Assembly: GCA_900234795.1 (NCBI GenBank)
Contig: LT962688.1
Coordinates: 3,330,001-3,362,000, forward strand
DNA from: Methylorubrum extorquens
Lineage (GTDB): Bacteria > Pseudomonadota > Alphaproteobacteria > Rhizobiales > Beijerinckiaceae
Direction: 5' to 3'
DNA length: 32,000 nt
Part shown: piece by piece, positions 1 to 32,000 of the stretch
Layout of the letters: each line of letters begins with the position of its first letter
How positions within the stretch are numbered: the first letter of the stretch is position 1
Made by a program: the position numbers and the translations under genes
Notes under the pieces: generated by a model
What the model was told of the DNA's origin: nothing
Seen by the model: only the letters and a program-made list of their open reading frames with translations
The model's database searches: none

Positions 1-363
1 ACCTTCCTCGCCGACTTCCCCCAAGCCGACGAGAAGCGGCGGGCGCAGGAGCGGCAGCGCCTCGCCCACGCGCCGACGGTGGTAGGTGTCGTCTCCCGCG
101 CCGGGCCCCACGTCAAAATTCCGGAATGGGAGCAGGTACTGTCGGTGGGCGCCGTCTGCATGAACCTCGTGGTCGCCGCCAACGCGGCGGGCTACGCCAC
201 CGCCTGGCTCACCGAGTGGTTCGCCTATGACCGCCGGGTGCTCGATGCGCTCGGCCTCGACCCGGCCGAGCGCATCGCCGGCTTCATCCATATCGGCCGC
301 GCCCGCGAGGTGCCCTCCGACCGGCCGCGGCCGGACCTCGCCCAGATCGTCACGCGGCTTTGA
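1..363 (+). CDS. nitroreductase-family protein, C-terminal part (5' end lies outside the window)
   Basis: Frame 1 is open from base 1 to the TGA at 361-363. The translation (TFLADFPQADEKRRAQERQRLAHAPTVVGVVSR...AAGYATAWLTEW...GFIHIG) resembles the C-terminal half of the NAD(P)H nitroreductase fold. GC3 is high. Confidence 0.7.
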   Translation, partial: TFLADFPQADEKRRAQERQRLAHAPTVVGVVSRAGPHVKIPEWEQVLSVGAVCMNLVVAANAAGYATAWLTEWFAYDRRVLDALGLDPAERIAGFIHIGRAREVPSDRPRPDLAQIVTRL

Positions 364-373
364 GGCTGACCCC

Positions 374-979
374 ATGTATTACGAGGCCGAGACGCCCAGC
401 CTGCCGCACAACCCGCTGAAAGCCATCGTCGCCCCGCGTCCGATCGGCTGGATCAGCGCCATGGACCGGGCGGGGCGGGTGAACCTCGCGCCCTACTCGT
501 TCTTCAACGCGGTCGGCGGCGAGCCCGACATGGTGATGTTCTCCTCCTCGGGCCGCAAGGACGCGATGACCTTCGCGGAAGAGGGCGGCGAGTTCGTGTG
601 CAGCCTCGCCACCTTCGACCTGCGCGAGGCGGTCAACGCCACCTCGGCGCCGCTGGCACGGGGCGAGAGCGAGTTCGGCTTTGCCGGGTTGACCCCCGCG
701 CCGTCGCGCCGCGTGCGCCCGCCCCGCGTCGCGGAATCGCCCGCGGCGATCGAGTGCAAGTGGCTTCAGACCGTGCCGCTGGTGCCGCTCGGCGGCGGTG
801 AGCCGGCGAATTTCATGGTGATCGGGCAGGTGGTCTCGATCTACGTGGACGACCGCTTCGTGAAGGACGGCCGGGTCGATACCGGCGCCATGCGCCCGAT
901 CCTGCGCGGCGGCTATTTCGACTACTTCACCACCGAGTCCGAGAACCGGTTCGAGCTGCGACGGCCGAAGGCCGGCTGA
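374..979 (+). CDS. flavin reductase family protein (FMN-binding split-barrel)
   Basis: ATG at 374, 10 nt after the upstream stop. The longer track ORF from 227 overlaps the previous gene. The product MYYEAETPSLPHNPLKAIVAPRPIGWISAMD...NLAPYSFFNAV...MVMFSS is typical of flavin reductase-like domain proteins. Confidence 0.8.
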   Translation: MYYEAETPSLPHNPLKAIVAPRPIGWISAMDRAGRVNLAPYSFFNAVGGEPDMVMFSSSGRKDAMTFAEEGGEFVCSLATFDLREAVNATSAPLARGESEFGFAGLTPAPSRRVRPPRVAESPAAIECKWLQTVPLVPLGGGEPANFMVIGQVVSIYVDDRFVKDGRVDTGAMRPILRGGYFDYFTTESENRFELRRPKAG

Positions 980-1119
980 GGGCGTGGGGTGAGGTCTCGA
1001 TCGGCGTGATCGCTGCTTGGTCTGCGGAACCCAGGAACCGAGGCCCCGGAACACGGCCGAGCGCCTGCGGTTGGTGACGCAGGACGGCAGCACGACCTGC
1101 CGCACGCGGGAGCGAATGC

Positions 1120-1383
1120 ATGATGGGACTGTCTGGACGCGGAATTCTCCTGGGTGCTGCGCTTCTCACCGGTCTCGCCGGCAGCGCTGCGGCGGCCGAG
1201 GACAAACGGGCCGCTTCCCCGTCCCCGGCAAAAGACCGGAATGAGGCCGCCCCCTCCACCGGCAGCGTGGGCGCGGGTGGACTGACCGGCTCGGGCGCCA
1301 CGAAGGACGGAGCCCGCACCGGCGCCTCGGATACGCCGCGCCCCGCCGGATCCTCGGCTCCGGCCGCCGGGACCGCCCGTTAG
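1120..1383 (+). CDS. hypothetical small exported protein, low complexity
   Basis: N-terminal signal-peptide-like segment (MMGLSGRGILLGAALLTGLAGSAAAAE) followed by an Ala/Gly/Pro/Ser-rich tail. The competing antisense ORFs are Arg-rich shadows. Confidence 0.45.
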   Translation: MMGLSGRGILLGAALLTGLAGSAAAAEDKRAASPSPAKDRNEAAPSTGSVGAGGLTGSGATKDGARTGASDTPRPAGSSAPAAGTAR

Positions 1384-1411
1384 GCAGAGCGATCCCGGTC
1401 ACACCGATCGC

Positions 1412-2404
1412 CTATTGTGCGCGCCGGCCGAACGACACTGCGTAGGCCTGAACACGCGCATCGATGAGCGGATCGTCCGACACGTCGATACCGTCGGTGA
1501 GCGCGTTCGGCATGAACAGCAGCGCCTTCTCGGCCTCGGCGCTGTTCGGCACGACCTTGGTGACCGTCAGCGTGCCGAGGTCGAGGGTCTTCCGGCTCTC
1601 CGGCCACGGCTTCGTGGCGTCGTTGGTGAGATCGCCCGCCTCAGCCAGCTGCGCCAGCACCCGGAACTTCGCCGGCTCCTTCGCGACGCGCGGGCCGATC
1701 TCGTCCACGAGGTAGTTCGGCTCCCGCTTGGCCGCCTCCTCGGCGGACAGAATCTCCTCGCCCTGAACCGGGACGACCCGGAACCGGAACGGCTGCCGCT
1801 TGCCGTCCTTATCGACGAAAACGAAGGCGTTGACGCCGTTATAGGTCTGCCGGGCGAAGCTCGACGGGGTCTTGGCCGTGGAACCCGCCGTGGCGGCGGC
1901 CGGGTGCGTGGCGACGAAGCGCTCCAGTGCGGTGGGCTTCTTTGCGTCCGGCCCGCTCTCGGACACCGCCTTCAGCAGGTCGCGGAACTCCTCGCCGGTG
2001 GCGACAGGGAAATAGGCGAGCGAGTTCAGGACGACGTCCATATCCGAGCCGTCGCCGAGTCTGAACTTGAGCGACATGCCGTGAGGATTGGCGTTGGCGG
2101 CGCCGTCCGCGATCGTCGGAACGCCTGTCGCATCCGAGAAGCGGATCGTCACCGGCACGGCCGGCCCCGCGAACAGGGACGCCTTGCTGATCTTCGCCGC
2201 GTCGGCGGAGGGGGTGAAGCTGCCCTCGCCGACCACGCCCTTGGCGTGGTTGGCCCGCTTTCCGGGATGCTTGCCGAACAGGGTGTTCATGACGTCGATG
2301 GTCTGCTCGGCCGTCGAGCTGTCCTGCGCTCGGGCCGGAAGGCCGCCGAGGAGAGCCAGCGCGATACCCGCAGCCAGGGCACGTCCGTATCGTGAGACCA
2401 CCAT
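1412..2404 (-). CDS. catalase-related (SrpA-like) haem protein, exported
   Basis: ATG at 2404 is preceded by GAGAGGAA. A signal peptide ends in ARAQD. Conserved catalase-core-like blocks are present (FGKHPGKRANHAKG, VPVTIRFSD, NPHGMSLKF, DPLIDARVQAY). Confidence 0.85.
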   Translation of the reverse strand: MVVSRYGRALAAGIALALLGGLPARAQDSSTAEQTIDVMNTLFGKHPGKRANHAKGVVGEGSFTPSADAAKISKASLFAGPAVPVTIRFSDATGVPTIADGAANANPHGMSLKFRLGDGSDMDVVLNSLAYFPVATGEEFRDLLKAVSESGPDAKKPTALERFVATHPAAATAGSTAKTPSSFARQTYNGVNAFVFVDKDGKRQPFRFRVVPVQGEEILSAEEAAKREPNYLVDEIGPRVAKEPAKFRVLAQLAEAGDLTNDATKPWPESRKTLDLGTLTVTKVVPNSAEAEKALLFMPNALTDGIDVSDDPLIDARVQAYAVSFGRRAQ

Positions 2405-2576
2405 TCATTCCTCTCGGGGCATGCCGCGACATGGGACAGGGGCCGCCCTCGCGAAATGGAACGGTTTTAATCCAAAGCCAAGCGCCGCTGCTCCGGTTAC
2501 GAACATGCGCTGGCGCTCGCCCTCTGCCGCGAACCGGATATTGGCCCTCGTGTCGCCGCTCCCGCGCTTGCAGGGC

Positions 2577-2882
2577 TCACGAACAATCCGGCTCGCCGGG
2601 GATCGCTTCGAAGAGCTGCGGGCCGGGGTTCTGACGCGGGTGATGGACGATCCGCACCTCCAGGCGGCACGGGCCGGCGCGCACGCGGAAGCGAGCGGCG
2701 TCCAGGCGCTCGACCGAGTCGATCGGGCGACCTTCCAAAGCCTTGGCGGCTGCTTCCAGAACCCTTTGGAACTCACGCAGGCGCTGCCAGGTGGGGGCCA
2801 GCGCGCTCCGTGCGGGTGTGGCGAGGATCACGCCGACGAGGAGTGCCGCCAAAGCCGGGACCGCTCGCTTCCCTGATGCCAT
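2577..2882 (-). CDS. hypothetical exported protein
   Basis: ATG at 2882. Signal-like N-terminus (MASGKRAVPALAALLVGVILATPARSA). It lies directly upstream of, and co-directional with, the catalase-related gene. No recognisable domain. Confidence 0.5.
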   Translation of the reverse strand: MASGKRAVPALAALLVGVILATPARSALAPTWQRLREFQRVLEAAAKALEGRPIDSVERLDAARFRVRAGPCRLEVRIVHHPRQNPGPQLFEAIPGEPDCS

Positions 2883-2943
2883 GGCTCGATCCAGGTTTAG
2901 GAACGTGGTGGGTCGGCAGGCCGGCAGGGTTATGATGCCGAAA

Positions 2944-2992
2944 GCATCGTCTTCTTCGAAAGCCGGTGACCAGCTTTCGGGACGATGCTCTA
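2944..2992 (+). repeat. solo stem-loop-2 module of the MITE-like repeat family (see 17540-17646)
   Basis: Sequence agcatcgtc-ttctt-cgaaagc-cggtgacca-gctttcg-g-gacgatgct-cta. It has perfect 9-bp outer and 7-bp inner stems and matches the right half of the two full copies. Its last 3 nt are the GST stop codon on the opposite strand. Confidence 0.7.
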
Positions 2993-3577
2993 ACCGCCGA
3001 TCCCGAGCCCGGCCTCGACGCGGGCGATCCAGGCCCGCAGCGCCGGATAGGGCGTGAGATCGAAGCCGCCCTCGTGAGCAAGACGGGTGTAGGCCACGAG
3101 GGCCACGTCGGCGAGGCTCAGGTCAGAGCCGACGAGGAAGGGCCGCTCCGCCAGGGCGCCCTCCATCAGCGCGAGCGCGGCGTGGCCCCGCTCGAACAGC
3201 TTCGGTTCCAGTTCGGCCTCCGACCGGCCGAGATAGAGAAGCTGAAAGCGGCGCACGGCGATGTACGGCTCGTGGCTGTACTGCTCCCAGAACAGCCATT
3301 GCCGCATCTTCGCCTGCGCGAAGGCATCCGCCGGGATCAGCGCGGAATCGCGGGCGAGATAGCCGATGATCGCGTTCGATTCGGCGAGGCTGCGCCCGTC
3401 CTCCAGCACGAGGGTCGGCACGCGCCCGTCCGGGTTGAGGGCGAGGAAGTCGGGGGTGCGCGTCTCACCCTTCAGGATGTCGAGCTCGCGCCAGTCGAGG
3501 TCGATCCCGAGATGCGCCGCGACCCAGGCCACCTTCAGGCAATTGCCCGACTTGCGGTCGCCGTAGACGATCAACAT
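2990..3577 (-). CDS. glutathione S-transferase
   Basis: ATG at 3577 is preceded by CAGGAGAGG. The product starts MLIVYGDRKSGNCLKVAWV...LNPDGRVPTLVLEDGRSLAESNAIIGYL, a GST N-terminal thioredoxin-like motif followed by a C-terminal helical domain. The 48-codon upstream extension in the track ORF is Arg/Gly-rich and was rejected. Confidence 0.9.
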   Translation of the reverse strand: MLIVYGDRKSGNCLKVAWVAAHLGIDLDWRELDILKGETRTPDFLALNPDGRVPTLVLEDGRSLAESNAIIGYLARDSALIPADAFAQAKMRQWLFWEQYSHEPYIAVRRFQLLYLGRSEAELEPKLFERGHAALALMEGALAERPFLVGSDLSLADVALVAYTRLAHEGGFDLTPYPALRAWIARVEAGLGIGG

Positions 3578-3615
3578 GGCAACCTCTCCTGTCCCGCTTG
3601 CGCCCGAGGGATGCC

Positions 3616-4278
3616 TCACCCGGCGCCGTCGCGCGGCCGGACCGCGACGCTCGCCGGGGCCCGCACCACGACCCACTCGAAGCCGTTTTGCTGCACCGCC
3701 GCAAGCCGCTCGGGTGAGCAATCCTCGCCCGCTGTCACCATGTCGAAGGCGGCCACCCCAGCGGCCGCGGCGGCGAGGCGGACAAGGCTGCGAGCCTGGA
3801 CAAGCGCGCCCGTTTCTCGCAGAACGACCGCAAGCGCCGTCGCGTCAAGGCCGAGGCCGGTCAGCCGCGGGCTCGCTCCGGCAAAGCTGCGGGCGTCGAG
3901 CACGCCGAGGGGATGGCCGATCACCGCGAGGATCGCGGTCGCGCCGTCGGGCAGGCCGGCCTGCGCCTCGCAGACGGCGAGCCGGCCCCCGAGGCCGGCC
4001 ACGTCCCGGCCGGAGCGCGCATCGCGCAGCAGCACGCCGTCCGGCCCTTGCGCCATGAGTGCATCGAGGCTGGACTGGTCGGGACCGTTGAGCGCCGCGT
4101 AGAGCGTCAGATCCGGCCGGCGCGCCCGCAGATCCGCCACGAGCCCCGGAGGAAGCGCCGCTTCGAACACCAGAGCATCGGCGCCCGCCGCCAGAGCCGC
4201 ATCAGCCGATGCCGCGTCCACGATGACGACGGCCCGGCGCAGGCCGTCAGGCTCGGATCGGGGCGAGGCGGGGCGCAT
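3616..4278 (-). CDS. HpcH/CitE-like (aldolase / citrate-lyase beta fold) protein, apparently degenerate
   Basis: ATG at 4278. The layout is collinear with CitE-like proteins (GADALVFE...PDGVLLRD...GLPDGATAILAVIGHPLGVLDA...ASPRLTGLGLDATAL), but several signature positions are replaced. It lies 38 nt upstream of the GST gene on the same strand. Confidence 0.55.
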   Translation of the reverse strand: MRPASPRSEPDGLRRAVVIVDAASADAALAAGADALVFEAALPPGLVADLRARRPDLTLYAALNGPDQSSLDALMAQGPDGVLLRDARSGRDVAGLGGRLAVCEAQAGLPDGATAILAVIGHPLGVLDARSFAGASPRLTGLGLDATALAVVLRETGALVQARSLVRLAAAAAGVAAFDMVTAGEDCSPERLAAVQQNGFEWVVVRAPASVAVRPRDGAG

Positions 4279-4457
4279 ACGGCCTTCGATGGATCGGGGC
4301 GGATTCAGAACGGCGCCTTTCTGCCCAAGCGGGCGGAAAACCTACGCTTTCTTGTGGCGAGACAGGTTGGGAAACGGTCTCATTCAAGCTTCCTTTACCA
4401 TATGTGCAGGAAAGTCGGGTCTCGCGGGGCCGAGTGACGGTCCCGGCGGGACACGTC

Positions 4458-5576
4458 ATGTTCCTGTTCAACAATTCTCCCGTCGCCACCCGCGAGACGG
4501 CCGCCCCGGCGCGGGCCGCCGCGGCGAGCGGAGAGGTCGTCGATGCGATCCGCGAAGGGGCGCAGACGAGCGGCGTCGGCTTCGATTACCTGCTCGCCAC
4601 GGCCCAGCGCGAATCGAGCCTCAACCCTTCGGCTAAGGCGAGCACCTCCACCGCGACCGGCCTGTTTCAGTTCATCGAGCAGACCTGGCTCGGCGTCATG
4701 AAGAATGCCGGGCCCAAGCTCGGCCTCTCCTCCTACGCCGACGCGATCTCCTCGAGCGCGGATGGCCGCTACAGCGTGGCGGATCCGGCGGCGCGGCAGG
4801 CGATCCTCGACCTGCGCCGCGATCCCAAGGTCTCGGCGGCGATGGCGGGCGCGCTGACGCAGCGCAACGGCGAGGCGCTGAGCGCGGCGCTCGGGCGTGA
4901 GCCGAATGCGGGCGACCTCTACGCGGCCCATGTCCTCGGGGCGAAGGGCGCGAGCGCCCTGATCGCGTCGGCGCAGGCGAACCCGTCCCGGCCCGCCGCC
5001 CTCGACATGCCGGAGGCGGCCGCCGCCAACCGCAGCCTGTTCTACGACCGCGCCGGGCGCCCGCGCAGCGCCTCCGAACTCTACGGATTGTTGAGCCAGA
5101 CCACCACCGGCGTGGCGACCCCGGTCGCGACCGCCGCGGCCGACGCGAACCCGCCGACGTCCTACGCCTCGCTGGAGGGCGGCCTGCGCTCGCTGTTCCA
5201 GACCGACCGGCGCCAGGGCGCGGTCTCGGAAGGGGTGGCCAAGCTCTGGCAGAACCGCGCCGCCGCAAGCACGGCGGAGCGCAGCGGCCCGACCTACTTC
5301 CCGCGCTCCGACGCCTGGAACGAGACCGAGAGCACGGCCGCGCCGAGCGCCGCCAGAAGCGACATCACGACGACGGACTCGGCCGTGGCGGACACCGCGG
5401 CCGCCTCGGAGGCCATCGTCGTGCCGCTGCCGCCGCGCCGGCCCGCCGGACTGACGGCGATGGCGGCAGCGACCACCACCTTCATGGCCGGCCCGACGAC
5501 GGACCGGCCGCCCGCCACACCTGCGAAAAACTCGCTGTTCGATCCCTCCGCCTTCCGGCTCAGGAGCGGCTCATGA
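4458..5576 (+). CDS. lytic transglycosylase (SLT domain) protein with long Ala/Pro/Thr-rich C-terminal region
   Basis: SLT family signature ATAQRESSLNPSAKASTSTATGLFQFIEQTW (catalytic E-S, GLxQ). I prefer the ATG at 4458; a GTG at 4404 is an alternative start. The stop overlaps the next gene's start (ATGA at 5573-5576). Confidence 0.75.
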   Translation: MFLFNNSPVATRETAAPARAAAASGEVVDAIREGAQTSGVGFDYLLATAQRESSLNPSAKASTSTATGLFQFIEQTWLGVMKNAGPKLGLSSYADAISSSADGRYSVADPAARQAILDLRRDPKVSAAMAGALTQRNGEALSAALGREPNAGDLYAAHVLGAKGASALIASAQANPSRPAALDMPEAAAANRSLFYDRAGRPRSASELYGLLSQTTTGVATPVATAAADANPPTSYASLEGGLRSLFQTDRRQGAVSEGVAKLWQNRAAASTAERSGPTYFPRSDAWNETESTAAPSAARSDITTTDSAVADTAAASEAIVVPLPPRRPAGLTAMAAATTTFMAGPTTDRPPATPAKNSLFDPSAFRLRSGS

Positions 5577-7258
5577 TTCTCCGCCAGTTCCTCACCCTCA
5601 CCCAGAACGCATCCCCCGAGCGGCGCGCCGAGGCCGCGGGCGCGCTGACGCGCAGCTACCTCCAGGGCACGCTGGGCCCGGAGGCGGCCTGGGAAGCCAA
5701 ACCGGCCCTGCTCGCCCTGCTCGACGACCCCGCCGCGGCGGTGCGCCGGGCGCTGGCGCAGGCCTGCGCCGATTCGGATCAGGCACCGCGCCCGCTGATC
5801 GTGGCGCTCGCCTCCGACCAGCCGGACATTGCTTGCCTCGTGCTGGCGCGCTCGCCCGTGCTGATGGATGCCGACCTCGTCGATTGCGTCGCGATGGGCT
5901 GCGAGGAAACCCGCACCGCGGTGGCTGGGCGGCTCGACCTGTCGAAGCCGGTCGCCGCCGCCCTGGCGGAGGTGGGCGGCGCCCCCTCGCTCATCGCCCT
6001 GGCACAGAATCCCTATGCCGCGATCGGCACCGCCGCGCTGCTGCGGATGGTCGAGCGGCACGGCGACGACGCGGCCCTGCGCCAAGCCCTGCTCGCGCGC
6101 ACCGATCTCGCCATCGAGGTGCGCCATGCCATCGTCACCCTGATCGCCGAGCAACTCTCGCGCTTCGGCCAGGATGCCGGCTGGATCAGCTCCGAGCGCG
6201 GCGCCCGCACCGCCCGCGAGGCCCGCGACGCGGCAGCCCTTGCGCTCAGCGACGAGGCCGGGGAAGCAGGGCTCGCCCGGCTCGTCGCGCATCTGCGGGT
6301 GCAGGAGCAGCTCACCGCCGGGCTGATGCTGCGGGCGGTTCTCTCCCTGCGCCTGCCCTTCGCGGAGATGGCGCTGGCCGAGTTGAGCGGACTGAGCCGC
6401 GCCCGCGTCGCCGGGCTGATGCGCGAGCCGCAGGGGGCGGGCTTTTCCGCCCTGCACCGCCGCGCAGGCTTGCCCGACCTGCTGCTGCCGGCGGTGCGCG
6501 CGGCGCTGACCGTGTGGCGCGATTCCAATGACGGCCGCAACGGCATCGACGGGCCGCGTCTCGCCCGCTCGATGATCGAGGCGGCGCTGACCGCCTGCGA
6601 GACCCTGCCCTTCACCGAGGCGCGCGGCCTGATGGCGCTGCTCGCCCGCTTCGAGGCCGAGGCGGCCCGGGACGAGGCCCGCATCCTGGCGCACGAACAG
6701 GCCGAGGCGCAGGCGCGGGAAACGGGCGAGGCCGCCATCCTGCTCACCGCACCGGCGCCGGTGGAGGTCGTCGCCACGACCGCGCCCTCCGAGATCCTCG
6801 TCCTGTCCCCGGCCTCTGCCACGTTGGAGCCGAACATGCCCGACGCCTCGACCGCGTGGCCGCTGGCGCCGCGGCCGGAAGACCGGATCGGCGCGACCGT
6901 GGTCTCGGCCGGGCCGGACGCGGCGATCGTGCCGGACTCGGCCGAGATCGTGCTCGCCGGCCTCGCCGACGCGATCATCGCGCAGTTCATGGCCGACCGG
7001 GCCGCCGCCACGGCGCCGATCCCGGCCCTGATCGCAGCGCCCTCGCCGGAGCCGCTGCCGGAGATGGTTCCGGAACTGTTGCCTGAACTCCTGCCGGAAC
7101 TCGTGCCCGAAATCTCGGCCGAACCCCTGCCCGAGATCTTGGTCGCGCCCAAGCGCGTCGCACGCCCGCGCGCGATCGCCGTGGCGGTGGCCGCCGGCAT
7201 GATCCCGGAACACCTGATCCTCAGCTACCGCGCGGACCGGGAGCGCCTCGCCGCGTGA
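5573..7258 (+). CDS. DUF2336-type (HEAT-like repeat) protein with proline/glutamate-rich repeat tail
   Basis: ATGA overlap with the SLT gene. The N-terminal 330 aa resemble DUF2336 proteins of alphaproteobacteria (ERRAEAAGALTRSYL...LASDQPDIACLVLARSPVLMDADLVDCV...). The C-terminus is low complexity. Confidence 0.7.
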   Translation: MILRQFLTLTQNASPERRAEAAGALTRSYLQGTLGPEAAWEAKPALLALLDDPAAAVRRALAQACADSDQAPRPLIVALASDQPDIACLVLARSPVLMDADLVDCVAMGCEETRTAVAGRLDLSKPVAAALAEVGGAPSLIALAQNPYAAIGTAALLRMVERHGDDAALRQALLARTDLAIEVRHAIVTLIAEQLSRFGQDAGWISSERGARTAREARDAAALALSDEAGEAGLARLVAHLRVQEQLTAGLMLRAVLSLRLPFAEMALAELSGLSRARVAGLMREPQGAGFSALHRRAGLPDLLLPAVRAALTVWRDSNDGRNGIDGPRLARSMIEAALTACETLPFTEARGLMALLARFEAEAARDEARILAHEQAEAQARETGEAAILLTAPAPVEVVATTAPSEILVLSPASATLEPNMPDASTAWPLAPRPEDRIGATVVSAGPDAAIVPDSAEIVLAGLADAIIAQFMADRAAATAPIPALIAAPSPEPLPEMVPELLPELLPELVPEISAEPLPEILVAPKRVARPRAIAVAVAAGMIPEHLILSYRADRERLAA

Positions 7259-7315
7259 GCCGGTCTTAGCGCGGAGGCCTTGGCGCGGAGACGGCTTGTA
7301 CGCCGCCTCGGCGCC

Positions 7316-7900
7316 CTAGGCCTCGGCCGACGCCCAAGGCCGCATCGCCTGCGGTCCGACGATGTCGAGCGGCGGCTCGAAATCGCTGGCCCGGCCGCGC
7401 ATCGCCTCCGGCGATTCCGGGAAGCCGCTGCGGCGGCCATAATCGCTGCGGACCCGGCGCGAGGGACGAAGCGGCGCCTCCGACAGGTTGTGGGCGCAGA
7501 CCACATCGAGGGCGGTGACGCCGGCCAGGGCCATCAGCGCGATCATCGCGTTGCCCCGTTTCGGGTTGGTCTCCTCCAGGGCCGGCAGCACCGTGGCGAT
7601 ATCGACGGCATCACCCCCGACCCGCCCCCAGATCCAGGGCGTGGGATCCTGCGTGCCGAGGATGCCGACGCCGGTGACGATCTCGCGCACGCCGTAAGCT
7701 TGGATGACGGAAGTCAGCTCGGGCTTTCCGAGCCAGCGGGCGATCGCCGCGCCGCCGACGATCTCGGCGGCGCCGAGACCGAGTGAGAACCAGCCGAGTC
7801 CCTGGGCGAGCCCTTCCGTCGCCGGATCGGGCCGTCGTCGGGAATCAGGCGCGATCCGAGCGAGCGCGCCGCCGTTCGATCTGTCGCTGTCGCGGGCCAT
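7316..7900 (-). CDS. hypothetical membrane protein
   Basis: ATG at 7900 is preceded by a strong GGAGGTG. It has two to three hydrophobic segments (GLGWFSLGLGAAEIVGGAAI, VREIVTGVGILG, AMIALMALAGVTALDVV). It lies downstream of, and co-directional with, the Zn-ADH gene. Confidence 0.6.
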   Translation of the reverse strand: MARDSDRSNGGALARIAPDSRRRPDPATEGLAQGLGWFSLGLGAAEIVGGAAIARWLGKPELTSVIQAYGVREIVTGVGILGTQDPTPWIWGRVGGDAVDIATVLPALEETNPKRGNAMIALMALAGVTALDVVCAHNLSEAPLRPSRRVRSDYGRRSGFPESPEAMRGRASDFEPPLDIVGPQAMRPWASAEA

Positions 7901-7934
7901 GACACCTCCGCTTTCGAGATTGAATCGGGTCATA

Positions 7935-7971
7935 CCAAATCCGGTTGATCCCTTCGGGATGGCGGATTTGG
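7935..7971 (-). other. extended hairpin (9-bp + 5-bp stems) in the ADH / membrane-protein intergenic region
   Basis: ccaaatccg-gttg-atccc-ttc-gggat-gg-cggatttgg. The outer 9-bp arms are perfect. Confidence 0.5.
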
Positions 7972-8000
7972 GCTTCGCTCAAGCGCCGCGCGGGCTGACC

Positions 8001-8037
8001 GATACGGTTCCCGCTTTGATCAAGCGGAAACCGTATC
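8001..8037 (-). terminator. hairpin immediately after the ADH stop (possible terminator or REP-like element; no clear T-tract)
   Basis: gatacggttcccgctt-tgatc-aagcggaaaccgtatc: 16-bp arms with one mismatch, beginning 6 nt downstream of the stop at 8043. Confidence 0.35.
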
Positions 8038-8042
8038 AGTCG

Positions 8043-9215
8043 TCAGGGCCGCAGCACGACCTTGATGCAGTTGTCCTTCTTGTCCCGGAACGTCCGGTAC
8101 AGCTCGGGGCCCTGCTCCAGCCCGGCCCGGTGGGTGATGACGAAAGAGGGATCGATCTGGCCCTCCTCGATCCGCCGCACGAGGTCGTCGGTCCAGCGGT
8201 TCACGTGGGTCTGCCCGGCGCGGATCGTCAGGCCCTTGTTCATCAACGCGCCCATCGGCATCTTGTCGACGAGGCCGCCATAGACGCCGGGAATCGAGAG
8301 GATGCCGGCGGGACGGCAGACATAGATCATCTCCCGCAGCACCGAGGCGCGATCGCTCTCCAGCATCATCGCCTGCTTCACCCGGTCATAGACCTGCTCG
8401 ACGGCGCGGGGCGAATGCGCCTCCATGCCGACCGCATCGATGCACTTCTCCGGACCCTTGCCGTGGGTCAGCTCGTTCAGGCGCTCGACCACGCTCTCGC
8501 GGCTGTTGTCGATGACGATCGCACCACCCGCCCGCGCCATGTCGAGGCGCTCCGGCACGCTGTCGATGCACACGACCTGCTTGGCGCCGAGCAGGATCGC
8601 CGAGCGGATCGCCATCTGCCCGACCGGGCCTGCGCCCCAGATCGCCACGGTGTCGTGCGGCTGGATGTCGGCCTGCACCGCCGCCTGCCAGCCGGTGGGG
8701 AAGATGTCGCCGAGGAACAGCACCTGCTCGTCGGTGAGCGAATCCGGCACCTTGATATGCGTCTTGTCGGCGAACGGCACCCGGACATATTCCGCCTGCC
8801 CGCCGGGATAGCCGCCGGTGAGATGCGAGTAGCCGAACAGGCCCGCCGTGCCGTGGCCGAACACCTTGGCGGCGAGATCTCGGTTGCGGTTCGAGCGCTC
8901 GCAGACCGAGAAGAAGCCGCGCTTGCACTGGTCGCACTCGCCGCAGATGATCGTGAACGGGATGACGACCCGGTCACCCTTCTTCAGCGCGCCGTTCAGG
9001 CCGCGGCCGGTCTCGACCACCTCGCCCATGAACTCGTGGCCGAGGATGTCGCCCTTCTTCATCGCCGGGATGAAGTGGTCGTAGAGATGGAGGTCCGAGC
9101 CGCAGATGGCGCAGGCGGTGACCTTGATGATCGCGTCGCGATCGTCTTCGATTTCGGGATCGGGAACCGTATCGCAGCGGATGTCCTGGGTGCCGTGCCA
9201 GACGAGGGCTCTCAT
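8043..9215 (-). CDS. zinc-dependent alcohol dehydrogenase family (glutathione-independent formaldehyde-dehydrogenase-like subgroup)
   Basis: ATG at 9215 is preceded by GGGAGAG. MRALVWHG...ACAICGSDLHLY...GHEFMGEVVETG...CGECDQCKRG (catalytic and structural Zn motifs) and a Rossmann motif IWGAGPVG are present. Confidence 0.9.
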   Translation of the reverse strand: MRALVWHGTQDIRCDTVPDPEIEDDRDAIIKVTACAICGSDLHLYDHFIPAMKKGDILGHEFMGEVVETGRGLNGALKKGDRVVIPFTIICGECDQCKRGFFSVCERSNRNRDLAAKVFGHGTAGLFGYSHLTGGYPGGQAEYVRVPFADKTHIKVPDSLTDEQVLFLGDIFPTGWQAAVQADIQPHDTVAIWGAGPVGQMAIRSAILLGAKQVVCIDSVPERLDMARAGGAIVIDNSRESVVERLNELTHGKGPEKCIDAVGMEAHSPRAVEQVYDRVKQAMMLESDRASVLREMIYVCRPAGILSIPGVYGGLVDKMPMGALMNKGLTIRAGQTHVNRWTDDLVRRIEEGQIDPSFVITHRAGLEQGPELYRTFRDKKDNCIKVVLRP

Positions 9216-9461
9216 CGGATCTCTCCCAAGGATTATTTTCGGACACGCGCGAATGCTTGCGCACGCTGCCTGCATATCCACGGGATGGCGGGTTTTGTTT
9301 CGATCTTGATCAATGATGTTTGGAGCTGCTTACAATTGATCGTTTTGCAGCTTCCCGGCGCCTCTTAGAGCCGTATCCGGCCTGATTACCTCAGGCCGGC
9401 GTCTCATGGTCTTTGTGGGAACGCGCATTCTTGCGCCGAACCGGTGACCACTTCGTCGGAA

Positions 9462-9481
9462 AGCGCTTTAGGAGAAGCGCT
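9462..9481 (-). terminator. weak candidate intrinsic terminator after the udgX-like gene
   Basis: On the minus strand, AGCGCTT-ctccta-AAGCGCT followed by TTCC. It starts 5 nt after the stop at 9486-9488. The stem is short and the T-tract poor. Confidence 0.3.
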
Positions 9482-9485
9482 CGCC

Positions 9486-10940
9486 TCACGCCGCGAGGGC
9501 GTTGGCCCGCCGCAGGTCATCGACGAAGGCCTGATAGGCCGCCGCCTTCGCCGCCTCATCGGGCAGGCGCAGCAAGTAGGAGGGGTGGACCGTGATGAAG
9601 CCCGCGAACGGCCGCCCGAACTCGGCGGGGCCGCGGGCGCGGGTGATCGGGATCTGCTTGCCCGTCAGCGACAGCACCGCGGTGGCCCCCAGCGCCACGA
9701 CGAGTTTGGGGGCGACGAAGTCCAGCTCCTTCTCGAGCCACCAGCGGTAATGGCTCACCTCGCCCGCGGTTGGCTTCTCGTGGATGCGGCGCTTGCCGCG
9801 CAGCGTGAATTTGAAGTGCTTGACCGCATTCGTGAGGTAGGCCTCCCCCCGGTCGATCCCCGCATCTTCGAGTGCGCGGGAGAGAAGCTGCCCCGCCGGC
9901 CCGACGAAGGGTTTGCCCTGACGATCCTCCTGATCGCCCGGCTGTTCGCCGACGAAGGCGATCCGCGCGCCGACCGGCCCTTCGCCGAGGACGGCCTGGG
10001 TGGCGCCGGGCACCAGCGGTTCGGAACGGGCGATGATCGCGTTGAGGGCTTCCAGCGAATCCGGCTCGTCCTGGGCCATCTTCGCCACGGCGCGGACGGG
10101 GTCACGCTTGACCGGCATCGTCGGCTCCTTCTCGATCATCGCCTGCGCGCGGGCGCTCGCAGCCCGTACAAGGGCGGGAATCGCGGCCGTCTCCGGCATG
10201 TTCCGCCAGTACTTGCGGGGCATCTCGGCGCGCATGGCATCGAGGTTGAGCCGGGCCGGATTGAAGGTGCTCTCGTAATAGTCGCGCCAACCGGCCTCGA
10301 AGCCGTCGCCCTCCGGCACATCCTCGCGGCGGCCGGGCGGGCCGAAGCAGAGCGTCCCGTCCCAATGCGCCGACCCTTCCGGCGTCAGGATCGACCATGT
10401 CAGCCCACGGAAGCGATCCACGAAGAAGGGCGCGGCGGCCCCCAGGATGTGGTGGTCCGGCTCGAACCACGCCACGAAGCGCTCGGCTCCTTCCCCCGGC
10501 ACCCGGCGGAAACGTAGGAAGGCGTGCATCTTGTGCAGGTCGCGACCGATCGCCTTGCGCATCCGGTGGAGACGGTGGACGAGCGGATCGCTCAGGACAT
10601 CCATCAGCGCCCGCTCGCCGTGCAGGACGCGCCAGAGCAGGGCGTAGAGCAGGCCGTAGCGCTCGGGATCGCGGTGGGGCACCACCATCGGGATCAGCTC
10701 GGTCACCGCGCGGGGAAGCCGCAACGGCGGGCCGTCTACGGAGCCGGACTCGGCGCCGAACAGGCTCGGAGCCTCGGTCTGCCAGACGATGTTTTTCGGC
10801 GGGATCTCGGCCGCGATCAGGCGGCGCGCCGCGGTGCGAAACCCCGACAGATCTGCGCCGGGGGCGAGGCTGATGACATGGATGGCAGCGCATCGCCCTC
10901 CCCCGGCAGAGGCGGGAGAGTTTTGTGCGGGCTCGCCCAT
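9486..10940 (-). CDS. udgX: DUF4130-like N-terminal domain fused to a UdgX-type (family-4-like) uracil-DNA-binding/glycosylase domain
   Basis: ATG at 10940 shares one base with the radical-SAM stop (TGATG). The C-terminal domain carries GEQPGDQED (9936-9950 encodes GEQPG), KRRIH (9780-9794) and HPSYLLR. The N-terminal part, about 250 aa (DPERYGLLYALLWRV...MHAFLRFR...FVAWFEPDHHIL...NPARLNLDAMRAEMP), resembles the TIGR03915/DUF4130 putative DNA repair domain. Confidence 0.85.
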   Translation of the reverse strand: MGEPAQNSPASAGGGRCAAIHVISLAPGADLSGFRTAARRLIAAEIPPKNIVWQTEAPSLFGAESGSVDGPPLRLPRAVTELIPMVVPHRDPERYGLLYALLWRVLHGERALMDVLSDPLVHRLHRMRKAIGRDLHKMHAFLRFRRVPGEGAERFVAWFEPDHHILGAAAPFFVDRFRGLTWSILTPEGSAHWDGTLCFGPPGRREDVPEGDGFEAGWRDYYESTFNPARLNLDAMRAEMPRKYWRNMPETAAIPALVRAASARAQAMIEKEPTMPVKRDPVRAVAKMAQDEPDSLEALNAIIARSEPLVPGATQAVLGEGPVGARIAFVGEQPGDQEDRQGKPFVGPAGQLLSRALEDAGIDRGEAYLTNAVKHFKFTLRGKRRIHEKPTAGEVSHYRWWLEKELDFVAPKLVVALGATAVLSLTGKQIPITRARGPAEFGRPFAGFITVHPSYLLRLPDEAAKAAAYQAFVDDLRRANALAA

Positions 10941-12151
10941 CAGAACAGACTCAACTGCTCGGCCGGCTCCGCGAGCTTGGCCCGCAGATCGAGACGGTCG
11001 GTCAGCGTCGTCGGCCGGAAGTCCTCGGCGATGAGGAAGGGCCGCGCCCGCTTCAGCCCCGAACTCAGCCGGGCCACGTCGTCGAGGCGCAGGCGGCCAT
11101 GGCGGCGCGCCTTGATGATGGCATCGACCGCCCGTGCCCCGAGTCCCGGCACCCGCAGCAGCATCTCGCGGTCGGCGCGGTTCACATCGACGGGAAAACA
11201 GTGGCGGTTCTTGAGCGCCCAGGCGAGCTTGGGGTCGATGTCGAGGGCGAGCATGCCGTCCTCGGAGGCCCCGGCTACGTCGTCGGGGGAGAACTCGTAA
11301 TACCGGATCAGCCAATCGGCCTGATACAGCCGGTGCTCGCGCCGCAGCGGCGGCGCCTGCGGCGGCAGGGCCGTGGAGGCGTCGGGGATCGGGCTGAAGG
11401 CCGAGTAGTAGACGCGCTTGAGGCCGTAGGTGCCGTAGAGCAAAGCGGATTTACGGATCATCGCCTCGTCGGTGGTGGCGTCGGCCCCGACGATCACCTG
11501 CGTCGATTGCCCGGCCGGCGAGAAGCGGCGGCGCTCCTCCTTGGCCTGGACGATGCGCTCGCCGATCTGGCCCATCGCGCTCTCGATCGCCGCGCCGTCC
11601 TTCTCCGGCGCGAGGCGGTTCAGGCTCGCCTCCGTTGGCAGTTCGAGGTTGATCGAGAGCCGGTCGGCGTAGAGCCCCGCCTCCTCGATCAGCCAGGGGC
11701 TCGCCTCGGGGATCGACTTCAGGTGGATGTAGCCGCGAAAACCGTGCTCGCGCCGAAGCTTCTTGGCGACGCGGGTCAGCATCTCCATCGTGTAGTCCGG
11801 CGAGCGGATGATGCCCGAGGAGAGGAACAGCCCCTCGATGTAGTTGCGCTTGTAGAACTCGATCGTCAGCGTCACGACCTCCTCGACCGAGAAGCGCGCG
11901 CGGGCGACGTTCGAGGAGCGCCGGTTCACGCAATAGGCGCAGTCGAACAGGCAATAGTTGGTCAGCAGGATTTTGAGCAGCGAGACGCAGCGCCCGTCCG
12001 GCGTGTAGGCGTGGCAGATGCCGGCGCCCGTGGTCGAGCCGAGCCCGTCCGCGCCGGCCTTGCGCTTGGGCGCACCGGAGGACGCGCAGGAGGCGTCGTA
12101 TTTGGCGGCATCCGCAAGGATGCGCAGCTTGCGCGCGAGCTTCTCGTCCAT
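10940..12151 (-). CDS. putative DNA modification/repair radical SAM protein (TIGR03916-like) with C-terminal helix-hairpin-helix
   Basis: MDEKLARKLRILADAAKYDASC... matches the usual N-terminus of this family. CLFDCAYC (CxxxCxxC) is encoded at 11930-11953. An HhH-like LLRVPGLGARAVDAIIKARR lies near the C-terminus. The alternative GTG at 12208 would run into the osmC terminator. Confidence 0.85.
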   Translation of the reverse strand: MDEKLARKLRILADAAKYDASCASSGAPKRKAGADGLGSTTGAGICHAYTPDGRCVSLLKILLTNYCLFDCAYCVNRRSSNVARARFSVEEVVTLTIEFYKRNYIEGLFLSSGIIRSPDYTMEMLTRVAKKLRREHGFRGYIHLKSIPEASPWLIEEAGLYADRLSINLELPTEASLNRLAPEKDGAAIESAMGQIGERIVQAKEERRRFSPAGQSTQVIVGADATTDEAMIRKSALLYGTYGLKRVYYSAFSPIPDASTALPPQAPPLRREHRLYQADWLIRYYEFSPDDVAGASEDGMLALDIDPKLAWALKNRHCFPVDVNRADREMLLRVPGLGARAVDAIIKARRHGRLRLDDVARLSSGLKRARPFLIAEDFRPTTLTDRLDLRAKLAEPAEQLSLF

Positions 12152-12152
12152 C

Positions 12153-12167
12153 GAACGGAAGATGAAC
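12153..12167 (-). promoter_or_regulatory. candidate alphaproteobacterial LexA (SOS) box, GTTC-N7-GTTC
   Basis: The plus strand reads GAACggaagatGAAC, so the coding strand reads GTTCATCTTCCGTTC, ending 2 nt before the ATG at 12151. A possible -35/-10 (TTGATC at 12186-12181, N16, CATCTT at 12164-12159) overlaps it. Confidence 0.55.
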
Positions 12168-12209
12168 GCACGCGCGCCGGGATCAATGCGGCGCGTTAGC
12201 CTGCGCACC

Positions 12210-12249
12210 GGAAAAGCGCCCTCCCGCCGGCGCAGCGCGACGGGAGGGC
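12210..12249 (-). terminator. rho-independent terminator of osmC
   Basis: On the minus strand, GCCCTCCCG-(14 nt loop)-CGGGAGGGC is followed by GCTTTTCC. The 9-bp GC-rich stem is perfect and starts 10 nt after the osmC stop. Confidence 0.7.
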
Positions 12250-12258
12250 CGGGGCGGC

Positions 12259-12690
12259 TCAGCTCGGGTTCAGCGTCTTGTCGAGGGTGATCTCGGCGTT
12301 GAGGAGCTTCGAGATCGGGCAGCCCTTCTCGGCATTGCCGGCGAGTTCATCGAACTTTGCCCCATCGATGCCGGGGATCACCGCCTTGAGGGTGAGGGCC
12401 GACTTCGTGACCTTGAAGCCGTCGCCGTCCTGCACGAGCGTGACGACCGCCTTGGTGTCCAGCGAGGTCGCCTTGAGGCCGGCGGACTGGAGCTGGAAGG
12501 CGAGCGCCATGGTGAAGCAGCTCGCATGCGCGGCGGCGATCAGCTCTTCCGGATTGGTGCCGGGCTCGTTCTCGAAGCGGGTGTTGAAACCGTACGGATT
12601 GTCCGAGAGCACGCCGGATTGCGTCGTGATCTTGCCCTTGCCGGTCTTGCCGTCGCCTTCCCAGTGGGCGCTCGCGTGGCGGTCGGTCAT
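12259..12690 (-). CDS. osmC: OsmC family peroxiredoxin
   Basis: ATG at 12690 is preceded by GAGGA. HWEGDGKTGKG...TNPEELIAAAHASCFTMAL...EKGCPISKLL contains the two conserved OsmC cysteines. Confidence 0.9.
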   Translation of the reverse strand: MTDRHASAHWEGDGKTGKGKITTQSGVLSDNPYGFNTRFENEPGTNPEELIAAAHASCFTMALAFQLQSAGLKATSLDTKAVVTLVQDGDGFKVTKSALTLKAVIPGIDGAKFDELAGNAEKGCPISKLLNAEITLDKTLNPS

Positions 12691-12775
12691 GCTGTCGTCC
12701 TCGTCGTCTTCAAGCGGAAGCGATCCGCGTGGCCTTCGACGTGGAGCGGTGGACGGTCATGTCGAGGGGCAGCCC

Positions 12776-13411
12776 TCACTCTTGGTTGATGGATGTCTCA
12801 TCCTCGTCTGCTTCGCTGGCGAGCACGGCCTTGGCGAGCGCGTAGGAGAAACCGGCGCGCGCCATGGCGGCGAGATCGCGCTCGCGGTTGGCCTCGCGGG
12901 TTTCCGGCCGGCGATAGGGGCCGAGGCGGCGGCGACGGGCATAAGCAAAGGCCGCCCGCTCCTCGGTATCGGCCTCGCCCTGTTGCGTCCCGGCCGCCTC
13001 GTCCTCCTCGGCGAGGGTCGCCGCGATCGTCTCCCGGTCGATCCCCTTGGCGGCGAGCCGCGCCTGCGCCTGCCGGGTCGAGGTGCCGCGCCGCCTCAGG
13101 CCGCGCAGGCGGGCGGCGGCAAAGCGCGCATCGTCCACGAGCCCGGCCTTCTGCGCGCGGGCGACCGTCTCCTCGATCAGGCCGGCATGCGCGCTCGCAT
13201 CCTCGTCGCGGGAGCGGCAACGCCGATCGATGCGGCGGGCGAGCACCCGGCGCAGCATCTCCGACGAGGCGCCGTAGCGGTCGAGATAATGCGTCGTGAC
13301 CCGTTCCAGCCACGCGGCGGTGACCGGCGGCTCGGGCCTTGCTTCACGTCGCCCATCATGTCGCCCATCTGTTGGGCCATCACGTCGGCTTGAAACGGTT
13401 CGCGCGATCAT
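12776..13411 (-). CDS. recX: RecA regulator RecX
   Basis: WLERVTTHYLDRYGASSEMLRRVL...GLVDDARFAAARLRGLRRRGTSTRQAQARLAAKGIDRETI...RERDLAAMARAGFSYALAKAVL shows three-helix repeats typical of RecX. ATG at 13411. Confidence 0.85.
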   Translation of the reverse strand: MIARTVSSRRDGPTDGRHDGRREARPEPPVTAAWLERVTTHYLDRYGASSEMLRRVLARRIDRRCRSRDEDASAHAGLIEETVARAQKAGLVDDARFAAARLRGLRRRGTSTRQAQARLAAKGIDRETIAATLAEEDEAAGTQQGEADTEERAAFAYARRRRLGPYRRPETREANRERDLAAMARAGFSYALAKAVLASEADEDETSINQE

Positions 13412-13455
13412 TCGTTCTTCACGATCCGGACAGGTTTTCGATTCATGAATCTTGG

Positions 13456-14916
13456 ATGGATCGCACGCGATTTCGAGGGCTCCGCCGCCGCATGGTGGCC
13501 ACGCTCATGAGGCGCGAATGGCTCTACGTGCTGCTGGCCCTCGGGTTCGCGGCCGTGGCCGGCCTCGTCGTGACCCTATCACGCCCCACGCTGCTCACGG
13601 TGGCGGTCGGCCCGCGCGACGGGGTTGAAGCGGGGCTGATCGAAACCTATGCGCGGGCGCTGACCCGCAATCACGAGGACGTGCGCCTGAAGGTCGCGCC
13701 CTTCGACGACGTCCGCGACAGCGCCGCCGCTCTGGAGCAGGGCCGCGCCGATCTCGCCGTGGTGCGGCCCGATGTGAAGCTGCCGGATAACGGCCTGACG
13801 CTGGCCATCCTCCACGACGAGGCGCTGATCGTCGCCGCACCGGAAGCCAACGGGATCGAGAGTTTTTCGGATCTCTCGACCCGGCGCCTCGGCGTCGTCA
13901 CGCGCCACGAGGCCGACCTGCCGGTGCTGACGAGCCTGCTCGATTTCTACGACTTCAAGGCGGCCCCGGAAGACGAGGCGCTCGCCAGCGACGCGCTCGC
14001 GGCGGGACGCATCGGCCTCGTGCCGCTCAAGGCCACCGAGATCACCGCGGCGCTGGAGGGCAAGCGGGTCGATGCGGTGGCGATCATCGCCTCGCCCACC
14101 GCCAAGCCGGCGCAGGCGATGCTGCGGGCGGTCGAGGCGGCTTCGCCCGAGCGCAAGGTCACGCTCGTCAGCGTACCGGACGGGAAGGCGATCGTGCAGC
14201 GCGTGCCGACGCTCCAGGCCGTCACCCTGTCGGCGGGCACCTTCGGCGGGCGGCCGAAGCGCCCGGAAGAGGATGTCGAGACGGTGGGCGTCTCCTACCG
14301 GCTGATGGCCCGCGGCGCGGTGAGCCGCGTCGCCGTCGCCTCCGTGGTGCAGCACCTGTTCGAGTGGCGCTCCCGCCTCGCGGCCGCCGCCCCAATCTCG
14401 CATCAGATGAAGCCGCCGGACTACGACACCACCGTCACGGCGACGAGTGCGCAGCTTCCCAACCATCCCGGCGCGGTGGATTATTTCGAGCGCGAGCAGC
14501 AGACCTTCCTCGATCGCTACGAGGACTGGATCTACCTGTTCGCCTTCTTCGGCGGCACGCTGGGCTCGGGCGTCGCGTGGCTCGGCCAGCGCCTCGCCCG
14601 CAAGCGGCGCGAGCGCATCGACATCGTCCTCGACCGCCTGCTCGACATCCTGGCCGAGGCCCGCGAGGCGCAATCGGCGGCAGCCCTCGACACGCTCACC
14701 CGCGAGACGGACGCGCTGATCACCGACGTGGTGCGCCAAGCCCGCGAGCGCAGCATCGATTCGCGGATGATCAGTGCGCTGATCCTCGCCATCGACGCGG
14801 TGAACGGCGCCCTCGACGACGGTCGCCGCGCCTTCGAACCCAGCGCCGATCCGAACACCGGCAGCCGGGCGCGCACGGCGCGGCTGCTGTCGCTGAGCCT
14901 GCCGGCCGCGGAATAG
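13456..14916 (+). CDS. TAXI-like (NMT1/PhnD-type) solute-binding-fold protein with N- and C-terminal membrane segments
   Basis: An N-terminal TM (WLYVLLALGFAAVAGLVV) is followed by a binding-protein-like core (LEQGRADLAVVRPDV...). A second TM follows (WIYLFAFFGGTLGSGVAWLG), then a charged helical tail. The start is ambiguous (ATG at 13456, 13492 or 13507). Confidence 0.55.
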   Translation: MDRTRFRGLRRRMVATLMRREWLYVLLALGFAAVAGLVVTLSRPTLLTVAVGPRDGVEAGLIETYARALTRNHEDVRLKVAPFDDVRDSAAALEQGRADLAVVRPDVKLPDNGLTLAILHDEALIVAAPEANGIESFSDLSTRRLGVVTRHEADLPVLTSLLDFYDFKAAPEDEALASDALAAGRIGLVPLKATEITAALEGKRVDAVAIIASPTAKPAQAMLRAVEAASPERKVTLVSVPDGKAIVQRVPTLQAVTLSAGTFGGRPKRPEEDVETVGVSYRLMARGAVSRVAVASVVQHLFEWRSRLAAAAPISHQMKPPDYDTTVTATSAQLPNHPGAVDYFEREQQTFLDRYEDWIYLFAFFGGTLGSGVAWLGQRLARKRRERIDIVLDRLLDILAEAREAQSAAALDTLTRETDALITDVVRQARERSIDSRMISALILAIDAVNGALDDGRRAFEPSADPNTGSRARTARLLSLSLPAAE

Positions 14917-14917
14917 G

Positions 14918-16318
14918 CTAGCCCACGCCCACCGGATGCTTCACCACGAACGGCGTCCGCATCGTCACCAACTCCTCGCCGAGCGTCGGATGCACGGCGA
15001 TGGTGCGGTCGAAATCGGCCTTGGTCGCGCCCATGGTCACGGCGATGCCGACGGCCTGGATGATCTCGCCGGCATCCGTGCCGAGCACGTGGACGCCGAC
15101 CACGCGGTCGCTGGCCCGGTCCACCAGAATCTTCATGATCACCCGCTCGTCGCGGCCCGAGAGCGTCGCCTTCATCGGGCGGAAGCTCGCCTTGTAGACG
15201 TCGATGTCGCCGTAGCAGCGCCGGGCCACGTCCTCGTTGTGGCCGATCACGCCGATCTCCGGCGTCGAGAACACGGCGGTTGCGATCAGGCGGTGATCGA
15301 CGCACCAGGGCTTGTTGCCGAACACCGTGTCGGCGAAGGCGTGGCCCTCGCGGATCGCCACGGGCGTCAGCGCCGCGCGCCCGTTCACATCGCCGACGGC
15401 GTAGATCGACGGCACCCGGGTGCGCGAATCCGCCTCGACGGGGATTGCGCCGCGTTCGTCGAGGTCGATCCCGACCCGTTCCAGCCCAAGGCCGGCGACG
15501 TTCGGGCGCCGGCCTGTGGCCACCAGCACGCAATCGACGGTGAGGCTCTCGCCCCCGTTCAGGGTGGCGCGGATCGCCGAGCCGTCGCGCTCCAGGCGCT
15601 CGACGGTCTGTTCCAGCCGTAGATCCATCCGCTTGGCATAGGCCTCGCCGAGCGCGTCGGCGATCTCAGGGTCAAAGCCGCGCAGCAGGTTCTTTCCGCG
15701 ATGGAGCAGCGTGGTCTTGGAGCCGAGGCTGGCGAAGACGCCCGCGAACTCCACGGCGATGTAGCCGCCGCCGACCACGAGGATGCGCTCGGGCTGGGTC
15801 TCCAGCTCGAACACGCCGTTGGAATCGATGGCGAGTTCCGCACCGGGGATCAGCGGCTCACGCACCGGTGTGGCGCCGGTCGCGATCAGGATGAAGCGGG
15901 CCCGGACCGTGCGGTCCGCGTGCACGAGGCGTACCGTGTGCGGGTCCTCGATCACCGCGCGGTCGGCCACGACCTCGACGCCAGCGCCCGCAAGGTTGCG
16001 GCCGTAGATGCCCTCCAGCCGCGCGACCTCCGCGTCGCGGGAGCGCTTCAGAACGGCCCAGTCGAAGCGCGGCGTCTCAAGGTGCCAGCCAAAGCCGGCA
16101 GCGTCCTCGAACTCGTCGGTGAAGCGGCCGGCATAGACCATCAGCTTCTTCGGGACGCAGCCGCGGATCACGCAGGTGCCGCCGACGCGGTACTCCTCGG
16201 CCAGCATCACCCGCGCGCCGTGGCCGGCGGCGATGCGGGCCGCCCGCACCCCGCCCGAACCGCCGCCGATCACGAACAGGTCGACGTCGAAGGACTCGCT
16301 CATCGGTGTCTCGCTCAT
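14918..16318 (-). CDS. gor: glutathione-disulfide reductase
   Basis: DLFVIGGGSGGVRAAR (FAD motif), the redox-active GGTCVIRGCVPKK, an NADPH motif VVGGGYIAVEFA, and the C-terminal dimerisation HPTLGEE. The ATG at 16318 overlaps the upstream stop (ATGA); an alternative ATG lies at 16303. Confidence 0.95.
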   Translation of the reverse strand: MSETPMSESFDVDLFVIGGGSGGVRAARIAAGHGARVMLAEEYRVGGTCVIRGCVPKKLMVYAGRFTDEFEDAAGFGWHLETPRFDWAVLKRSRDAEVARLEGIYGRNLAGAGVEVVADRAVIEDPHTVRLVHADRTVRARFILIATGATPVREPLIPGAELAIDSNGVFELETQPERILVVGGGYIAVEFAGVFASLGSKTTLLHRGKNLLRGFDPEIADALGEAYAKRMDLRLEQTVERLERDGSAIRATLNGGESLTVDCVLVATGRRPNVAGLGLERVGIDLDERGAIPVEADSRTRVPSIYAVGDVNGRAALTPVAIREGHAFADTVFGNKPWCVDHRLIATAVFSTPEIGVIGHNEDVARRCYGDIDVYKASFRPMKATLSGRDERVIMKILVDRASDRVVGVHVLGTDAGEIIQAVGIAVTMGATKADFDRTIAVHPTLGEELVTMRTPFVVKHPVGVG

Positions 16319-17484
16319 GCGCGCGCGTCTTCAGTCTCGTGTGCGGGCTCGTATGGGGGCTTGGCGCAAGCCGCCGCCCGCAGCCATGTGATGGCGGCCC
16401 CGAGGCCCGCCGTCCACCATCCCTGCCACGCGCCGTGCTCGACGAACATCACCGCCACTGCCGCGCCCAGCAAGCCGAGCGCCGTGGCGAACAGGAGCCG
16501 CGGCAAGGCGGCCGCCGCCCGCAGGGCCAGGAAGGCGACCAACGCCGCGAGCGCCGCGCCGACGAAGCCGAGTTCGGCCCAGATCTGGAGGAAGCTGTTA
16601 TGCGGATGGCCGACGGCCAGCATCGCCCGCATCTCCGGTTCGAGCGTCACCGCCGCCGGCACCTCGGCGAAGCGCAGGCCCATGCCGTAGCCGGAGCCGA
16701 TCCACGGCGCCTGCGCCACCGCGGCGCCGAAGCTTTGGGCGATGGCGACCCGCGCCCGCGACGAAGACTGCGTCAGCCGCTCATGCGCCGCCTCCGGCAT
16801 CAGCCGGTGGAGGATGTCACCCTCGACCGGGGCTAGGGCGAAGGCGAGCCCGAGGACCAGCGCCGCCAGCGCAAGGGCCATGGATCGGGGTGCCAAGCGC
16901 CCGACCGCGAACATCAAAGCGCCCGCGAGCAGCCCGAGGATGGCCGCGCCGCTGATCGAGCGCAAGATCGCTAGCGCCGCCACCCCGAGCAGGATCACGG
17001 CGGCGAGGCGATGGCCGCGCAGGGCGAGGAAGGCGGCGATGGGCCCAGCCAGCAGCAGCACAGTCAGCAGCGGGCGGTTGAACATGAACAGGGCCACGCG
17101 CTGCCCGAGCCAGGCCTGCGGCGCCAGCCCGAGGGCGAGGCTTGCCGCGATGAAAAGGCAGGCTGCGGCGAGCAGGCCGGCGCTGAGGGGCAGAGCCCAG
17201 GGCGGCAGCCGAGCGGGCGCGAGCCAGGCGAGGATCGCAGCGGCAGCGAGCGTCGGCAGGAATTCGGACAGCACACGGCCCCAGAGCGCGGGAAACGGGC
17301 TCCAGGCCAGCGAGACGAGACACCAAGCGAGGAAGGCCAGCGCGGCGAGGCCGAGCGGGGTACGGAGCGGGCCGATCAGGAGCGAGGCCACCCGCCCGCC
17401 ATGCTCGGCGACGGCGCCGGCGAGGAACAGCAGTGCCGCGATGCCGACGACGAGCGGGCTCGACCGGTTGGCCAGTGCCATCAT
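16315..17484 (-). CDS. O-antigen ligase (Wzy_C / WaaL-like) family membrane protein
   Basis: About 10 hydrophobic segments and the family signature GHPHNSFLQIWAELGFVG. The start is set at the ATG at 17484 (a GTG at 17493 is also possible). The track ORF's first 28 codons are read out of the repeat at 17540-17646. Confidence 0.7.
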   Translation of the reverse strand: MMALANRSSPLVVGIAALLFLAGAVAEHGGRVASLLIGPLRTPLGLAALAFLAWCLVSLAWSPFPALWGRVLSEFLPTLAAAAILAWLAPARLPPWALPLSAGLLAAACLFIAASLALGLAPQAWLGQRVALFMFNRPLLTVLLLAGPIAAFLALRGHRLAAVILLGVAALAILRSISGAAILGLLAGALMFAVGRLAPRSMALALAALVLGLAFALAPVEGDILHRLMPEAAHERLTQSSSRARVAIAQSFGAAVAQAPWIGSGYGMGLRFAEVPAAVTLEPEMRAMLAVGHPHNSFLQIWAELGFVGAALAALVAFLALRAAAALPRLLFATALGLLGAAVAVMFVEHGAWQGWWTAGLGAAITWLRAAACAKPPYEPAHETEDARA

Positions 17485-17539
17485 CGGCGCCACAAGCGCC
17501 AGCGCGACGGCGCCGGCAGCGTAGAGCCGCGCCGCCGCG

Positions 17540-17646
17540 CTAGAGCATCGTCCTGGATACCTGATCCAGGACGATGCTCTAGGCATTTGTTTCTGCATCA
17601 TCTTCTTTCCGAAAGCCGGCAACCACCTTTCGGGACGATGCTCTAG
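17540..17646 (+). repeat. MITE-like structured repeat, full copy 1 (two stem-loops, 14-bp terminal inverted repeats)
   Basis: ctagagcatcgtcc at 17540-17553 is the exact reverse complement of 17633-17646. SL1 has a perfect 18-bp stem (17541-17558 / 17564-17581, loop acctg) followed by a T-rich tract. SL2 runs gcatcatc...ccgaaag-ccggcaacca-ctttcgg-gacgatgc. It is about 85-90% identical to 21481-21586. Confidence 0.8.
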
Positions 17647-17655
17647 GGCCGACGA

Positions 17656-18252
17656 TCACTGGAGTTGGTGGCCGCGCTTGCCCATCTCGGCGCGGGTGCG
17701 GACCATGATGTATTCCGAGACCTCCTGGGTCCAATCCTGCATGGCGCCGACCATGTCATCGAGGATCTGCGGCTGGGTCTCGACGTAGCGCTTGCCCGCG
17801 GGCGAACGGAAGAAGGTGACGATGTCCGTCAGCTCGGGCTCGTTCAGGCGCTTGGCGTAGATCCGCGCGGCGATGTTGATCAGCCGCTGCTTCTGCAGCT
17901 CCATCTCGGAATCGAGCCCTTTCAGCACCTCGTCCAGATCCTTGGCGAGATCGGGCCGCGTCACCGCGTTCTTGCGGATCTGCTCAGCCATGGTCGGGAT
18001 GATCGAGTCGAAGGAGCGGGCGATACCGGAACTCAGCATCACCTCACGGGCGAGTGCGAGGTGGGCGGCGCTGAGATCCGGCTCCGGTGCGGCGGCCGGC
18101 GGCGGGGCCGCGCCGGGCTTCACCGTCGGCTTCGGGGAGGTGGCGGGGGGCTTGGCGGCCGGCTGCTGCGCCTGCGCCGCCGGCATGAGGACGGCCTGCG
18201 ACAGCAGGGCCGCGAGGAAGGGGCCGCCCAGGGCAGCGAGACGGAGAACCAT
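17656..18252 (-). CDS. DUF2059-type periplasmic protein
   Basis: ATG at 18252. A signal peptide (MVLRLAALGGPFLAALLSQAVLMPAAQA) is followed by a Pro/Ala linker. The C-terminal block IYAKRLNEPELTDIVTFFRSPAGKRYVETQP resembles DUF2059. The 67-codon upstream extension is Arg-rich and was rejected. Confidence 0.65.
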   Translation of the reverse strand: MVLRLAALGGPFLAALLSQAVLMPAAQAQQPAAKPPATSPKPTVKPGAAPPPAAAPEPDLSAAHLALAREVMLSSGIARSFDSIIPTMAEQIRKNAVTRPDLAKDLDEVLKGLDSEMELQKQRLINIAARIYAKRLNEPELTDIVTFFRSPAGKRYVETQPQILDDMVGAMQDWTQEVSEYIMVRTRAEMGKRGHQLQ

Positions 18253-18293
18253 GCGGGAGAAACTCCGAGGAAGGGAAAGGCGGCGGCCGGGCG

Positions 18294-19004
18294 TTAGAGG
18301 CGGCCGAGAACGCTGACGACGGCCGCATCGTCTTCGGCCGCGGCGAGGATGGCCGCGTCGGCGATGCCGAGAAACAGGCCGTGCTCGACCACGCCGGGCA
18401 CCGCCCAGAGCCCGGCGGACAAAGCCTCCGGATCGGGAATACGGCCGAGCCACAGATCGAGGATGGCGTGGCCGCCATCGGTGAGGAGGGGGCCCCCGGA
18501 GGCACCGTGGCGGCGCACGATCTCGCCCGTGCAGCCGGCCCGCGCCACCGCCGCCTCGACGGCGCGGGTGGTGGCGCCGATGCCGAACAGGTTCACCTCC
18601 ACCGGCAGCGGAAAGGCACCCAGGGTCTCGACGTGCTTGGAGGCGTCGGCAATCACGACCATGCGGCGGCTCGCGACCGCGACGATCTTCTCGCGCAGCA
18701 GGGCGGCACCGCCGCCCTTGATGAGGCGCAAGCTTCCATCGACCTCGTCGGCCCCGTCGATGGTGAGATCAAGTTCGGGCAGGTCTTCGAGGGTGGCAAG
18801 CGGGATGCCCTCGCGCTCGCAGGCGATGCGGGTCGCCTCCGAGGTCGGCACGCCAGTCACTTTCAGCCCCGCACGCACGCGCTCGCCCAGCAGCTTGATG
18901 AAGGCCGCGGCCGTGCTGCCCGTGCCGATACCGAGGCGCATCCCGTCCTCGACCAGGGGGATCGCGCGCTCGGCCGCCGCCCGCTTCAGATCCGGCGCGC
19001 TCAC
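18294..19004 (-). CDS. rpiA: ribose-5-phosphate isomerase A
   Basis: GTG start at 19004 with GAGG 7 nt upstream. Motifs [23 protein letters not shown] and [15 protein letters not shown] are present. Confidence 0.95.
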
Positions 19005-19184
19005 GAAACGACCTCGGGAAGCGAATTCATCGGGGGCACTCGGACCATCGAAGCTGGGGCGGCGAATCTGGGACGGTTGGGGAGGCAGGCCCTAGCACGC
19101 CTCCCGGCGACCGTAAAAGACGGATGCTAAGAAGCACGGATGCTTCCCAAGGGCCCAGAACGGCGTCCGGCGCTTCGTCGGCGG

Positions 19185-19694
19185 TCAGGGCCGCGTTCCC
19201 TGCGGTGGCGTGGCGCTCGGGCCGGCGCGGCCGGGGGCCGGTCCGGTCGCGGCGGCGCCCGCCCCGCTCGCGGTGCCGGCGGGCGGCGGGCCGGCCTGCT
19301 CGGTGCAGACGACGAGTTCCTGACGGATCTGCACGTAGCAGGCGCTGGTTTCCCCCGTGCGGTAGTTGACCCGGTAGATCCCCGACTCGCGGGCGTGGCG
19401 CGAGGCGATCAGGCCGTACTCGCCGGGCGTCTGCGGGCCGGCGCCCTCTCCGGCGGCAAAGCACAGGGTGACGCCGACGCTGTCGTCGCGCAGGCCGTAC
19501 TGGCAGGAGGTGACCTCGCCGTTGGCGCGGTCGATCCGGTAGATCCGGTTCAGATCGACTGCGGGTGCGGCCACGAACTCGTAGGGCCCGGCAGCCTCGG
19601 CTGCCAAGGGCAGTCCGGCCAGGGCCGCAACGAGCAGGCCGGCGGACGACCGGGAGAGAGAACGACGCGAAGGAACACGCATGGGGCGGGACAT
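19185..19694 (-). CDS. hypothetical exported protein with two Cys-containing repeat modules and Pro/Ala/Gly tail
   Basis: Signal peptide (LLVAALAGLPLAAEAAG). It has an internal repeat, NRIYRIDRANGEVTSCQYG...VTLCFAAGEG versus SGIYRVNYRTGETSACYVQ...LVVCTEQAG. ATG at 19694 (alternative at 19682). Confidence 0.6.
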   Translation of the reverse strand: MSRPMRVPSRRSLSRSSAGLLVAALAGLPLAAEAAGPYEFVAAPAVDLNRIYRIDRANGEVTSCQYGLRDDSVGVTLCFAAGEGAGPQTPGEYGLIASRHARESGIYRVNYRTGETSACYVQIRQELVVCTEQAGPPPAGTASGAGAAATGPAPGRAGPSATPPQGTRP

Positions 19695-19856
19695 CGTCTT
19701 GTTGCGAAAGAGCGAAACGGCGAATCATCGGCGGCGCGATCAAGCACCTGCTCCGTGGCGGAGCTTGGGCAGAGAGGCAACACTGAGTGTCCGCGCTAAC
19801 CGGGTATCAACCGCTAGGGTTGATCGTAGGAGAGACGACCGCTAGCCAGCTTGACA

Positions 19857-20579
19857 ATGAAACGCACCGGGACGCCGATGAACGCGCACAGCTCCCCGAT
19901 CGTCGTGTTCGATCTCGACGGGACCCTCGCCGAGACCGCGGGCGACCTCATCGGCACCCTCAACGTCATCCTGGCCCGGGACGGCCAAGCGCCGCTTCCC
20001 CTCGAACAGGCCCGCGACCTGCTCGGCGCGGGCGCCCGCGCCCTGATCCAGCGCGGCTTCACGGTCGCGGGCGCGAGCCTGACGCCGGAGCGGCTGGAGA
20101 CGCTGTTCCAGGATTTCCTCGTCTATTACGGCGAGCATCTCACCGACAATTCCTACCTCTTCCCCGGCGTGGTCGAGGCGCTGGACCGGCTGGAGGCGGC
20201 GGGCTTCCGCCTCGCGATCTGCACCAACAAGGTCGAGTCGCACGCTGTGGCTTTGCTCGATGCGCTGGGCATCGGCCACCGCTTCTGCACGATCGTCGGC
20301 AAGGAGACCTTCGCCTTCTCGAAGCCGGACCCGCGCCACATCACCGCGACCATCGAGCGCGCCGGGGGTGATCTCCACCGCGCCGTGATGGTGGGTGATT
20401 CGAAGGCCGACGTCGCCGCGGCCAAGGCGGCCGGCATCCCCGTCGTCGGCGTAACCTTCGGCTACACGCCCGTGCCGATGCGCGAGTTGGCGCCCGACTG
20501 GGTCATCGAGCATTTCGACGCCCTGCCCGATGCGGTCGACGCCCTCCTCGCCCGCGAGACCGTGAAGCCGGCGGCCTGA
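19857..20579 (+). CDS. gph: HAD-superfamily hydrolase, phosphoglycolate phosphatase-like
   Basis: VVFDLDGTLAET (HAD motif I), AICTNK (motif II) and MVGDSKADVAAAKAAG (motif IV). The start is uncertain (TTG at 19851, ATG at 19857, ATG at 19878). Confidence 0.8.
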   Translation: MKRTGTPMNAHSSPIVVFDLDGTLAETAGDLIGTLNVILARDGQAPLPLEQARDLLGAGARALIQRGFTVAGASLTPERLETLFQDFLVYYGEHLTDNSYLFPGVVEALDRLEAAGFRLAICTNKVESHAVALLDALGIGHRFCTIVGKETFAFSKPDPRHITATIERAGGDLHRAVMVGDSKADVAAAKAAGIPVVGVTFGYTPVPMRELAPDWVIEHFDALPDAVDALLARETVKPAA

Positions 20580-20774
20580 GTTCCGGCCGGCCTCAATCGC
20601 CGGCGCCCGCCTCCGCGGGCTCAAGGCTTTCACTCCACCAAACCGCTCGCGCGGCTTCGTGCATTGGCCCTTCAGAGTGTCGCGACACGGCTTGCACCCG
20701 CGCGGGCGCTGGGCCACTGAGCGTTGCAACGGGGCCTTGACCGCCCCAAGGGGCGCGAGAGGCAGACCGGCGAC

Positions 20775-21440
20775 ATGAGCGAGACGGACACCTTCGACCT
20801 GACGCTGGAGCGCATCGCGCTGATCCGGCGGATGGTCGTGGCCTGGAACGGAGCGGAGACCGGCGCGCCGATGATCCATCCGGACGCGCCCTACGGCAGC
20901 ACCGACCGCGACGGCGACATCTTCAACGTCACCGGCGACGATGAGGGCGCGGACGAGGAGCACCGGGCGATGGGCGATGCGCTCGCCGTGTTCCTGCAGA
21001 ACGCGACGCTGAAGCCCGGCCGCTACCAGTACCACAACCCGCTCGCCAAGCTCGCGCCGGGGGACCTCTTCGACGTGTTCCGCGACGAGGCCACCGGCGA
21101 GACGCCCGAGCACATCACATTCGAAGTCACCGACGCGCACCTACGGCTGCTGCGGGCGTTCAGCCTCGAATGGGACGAGGCCTACGACGTGCCGCGCGTC
21201 GATCCGAAGCGGCCCTACGGCGGTACGACGTGGCACACGGCGGAGATGGCGTCCCATCTCGGCGAGCCGCCCGAGAAGGACGCGGAAGGCCGCGCCATCC
21301 TGACCGACGAACAGGAGGCCCGCCTGGAGCGCCTGCACCGCGAGATGCAGCCGGCGATGCAGATTTTTTTGCGGTACGGCGATCTCGGGCCGGGACCGTT
21401 TCGGCAGTCCGAGGGCACGACCGGCTGGGAGCCGGCCTGA
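20775..21440 (+). CDS. hypothetical acidic protein made of two copies of an unknown domain
   Basis: ATG at 20775 with GAGAGG upstream and very high GC3. Two modules align: TFDLTLERIALIRRMVVAWNGAETGAPMIHPDAPYGST and TFEVTDAHLRLLRAFSLEWDEAYDVPRVDPKRPYGGT. Confidence 0.7.
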   Translation: MSETDTFDLTLERIALIRRMVVAWNGAETGAPMIHPDAPYGSTDRDGDIFNVTGDDEGADEEHRAMGDALAVFLQNATLKPGRYQYHNPLAKLAPGDLFDVFRDEATGETPEHITFEVTDAHLRLLRAFSLEWDEAYDVPRVDPKRPYGGTTWHTAEMASHLGEPPEKDAEGRAILTDEQEARLERLHREMQPAMQIFLRYGDLGPGPFRQSEGTTGWEPA

Positions 21441-21480
21441 GCGCATCCGCTCCCCCTTTGCGAATCGCTGCGCCGAACGC

Positions 21481-21586
21481 CTAGAGCATCGTCCTGGATA
21501 TCGGATCCAGGACGATGCTCTAGGCTCTTGGTTTTGCATCATCTTTTTCCGAAAGCCGGGGGCCACCTTTCGGGATGATGCTCGAT
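21481..21586 (+). repeat. MITE-like structured repeat, full copy 2 (same orientation as copy 1)
   Basis: SL1 has the identical 18-bp stem (21482-21499 / 21505-21522) but a different loop (atcgg). The T-rich tract and SL2 are conserved with a few substitutions and one indel. The right terminal repeat has decayed (gggatgatgctcgat). Confidence 0.8.
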
Positions 21587-21599
21587 CAGCGGTCGGGAC

Positions 21600-21914
21600 G
21601 TGCCGCGGTTCCGAAGGGGGGAGGCCGGATTGGCCGGCATTCGGCGCCTCGCGGCGGCGAAGCCCGAAGGCTACACCCGCGCCTTCGAGGTGCCCTACAT
21701 CGTGACCACGGCCCGCAACTGGGCCGGGCGCATCGGCCGCTTCACCCTGACGGTGGACAAGGGCCGCGCGGACGCCCTCGTCAGCTTCTGCCGACAGGGC
21801 GTGCGCAAGAGGGGTCTGACCACCTTCGTCTGGGAAGCCCGCGACTACGTCCCGGATTCCGACCTGCGCGTGCTCCTCGTCTCGAACGATCCCGCCTTTC
21901 TGGGGGATCGCTGA
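21600..21914 (+). CDS. short ORF resembling only the C-terminal part of DUF4424 proteins (possible gene remnant)
   Basis: GTG start at 21600. YIVTTARNWAGRIGRFTLTVDKGRADALVSFC...TTFVWEARDYVPDSDLRVLLV resembles the C-terminal block of DUF4424 family proteins, which are normally about three times longer. The repeat copy lies 14 nt upstream. Confidence 0.45.
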   Translation: MPRFRRGEAGLAGIRRLAAAKPEGYTRAFEVPYIVTTARNWAGRIGRFTLTVDKGRADALVSFCRQGVRKRGLTTFVWEARDYVPDSDLRVLLVSNDPAFLGDR

Positions 21915-21958
21915 GATCCACTTCGACCCTAACGTCAGCGGGTTCTCCGACCCCTCCC

Positions 21959-21999
21959 CCTCATCCTTCGAGGCCGCTCCGCGGCACCTCAGGATGAGG
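21959..21999. repeat. composite palindrome (REP-like) between convergent genes
   Basis: cctcatcct-tc-gagg-ccgc-tcc-gcgg-ca-cctc-aggatgagg, nested stems of 9, 4 and 4 bp. It lies between the DUF4424-like ORF end (21914) and the argG end (22044). Confidence 0.6.
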
Positions 22000-22043
22000 A
22001 AACGTCTCGGAGAAGCGAAGCGAACAGGCGCTGAAGCCGAGGC

Positions 22044-23285
22044 TCAGCCCTCGCGCTTCTTGCGCTGCGCCAGGGTGCGCAGGCGCAGGGCGTTGAGCTT
22101 GATGAAGCCGGCCGCGTCGCGGTGATCGTAGGCGACGGCGCCCTCCTCGAAGGTGACGAGGTCCTGATCGTAGAGCGAGTGCGGGCTGGTCCGGCCGATG
22201 ACGTGGACACCGCCCTTGTAGAGCTTGAGCCGCACCTCGCCGGTCACCTTCTCCTGACTCTTGTCGATCAGCGCCTGGAGCATCTCGCGCTCCGGCGAGA
22301 ACCAGAAGCCGTTATAGATCAGCTCCGCATATTGCGGCATCAGCTGGTCCTTGAGATGCGCTGCGCCGCGGTCGAGCGTGATCGACTCGATGGCGCGGTG
22401 GGCCGGCAGCAGGATCGTGCCGCCGGGCGTCTCGTACATGCCGCGGCTCTTCATGCCGACGAAGCGGTTCTCGACCAGATCGAGCCGGCCGATGCCGTTG
22501 GCGTGGCCGAGTTCATTGAGCTTGGCCAGCAGCGTGGCGGGTGAGAGCGCCTCGCCGTCGATGGAGACGGCGTCGCCCCGCTCGAAGCCGATGGTGACGA
22601 TCGTGGGCGTATCCGGCGCCTCCTCGGGGGAGAGGGTGCGCGAATAGACGTAATCCGGCACCTCGACCGCCGGGTCCTCCAGAACCTTGCCCTCGGAGGA
22701 GGCGTGCAGGAGGTTGGCATCGACCGAGAACGGGCTCTCGCCGCGCTTGTCCTTGGCGATCGGGATCTGGTGCTGCTCGGCAAACGCGATGAGCTGCTCG
22801 CGCGAGCGCAGATCCCACTCGCGCCACGGCGCGATCACCGTCACGTCGGGCTTGAGCGCGTAGTAGCCGAGTTCGAACCGGACCTGATCGTTCCCCTTGC
22901 CGGTGGCGCCGTGGCACACCGCGTCGGCGCCGACGCGCTCGGCGATCTCGATCTGCTTCTTGGCGATCAGCGGCCGGGCGATCGAGGTGCCGAGGAGATA
23001 GATGCCCTCGTAGACCGCGTTGGCGCGGAACATCGGGAAGACGTAGTCGCGGACGAATTCCTCGCGCAGGTCTTCGATGAAGATGTTTTCCGGCTTGATG
23101 CCAAGCAGCTCGGCCTTGCGGCGCGCCGGCTCCAGCTCCTCGCCCTGGCCGAGATCGGCGGTGAACGTCACGACCTCGCAGCCATAGGTGGTCTGAAGCC
23201 ACTTGAGGATGATCGAGGTGTCGAGCCCGCCGGAATAGGCGAGAACGACCTTCTTGACGGATTTGTTCGGGAGGGCGTCGGACAT
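22044..23285 (-). CDS. argG: argininosuccinate synthase
   Basis: [12 protein letters not shown] (ATP pyrophosphatase motif), [14 protein letters not shown] and the length are typical of type-1 ArgG. I prefer the ATG at 23285 over the TTG at 23303. Confidence 0.95.
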
Positions 23286-23459
23286 GGTGTTGGGCTCGGG
23301 CAACAGGGTGAAGGCGGATTAACAGCGGAGGCGCGCGGCGCGCAACCGGCGGGGCGGGATGCCGGTTGCCTCGTTTGCGATCCAGCCTGCCCCGGCGCGT
23401 CTCCGCAGACGTGGTAGGGTCACCGGCAGGACGGACCAGACGATCCGGAGAATCGACGA

Positions 23460-24086
23460 ATGCGGCGGCGAGCGACCCTGGAATTCTGGTACGAGTTCGC
23501 CTCGACCTACTCTTACCTGTCGGCCATGCGCATCGAAGCGCTGGCCAGGACGGCCGACGTCGAGCTGCGCTGGCGACCGTTCCTGCTCGGGCCGATCTTC
23601 GCGACGCAGGGATGGACCAACTCGCCCTTCAACCTCTACCCGGCCAAGGGCCGCAACATGTGGCGCGACCTCGACCGCGAGGCCGCGCGGCTCGGGCTGC
23701 CGCCGGTCACGCGCCCCACCCCCTTCCCGCAGAATTCCCTCAGCGCGGTGCGCGTGGCGACCTACGGCGCCGACCAGGACTGGCTGGTGCCGTTCTCGAA
23801 GGCGGTGTTCGAGACGAGCTTTGCCAAGGGCGGCTCTATCGCCGAGCCGGCGGCGGTGGGGCGCATCCTCGATGGGCTCGGGCTCGACGGCACCCAGATC
23901 CTCAAGGCGGCCGCCTCCGAAGCCAACAAGGGCCGCCTGAAGGTAGCCGGCGAGGAGGCCCGCTCCCGCGGCATCTACGGCGCGCCGAGCTTCCTCACCG
24001 AGGACGGCGAGCTGTTCTGGGGCAACGACCGCCTGGAACAGGCGATCGCCTGGGCCGCGGGCGACCGGCCCGACGGGCTGCGGTGA
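23460..24086 (+). CDS. 2-hydroxychromene-2-carboxylate isomerase family (DsbA-like) protein
   Basis: ATG at 23460 with GGAGAA upstream. FWYEFASTYSYL...WRPFLLGPIF...GIYGAPSFLTEDGELFWGNDRLEQA is characteristic of HCCA isomerase / DsbA-family proteins. Confidence 0.8.
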   Translation: MRRRATLEFWYEFASTYSYLSAMRIEALARTADVELRWRPFLLGPIFATQGWTNSPFNLYPAKGRNMWRDLDREAARLGLPPVTRPTPFPQNSLSAVRVATYGADQDWLVPFSKAVFETSFAKGGSIAEPAAVGRILDGLGLDGTQILKAAASEANKGRLKVAGEEARSRGIYGAPSFLTEDGELFWGNDRLEQAIAWAAGDRPDGLR

Positions 24087-24090
24087 GGGA

Positions 24091-26046
24091 TCAGGCGGAG
24101 ACCGGCTCGGCCTCCGCCGCGCGGCGAAGGCCGCCGAGCAGGTCCGTCATCGGCATCGGCATCCCGATCAGATAGCCCTGAACGTAGCGACAGCCGTGAC
24201 GGCGCACCGCGCTCAATTGCTCCGTGGTCTCGATCCCCTCGGCGATGCCGTCCAGGCCGAGATTCTGGCAGAGATCGAGGATGGTGATCACGACGCTGCG
24301 CCCGAGGTCGGATTCGACATCGGCCATGAAGCCGCGGTCGATCTTGATCCGGTCCAGCGGCAGGCGGTGGACGTAGTTCAGGCTCGAATACCCCGTTCCG
24401 AAATCGTCCAGCGCGATCTTGATGCCGAGTGCGCGCAGCAGCGTGATCGCCTTCTGCGCTCCTTCGAAGTCGCGCATCAGCGCGGTCTCCGTCAGCTCCA
24501 GCGTGATCCGCCGGGGATCGAGCCCGCTCTGCCGGACCGCGGCGAGGATCGCGATGACCGTCTCGGGCGAGGCGAGATCATGCGAGGAGAGGTTGAACGA
24601 TAGTCCGATGTCGTCCGGGAGCCGGGCCGCGTCGGCGAGCGCCTTGCGCAGGAGAAGCAGGGTCACCGAGTGGATCATCCCGCAGCGCTCCGCCACGGCG
24701 ATGAAGCGGTCGGGCGGCACGCGCCCGAGCTTGGGGCTCGTCCAGCGCGCCAGCGCCTCGACCGTGGTGATGCGGTCCGTCACCGTGTCGAGGATCGGCT
24801 GGTAGTGCATCTCCATCTCGGCGGCGAGATCCGCGCTCTGGAGGGCGGCCTCCACCGCGCGCTCGGCCCGGATCGCGTCCTCATGCTCCTGCGAGAACAG
24901 GGTCGTGGTTCCGCGCTTGCGCTCCTTGGAATGGTAGAGCGCGTAATCGGCCCGGTCGAACAGCGCATCCGCGGCTCGTCCGGCGCTGGGATACAGCGCC
25001 AGGCCGCCGGAGCATCCCGGCACGACCTGGGTCTCGCCGAGCGAAATCGGCGCGTGCAGCGCCGTACAGATGCGGTTGCAAAGCTCGACCGCGTCGGCCG
25101 TGCGGTCGGCCGCGTGGATCAGTACGCCGAACTCGTCGCCGCCGAGGCGCCCGATCGTCACGCCGTCCGCGGCGAAGGCGCTGAGACGGCGCCCGGTCTC
25201 CTCCAGCACCCGGTCTCCGGCGGTGTGGCCGAACGTGTCGTTGATCGGCTTGAACCGGTCGAGGTCGAAGATCGCGAGGGCGAAGGCGGCGTTTCCGGTC
25301 GCCGAGGCCGCGATCAGCGCATCGAGGCGCTGGAAGAAATAGCGCCGATTGGGCAACCCGGTCAGGCTGTCGGTATGCGCCAGGCGCTGGTTCTCCTCGC
25401 CGAGCCGCTGGGCTTCGGCCTTGGACTCGAGCAGTTGGAGGAAGGCCAGGAAGTTGTTGGTGAGGATGCGCACCATCACCACCGTGACGAAGGCGGTGTT
25501 GAGGGCGATCGCGATGAAGACGCTGTTGCCGCTCGTGAAGCAGTGAATCAGGAAGCTGCCCATGACGATGATCGTCACGACGAGCGCCGCCGCCGGCAGA
25601 TGCGTCAGGCAGAAGATGCAGGCGATGACGGTGATCGCGACGAAGATCGCGACGTGGCCCTGCTCGAACGGTCCGCCATAGGACGTGAGCTTCATCGCCC
25701 AGCCGACGAAGAGAGCCGAGAACAGGACGGTGAGGAGGCTGGTGCCGCGCAGCCGTTTGACGGCCTCTTTTCCGGAGATCGACTGCGGCCGGAGATGCCA
25801 CCAATGTGTGGCCCGCACCACACACAGGCCGATCATCGCGCCGGGCAGCCCGACGGTCAGCCAAGCCGGCGCAAGTGGGTAATGGGTGAATGCGAGGGCG
25901 CAAGCGTTGACGGAGAGCAGCGCGTAGAGCGACGGGATCTGCTTCTGCAACTCCCCGATCTGACGGATGCAGGCTTCCGGGTCGGTATAGCTCGGCACGA
26001 TACCGCTCAGGAGCTCTCGGCGGCCGTAAATGAATTTCATTCTCAT
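24091..26046 (-). CDS. membrane-anchored GGDEF-EAL protein (diguanylate cyclase/phosphodiesterase)
   Basis: About 6 N-terminal TM helices and a coiled linker. Then come HTDSLTGLPNRR...RLGGDEFGVL (GGDEF domain) and YQPI...VEALARW...ELTE...DDFGTGYSSL...KIDRGF (EAL domain). The start is ATG at 26046 or 26040, or GTG at 26058. Confidence 0.9.
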   Translation of the reverse strand: MRMKFIYGRRELLSGIVPSYTDPEACIRQIGELQKQIPSLYALLSVNACALAFTHYPLAPAWLTVGLPGAMIGLCVVRATHWWHLRPQSISGKEAVKRLRGTSLLTVLFSALFVGWAMKLTSYGGPFEQGHVAIFVAITVIACIFCLTHLPAAALVVTIIVMGSFLIHCFTSGNSVFIAIALNTAFVTVVMVRILTNNFLAFLQLLESKAEAQRLGEENQRLAHTDSLTGLPNRRYFFQRLDALIAASATGNAAFALAIFDLDRFKPINDTFGHTAGDRVLEETGRRLSAFAADGVTIGRLGGDEFGVLIHAADRTADAVELCNRICTALHAPISLGETQVVPGCSGGLALYPSAGRAADALFDRADYALYHSKERKRGTTTLFSQEHEDAIRAERAVEAALQSADLAAEMEMHYQPILDTVTDRITTVEALARWTSPKLGRVPPDRFIAVAERCGMIHSVTLLLLRKALADAARLPDDIGLSFNLSSHDLASPETVIAILAAVRQSGLDPRRITLELTETALMRDFEGAQKAITLLRALGIKIALDDFGTGYSSLNYVHRLPLDRIKIDRGFMADVESDLGRSVVITILDLCQNLGLDGIAEGIETTEQLSAVRRHGCRYVQGYLIGMPMPMTDLLGGLRRAAEAEPVSA

Positions 26047-26320
26047 CTTGCCGAACACCAGACCATGAACACGTCGCCGCGCGTCCTCTCCCGGAGATGC
26101 ATTTGGTCTAATTTTTCCTAAAAATTCATTGCATCGAAATAGTCAGTCTTCGCCTGTCCGACATGAGCGAAAGAACGTTTGCGCCGCGATACAACCGCTT
26201 TCGGGCGGGCACGCGGGCCGGGTCCGCCCGTTCTTGGCGATCGCCTCGAATGCCCGGGGTGGATTGGGTCCTCTCCGGCCCGTGACAGCCTGCCCCTCGG
26301 CGGTGACACGCCACCGGAAT

Positions 26321-27631
26321 TCACCGCCGCGTCGCCGTGTCGACATGGATATCCCGCCCCCGCGTCTCCGGCAGCAGCAGGGCGGCGACCGTGCCGACGA
26401 GGCTGAAGGCGGCGAGGTAGTAGGCCGGCGCCATCCGGTCGCCGGTGGCGGCGATCAACCAGTTCACGACGTAGTTCGTGCTGCCGCCGAAGATCGAGAC
26501 GGAAAGCGCATAGACGATCGACAGCCCGGCGCTACGCACCGCCCGCGGCAGGGCTTCGGGGATGGCGACGATGATCGCCGCCGCGTTGATCGAGGACAGG
26601 GCCGAGAGCAGGAAGGTCACGGCGTAGACGCTGTACGCGCTTGGGCTGCCCAGCATCCACAGGAAGGCCGGCACGGCGAGCAACAGGATCAGCGCGCGCG
26701 GCCAGATCATCACCGGCTTGCGCCCGAACCGGTCGGCGAGCCAGCCGCCGAGGAGCGGAAAGATCACGGAGGCCAGCCCCAGGGCGATCGGCACGGCGTT
26801 GGCCGCCATCTCTGAGAGGCCGAGCGTCGCCCCCGCATAGACCGGCATGTTGGTGCCCACCGCGTTCGAGACGGTCGAGGCGGCGATGACGAGGAAGGTC
26901 AGCCCGAGCATCCGCCCGTGCTGGCGCAGCAGCCGACCGAGCACTGCACCCGTCGAATCGGCGGCAGCGGGGTCGTGCCCCTCGCCCGCCGTCTCCGGCA
27001 GGTGGCTGCGGATCACGAGTCCGACCGGCACGACGAGAAGGCCGAGACCGAACATCAGCCGCCAGCCCCAATCGGCCATGGCCGCATCGCCGAGCACGAG
27101 GGTCAGCACGGTGGCGAACAGGCCGGCGAACAGGGCGGCGCAGCCCTGGCTCGCGATCTGCCAACTCGCGACGAAGCCGCGGTGCCGCGCCGGGGCCGCC
27201 TCGATCAGGAAGGCGGTGGAGGGTCCGACCTCGCCGCCGAGCGCCAGCCCCTGGATCAGCCGCCCGGCGATCACGATCACTTGTGCCCAGACGCCGAGGA
27301 CCGCCGTGCCGGGGCAGGCCGCCAGCATCAGCATGCCCACCGCCATCAGCGCGATGGTGATGAGCATCGCGGGCTTGCGCCCGGCCCGGTCGGCGAAGGC
27401 GCCGATCAGCACGCCGCCCACCGGGCGCATGACGTAGCCGATCCCGAACAGGGCGAGCGAGGCGAGCAGGCTGTCGGTCGGGCTGTCCGAGGGGAAGAAG
27501 GTCGCGCCGATCGACTTGGCGAAGAAGGCGTAGATCGTGAAATCGTAGAATTCGAGGGCGTTGCCGAGCACGACCGCTCCCACGGCCTTGCGGTCGAGGC
27601 GCGGGGGCGCGGCGCTTGCGGGCGAGTGCAT
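26321..27631 (-). CDS. MFS transporter, metabolite:H+ symporter (MHS) family
   Basis: NALEFYDFTIYAFF...GYVMRPVGGVLIGAFADRAGRKP (MHS signature) and 12 predicted TM segments. ATG at 27631 with CAGGA upstream; an alternative ATG lies at 27697. Confidence 0.85.
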   Translation of the reverse strand: MHSPASAAPPRLDRKAVGAVVLGNALEFYDFTIYAFFAKSIGATFFPSDSPTDSLLASLALFGIGYVMRPVGGVLIGAFADRAGRKPAMLITIALMAVGMLMLAACPGTAVLGVWAQVIVIAGRLIQGLALGGEVGPSTAFLIEAAPARHRGFVASWQIASQGCAALFAGLFATVLTLVLGDAAMADWGWRLMFGLGLLVVPVGLVIRSHLPETAGEGHDPAAADSTGAVLGRLLRQHGRMLGLTFLVIAASTVSNAVGTNMPVYAGATLGLSEMAANAVPIALGLASVIFPLLGGWLADRFGRKPVMIWPRALILLLAVPAFLWMLGSPSAYSVYAVTFLLSALSSINAAAIIVAIPEALPRAVRSAGLSIVYALSVSIFGGSTNYVVNWLIAATGDRMAPAYYLAAFSLVGTVAALLLPETRGRDIHVDTATRR

Positions 27632-27878
27632 CGTGATCCTGTCGTGAGATCCCGGACGGGTGGGCGCGGCGGGGGGCCGGGTCCGGGTCGAAGGCATGGT
27701 TGAGGGCGGCAGGTAGGTCGCCGCCGCCGTGCCGCCACCCCGGCGAAGTCGCACGGTGGCGCTCGGGCCGGCCATGCCTGCGTTGCCGGCGACGTTTTCC
27801 GGCGCGATCGGCTCCCCGTCCCCGGCGGGATCGTGCTATCGCGCCCCAACACCTCGCTCCCGGGATCGTTCAACCCCC

Positions 27879-28376
27879 TTGCGCCTGCTCGTCGTCGCCA
27901 TCGGACGCCTGAAGAACGGGCCGGAGCGGGATCTCGCTGCCCGTTACCGCGAGCGCGCGGTCGCGCTCGGCAAGGGCCTGGGCGTCACCGCCTGCGACCT
28001 GACCGAGATTCCCGAATCGCGCGCGCGCCGGAGCGCCGACCGCATCGCCGAGGAGGCGGCGGCGATCCTGGCTCTCGTGCCGGCGGACGCGGCGGTGATC
28101 GCCTGTGACGAGCGCGGCCGCTCCGACTGGCCGAGCGAGCGCATCGCGGACAAGATCGGGGCGTGGCGCGATGCGGGGCGCAGCACGCTCGTCCTCGTCG
28201 TCGGCGGTGCGGATGGCCTTCACGAGACCGTGCGTGGACGCGCCGACCATATTCTCGCCTTCGGGGCGGCGACACTGCCGCACGGCCTGGTTCGTGTGCT
28301 CGCCCTCGAGCAGGTCTACCGGGCGCTGACCATCCTGGCCGGGCACCCCTATCACCGGGGCGATCCCGAGGCATGA
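27879..28376 (+). CDS. rlmH: 23S rRNA (pseudouridine1915-N3)-methyltransferase RlmH
   Basis: LRLLVVAIGRLKNGPERDL...VLVVGGADGL...LPHGLVRVLALEQVYRALTILAGHPYH (SPOUT fold). No in-frame ATG or GTG is suitably placed, so TTG at 27879 gives the usual size of about 165 aa. Confidence 0.85.
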   Translation: MRLLVVAIGRLKNGPERDLAARYRERAVALGKGLGVTACDLTEIPESRARRSADRIAEEAAAILALVPADAAVIACDERGRSDWPSERIADKIGAWRDAGRSTLVLVVGGADGLHETVRGRADHILAFGAATLPHGLVRVLALEQVYRALTILAGHPYHRGDPEA

Positions 28377-29773
28377 GATCCAAGGTATCGGTCCACTCCC
28401 GGTCGGCGACGATCCTGACGGCCAAGTCCGCTCTGGTGCTGACGGCTCTTGCCTGCCTCGCGGGCGGCCTCGCCCTGCCCGTGCGCGCGCAGACGACGCC
28501 CGACCCGGAGGCGATGCGGCGCACGCAGGAGGAGCGGGACCGGCGCGCCCAGAGCCTCAAGCAGATCGAGGACGCGCTGGCGGCCAGCAGCGGCAGCCGG
28601 GCGGCTTTGGAGGCCGAGATCGCCGCGATCGGCTCCGACCGGACCAAACTCAGCACCGCCCTGCTCGATGCCGGACGCCAGGCCCAGGCGACCGAGGACC
28701 GGATGAACCGGCTGGAGGAGCGCCTGCGCGCGCTGACCGACAGCGACGCGGCGATCCGCAAATCGCTGGAGGCGCGCCGCGCGGTCATCGCCGAAATCCT
28801 GGCTGCGCTCCAACGCATGGGCCGGCGCCCGCCGCCTGCCGTGCTGGTGCGCCCCGAGGACGTGCTCGCGGCGATCCGCACCTCGATGATGCTCGGCGCG
28901 GTGGTGCCGGAGCTGCGCGGCGAAGCCGATACGCTGGCCGGCGACCTCACCGAACTGGTGCGGGTGCGCGGCCTCATCGCCGCCGACCGCGAGGCGCTGA
29001 AAAAAGATCTCGCGGGCTGGGCCGCCGAGCGCCAGCGCCTCGACGCGCTGATCGCCACCCGCCGCAGCCGGCAGGCGGAGGTCGAGTCCAGCCTCACCGC
29101 CGAGCGCCGCAAGAGCGCCGAACTCGGCACGCAGGCCAAATCGCTCAAGGAACTCGTGGACCGGATGGAGGGCGAGCTGTCGAGCGCCCGCCGCGCCGCC
29201 GACGAGGTCCGCGCCGCCGCCGAACGCGAGCAGCGGGCGATCCAGGACAAATTCGCGGCGGCCGGCGCCCGCGATCCGGCGCGGCTCGCGCCCAAGGTGA
29301 AGTTCGCCGAGGCCCGCGGCGATCTGCCCAGGCCGGTGAGCGGCCCCCTGCTGCGCGGCTTCAATCAGCCCGACGGCCAGGGCGGCACCACCCGCGGCAT
29401 CTCGCTGCGGGCGCGGCCGAAGGCGGTGGTCTCCTCGCCCGCGGACGGATGGGTTTCCTTCGCCGGACCCTTTCGCTCCTACGGGCGTCTCTTGATCATC
29501 AATGCGGGCGACGGCTACTATCTGTTGCTCGCGGGGATGGATCAGATCAACGTCGAGGTCGGCCAGTTCGTACTGGCGGGCGAACCGGTGGCCGTGATGG
29601 GCGAGGGCAGCGGCACCCCGGCAAGCACGCCGTCGAACGTGACGCAGGCTGCGTCACAGAAGGACGATGATCGGATTGATCCCGTCCTGTACGTCGAGTT
29701 CAGGAAAGACGGCGGCTCTATCGATCCGGAGCCGTGGTGGGCGAGAAGTTCCAGCGAGAAGGTTCGCGGATAA
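28373..29773 (+). CDS. EnvC-like murein hydrolase activator (coiled-coil + degenerate M23/LytM domain)
   Basis: ATG at 28373 overlaps the rlmH stop (ATGA). It has a signal peptide and a long coiled-coil. The C-terminal LytM-like domain (PVSGPLLRGF...TRGISLRA...GRLLIINAGDGYYLLLAGM) has the usual His/Asp Zn ligands replaced, as in EnvC-type activators. Confidence 0.8.
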   Translation: MRSKVSVHSRSATILTAKSALVLTALACLAGGLALPVRAQTTPDPEAMRRTQEERDRRAQSLKQIEDALAASSGSRAALEAEIAAIGSDRTKLSTALLDAGRQAQATEDRMNRLEERLRALTDSDAAIRKSLEARRAVIAEILAALQRMGRRPPPAVLVRPEDVLAAIRTSMMLGAVVPELRGEADTLAGDLTELVRVRGLIAADREALKKDLAGWAAERQRLDALIATRRSRQAEVESSLTAERRKSAELGTQAKSLKELVDRMEGELSSARRAADEVRAAAEREQRAIQDKFAAAGARDPARLAPKVKFAEARGDLPRPVSGPLLRGFNQPDGQGGTTRGISLRARPKAVVSSPADGWVSFAGPFRSYGRLLIINAGDGYYLLLAGMDQINVEVGQFVLAGEPVAVMGEGSGTPASTPSNVTQAASQKDDDRIDPVLYVEFRKDGGSIDPEPWWARSSSEKVRG

Positions 29774-31095
29774 TGCGCAAAGTGTCCCTCGTGTTACTCG
29801 GCGCGGCCCTCGGCATCGGCGCCTCGGCCCTGTCGACCCAGACCCAGCTGCTGTCCGGTACGAGCGCCATCGCGGCCTCGGCGGAAACTTACCGGCAACT
29901 GAGCCTGTTCGGCGACGTGTTCGAGAAGGTGCGGACCGACTACGTCGAGAAGCCCGAGGAAGCGAAGCTGATCGAGTCGGCCGTCAACGGCATGCTGACC
30001 TCGCTCGATCCGCATTCGAGCTACATGGACGCGAAAGCCTTCCGCGACATGCAGACGACGACGAAGGGCGAGTTCGGTGGTCTCGGCATCGAGGTCACCA
30101 TGGAGGATGGCCTGATCAAGGTCGTCTCGCCGATCGACGACACGCCCGCCTCCAAGGCCGGCCTGCTCGCCAACGACATCATCACCCAGATCGACGAGGA
30201 TCAGGTCCAGGGCCTGACCCTGAACCAGGCCGTCGACAAGATGCGCGGCCCCGTGAACTCCACGGTGAAGCTGAAGATCTCCCGCAAGGAGGCCAAGGAG
30301 CCGCTCGACGTCTCGCTGACGCGCGACGTCATCAAGATCCGCCCCGTGCGCTCGAAGGTCGAGAGCGGCGATGTCGGCTATGTCCGCCTGACCCAGTTCA
30401 ACGAGCAGACCTACGACGGCCTTAAGACGGCGATCGACAAGCTCCAGGGCGAGATCGGCGGCGACAAGCTGAAGGGCTTCGTGCTCGATCTGCGCAACAA
30501 TCCCGGCGGCCTGCTCGATCAGGCGGTGATGGTCTCCGACGCCTTCCTCGACCGTGGCGAGATCGTCTCGACCCGCGGCCGCAACCCGGACGAGACCCAG
30601 CGCTTCTCCGCCAAGGCCGGCGATCTGGCCAAGGGCAAGCCGATCGTGGTGCTCGTGAACGGCGGCGCGGCCTCAGCCTCCGAGATCGTGGCCGGCGCCC
30701 TGCAGGATCACAAGCGCGCGACCATCATGGGCACGCGCTCCTTCGGCAAGGGTTCGGTGCAGTCGATCATTCCGCTCGGCGGCCAGGGCGCCCTGCGCCT
30801 CACTACCGCGCGCTACTACACGCCGTCCGGCCGCTCGATCCAGGCGAAGGGCATCGAGCCGGATCAGGAGGTGCTGCAGGAGGTGCCCGACGATCTGAAG
30901 GGCAAGGACGAGACCAAGGGCGAGGCCGGCCTGAAGGGTCACCTCAAGCAGAAGGACACCGAGGAGCGCGGTGGATCCTCGGCCTACATCCCGCCGGATC
31001 CGGCCAAGGACAAGCAGCTCATCGCCGCGGTCGATTTCCTGCACGGCATCCAGAAGGGTGCGGCCAACGTGACGAAGCCGGCCACGCAGAACTGA
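29773..31095 (+). CDS. ctpA: carboxy-terminal processing protease (S41 family)
   Basis: ATG at 29773 overlaps the upstream TAA (TAATG). It has a PDZ region (GLGIEV...VVSPIDDTPASKAGL). The S41 catalytic blocks are DLRNNPGGLL, NGGAASASEIVAGAL and FGKGSVQ. Confidence 0.9.
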   Translation: MRKVSLVLLGAALGIGASALSTQTQLLSGTSAIAASAETYRQLSLFGDVFEKVRTDYVEKPEEAKLIESAVNGMLTSLDPHSSYMDAKAFRDMQTTTKGEFGGLGIEVTMEDGLIKVVSPIDDTPASKAGLLANDIITQIDEDQVQGLTLNQAVDKMRGPVNSTVKLKISRKEAKEPLDVSLTRDVIKIRPVRSKVESGDVGYVRLTQFNEQTYDGLKTAIDKLQGEIGGDKLKGFVLDLRNNPGGLLDQAVMVSDAFLDRGEIVSTRGRNPDETQRFSAKAGDLAKGKPIVVLVNGGAASASEIVAGALQDHKRATIMGTRSFGKGSVQSIIPLGGQGALRLTTARYYTPSGRSIQAKGIEPDQEVLQEVPDDLKGKDETKGEAGLKGHLKQKDTEERGGSSAYIPPDPAKDKQLIAAVDFLHGIQKGAANVTKPATQN

Positions 31096-31105
31096 TTGGG
31101 CCGGC

Positions 31106-31127
31106 CCGCGGCGGGCATCCGCCGCGG
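31106..31127 (+). other. GC-rich hairpin just after ctpA
   Basis: ccgcggcgg-gcat-ccgccgcgg, a perfect 9-bp stem, followed by tgtt. Confidence 0.45.
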
Positions 31128-31151
31128 TGTTAGCGAAAGATTAACCATGAC

Positions 31152-31197
31152 GGCCCGCAATACCGGTTCAGACCGGGGTTGCGGGCCGTTTCTCGTT
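31152..31197 (+). terminator. candidate rho-independent terminator downstream of ctpA
   Basis: ggcccgcaa-(18 nt)-ttgcgggcc, a perfect 9-bp stem, followed by gtttctcgtt. Confidence 0.55.
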
Positions 31198-31222
31198 GAA
31201 GGCCGCGCCCGGTCGTCCGAGC

Positions 31223-32000
31223 ATGGGCCAACAGGCAGGACGGCGGGTGAGCGACGCGGCCGACGACATCCTGACGAAGCCTCTCGGTGTCGCGGACAAA
31301 GCGGCCCGTCCGCGCTTTGCCGTGCGCCCGTCCGCAGGCGCGGCGGTGGGCGTCGGTGCGCTAGTCGTGGCCCTGCTCGCCGGCGGCATCGCCCTCACCG
31401 GTGATCCCCGCGGCGGCGAGCCTCGGGCGCAGGCGCTCATCGAGATCCGCGAGGCCCCGGCCTCCGTCCCCCGCATCGCCGACGCCGCACCGCCCGCTGC
31501 GAAAGGACCGGCCCAGTCCGCCAGCGAGGTCGAGCAGGCCTCCGGCGTCAGCGTGTTCCGCCCCGACGGTTCGACGGCCCCCGATGCGCCGGTGATCATC
31601 CGCGTCCCGAACGCCGCCCAGGTGAAGCTCGCGCCGGCCCCCGATGCACGCCTGACCGAGCGCGGGCGCCACGGCCCCCTGCCCCGGATCGGCGAAGGGC
31701 GGCTGCGGCCGCTCGACGTTTATGCCCGCCCGGACGAGCCCGGCACCGGACCGCGCATCGCCGTCCTCGTCTCCGGTCTCGGCATCGGCGAGATGGCCAC
31801 CCTCGGCGCCATCGCCCGGCTTCCCGCCGCGGTGAGCCTTGCGCTCTCGCCCTACGGCACCGACCTCGAAAAGACCGCGGCCCGCGCCCGCGAGGCCGGC
31901 CACGAGATCCTGCTCCAACTGCCGATGGAGCCGTTCGACTATCCCGACAGCGATCCCGGTCCGCAGACGCTCCTGGCCTCGGCCCGCCCCGGCGAGAACC
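31223..32000 (+). CDS. divergent polysaccharide deacetylase (YibQ-like) family protein, 3' end outside the window
   Basis: The frame is open to the window end and is not in the ORF track because no stop is reached. It has an N-terminal TM (AVGVGALVVALLAGGIAL). The conserved core is RIAVLVSGLGIGEMATLGAIARLPAAVSLALSPYG...GHEILLQLPMEPFDYPDSDPGPQTLL. The start is ATG at 31223, or GTG at 31247 (the latter has AGGA 6 nt upstream). Confidence 0.75.
   Translation, partial: MGQQAGRRVSDAADDILTKPLGVADKAARPRFAVRPSAGAAVGVGALVVALLAGGIALTGDPRGGEPRAQALIEIREAPASVPRIADAAPPAAKGPAQSASEVEQASGVSVFRPDGSTAPDAPVIIRVPNAAQVKLAPAPDARLTERGRHGPLPRIGEGRLRPLDVYARPDEPGTGPRIAVLVSGLGIGEMATLGAIARLPAAVSLALSPYGTDLEKTAARAREAGHEILLQLPMEPFDYPDSDPGPQTLLASARPGEN

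Follow-up and report, generated by a model that had tools for sequence, protein, structure and literature searches.

Two adjoining genes on the reverse strand of the window, by which we mean the whole 32,000-nucleotide stretch of Methylorubrum extorquens DNA that was analyzed, raise the question of what a radical-SAM protein and a protein with a UdgX-type uracil-DNA glycosylase (UDG) domain could be doing together in the handling of damaged DNA. The first-pass annotation had taken them for a two-component pathway that is not described. This was overstated with respect to the family, its pairing and its SOS control, which are already recognized in databases and comparative genomics. The TIGRFAM names rSAM_link_UDG (TIGR03916, COG4277) and SAM_7_link_chp already express the linkage, and it was noted by Aravind et al. 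2013 (PMC3765255), who labeled the radical-SAM protein SplB-like, placed SRAP, ImuB-C and the radical-SAM module in one contextual network and proposed a mutagenesis-related modification of thymine. The COG1573-COG4277 operon has been reported to be LexA-regulated in Alphaproteobacteria, Verrucomicrobia and Bacteroidetes (PMC8565304, whose text on this operon cites da Rocha 2008, for Caulobacter, and Erill 2016 for the SOS regulation), the radical-SAM and TIGR03915 genes are among the DNA-damage-response genes of Acinetobacter (PMC12392091), and a 2026 preprint presents an AF3-predicted DUF4130:radical-SAM complex for a Lachnospiraceae pair, in which the position of DUF4130 is likened to that of the TRAM domain of MiaB. 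The further statement that there is no biochemistry for the pair agrees with our literature search, which returned no biochemical study of it. DUF4130, COG4277 and the TIGR numbers were found in comparative, predictive or transcriptomic papers only, no paper in the collection searched contained both UdgX and radical SAM, and the UdgX papers examined (including PMC4787834 and PMC10776899) are silent on any operon, gene fusion or partner of the radical-SAM kind.

Domains and conserved residues of the two proteins

The profile HMMs TIGR03914, TIGR03915, TIGR03916 and PF13566 were all passed, far beyond chance, and every coordinate in the first-pass annotation was correct, including that of the TGATG overlap between the two genes (Table 1). 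The radical-SAM protein matched TIGR03916 over almost its full length with 551.2 bits against a cut-off of 343.5 (E 1.6e-165), in addition to Radical_SAM, Fer4_12 and HHH_3 of Pfam, and its family comprises 878 clusters (50% identity, E<1e-30). Its start is likely the ATG at 12151 and not the upstream GTG at 12208, because homologues start at the equivalent MD..KL..L..AAKYD and an extension to the GTG would take in the LexA operator. The CX3CX2C motif, reported earlier as CxxxCxxC, was confirmed, and an alignment of 32 diverse homologues shows no variation at C67 or C74 and a single exception at C71 (31/32). The helix-hairpin-helix (HhH) module was likewise found as claimed, with the peptide LLRVPGLGARAVDAII itself mapping to 11114-11161; none of P335, G336 and R349 varies among the same homologues, 31/32 of which also have G338.

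Table 1. Positions of the features of the gene pair and its flanks in the window.
Feature	Position	Strand	Basis or remark
Radical-SAM/HhH gene (TIGR03916)	10940..12151	-	ATG 12151, stop TGA 10942-10940, 403 aa
CX3CX2C motif CLFDCAYC (C67, C71, C74)	11930..11953	-	ligands of radical-SAM [4Fe-4S] cluster
N-terminal Cys triad C22, C46 (with H47), C55	11987..12088	-	sequence alignments
HhH DNA-binding module, aa 321-352, LLRVPGLGARAVDAII	11096..11191	-	Pfam HHH_3, E 4e-5
TGATG stop/start overlap of the two genes	10938..10942	-	translational coupling
DUF4130-UdgX fusion gene	9486..10940	-	ATG 10940, stop 9486-9488, 484 aa plus stop
DUF4130 / TIGR03915 domain, aa 30-251	10188..10853	-	profile HMM
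UdgX-type UDG domain, aa 254-478	9507..10181	-	TIGR03914, PF03167, MsmUdgX structures
Motif A GEQPGD (aa 331), GEQPG	9936-9950	-	Gln present
R-loop KRRIH (aa 383-387; His387 = crosslink His)	9780-9794	-	
Motif B HPSYLLR (aa 452), HPS	9579-9587	-	Tyr in S/A position
LexA operator, alphaproteobacterial SOS box GTTC-N7-GTTC, GTTCATCTTCCGTTC	12153..12167	-	1 nt upstream of radical-SAM ATG
GC-rich hairpin and short T-run, 3' of upstream OsmC gene	12211..12252	-	sequence and fold

Besides the CX3CX2C motif, the N-terminal part of the radical-SAM protein contains three cysteines that could form an auxiliary metal or cluster site. In the subfamily of at least 56% identity, plus one distant row, C22 and C55 show no exception and C46/H47 has one (65/66), whereas the triad is not conserved in the diverse 32-row alignment, where C22 is found in nine rows with a gap in the others, C46 in 16 (Tyr in 12) and C55 in 20; its relation to the presence of the UDG appears to be a correlation only. 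The AF2 model of the protein (pLDDT 87.6) has a core fold similar to barrels of the HydE/HydG/ThiH, BioB, LipA and MiaB/RimO type, which were the best fold matches, but with a TM of about 0.4, an identity of 10-20% and no family HMM passed. Several of these enzymes use a second cluster, N-terminal or auxiliary, whereas for the protein in the window such a cluster at the conserved cysteines is conjectural. No solved structure closer than these was found, so that the chemistry is not readable from homology.

That the second gene fuses DUF4130 to a UDG was borne out by the passing of both TIGR03915 (188.9 bits, cut-off 112.25) and TIGR03914 (298.5 bits, cut-off 189.95) in one 484-aa protein, with further matches to PF13566 (128.9 bits against 27, E 2e-37) and PF03167 (E 1e-30). 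The protein matches an annotated NCBI protein of Methylobacterium sp. Leaf121 from end to end at 100% identity. For DUF4130, of which the AF2 model has a pLDDT of 73, Foldseek returned weak matches only (best E 0.015, TM 0.2-0.27), and 38 of the best 50, including all of the first 15, were DHH-family proteins. A DHH/DHHA1 phosphoesterase of the RecJ or NrnA kind was nevertheless rejected, since the fold match is insignificant and the three residues that spell DHH (aa 162-164, D162-H163-H164) are not a conserved feature of the DUF4130 family; the likeness is in shape only. The residues kept in both subfamilies are F141, R143, F173, R176, W218, R230 and P241, mainly Arg and aromatic ones, which we took as support for DNA binding, alongside the conserved HhH motif and the mostly DHH/RecJ-like, if weak, fold matches. 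DUF4130 looks like a degenerate DHH/DHHA1-like nucleic-acid-binding adaptor that would dock on the radical-SAM protein and is probably non-catalytic; catalytic residues were likewise not found in it in the 2026 preprint.

The C-terminal domain is of the UdgX type. Its TIGR03914 score is above that of a protein similar to the UdgX of M. smegmatis (MsmUdgX), which is 240.5 bits, and it matches MsmUdgX structures such as 6AJO with E 5e-43 and about 50% identity. The GEQPG, KRRIH and HPS motifs, all present as the first-pass annotation stated, correspond to those that define UdgX, namely motif A with Gln, KRRIH and HPS(S/A)(L/V)(L/V)R (PMC10359453). The nine residues known from mutagenesis to be important (PMC10776899), which are E52, D56, D59, F65, N91, K94, R107, H109 and H178 in the Msm numbering, are all present, and GEQPGD, R107 and H109 are invariant in the 79/79 operon-linked UdgX domains. 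A canonical family-4 UDG was rejected, as TIGR00758 gave 107.3 bits, below its cut-off of 125.3, motif A has Gln and cysteines are absent. Covalent chemistry is well documented for UdgX (PMC10359453, PMC4787834), and an SDS-resistant covalent complex with uracil-DNA is known for MsmUdgX only. The domain in the window differs from MsmUdgX in a point on which the first-pass annotation is silent: it contains no cysteine anywhere, and the positions of Msm C24, C27 and C120 read S-E-(gap) and HYRWW. The Fe-S cysteines are kept in 67-68 of the 79 operon-linked domains, and, judging from the alignment, the clade of the window is a minority (11/79 loci) that has lost them. Because mutation of C27 inactivated MsmUdgX (PMC4787834), the activity of the cluster-less domain is only putative, and uracil capture by it is a prediction from its remaining residues.

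LexA operator and conserved core of the locus

The strongest functional clue, which is absent from the first-pass annotation, is the LexA operator at the start codon of the radical-SAM gene. It is the single exact GTTC-N7-GTTC found by the motif scan in the whole window; alone it is not significant, because 0.76 exact boxes are expected per window. However, the 150 nt preceding the orthologous start contain an exact box in 78/79 related loci, the exception being a Xanthomonas locus, with a median gap to the start codon of 2 nt and a background of 0.0025 per 165 nt per strand, which indicates a conserved SOS operon. The orientation of the box in the window is the less common one (5/78). In the distant subfamily, Cheo boxes were found upstream in 24/75 loci against a background of 0.003. 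The link to DNA damage that had been supposed for the pair is thus borne out by the conserved box together with the reported SOS regulation and, at one locus (L087), by the position of the pair next to lexA. A consensus scan did not find a sigma-70-like promoter; the promoter probably overlaps the LexA box, and the mRNA is probably leaderless. The hairpin downstream of the OsmC gene is a probable terminator and upstream boundary of the operon, although it was missed by the terminator consensus scan because its T-run has only 4 T.

The coupling of the two genes is conserved as well. Among 83 related radical-SAM loci, sampled from Alphaproteobacteria, Xanthomonas, Planctomycetes and Verrucomicrobia, the junction with DUF4130 is an overlap of 1 or 4 nt in 54 (26 of -1 and 28 of -4), another short junction in 16 and an inserted gene or spacer in 13. 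A same-strand DUF4130 gene lies directly 3' of the radical-SAM gene in 79/79 informative genome loci and in 62/80 distant metagenome loci, most of the others being truncated contigs, and natural single-chain radical-SAM-HhH-DUF4130 fusion proteins were also found. The co-occurrence and fusion analysis therefore upheld the adjacency of the radical-SAM and DUF4130 genes but not a universal presence of the UDG. The UdgX-type domain is fused to DUF4130 in 78/83 loci sampled, whereas the UDG was found in none of the 80 loci of the distant anaerobe subfamily, and two further loci (L013 and L015) also carry the pair without it; moreover, neither a radical-SAM nor a DUF4130 gene was found within 8 kb of the characterized mycobacterial UdgX, which is a stand-alone gene. 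The strict coupling of uracil binder and radical-SAM enzyme claimed in the first-pass annotation was thus contradicted, and the core of the locus is the radical-SAM protein plus DUF4130, to which the UDG is an accessory.

Proposed mechanism and competing explanations

We consider it somewhat probable that the locus is a LexA-repressed two-gene operon for a DNA-lesion complex that captures uracil or AP sites and then performs a radical step on the DNA. In an undamaged cell, LexA would sit on the box at the start codon and block the promoter; RecA-stimulated cleavage of LexA would release the probably leaderless mRNA, and the TGATG overlap would provide matched amounts of both proteins. DUF4130 would dock on the radical-SAM protein, this physical complex being deduced from the gene arrangement and the models, and together with the HhH module it would grip DNA, probably in single-stranded form or at a flipped-out nucleotide. 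The C-terminal domain would then locate uracil and cut the glycosidic bond, and His387 of KRRIH would be linked covalently to the abasic sugar, which may both tether the radical-SAM partner and cap an AP site that would otherwise be prone to break, of the sort expected in single-stranded gaps of the SOS type. The radical-SAM protein would cleave SAM reductively, and the 5'-deoxyadenosyl radical would abstract a DNA hydrogen at or next to the site, so as to reverse the lesion, process the sugar or bring about release. What this radical step acts on and what it yields are the most conjectural part of the proposal, and, with the UDG absent from 80/80 distant loci, the step cannot depend generally on a UdgX adduct. 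A bolder version, which we regard as rather unlikely, is that the adduct is a programmed intermediate that nails the radical-SAM enzyme to the abasic sugar, so that hydrogen abstraction processes the sugar or frees the protein, which could amount to radical AP-site cleavage, repair or reversal of the DNA-protein crosslink.

The presence of a LexA-boxed core pair without a UDG, and the fact that UdgX works alone in mycobacteria, are also what would be expected if two activities merely shared one regulon, with the radical-SAM protein and DUF4130 directly reversing a lesion of their own by radical chemistry, much as spore photoproduct lyase (SPL) does (a pyrimidine or sugar lesion caused by UV or radicals would be an example), and the UdgX-type domain separately handling uracil or AP sites, fused for co-expression or co-localization only and with no chemical hand-off. 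This explanation, to which the SplB-like label of Aravind et al. (PMC3765255) and one locus adjoining a photolyase gene (L085) also lend some weight, is possible but doubtful, because the UDG is fused to the DUF4130 adaptor across all four of the groups sampled, the invariance of the crosslink His in 79/79 domains suggests that tethering matters, and there is no specific similarity to SPL by sequence or fold. The main idea of the first-pass annotation, that the UdgX domain makes a DNA-protein crosslink which the radical-SAM enzyme reverses or cleaves, fits the tight operon coupling in the clade of the window and the extreme stability of the UdgX adduct, for which some removal route is needed; in E. 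coli with MsmUdgX and Ugi, deficiencies of RecA, RecB, RuvA/RuvC, DinB and UmuDC impair growth (PMC4787834). The UDG-less cores and the orphan mycobacterial UdgX, with no radical-SAM gene near it, make such a resolver role unlikely as the basic function of the radical-SAM protein, and it would be costly for a suicide protein acting 1:1 to require another enzyme for its release.

The remaining two explanations are less probable still. It is quite improbable that the operon serves damage-induced DNA modification or mutagenesis, in which a base change by the radical-SAM enzyme, for example, on thymine or cytosine, and uracil excision would yield abasic templates for SOS translesion polymerases, in parallel with the deaminase, UNG and TLS of eukaryotic hypermutation. 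The thymine-modification proposal (PMC3765255), a pair directly upstream of lexA-imuA-imuB-dnaE2 (L087) and a cytidine/dCMP-deaminase-type ORF within the operon at L062 and nearby at L086 are in line with it, but the gene associations are isolated cases out of about 85 loci, a covalent UdgX adduct would block a polymerase instead of feeding it, and no sign of methyl or sulfur transfer was seen. Anti-phage defense or mobile cargo, with a viperin-like radical-SAM enzyme and a uracil-DNA sensor directed against U-containing phage DNA, is the least likely and seems highly improbable. Viperin is among the weak fold matches of the radical-SAM protein, and UDG-type proteins can act on U-DNA phages. 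On the other hand, neither protein has a PADLOC match (E 0.01 or better), the chromosomal context around the operon in the window is a housekeeping one, 146 of the 164 plasmid matches are to large non-mobilizable replicons, matches among 50,697 phage records number only 10, for the most part metagenome fragments that lack annotation, and the promoters bear LexA boxes.

Significance and likeness to known systems

UdgX is widely used in uracil mapping, base editors and DNA-protein conjugation (PMC10359453), and the comparative data join two questions, that of its role and that of the role of a widespread SOS radical-SAM protein, into one testable question. This rests on the UdgX-DUF4130 fusion, its position directly 3' of the radical-SAM gene with the usual overlap, the LexA boxes and the invariant crosslink His. 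The radical-SAM family would be only the second of its kind in DNA repair, after spore photoproduct lyase. If the adduct were indeed a programmed intermediate, the chemistry would be a new form of DNA repair by radicals, UdgX would gain its long-missing physiological role, and the orphan mycobacterial UdgX would be a leftover that broke away from the module.

SRAP, HMCES and YedK form an SOS-associated covalent bond to AP sites that shields abasic sites in single-stranded DNA. The locus in the window may resemble them in such shielding, by analogy, but the fold and chemistry are unrelated, SRAP bonding through a thiazolidine of its N-terminal Cys and UdgX through a His-C1' link made once uracil has been excised. 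SplB (COG1533) is also a radical-SAM enzyme; it acts on DNA and is SOS-regulated in several phyla. The radical-SAM protein in the window differs from it in its HhH module and obligatory DUF4130 partner. Identity with SplB was rejected, as there was no NCBIfam SplB match, no SPL in the PDB sequence search and none among the 50 best fold matches. MsmUdgX stands alone, at about 210 aa, has the Fe-S cysteines and is encoded with neither a radical-SAM nor a DUF4130 gene as neighbor. The domain in the window shares with it the GEQPG with Gln, the crosslink His and HPS but forms the last third of the DUF4130 fusion protein, whose gene is translationally coupled to a radical-SAM gene and under LexA control. 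From the TIGR03916/TIGR03915/TIGR03914 set, designated COG4277-COG1573 "putative UDG-based repair operon", nothing essential differs; the gene order, fusion and LexA box are the same as in 78 other alphaproteobacterial loci, and the member in the window stands out by its lack of the Fe-S cysteines and the rarer orientation of its LexA box.

The gene pair and its candidate LexA operator

The radical-SAM protein (rSAM) scored 551 bits against the TIGR03916 profile HMM (cut-off 343.5), and the second protein scored 189 bits against TIGR03915 (cut-off 112) and 298 bits against TIGR03914 (cut-off 190), with Pfam matches to PF13566 DUF4130 (E 2e-37) and PF03167 UDG (E 1e-30). The HMM searches proposed in the first-pass annotation (TIGR03914, TIGR03915, TIGR03916 and PF13566) thus all came out above cut-off. 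Its description of a radical-SAM protein with CxxxCxxC and a helix-hairpin-helix (HhH), joined by TGATG to a gene for a DUF4130-like domain plus a UDG fold with GEQPG, KRRIH and HPS, was also confirmed, with all the stated coordinates found in the sequence. The pair is typical of a family delineated by TIGRFAMs/NCBIfam, Aravind et al. (2013), the Erill-group SOS papers and a 2026 structure-prediction preprint; hence, the earlier view that the pathway is not described is overstated, as both the family and its SOS control are on record there. The window's exact second protein already carries a UdgX-family annotation; a protein of Methylobacterium sp. Leaf121 is 100% identical to it, and the database label on its relatives is "UdgX family uracil-DNA binding protein". 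Specialists will not be surprised that the module exists. The earlier statement that no biochemistry exists for the pair agrees with our literature search, which found none. What is added here is quantitative evidence that the LexA operator at the start codon is conserved, the distinction of an rSAM+DUF4130 core from a UdgX add-on, the recognition that the characterised UdgX is an orphan and that the crosslinking His is invariant in the operon setting, and the Fe-S cysteine loss in the window's clade.

Coordinates of the operon, its motifs and adjacent features (window positions)
Feature	Position	Strand	Basis or remark
rSAM gene	ATG 12151 to TGA 10942-10940	minus	ORF, 403 aa
N-terminal Cys triad of rSAM protein, C22, C46 (with H47), C55	11987-12088	minus	
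CLFDCAYC in rSAM protein	11930-11953	minus	sequence
HhH peptide LLRVPGLGARAVDAII in rSAM protein	11114-11161	minus	sequence
TGATG, rSAM stop overlapping second-gene ATG	10938-10942	minus	sequence
Second ORF, DUF4130-UdgX fusion, 484 aa	ends at 9486	minus	ORF
UdgX-type domain	9507-10181	minus	
GEQPG in second ORF	9936-9950	minus	sequence
KRRIH in second ORF	9780-9794	minus	sequence
HPS in second ORF	9579-9587	minus	sequence
Candidate LexA box GTTCATCTTCCGTTC, GTTC-N7-GTTC	12167-12153	minus	directly 5' of rSAM start codon
OsmC peroxiredoxin gene	12259-12690	same strand as operon	between RecX-like ORF and operon
Weak RecX-like ORF	12776-13411	minus	two genes upstream of SOS operon

The first-pass annotation had missed the box at the rSAM start codon, which has the GTTC-N7-GTTC form of the alphaproteobacterial LexA-binding motif (definition from PMC8565304). 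Because 0.76 such boxes are expected by chance per 32-kb window, and at least one occurred in 55% of shuffles, the box in a single window is insignificant, and its conservation was therefore tested across loci. The genome scan used a 10-sequence rSAM alignment, a diverse 32-sequence alignment (A2) being too diverse as a query, and yielded 80 loci, nearly all from Alphaproteobacteria plus one from Xanthomonas. Among the 79 loci that had sufficient upstream DNA, 78 contained an exact box within 150 nt upstream of the orthologous rSAM start, the sole exception being the gammaproteobacterium (Xanthomonas); the background in the same loci was 0.0025 per 165 nt per strand. The box reads GAAC-N7-GAAC on the coding strand in 73 loci and has the window's orientation in 5, its median distance from the start codon is 2 nt, and its spacer consensus is ATATAAK. 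The predicted LexA box is, thus, convincing through its conservation and not from the single window. Since the operator abuts the ATG and has a spacer that looks like a −10 hexamer, a leaderless transcript is probable. The consensus promoter scan gave no sigma-70 promoter; a GC-rich hairpin followed by a short T-run, which the consensus terminator scan missed, lies 3' of osmC and suggests that the pair has its own promoter within the ~60 nt preceding 12151.

No LexA-type motif was recognised by eye upstream in Xanthomonas (L067), Planctomycetes (L085) or Verrucomicrobia (L086). A distant, UDG-less rSAM subfamily of gut and sediment metagenomes carried the Cheo box of Gram-positive bacteria (GAAC-N4-GTTC) upstream of the gene in 24 of its 75 loci, the background being 0.003. 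Furthermore, at the sampled locus L087 (8781-13227), the pair is followed directly by an SOS mutagenesis cassette comprising lexA (Peptidase_S24), a weak ImuA-like gene, imuB (IMS) and dnaE2. The conservation of the box, this locus and the Cheo boxes agree with literature reports of SOS regulation: a passage in PMC8565304, through which the SOS results of da Rocha 2008 and Erill 2016 are cited here, reports SOS regulation in Bacteroidetes, Verrucomicrobia and Alphaproteobacteria for the [quoted passage not shown], and in Acinetobacter the rSAM and TIGR03915 genes belong to the damage response (PMC12392091). The prediction that the operon is LexA-repressed and damage-related is well supported by these observations.

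Domains of the two proteins

The UdgX-type domain matched the structures of Mycobacterium smegmatis UdgX (MsmUdgX; PDB 6AJO) with E 5e-43 and ~50% identity, and the alignment indicated that it has all nine MsmUdgX residues known to be important by mutagenesis (E52, D56, D59, F65, N91, K94, R107, H109 and H178; PMC10776899). GEQPGD, R107 and H109 were invariant, and HPS nearly so, among 79 operon-linked domains, indicating that selection in the operon setting keeps the residues by which covalent capture is defined. In a comparison of identity ranges, mycobacterial UdgX stood no further from the operon-linked domains (median identity 47%) than those do from one another (median 52%). One defining UdgX feature is missing from the window's domain, which contains no cysteine, whereas the Fe-S ligands are kept in MsmUdgX and in 67-68 of the 79 operon-linked domains. 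All three cysteines are lost in 11 loci, comprising the Methylobacterium-Enterovirga-Zavarzinia group (L005-L012 and L014), L052 and L057, and these losses appear to represent at least two or three independent events. Mutation of C27 renders MsmUdgX inactive (PMC4787834), so that activity of the window's cluster-less version is putative. It is well supported by sequence comparison that, apart from the Fe-S cluster, the window's C-terminal domain would have all it needs to excise uracil in the manner of UdgX and to capture the abasic sugar covalently through its His.

For the rSAM protein, no solved relative was found by sequence. In its AF2 model (pLDDT 87.6), helices and the HhH module come after a partial TIM barrel, and the best fold matches were HydE, HydG, ThiH, BioB, LipA, MiaB, viperin and PFL-AE, with a TM of ~0.4. 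The label "SplB-like" given by Aravind et al. (2013) was unsupported by family HMM, sequence or fold beyond the common superfamily; spore photoproduct lyase was not in the top 50 fold matches. The N-terminal Cys triad was conserved in 65-66 of the 66 sequences of the closer subfamily (at least 56% identity), and in the diverse alignment A2, C22 was absent in 23 of 32 and C46 was replaced by Tyr in 12 of 32. That the triad binds a second (auxiliary) cluster stays a conjecture, because model residues 22-40, including C22, have a pLDDT <50.

The DUF4130 model was of moderate confidence (pLDDT 73) and gave no significant fold match. Among its weak matches, 38 of the top 50, including the entire first 15, were of the DHH/DHHA1 family (NrnA, family-II pyrophosphatase and RecJ), and such a DHH-like predicted shape agrees with the 2026 preprint. 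A literal "DHH" (162-164) was rejected as a nuclease motif, as it is not conserved. The residues common to both rSAM subfamilies are arginines and aromatics (F141, R143, F173, R176, W218, R230 and P241), and these features fit a non-catalytic nucleic-acid-binding adaptor.

Core system and possible mechanism

At every locus with enough sequence to judge, the gene that comes next after rSAM, in the same orientation, encodes DUF4130, and the UDG domain is fused with it in frame at almost all of 83 informative loci, including those of Planctomycetes and Verrucomicrobia. The rSAM-DUF4130 junctions of these loci comprise 26 with a 1-nt overlap (TGATG type), 28 with a 4-nt overlap (ATGA), 16 other short ones and 13 with an insert. 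Three proteins from the representative search (P0243, P0244 and P0252; 666-729 aa) carry Radical_SAM, HHH and DUF4130 in one polypeptide, which is Rosetta-stone support for a complex, provided that they did not arise artefactually, by frameshift or read-through between overlapping genes, and AlphaFold 3 in the 2026 preprint gave a confident predicted DUF4130:rSAM interface. It is well supported that the two proteins are made together, and they very probably form a complex via DUF4130; that this complex is a DNA binder is a well-supported prediction.

The co-occurrence of DUF4130 with rSAM stood wherever it could be judged. The "strict coupling" of the uracil binder to rSAM proposed in the first-pass annotation is, however, refuted: two loci (L013 and L015) have DUF4130 and no UDG, a subfamily of ~40% identity has DUF4130 downstream in 62 of 80 loci and UDG in 0, and mycobacterial UdgX, the only clade studied biochemically, is a stand-alone gene whose surroundings comprise GntR, hydrolase and decarboxylase genes and, within 8 kb, neither rSAM nor DUF4130. 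Because UDG-less loci exist and mycobacterial UdgX stands alone, rSAM+DUF4130 is, as judged from gene content, the core system, to whose adaptor protein the UdgX-type domain has been added in particular lineages.

The reading we favour, with moderate confidence, is that UdgX-type capture shields the AP site in SOS-type single-stranded gaps and also tethers the rSAM enzyme at the abasic site, where the enzyme would abstract a hydrogen from the DNA at the captured site. The likeness to SRAP/HMCES would be a functional analogy only, in the protection of AP sites in single-stranded DNA. The lack of a UDG in one whole subfamily speaks for a separate DNA substrate of the rSAM enzyme, so that a pure crosslink resolver, in which rSAM only reverses the UdgX crosslink, is quite improbable, and the main rival to tethering becomes one in which the rSAM core and the UdgX-type domain are simply two co-expressed activities; this rival, which the same subfamily favours, we hold to be possible, if on the doubtful side. 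The connection between UdgX and the SOS radical-SAM module, which has not been drawn in the UdgX literature, makes the physiological role of UdgX directly testable.

Readings as anti-phage defence (defence-system models and phage records) and as mobile-element cargo (plasmid and phage records) were both rejected. The rSAM gene was present on 164 plasmid records, nearly all of them large non-mobilizable secondary replicons of Alphaproteobacteria (Phaeobacter, Paracoccus and Azospirillum), which suggests chromid-type housekeeping genes and not mobile cargo.

Neighbouring and inserted genes

The window (G+C 70%) has a chromosomal neighbourhood of housekeeping type and also encodes a Zn-dependent dehydrogenase, glutathione reductase, rpiA, argG, a GGDEF-EAL protein and a Ctp protease. 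The RecX-like ORF scored 65 bits, far under the 258-bit cut-off. In Sphingomonas-type loci (L047, L054, L069, L070 and L083), a ~170-aa hemerythrin gene (PF01814, E 3e-17) lies between the rSAM stop (~7220) and the DUF4130 start (~7700-8240), and its product may guard against oxygen, or repair the rSAM Fe-S cluster, in aerobes. A cytidine/dCMP-deaminase-type ORF (PF00383) was located between both operon genes in a Fulvimarina MAG (L062, ~7900-8270, plus strand), and another PF00383 ORF was located 4 kb downstream in a Chthoniobacterales contig (L086, 12542-12985, plus strand); such a uracil-making enzyme beside a uracil-capturing one may be a coincidence or a hint of programmed deamination. 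In a Rhizobiaceae MAG (L022, 4520-5358, minus strand), a PIN-domain-like ORF (VapC-type, assigned by eye) is placed on the opposite strand between the rSAM and DUF4130-UDG genes. Gut Firmicutes-type loci (L127, L133, L144, L145 and L153) contain an ORF for a ~40-aa hydrophobic peptide with an Arg-rich tail (M..G..I.ILG....V.RLID.I.RP.RRRR), whose end coincides with the rSAM start codon or precedes it by a few nt, with a Cheo box further upstream in most of them, and which could be an SOS-induced small membrane peptide.

Follow-up and report, generated by a model that had tools for sequence, protein, structure and literature searches.

Canonical LexA boxes of the Alphaproteobacteria, direct repeats of the form GTTC-N7-GTTC, overlap the promoters of recA, lexA, uvrA and imuA in Rhodobacter, Rhizobium/Sinorhizobium, Paracoccus and Caulobacter. 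The SOS genes of Caulobacter crescentus, identified from their induction by mitomycin C, from LexA ChIP-seq and from derepression in the absence of lexA (PMC12700426), include ccna_02417 and ccna_02418 (CC2332-CC2333). The first of these encodes a radical-SAM protein annotated as 'biotin synthase related' (409 aa) and the second a type-4/UdgX-type uracil-DNA glycosylase (479 aa), and the two genes overlap by 1 nt. After 40 min of mitomycin C their log2 induction was 1.8 and 2.2, respectively; they were assigned to the 'early' class, the LexA ChIP peak is 787 rpm, and 7 bp separate the box, GTTCTTGATTTGTTC, from the coding sequence (PMC12700426). The distances from box to coding sequence reported for other Caulobacter genes are 0 bp for imuA and relB-3, 1 bp for uvrD, 2 bp for bapE and -6 bp for ruvC (PMC12700426). 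Several Caulobacter boxes are thus located within 0 to 7 bp of the coding sequence or, in one case, 6 bp inside it, and a LexA box that abuts a start codon is a common arrangement.

SOS control of a COG1573-COG4277 uracil-DNA-glycosylase operon has been reported for Alphaproteobacteria and Verrucomicrobia and predicted for Bacteroidetes (PMC8565304). The operon is a recurrent member of SOS regulons; in Verrucomicrobia and Bacteroidetes, where it has been described as a 'UDG base-excision' operon under LexA control (Erill 2016; Sanchez-Osuna 2021, PMC8565304), the LexA motifs are a tandem repeat and GGA-N5-TCC with a second motif, respectively, in contrast to the direct repeat of the Alphaproteobacteria. 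The UdgX protein of Mycobacterium smegmatis is recognized by a GEQPG motif and a KRRIH loop, the latter named as the hallmark of UdgX, and the paper that describes it places RecA and the SOS response downstream of UdgX-DNA complexes, rather than udgX under LexA control (PMC4787834). A literature search for UdgX together with radical SAM found no paper.

The locus considered here belongs to a 32-kb stretch of the Methylorubrum extorquens genome; this whole stretch is called the window. Two adjacent genes on its minus strand (Table 1) encode a radical-SAM protein and a UdgX-type fusion protein, and a perfect GTTC-N7-GTTC repeat precedes the first of them. Judging by annotation, protein sizes, gene order, the 1-nt overlap of the two genes and COG assignment, ccna_02417-ccna_02418 is the apparent counterpart of this operon in the Caulobacterales, an order distinct from the Hyphomicrobiales to which Methylorubrum belongs. 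In the window a single base pair separates the box from the ATG, versus 7 bp between box and coding sequence in Caulobacter, and the window box scores lower because of its first position (cGTTC). SOS control of such an operon is already in the literature, and the Methylorubrum case is sound but ordinary. What is new is the Methylobacteriaceae case itself, how widely the box is conserved on alphaproteobacterial chromids, the fixed and probably leaderless geometry of the promoter, and an operator that has been moved and inverted within one genus.

Table 1. Features of the radical-SAM/UdgX operon and its upstream region, in window coordinates
Feature	Coordinates	Strand	Remarks
Fusion gene, TIGR03915 (DUF4130) with UdgX-type uracil-DNA binding domain	9486..10940	-	484 aa
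Radical-SAM gene, TIGR03916 (putative DNA modification/repair radical SAM protein)	10940..12151	-	403 aa; CLFDCAYC; helix-hairpin-helix
G and ATG: radical-SAM start codon and predicted transcription start	12149..12152	-	transcription predicted from A at 12151 or G at 12152
Predicted LexA operator (alphaproteobacterial SOS box)	12153..12167	-	GTTCATCTTCCGTTC; -16..-2 from the start codon
Putative -10, CATCTT	12159..12164	-	inside the LexA box; 16 nt past the -35; 7 nt before the ATG
Putative -35 hexamer, TTGATC	12181..12186	-	TTG begins 35 nt before the A of the ATG; invariant in Methylorubrum
Invariant block, AACGCGCCGCATTGATCC	12180..12197	-	comprises the -35 hexamer plus the 11 nt preceding it; no differences among 17 Methylorubrum-type loci
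osmC intrinsic terminator	12212..12252	-	GC-rich hairpin and TTTT; bounds the promoter region

The operon and its SOS box

Both proteins of the adjacent gene pair score above curated HMM cutoffs. The radical-SAM protein matches NCBIfam TIGR03916 with 551 bits (cutoff 343.5), and the fusion protein matches TIGR03915 with 189 bits (cutoff 112) and TIGR03914 with 298 bits (cutoff 190). Two Pfam matches of the radical-SAM protein, to Radical_SAM (26.3, gathering threshold 29.5) and HHH_3 (24.1, threshold 27), are both below threshold; its CxxxCxxC radical-SAM cluster motif occupies residues 67-74, and it is 99% identical to a protein of Methylobacterium sp. Leaf123. The fusion protein contains the sequences GEQPGDQED, GKRRIH and HPSYLLR, and so has both the GEQPG motif A and the KRRIH loop of UdgX as these are defined in PMC4787834. 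It shares these hallmarks with UdgX of M. smegmatis but differs from it in being fused to a TIGR03915/DUF4130 domain and paired with a radical-SAM protein. The ATG of the fusion gene overlaps the stop codon of the radical-SAM gene by 1 nt (TGATG), and osmC and a recX-like gene are located upstream of the radical-SAM gene. Whereas the canonical SOS boxes serve classical repair genes, the genes of this operon encode UdgX and a radical-SAM partner that is biochemically unexplained.

The window was examined for perfect matches to GTTC-N7-GTTC or its complement GAAC-N7-GAAC, and the match at 12153-12167 is on the minus strand, in the orientation of the operon. The initial annotation of this DNA had given the coordinates of the box and the ATG correctly but had written their junction as GTTC-GA-ATG; the sequence is GTTC-G-ATG, in which a single G at 12152 separates the box (12167-12153) from the ATG (12151-12149), and the 'A' belongs to the start codon. 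Sites were scored with a matrix made from 32 Caulobacter LexA boxes, taken from promoters reported to be LexA-bound by ChIP-seq (PMC12700426 S6 Table). With 17.4 bits, the box at 12153-12167 is the top match in the window; the 32 Caulobacter boxes, each scored with itself left out, range from 12.3 to 26.9 bits (median 19.9), and nine of them fall below the window site. The window box has the lowest score among all the orthologous boxes, a consequence of its reading cGTTC where tGTTC is preferred. The runner-up in the window (8007-8021, 13.6 bits) forms one arm of a palindrome (hairpin) directly after a stop codon and for that reason was not accepted as an operator.

Orthologues of the operon were taken from species genomes and from annotated plasmids and chromids. 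Conservation of the box upstream of orthologous operons, which the initial annotation had named as a check on LexA control, was found among the Methylobacteriaceae, a perfect box being present no more than 60 bp upstream of the radical-SAM ATG in all 34 loci. These loci are related, so that raw counts overstate their independence; a fairer count was obtained by clustering the 45 nt upstream at 70% identity to lessen the effect of relatedness, and each of the resulting 22 clusters (less than 70% identical to each other) has a perfect box, with scores of 17.4 to 27.9 bits. Beyond the family, the box of the orthologues is conserved in four orders, Hyphomicrobiales, Rhodobacterales, Rhodospirillales and Sphingomonadales. 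A perfect box is located 1 to 28 bp before the start codon in Azospirillum, Shinella, Sinorhizobium, Agrobacterium vitis, Rhizobium leguminosarum and Brucella intermedia, and likewise in Paracoccus yeei, P. denitrificans, P. albus, Leisingera, Phaeobacter, Ketogulonicigenium, Yoonia and Novosphingopyxis; in Novosphingobium RL4 there is only an imperfect box, TTTCCTCATGCGTTC (14.2 bits), before the inferred start codon. Upstream of the non-alphaproteobacterial orthologues no exact Cheo box (GAAC-N4-GTTC), CTGT-N8-ACAG, Xanthomonadales motif or Geobacter motif was found, and those of Clostridia have only degenerate Cheo-like motifs.

The use of this motif by the family was judged from the recA genes of relatives. 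These were located on large replicons with an alphaproteobacterial-like RecA sequence that served only as a probe, the matches being real records; the best 60 tblastn matches of E. coli RecA to the plasmid collection were to Gammaproteobacteria only. As a positive control, Methylobacterium aquaticum has GAACAAAACAGGTAC upstream of recA (18.9 bits); Microvirga ossetica has two boxes there (20.2 and 20.1 bits), as does Shinella (17.8 and 16.9 bits). The conserved box with its Caulobacter-like score, the recA boxes of relatives and the published Caulobacter counterpart all favour the LexA control that the initial annotation had inferred, and it is highly probable that the repeat at 12153-12167 is a functional LexA operator.

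The position and orientation of the box vary among the orthologues. In Methylorubrum and some Methylobacterium species, GTTC-N7-GTTC is found at -16..-2 relative to the start codon. Other Methylobacterium species have it in inverted form (GAAC-N7-GAAC) at -33..-19, fused to the -35 element (cTTGAAC...), and retain the -10 element (CATCTT) and its distance from the ATG. The box is at about -19..-5 in Rhizobiaceae and at -31..-17 in Brucella, P. denitrificans and Ketogulonicigenium. At five loci where the box covers the -35 element (L016, L017, L028, L029 and L084), one of the hexamers CATCTT, CATCTC and TATCTT is present 6 to 7 nt before the ATG. Since a -10-like hexamer persists after the box has left the -10 region, the repeat is not conserved for serving as a -10 element. 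Inversion and movement of the box, with the -10 element and its distance from the ATG kept, are as expected from selection for LexA binding itself, and by this comparison the repeat appears to be maintained as a binding site in its own right.

Promoter geometry and the predicted transcript

On the minus strand, the stop codon of osmC is followed by a hairpin and TTTT, then by AACGCGCCGCA-TTGATC (12186-12181), a 16-nt spacer and CATCTT (12164-12159), so that the TTGATC-N16-CATCTT arrangement described in the initial annotation is present. The osmC hairpin (GCCCTCCCG...CGGGAGGGC) and its TTTT end at about 12212 according to folding, which leaves about 60 bp for a promoter, close to the 58 bp or so claimed before. 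The terminators of relatives were assessed by single-sequence folds; their stems differ in sequence, still pair, and are each followed by TTTT, which argues that the osmC terminator is real. It was missed by a pattern scanner applied to positions 11900-12800, because its run of T residues is four long and the scanner requires at least five. A scan of the same positions with the E. coli consensus called no promoter, and CATCTT matches TATAAT at three of six positions. Among the 17 Methylorubrum-type loci, the box and the 18-nt block with the -35 hexamer are invariant and the 12 nt between them (-28..-17) are variable. The box, spanning -16..-2 and containing the -10-like CATCTT, lies on the predicted promoter.

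The distance from this promoter to the start codon is nearly constant. Of 51 distinct upstream sequences from Alphaproteobacteria, 48 have a TTG whose T is 35 to 37 nt ahead of the A of the ATG (at exactly -35 in 41 of them), and among the 22 clusters a TTG is found at -34 to -37 in 19, wherever the box is located; the chance of a TTG at one of three positions is about 2% by our own arithmetic from the base composition of the window. With the TTG of the -35 element exactly 35 nt from the ATG, transcription most likely starts at the A of that ATG or at the preceding G. Shine-Dalgarno-like tetramers (GGAG, GAGG, AGGA or GGGA in the last 18 nt before the start) are absent from the window locus and from 45 of the 51 distinct upstream sequences. 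A single weak purine tetramer occurs at each of three loci (L020, L021 and L083), and the two Azospirillum loci have a purine tract and a gap of 24 to 28 nt, one of them with a GTG start. This leadered Azospirillum locus is the only one with GTG, and ATG is used by all loci that have the -35 geometry. Folding of the 5'-terminal 40 nt of the predicted transcript gave -9.9 kcal/mol, whereas shuffled sequences averaged -12.7 (z = +1.1), and in the centroid structure the AUG is free of pairing. An AUG and an accessible 5' end are given as determinants of leaderless translation in the abstract of Bharmal et al. (bioRxiv 10.1101/2020.05.06.081141), and both an ATG start and an unstructured 5' end are found at the window locus. 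Leaderless mRNAs make up 7% of those mapped in M. extorquens DM4 (PMC9320726). The TTG spacing, the scarcity of Shine-Dalgarno sequences and the ATG starts lend support to the leaderless transcript that was suggested from the initial annotation, and an mRNA with a leader of 0 to 2 nt appears reasonably likely from these features.

The main rival explanation accepts the LexA operator and holds that the mRNA has a leader, originating either from a promoter that overlaps the osmC terminator or from read-through of osmC; in that case LexA would serve as a roadblock, or would control another promoter, and ribosomes would initiate at an internal AUG without a Shine-Dalgarno sequence. Start-site maps can be cited in its favour, as they show no start for this gene: the Caulobacter map (Zhou 2015) has only antisense starts within CCNA_02417, and among the starts listed for M. 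extorquens DM4 in methanol and dichloromethane cultures there are starts for osmC (METDI3086) and none for the next gene. A missing start for the gene after osmC in DM4 fits repression, yet proves nothing for the proposed start. The weak match of the -10 element, the failure of the consensus scan to call a promoter, and the longer gap and purine-rich tract of the Azospirillum orthologues also favour a leader. Moreover, according to the legend of Figure S3 of PMC4117421, a Shine-Dalgarno sequence precedes only 24.6% of Caulobacter start codons, so that its absence does not prove that an mRNA is leaderless. Against a leader stand the position of the TTG, which is fixed relative to the ATG in 19 of the 22 clusters against a chance of about 2%, the short distance of only about 60 bp from the T run of the terminator to the ATG, and the -10-like hexamer 6 to 7 nt before the ATG in both arrangements of the box. 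A leadered transcript under LexA control is therefore considered unlikely.

Returning to the leaderless reading, the proposed explanation is that a LexA operator placed on the promoter of a two-gene operon represses it by occlusion and that the operon is expressed, upon DNA damage, from a leaderless mRNA; as a whole, this explanation is judged probable. The TIGR03916 radical-SAM gene and the TIGR03915-UdgX fusion gene would be transcribed in this order as one two-gene mRNA from a sigma-70-type promoter, TTGATC-N16-CATCTT, and a start at A 12151 or G 12152 would give a leader of 0 or 1 nt. LexA bound to the box would cover the -10 element and the start region and so exclude RNA polymerase, as the geometry of the box suggests. 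DNA damage would lead to RecA-stimulated self-cleavage of LexA, by which the promoter would be freed and the operon expressed. Binding of LexA in Methylorubrum is a presumption of this model, in which binding and damage induction are both taken from the literature on the apparent Caulobacter counterpart. LexA control, promoter occlusion and leaderless translation, the three inferences of the initial annotation, hold as far as sequence analysis can test them.

The start codon and other alternatives

A different start codon would change the meaning of the repeat. Forms of the radical-SAM protein of 403 aa and of 422 aa, the latter starting at GTG 12208, are both present in public annotations (several database entries give 422 aa), and in the window the frame is open for 66 codons upstream. 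If translation began at this GTG, the repeat would be inside the coding sequence and might be conserved as protein and not as an operator. The TIGR03916 profile, however, begins at residue 5 of the 403-aa protein, and many species have an in-frame stop codon 3 to 18 codons upstream, with no alternative start between this stop and the ATG. The stop is 3 to 7 codons upstream in Shinella, Sinorhizobium, Leisingera, Yoonia, Paracoccus, Brucella and Ketogulonicigenium, and 18 codons upstream, again with no other start, at loci L012 and L014; at most loci of Methylobacterium, Rhizobiaceae and Rhodobacterales, no start further upstream is possible. Variation at -28..-17, with an invariant block on either side, does not follow codons, and the GTG directly follows the T run of the osmC terminator. 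The beginning of the profile and the upstream stops in relatives thus leave the 422-aa form unsupported, and a start at GTG 12208 is very improbable. From these comparisons, the start codon is the ATG at 12151, and the protein has 403 rather than 422 aa.

Another possibility is that the repeat is conserved because it binds a regulator other than LexA or merely because it is part of the promoter core, as could be imagined for the window, where the repeat contains the -10 element. This has hardly any probability: species whose -10 element is separate from the repeat still carry the repeat at another place on the promoter, the motif is the established LexA box, it is carried by recA promoters of the same family, and the promoter of the apparent Caulobacter counterpart is LexA-bound in ChIP-seq.

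A bare GTTC-N7-GTTC occurs once in the 32-kb window against an expectation of 0.76, and at least once in 55 of 100 shuffles, and by itself has no significance in a sequence of this length; its significance comes from position and conservation. The idea that the repeat is a chance occurrence with no regulatory role, for which these frequencies would speak, is already refuted by the comparative data, namely the presence of the box in the 45 to 60 bp before the same gene at every Methylobacteriaceae locus and in every cluster, as against two bare-pattern matches (neither of 14 bits or more) in the remaining 231 kb of the 34 loci, its retention through changes of position and orientation, and a matrix score within the range of the Caulobacter sites; the probability left to it is negligible.

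Implications for SOS regulation in the Methylobacteriaceae

The operon provides an example of operator turnover on a fixed promoter, in which the box has been inverted or moved between the -10 and -35 elements and the distance from promoter to ATG has been held. For annotation, a LexA box that touches a start codon in Alphaproteobacteria may best be read as a leaderless SOS promoter. Because the ATG is about 35 nt from the -35 element in at least three orders while the operator moves and flips, leaderless translation could be required. Accordingly, one may speculate that the leaderless, LexA-gated architecture is itself selected, or that the covalent adduct of UdgX with DNA is processed by the radical-SAM and DUF4130 proteins in a damage-induced pathway, although this is quite doubtful; no test of either idea was found in the literature. 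If it were true, a leaderless mRNA might, for example, allow the proteins to be made rapidly, or by translation machinery that has itself been damaged, in the course of the SOS response.

These observations do not alter how the SOS response is currently understood. With the conserved boxes described here, Methylobacteriaceae and many replicons of Rhizobiaceae and Rhodobacterales would join the lineages in which a radical-SAM/UdgX operon is predicted to be under LexA control, and this wider LexA control strengthens the case that a biochemically unexplained pair of genes has a core function in the response to DNA damage.

Start, putative promoter and possible translational coupling of the SOS operon

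The radical-SAM protein of the SOS operon is present in public protein databases in two forms, one of 403 amino acids (ATG at 12151) and one of 422 amino acids (GTG at 12208). Comparative data favour the 403-residue form alone, and the longer entries therefore probably represent mis-annotated starts. Upstream of the gene, the block AACGCGCCGCATTGATCC is invariant across 17 Methylorubrum-type loci, and its conservation extends 11 nt upstream of the putative -35 hexamer (TTGATC), beyond the needs of a -35 element; the block could be an UP-like element or the site of a second regulator. The stop codon of the radical-SAM gene overlaps the start codon of the UdgX-fusion gene by one base (TGATG). 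Coordinates of the apparent counterpart operon of Caulobacter NA1000 (CCNA_02417/02418) give the same 1-nt overlap, at 2561765, which suggests that translational coupling of the two genes is conserved.

Features of the window
Feature	Position	Strand
Oxidative-stress genes and recX-like gene around the SOS operon	1412-2404, 12259-12690, 12776-13411, 14918-16318	
Near-perfect palindrome GATACGGTTTCCGCTT-gatc-AAGCGGGAACCGTATC, directly 3' of the stop of the alcohol-dehydrogenase-like gene	8005-8041	
Zn-dependent alcohol-dehydrogenase-like gene	8043-9281	minus
TGATG overlap of the SOS operon genes	10938-10942	
Conserved block AACGCGCCGCATTGATCC	12180-12197	minus

Surroundings of the operon

A recX-like gene adjoins the SOS operon, and oxidative-stress genes (encoding a catalase-related protein, an OsmC peroxiredoxin and glutathione reductase) surround it; in the window, no LexA box was found upstream of recX or osmC. 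The second-best match of the window to the LexA matrix (13.6 bits) is included in the palindrome that directly follows the stop of the alcohol-dehydrogenase-like gene. The palindrome does not resemble an SOS box but has the appearance of either a terminator hairpin or a regulator's palindromic site.

Orthologous loci in Azospirillum and Clostridia

The leaderless pattern is broken in the Azospirillum orthologues (plasmid loci L074 and L075), which carry a Shine-Dalgarno-like tract rich in purines and in which the start codon, GTG in one of them, lies 24-28 nt from the box. The gene annotated next after the radical-SAM orthologue of Azospirillum sp. TSA2s is tnpB, not UdgX.

A TTGACA...TATAAT-like promoter, which precedes the radical-SAM gene by about 70 nt, is common to approximately 15 of the Clostridia loci (L046-L066 and L072), which derive from metagenome-assembled genomes that may be close relatives. 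No exact Cheo box (GAAC-N4-GTTC) was found upstream of the gene in these loci. In several of them, the promoter is flanked by (G)AACAAATATTTG, which covers the -35 element, and by GTACAAATGTTTG, which directly follows the -10 element; both are degenerate Cheo-box-like motifs, and they hint that the radical-SAM operon is under LexA control in Clostridia also.
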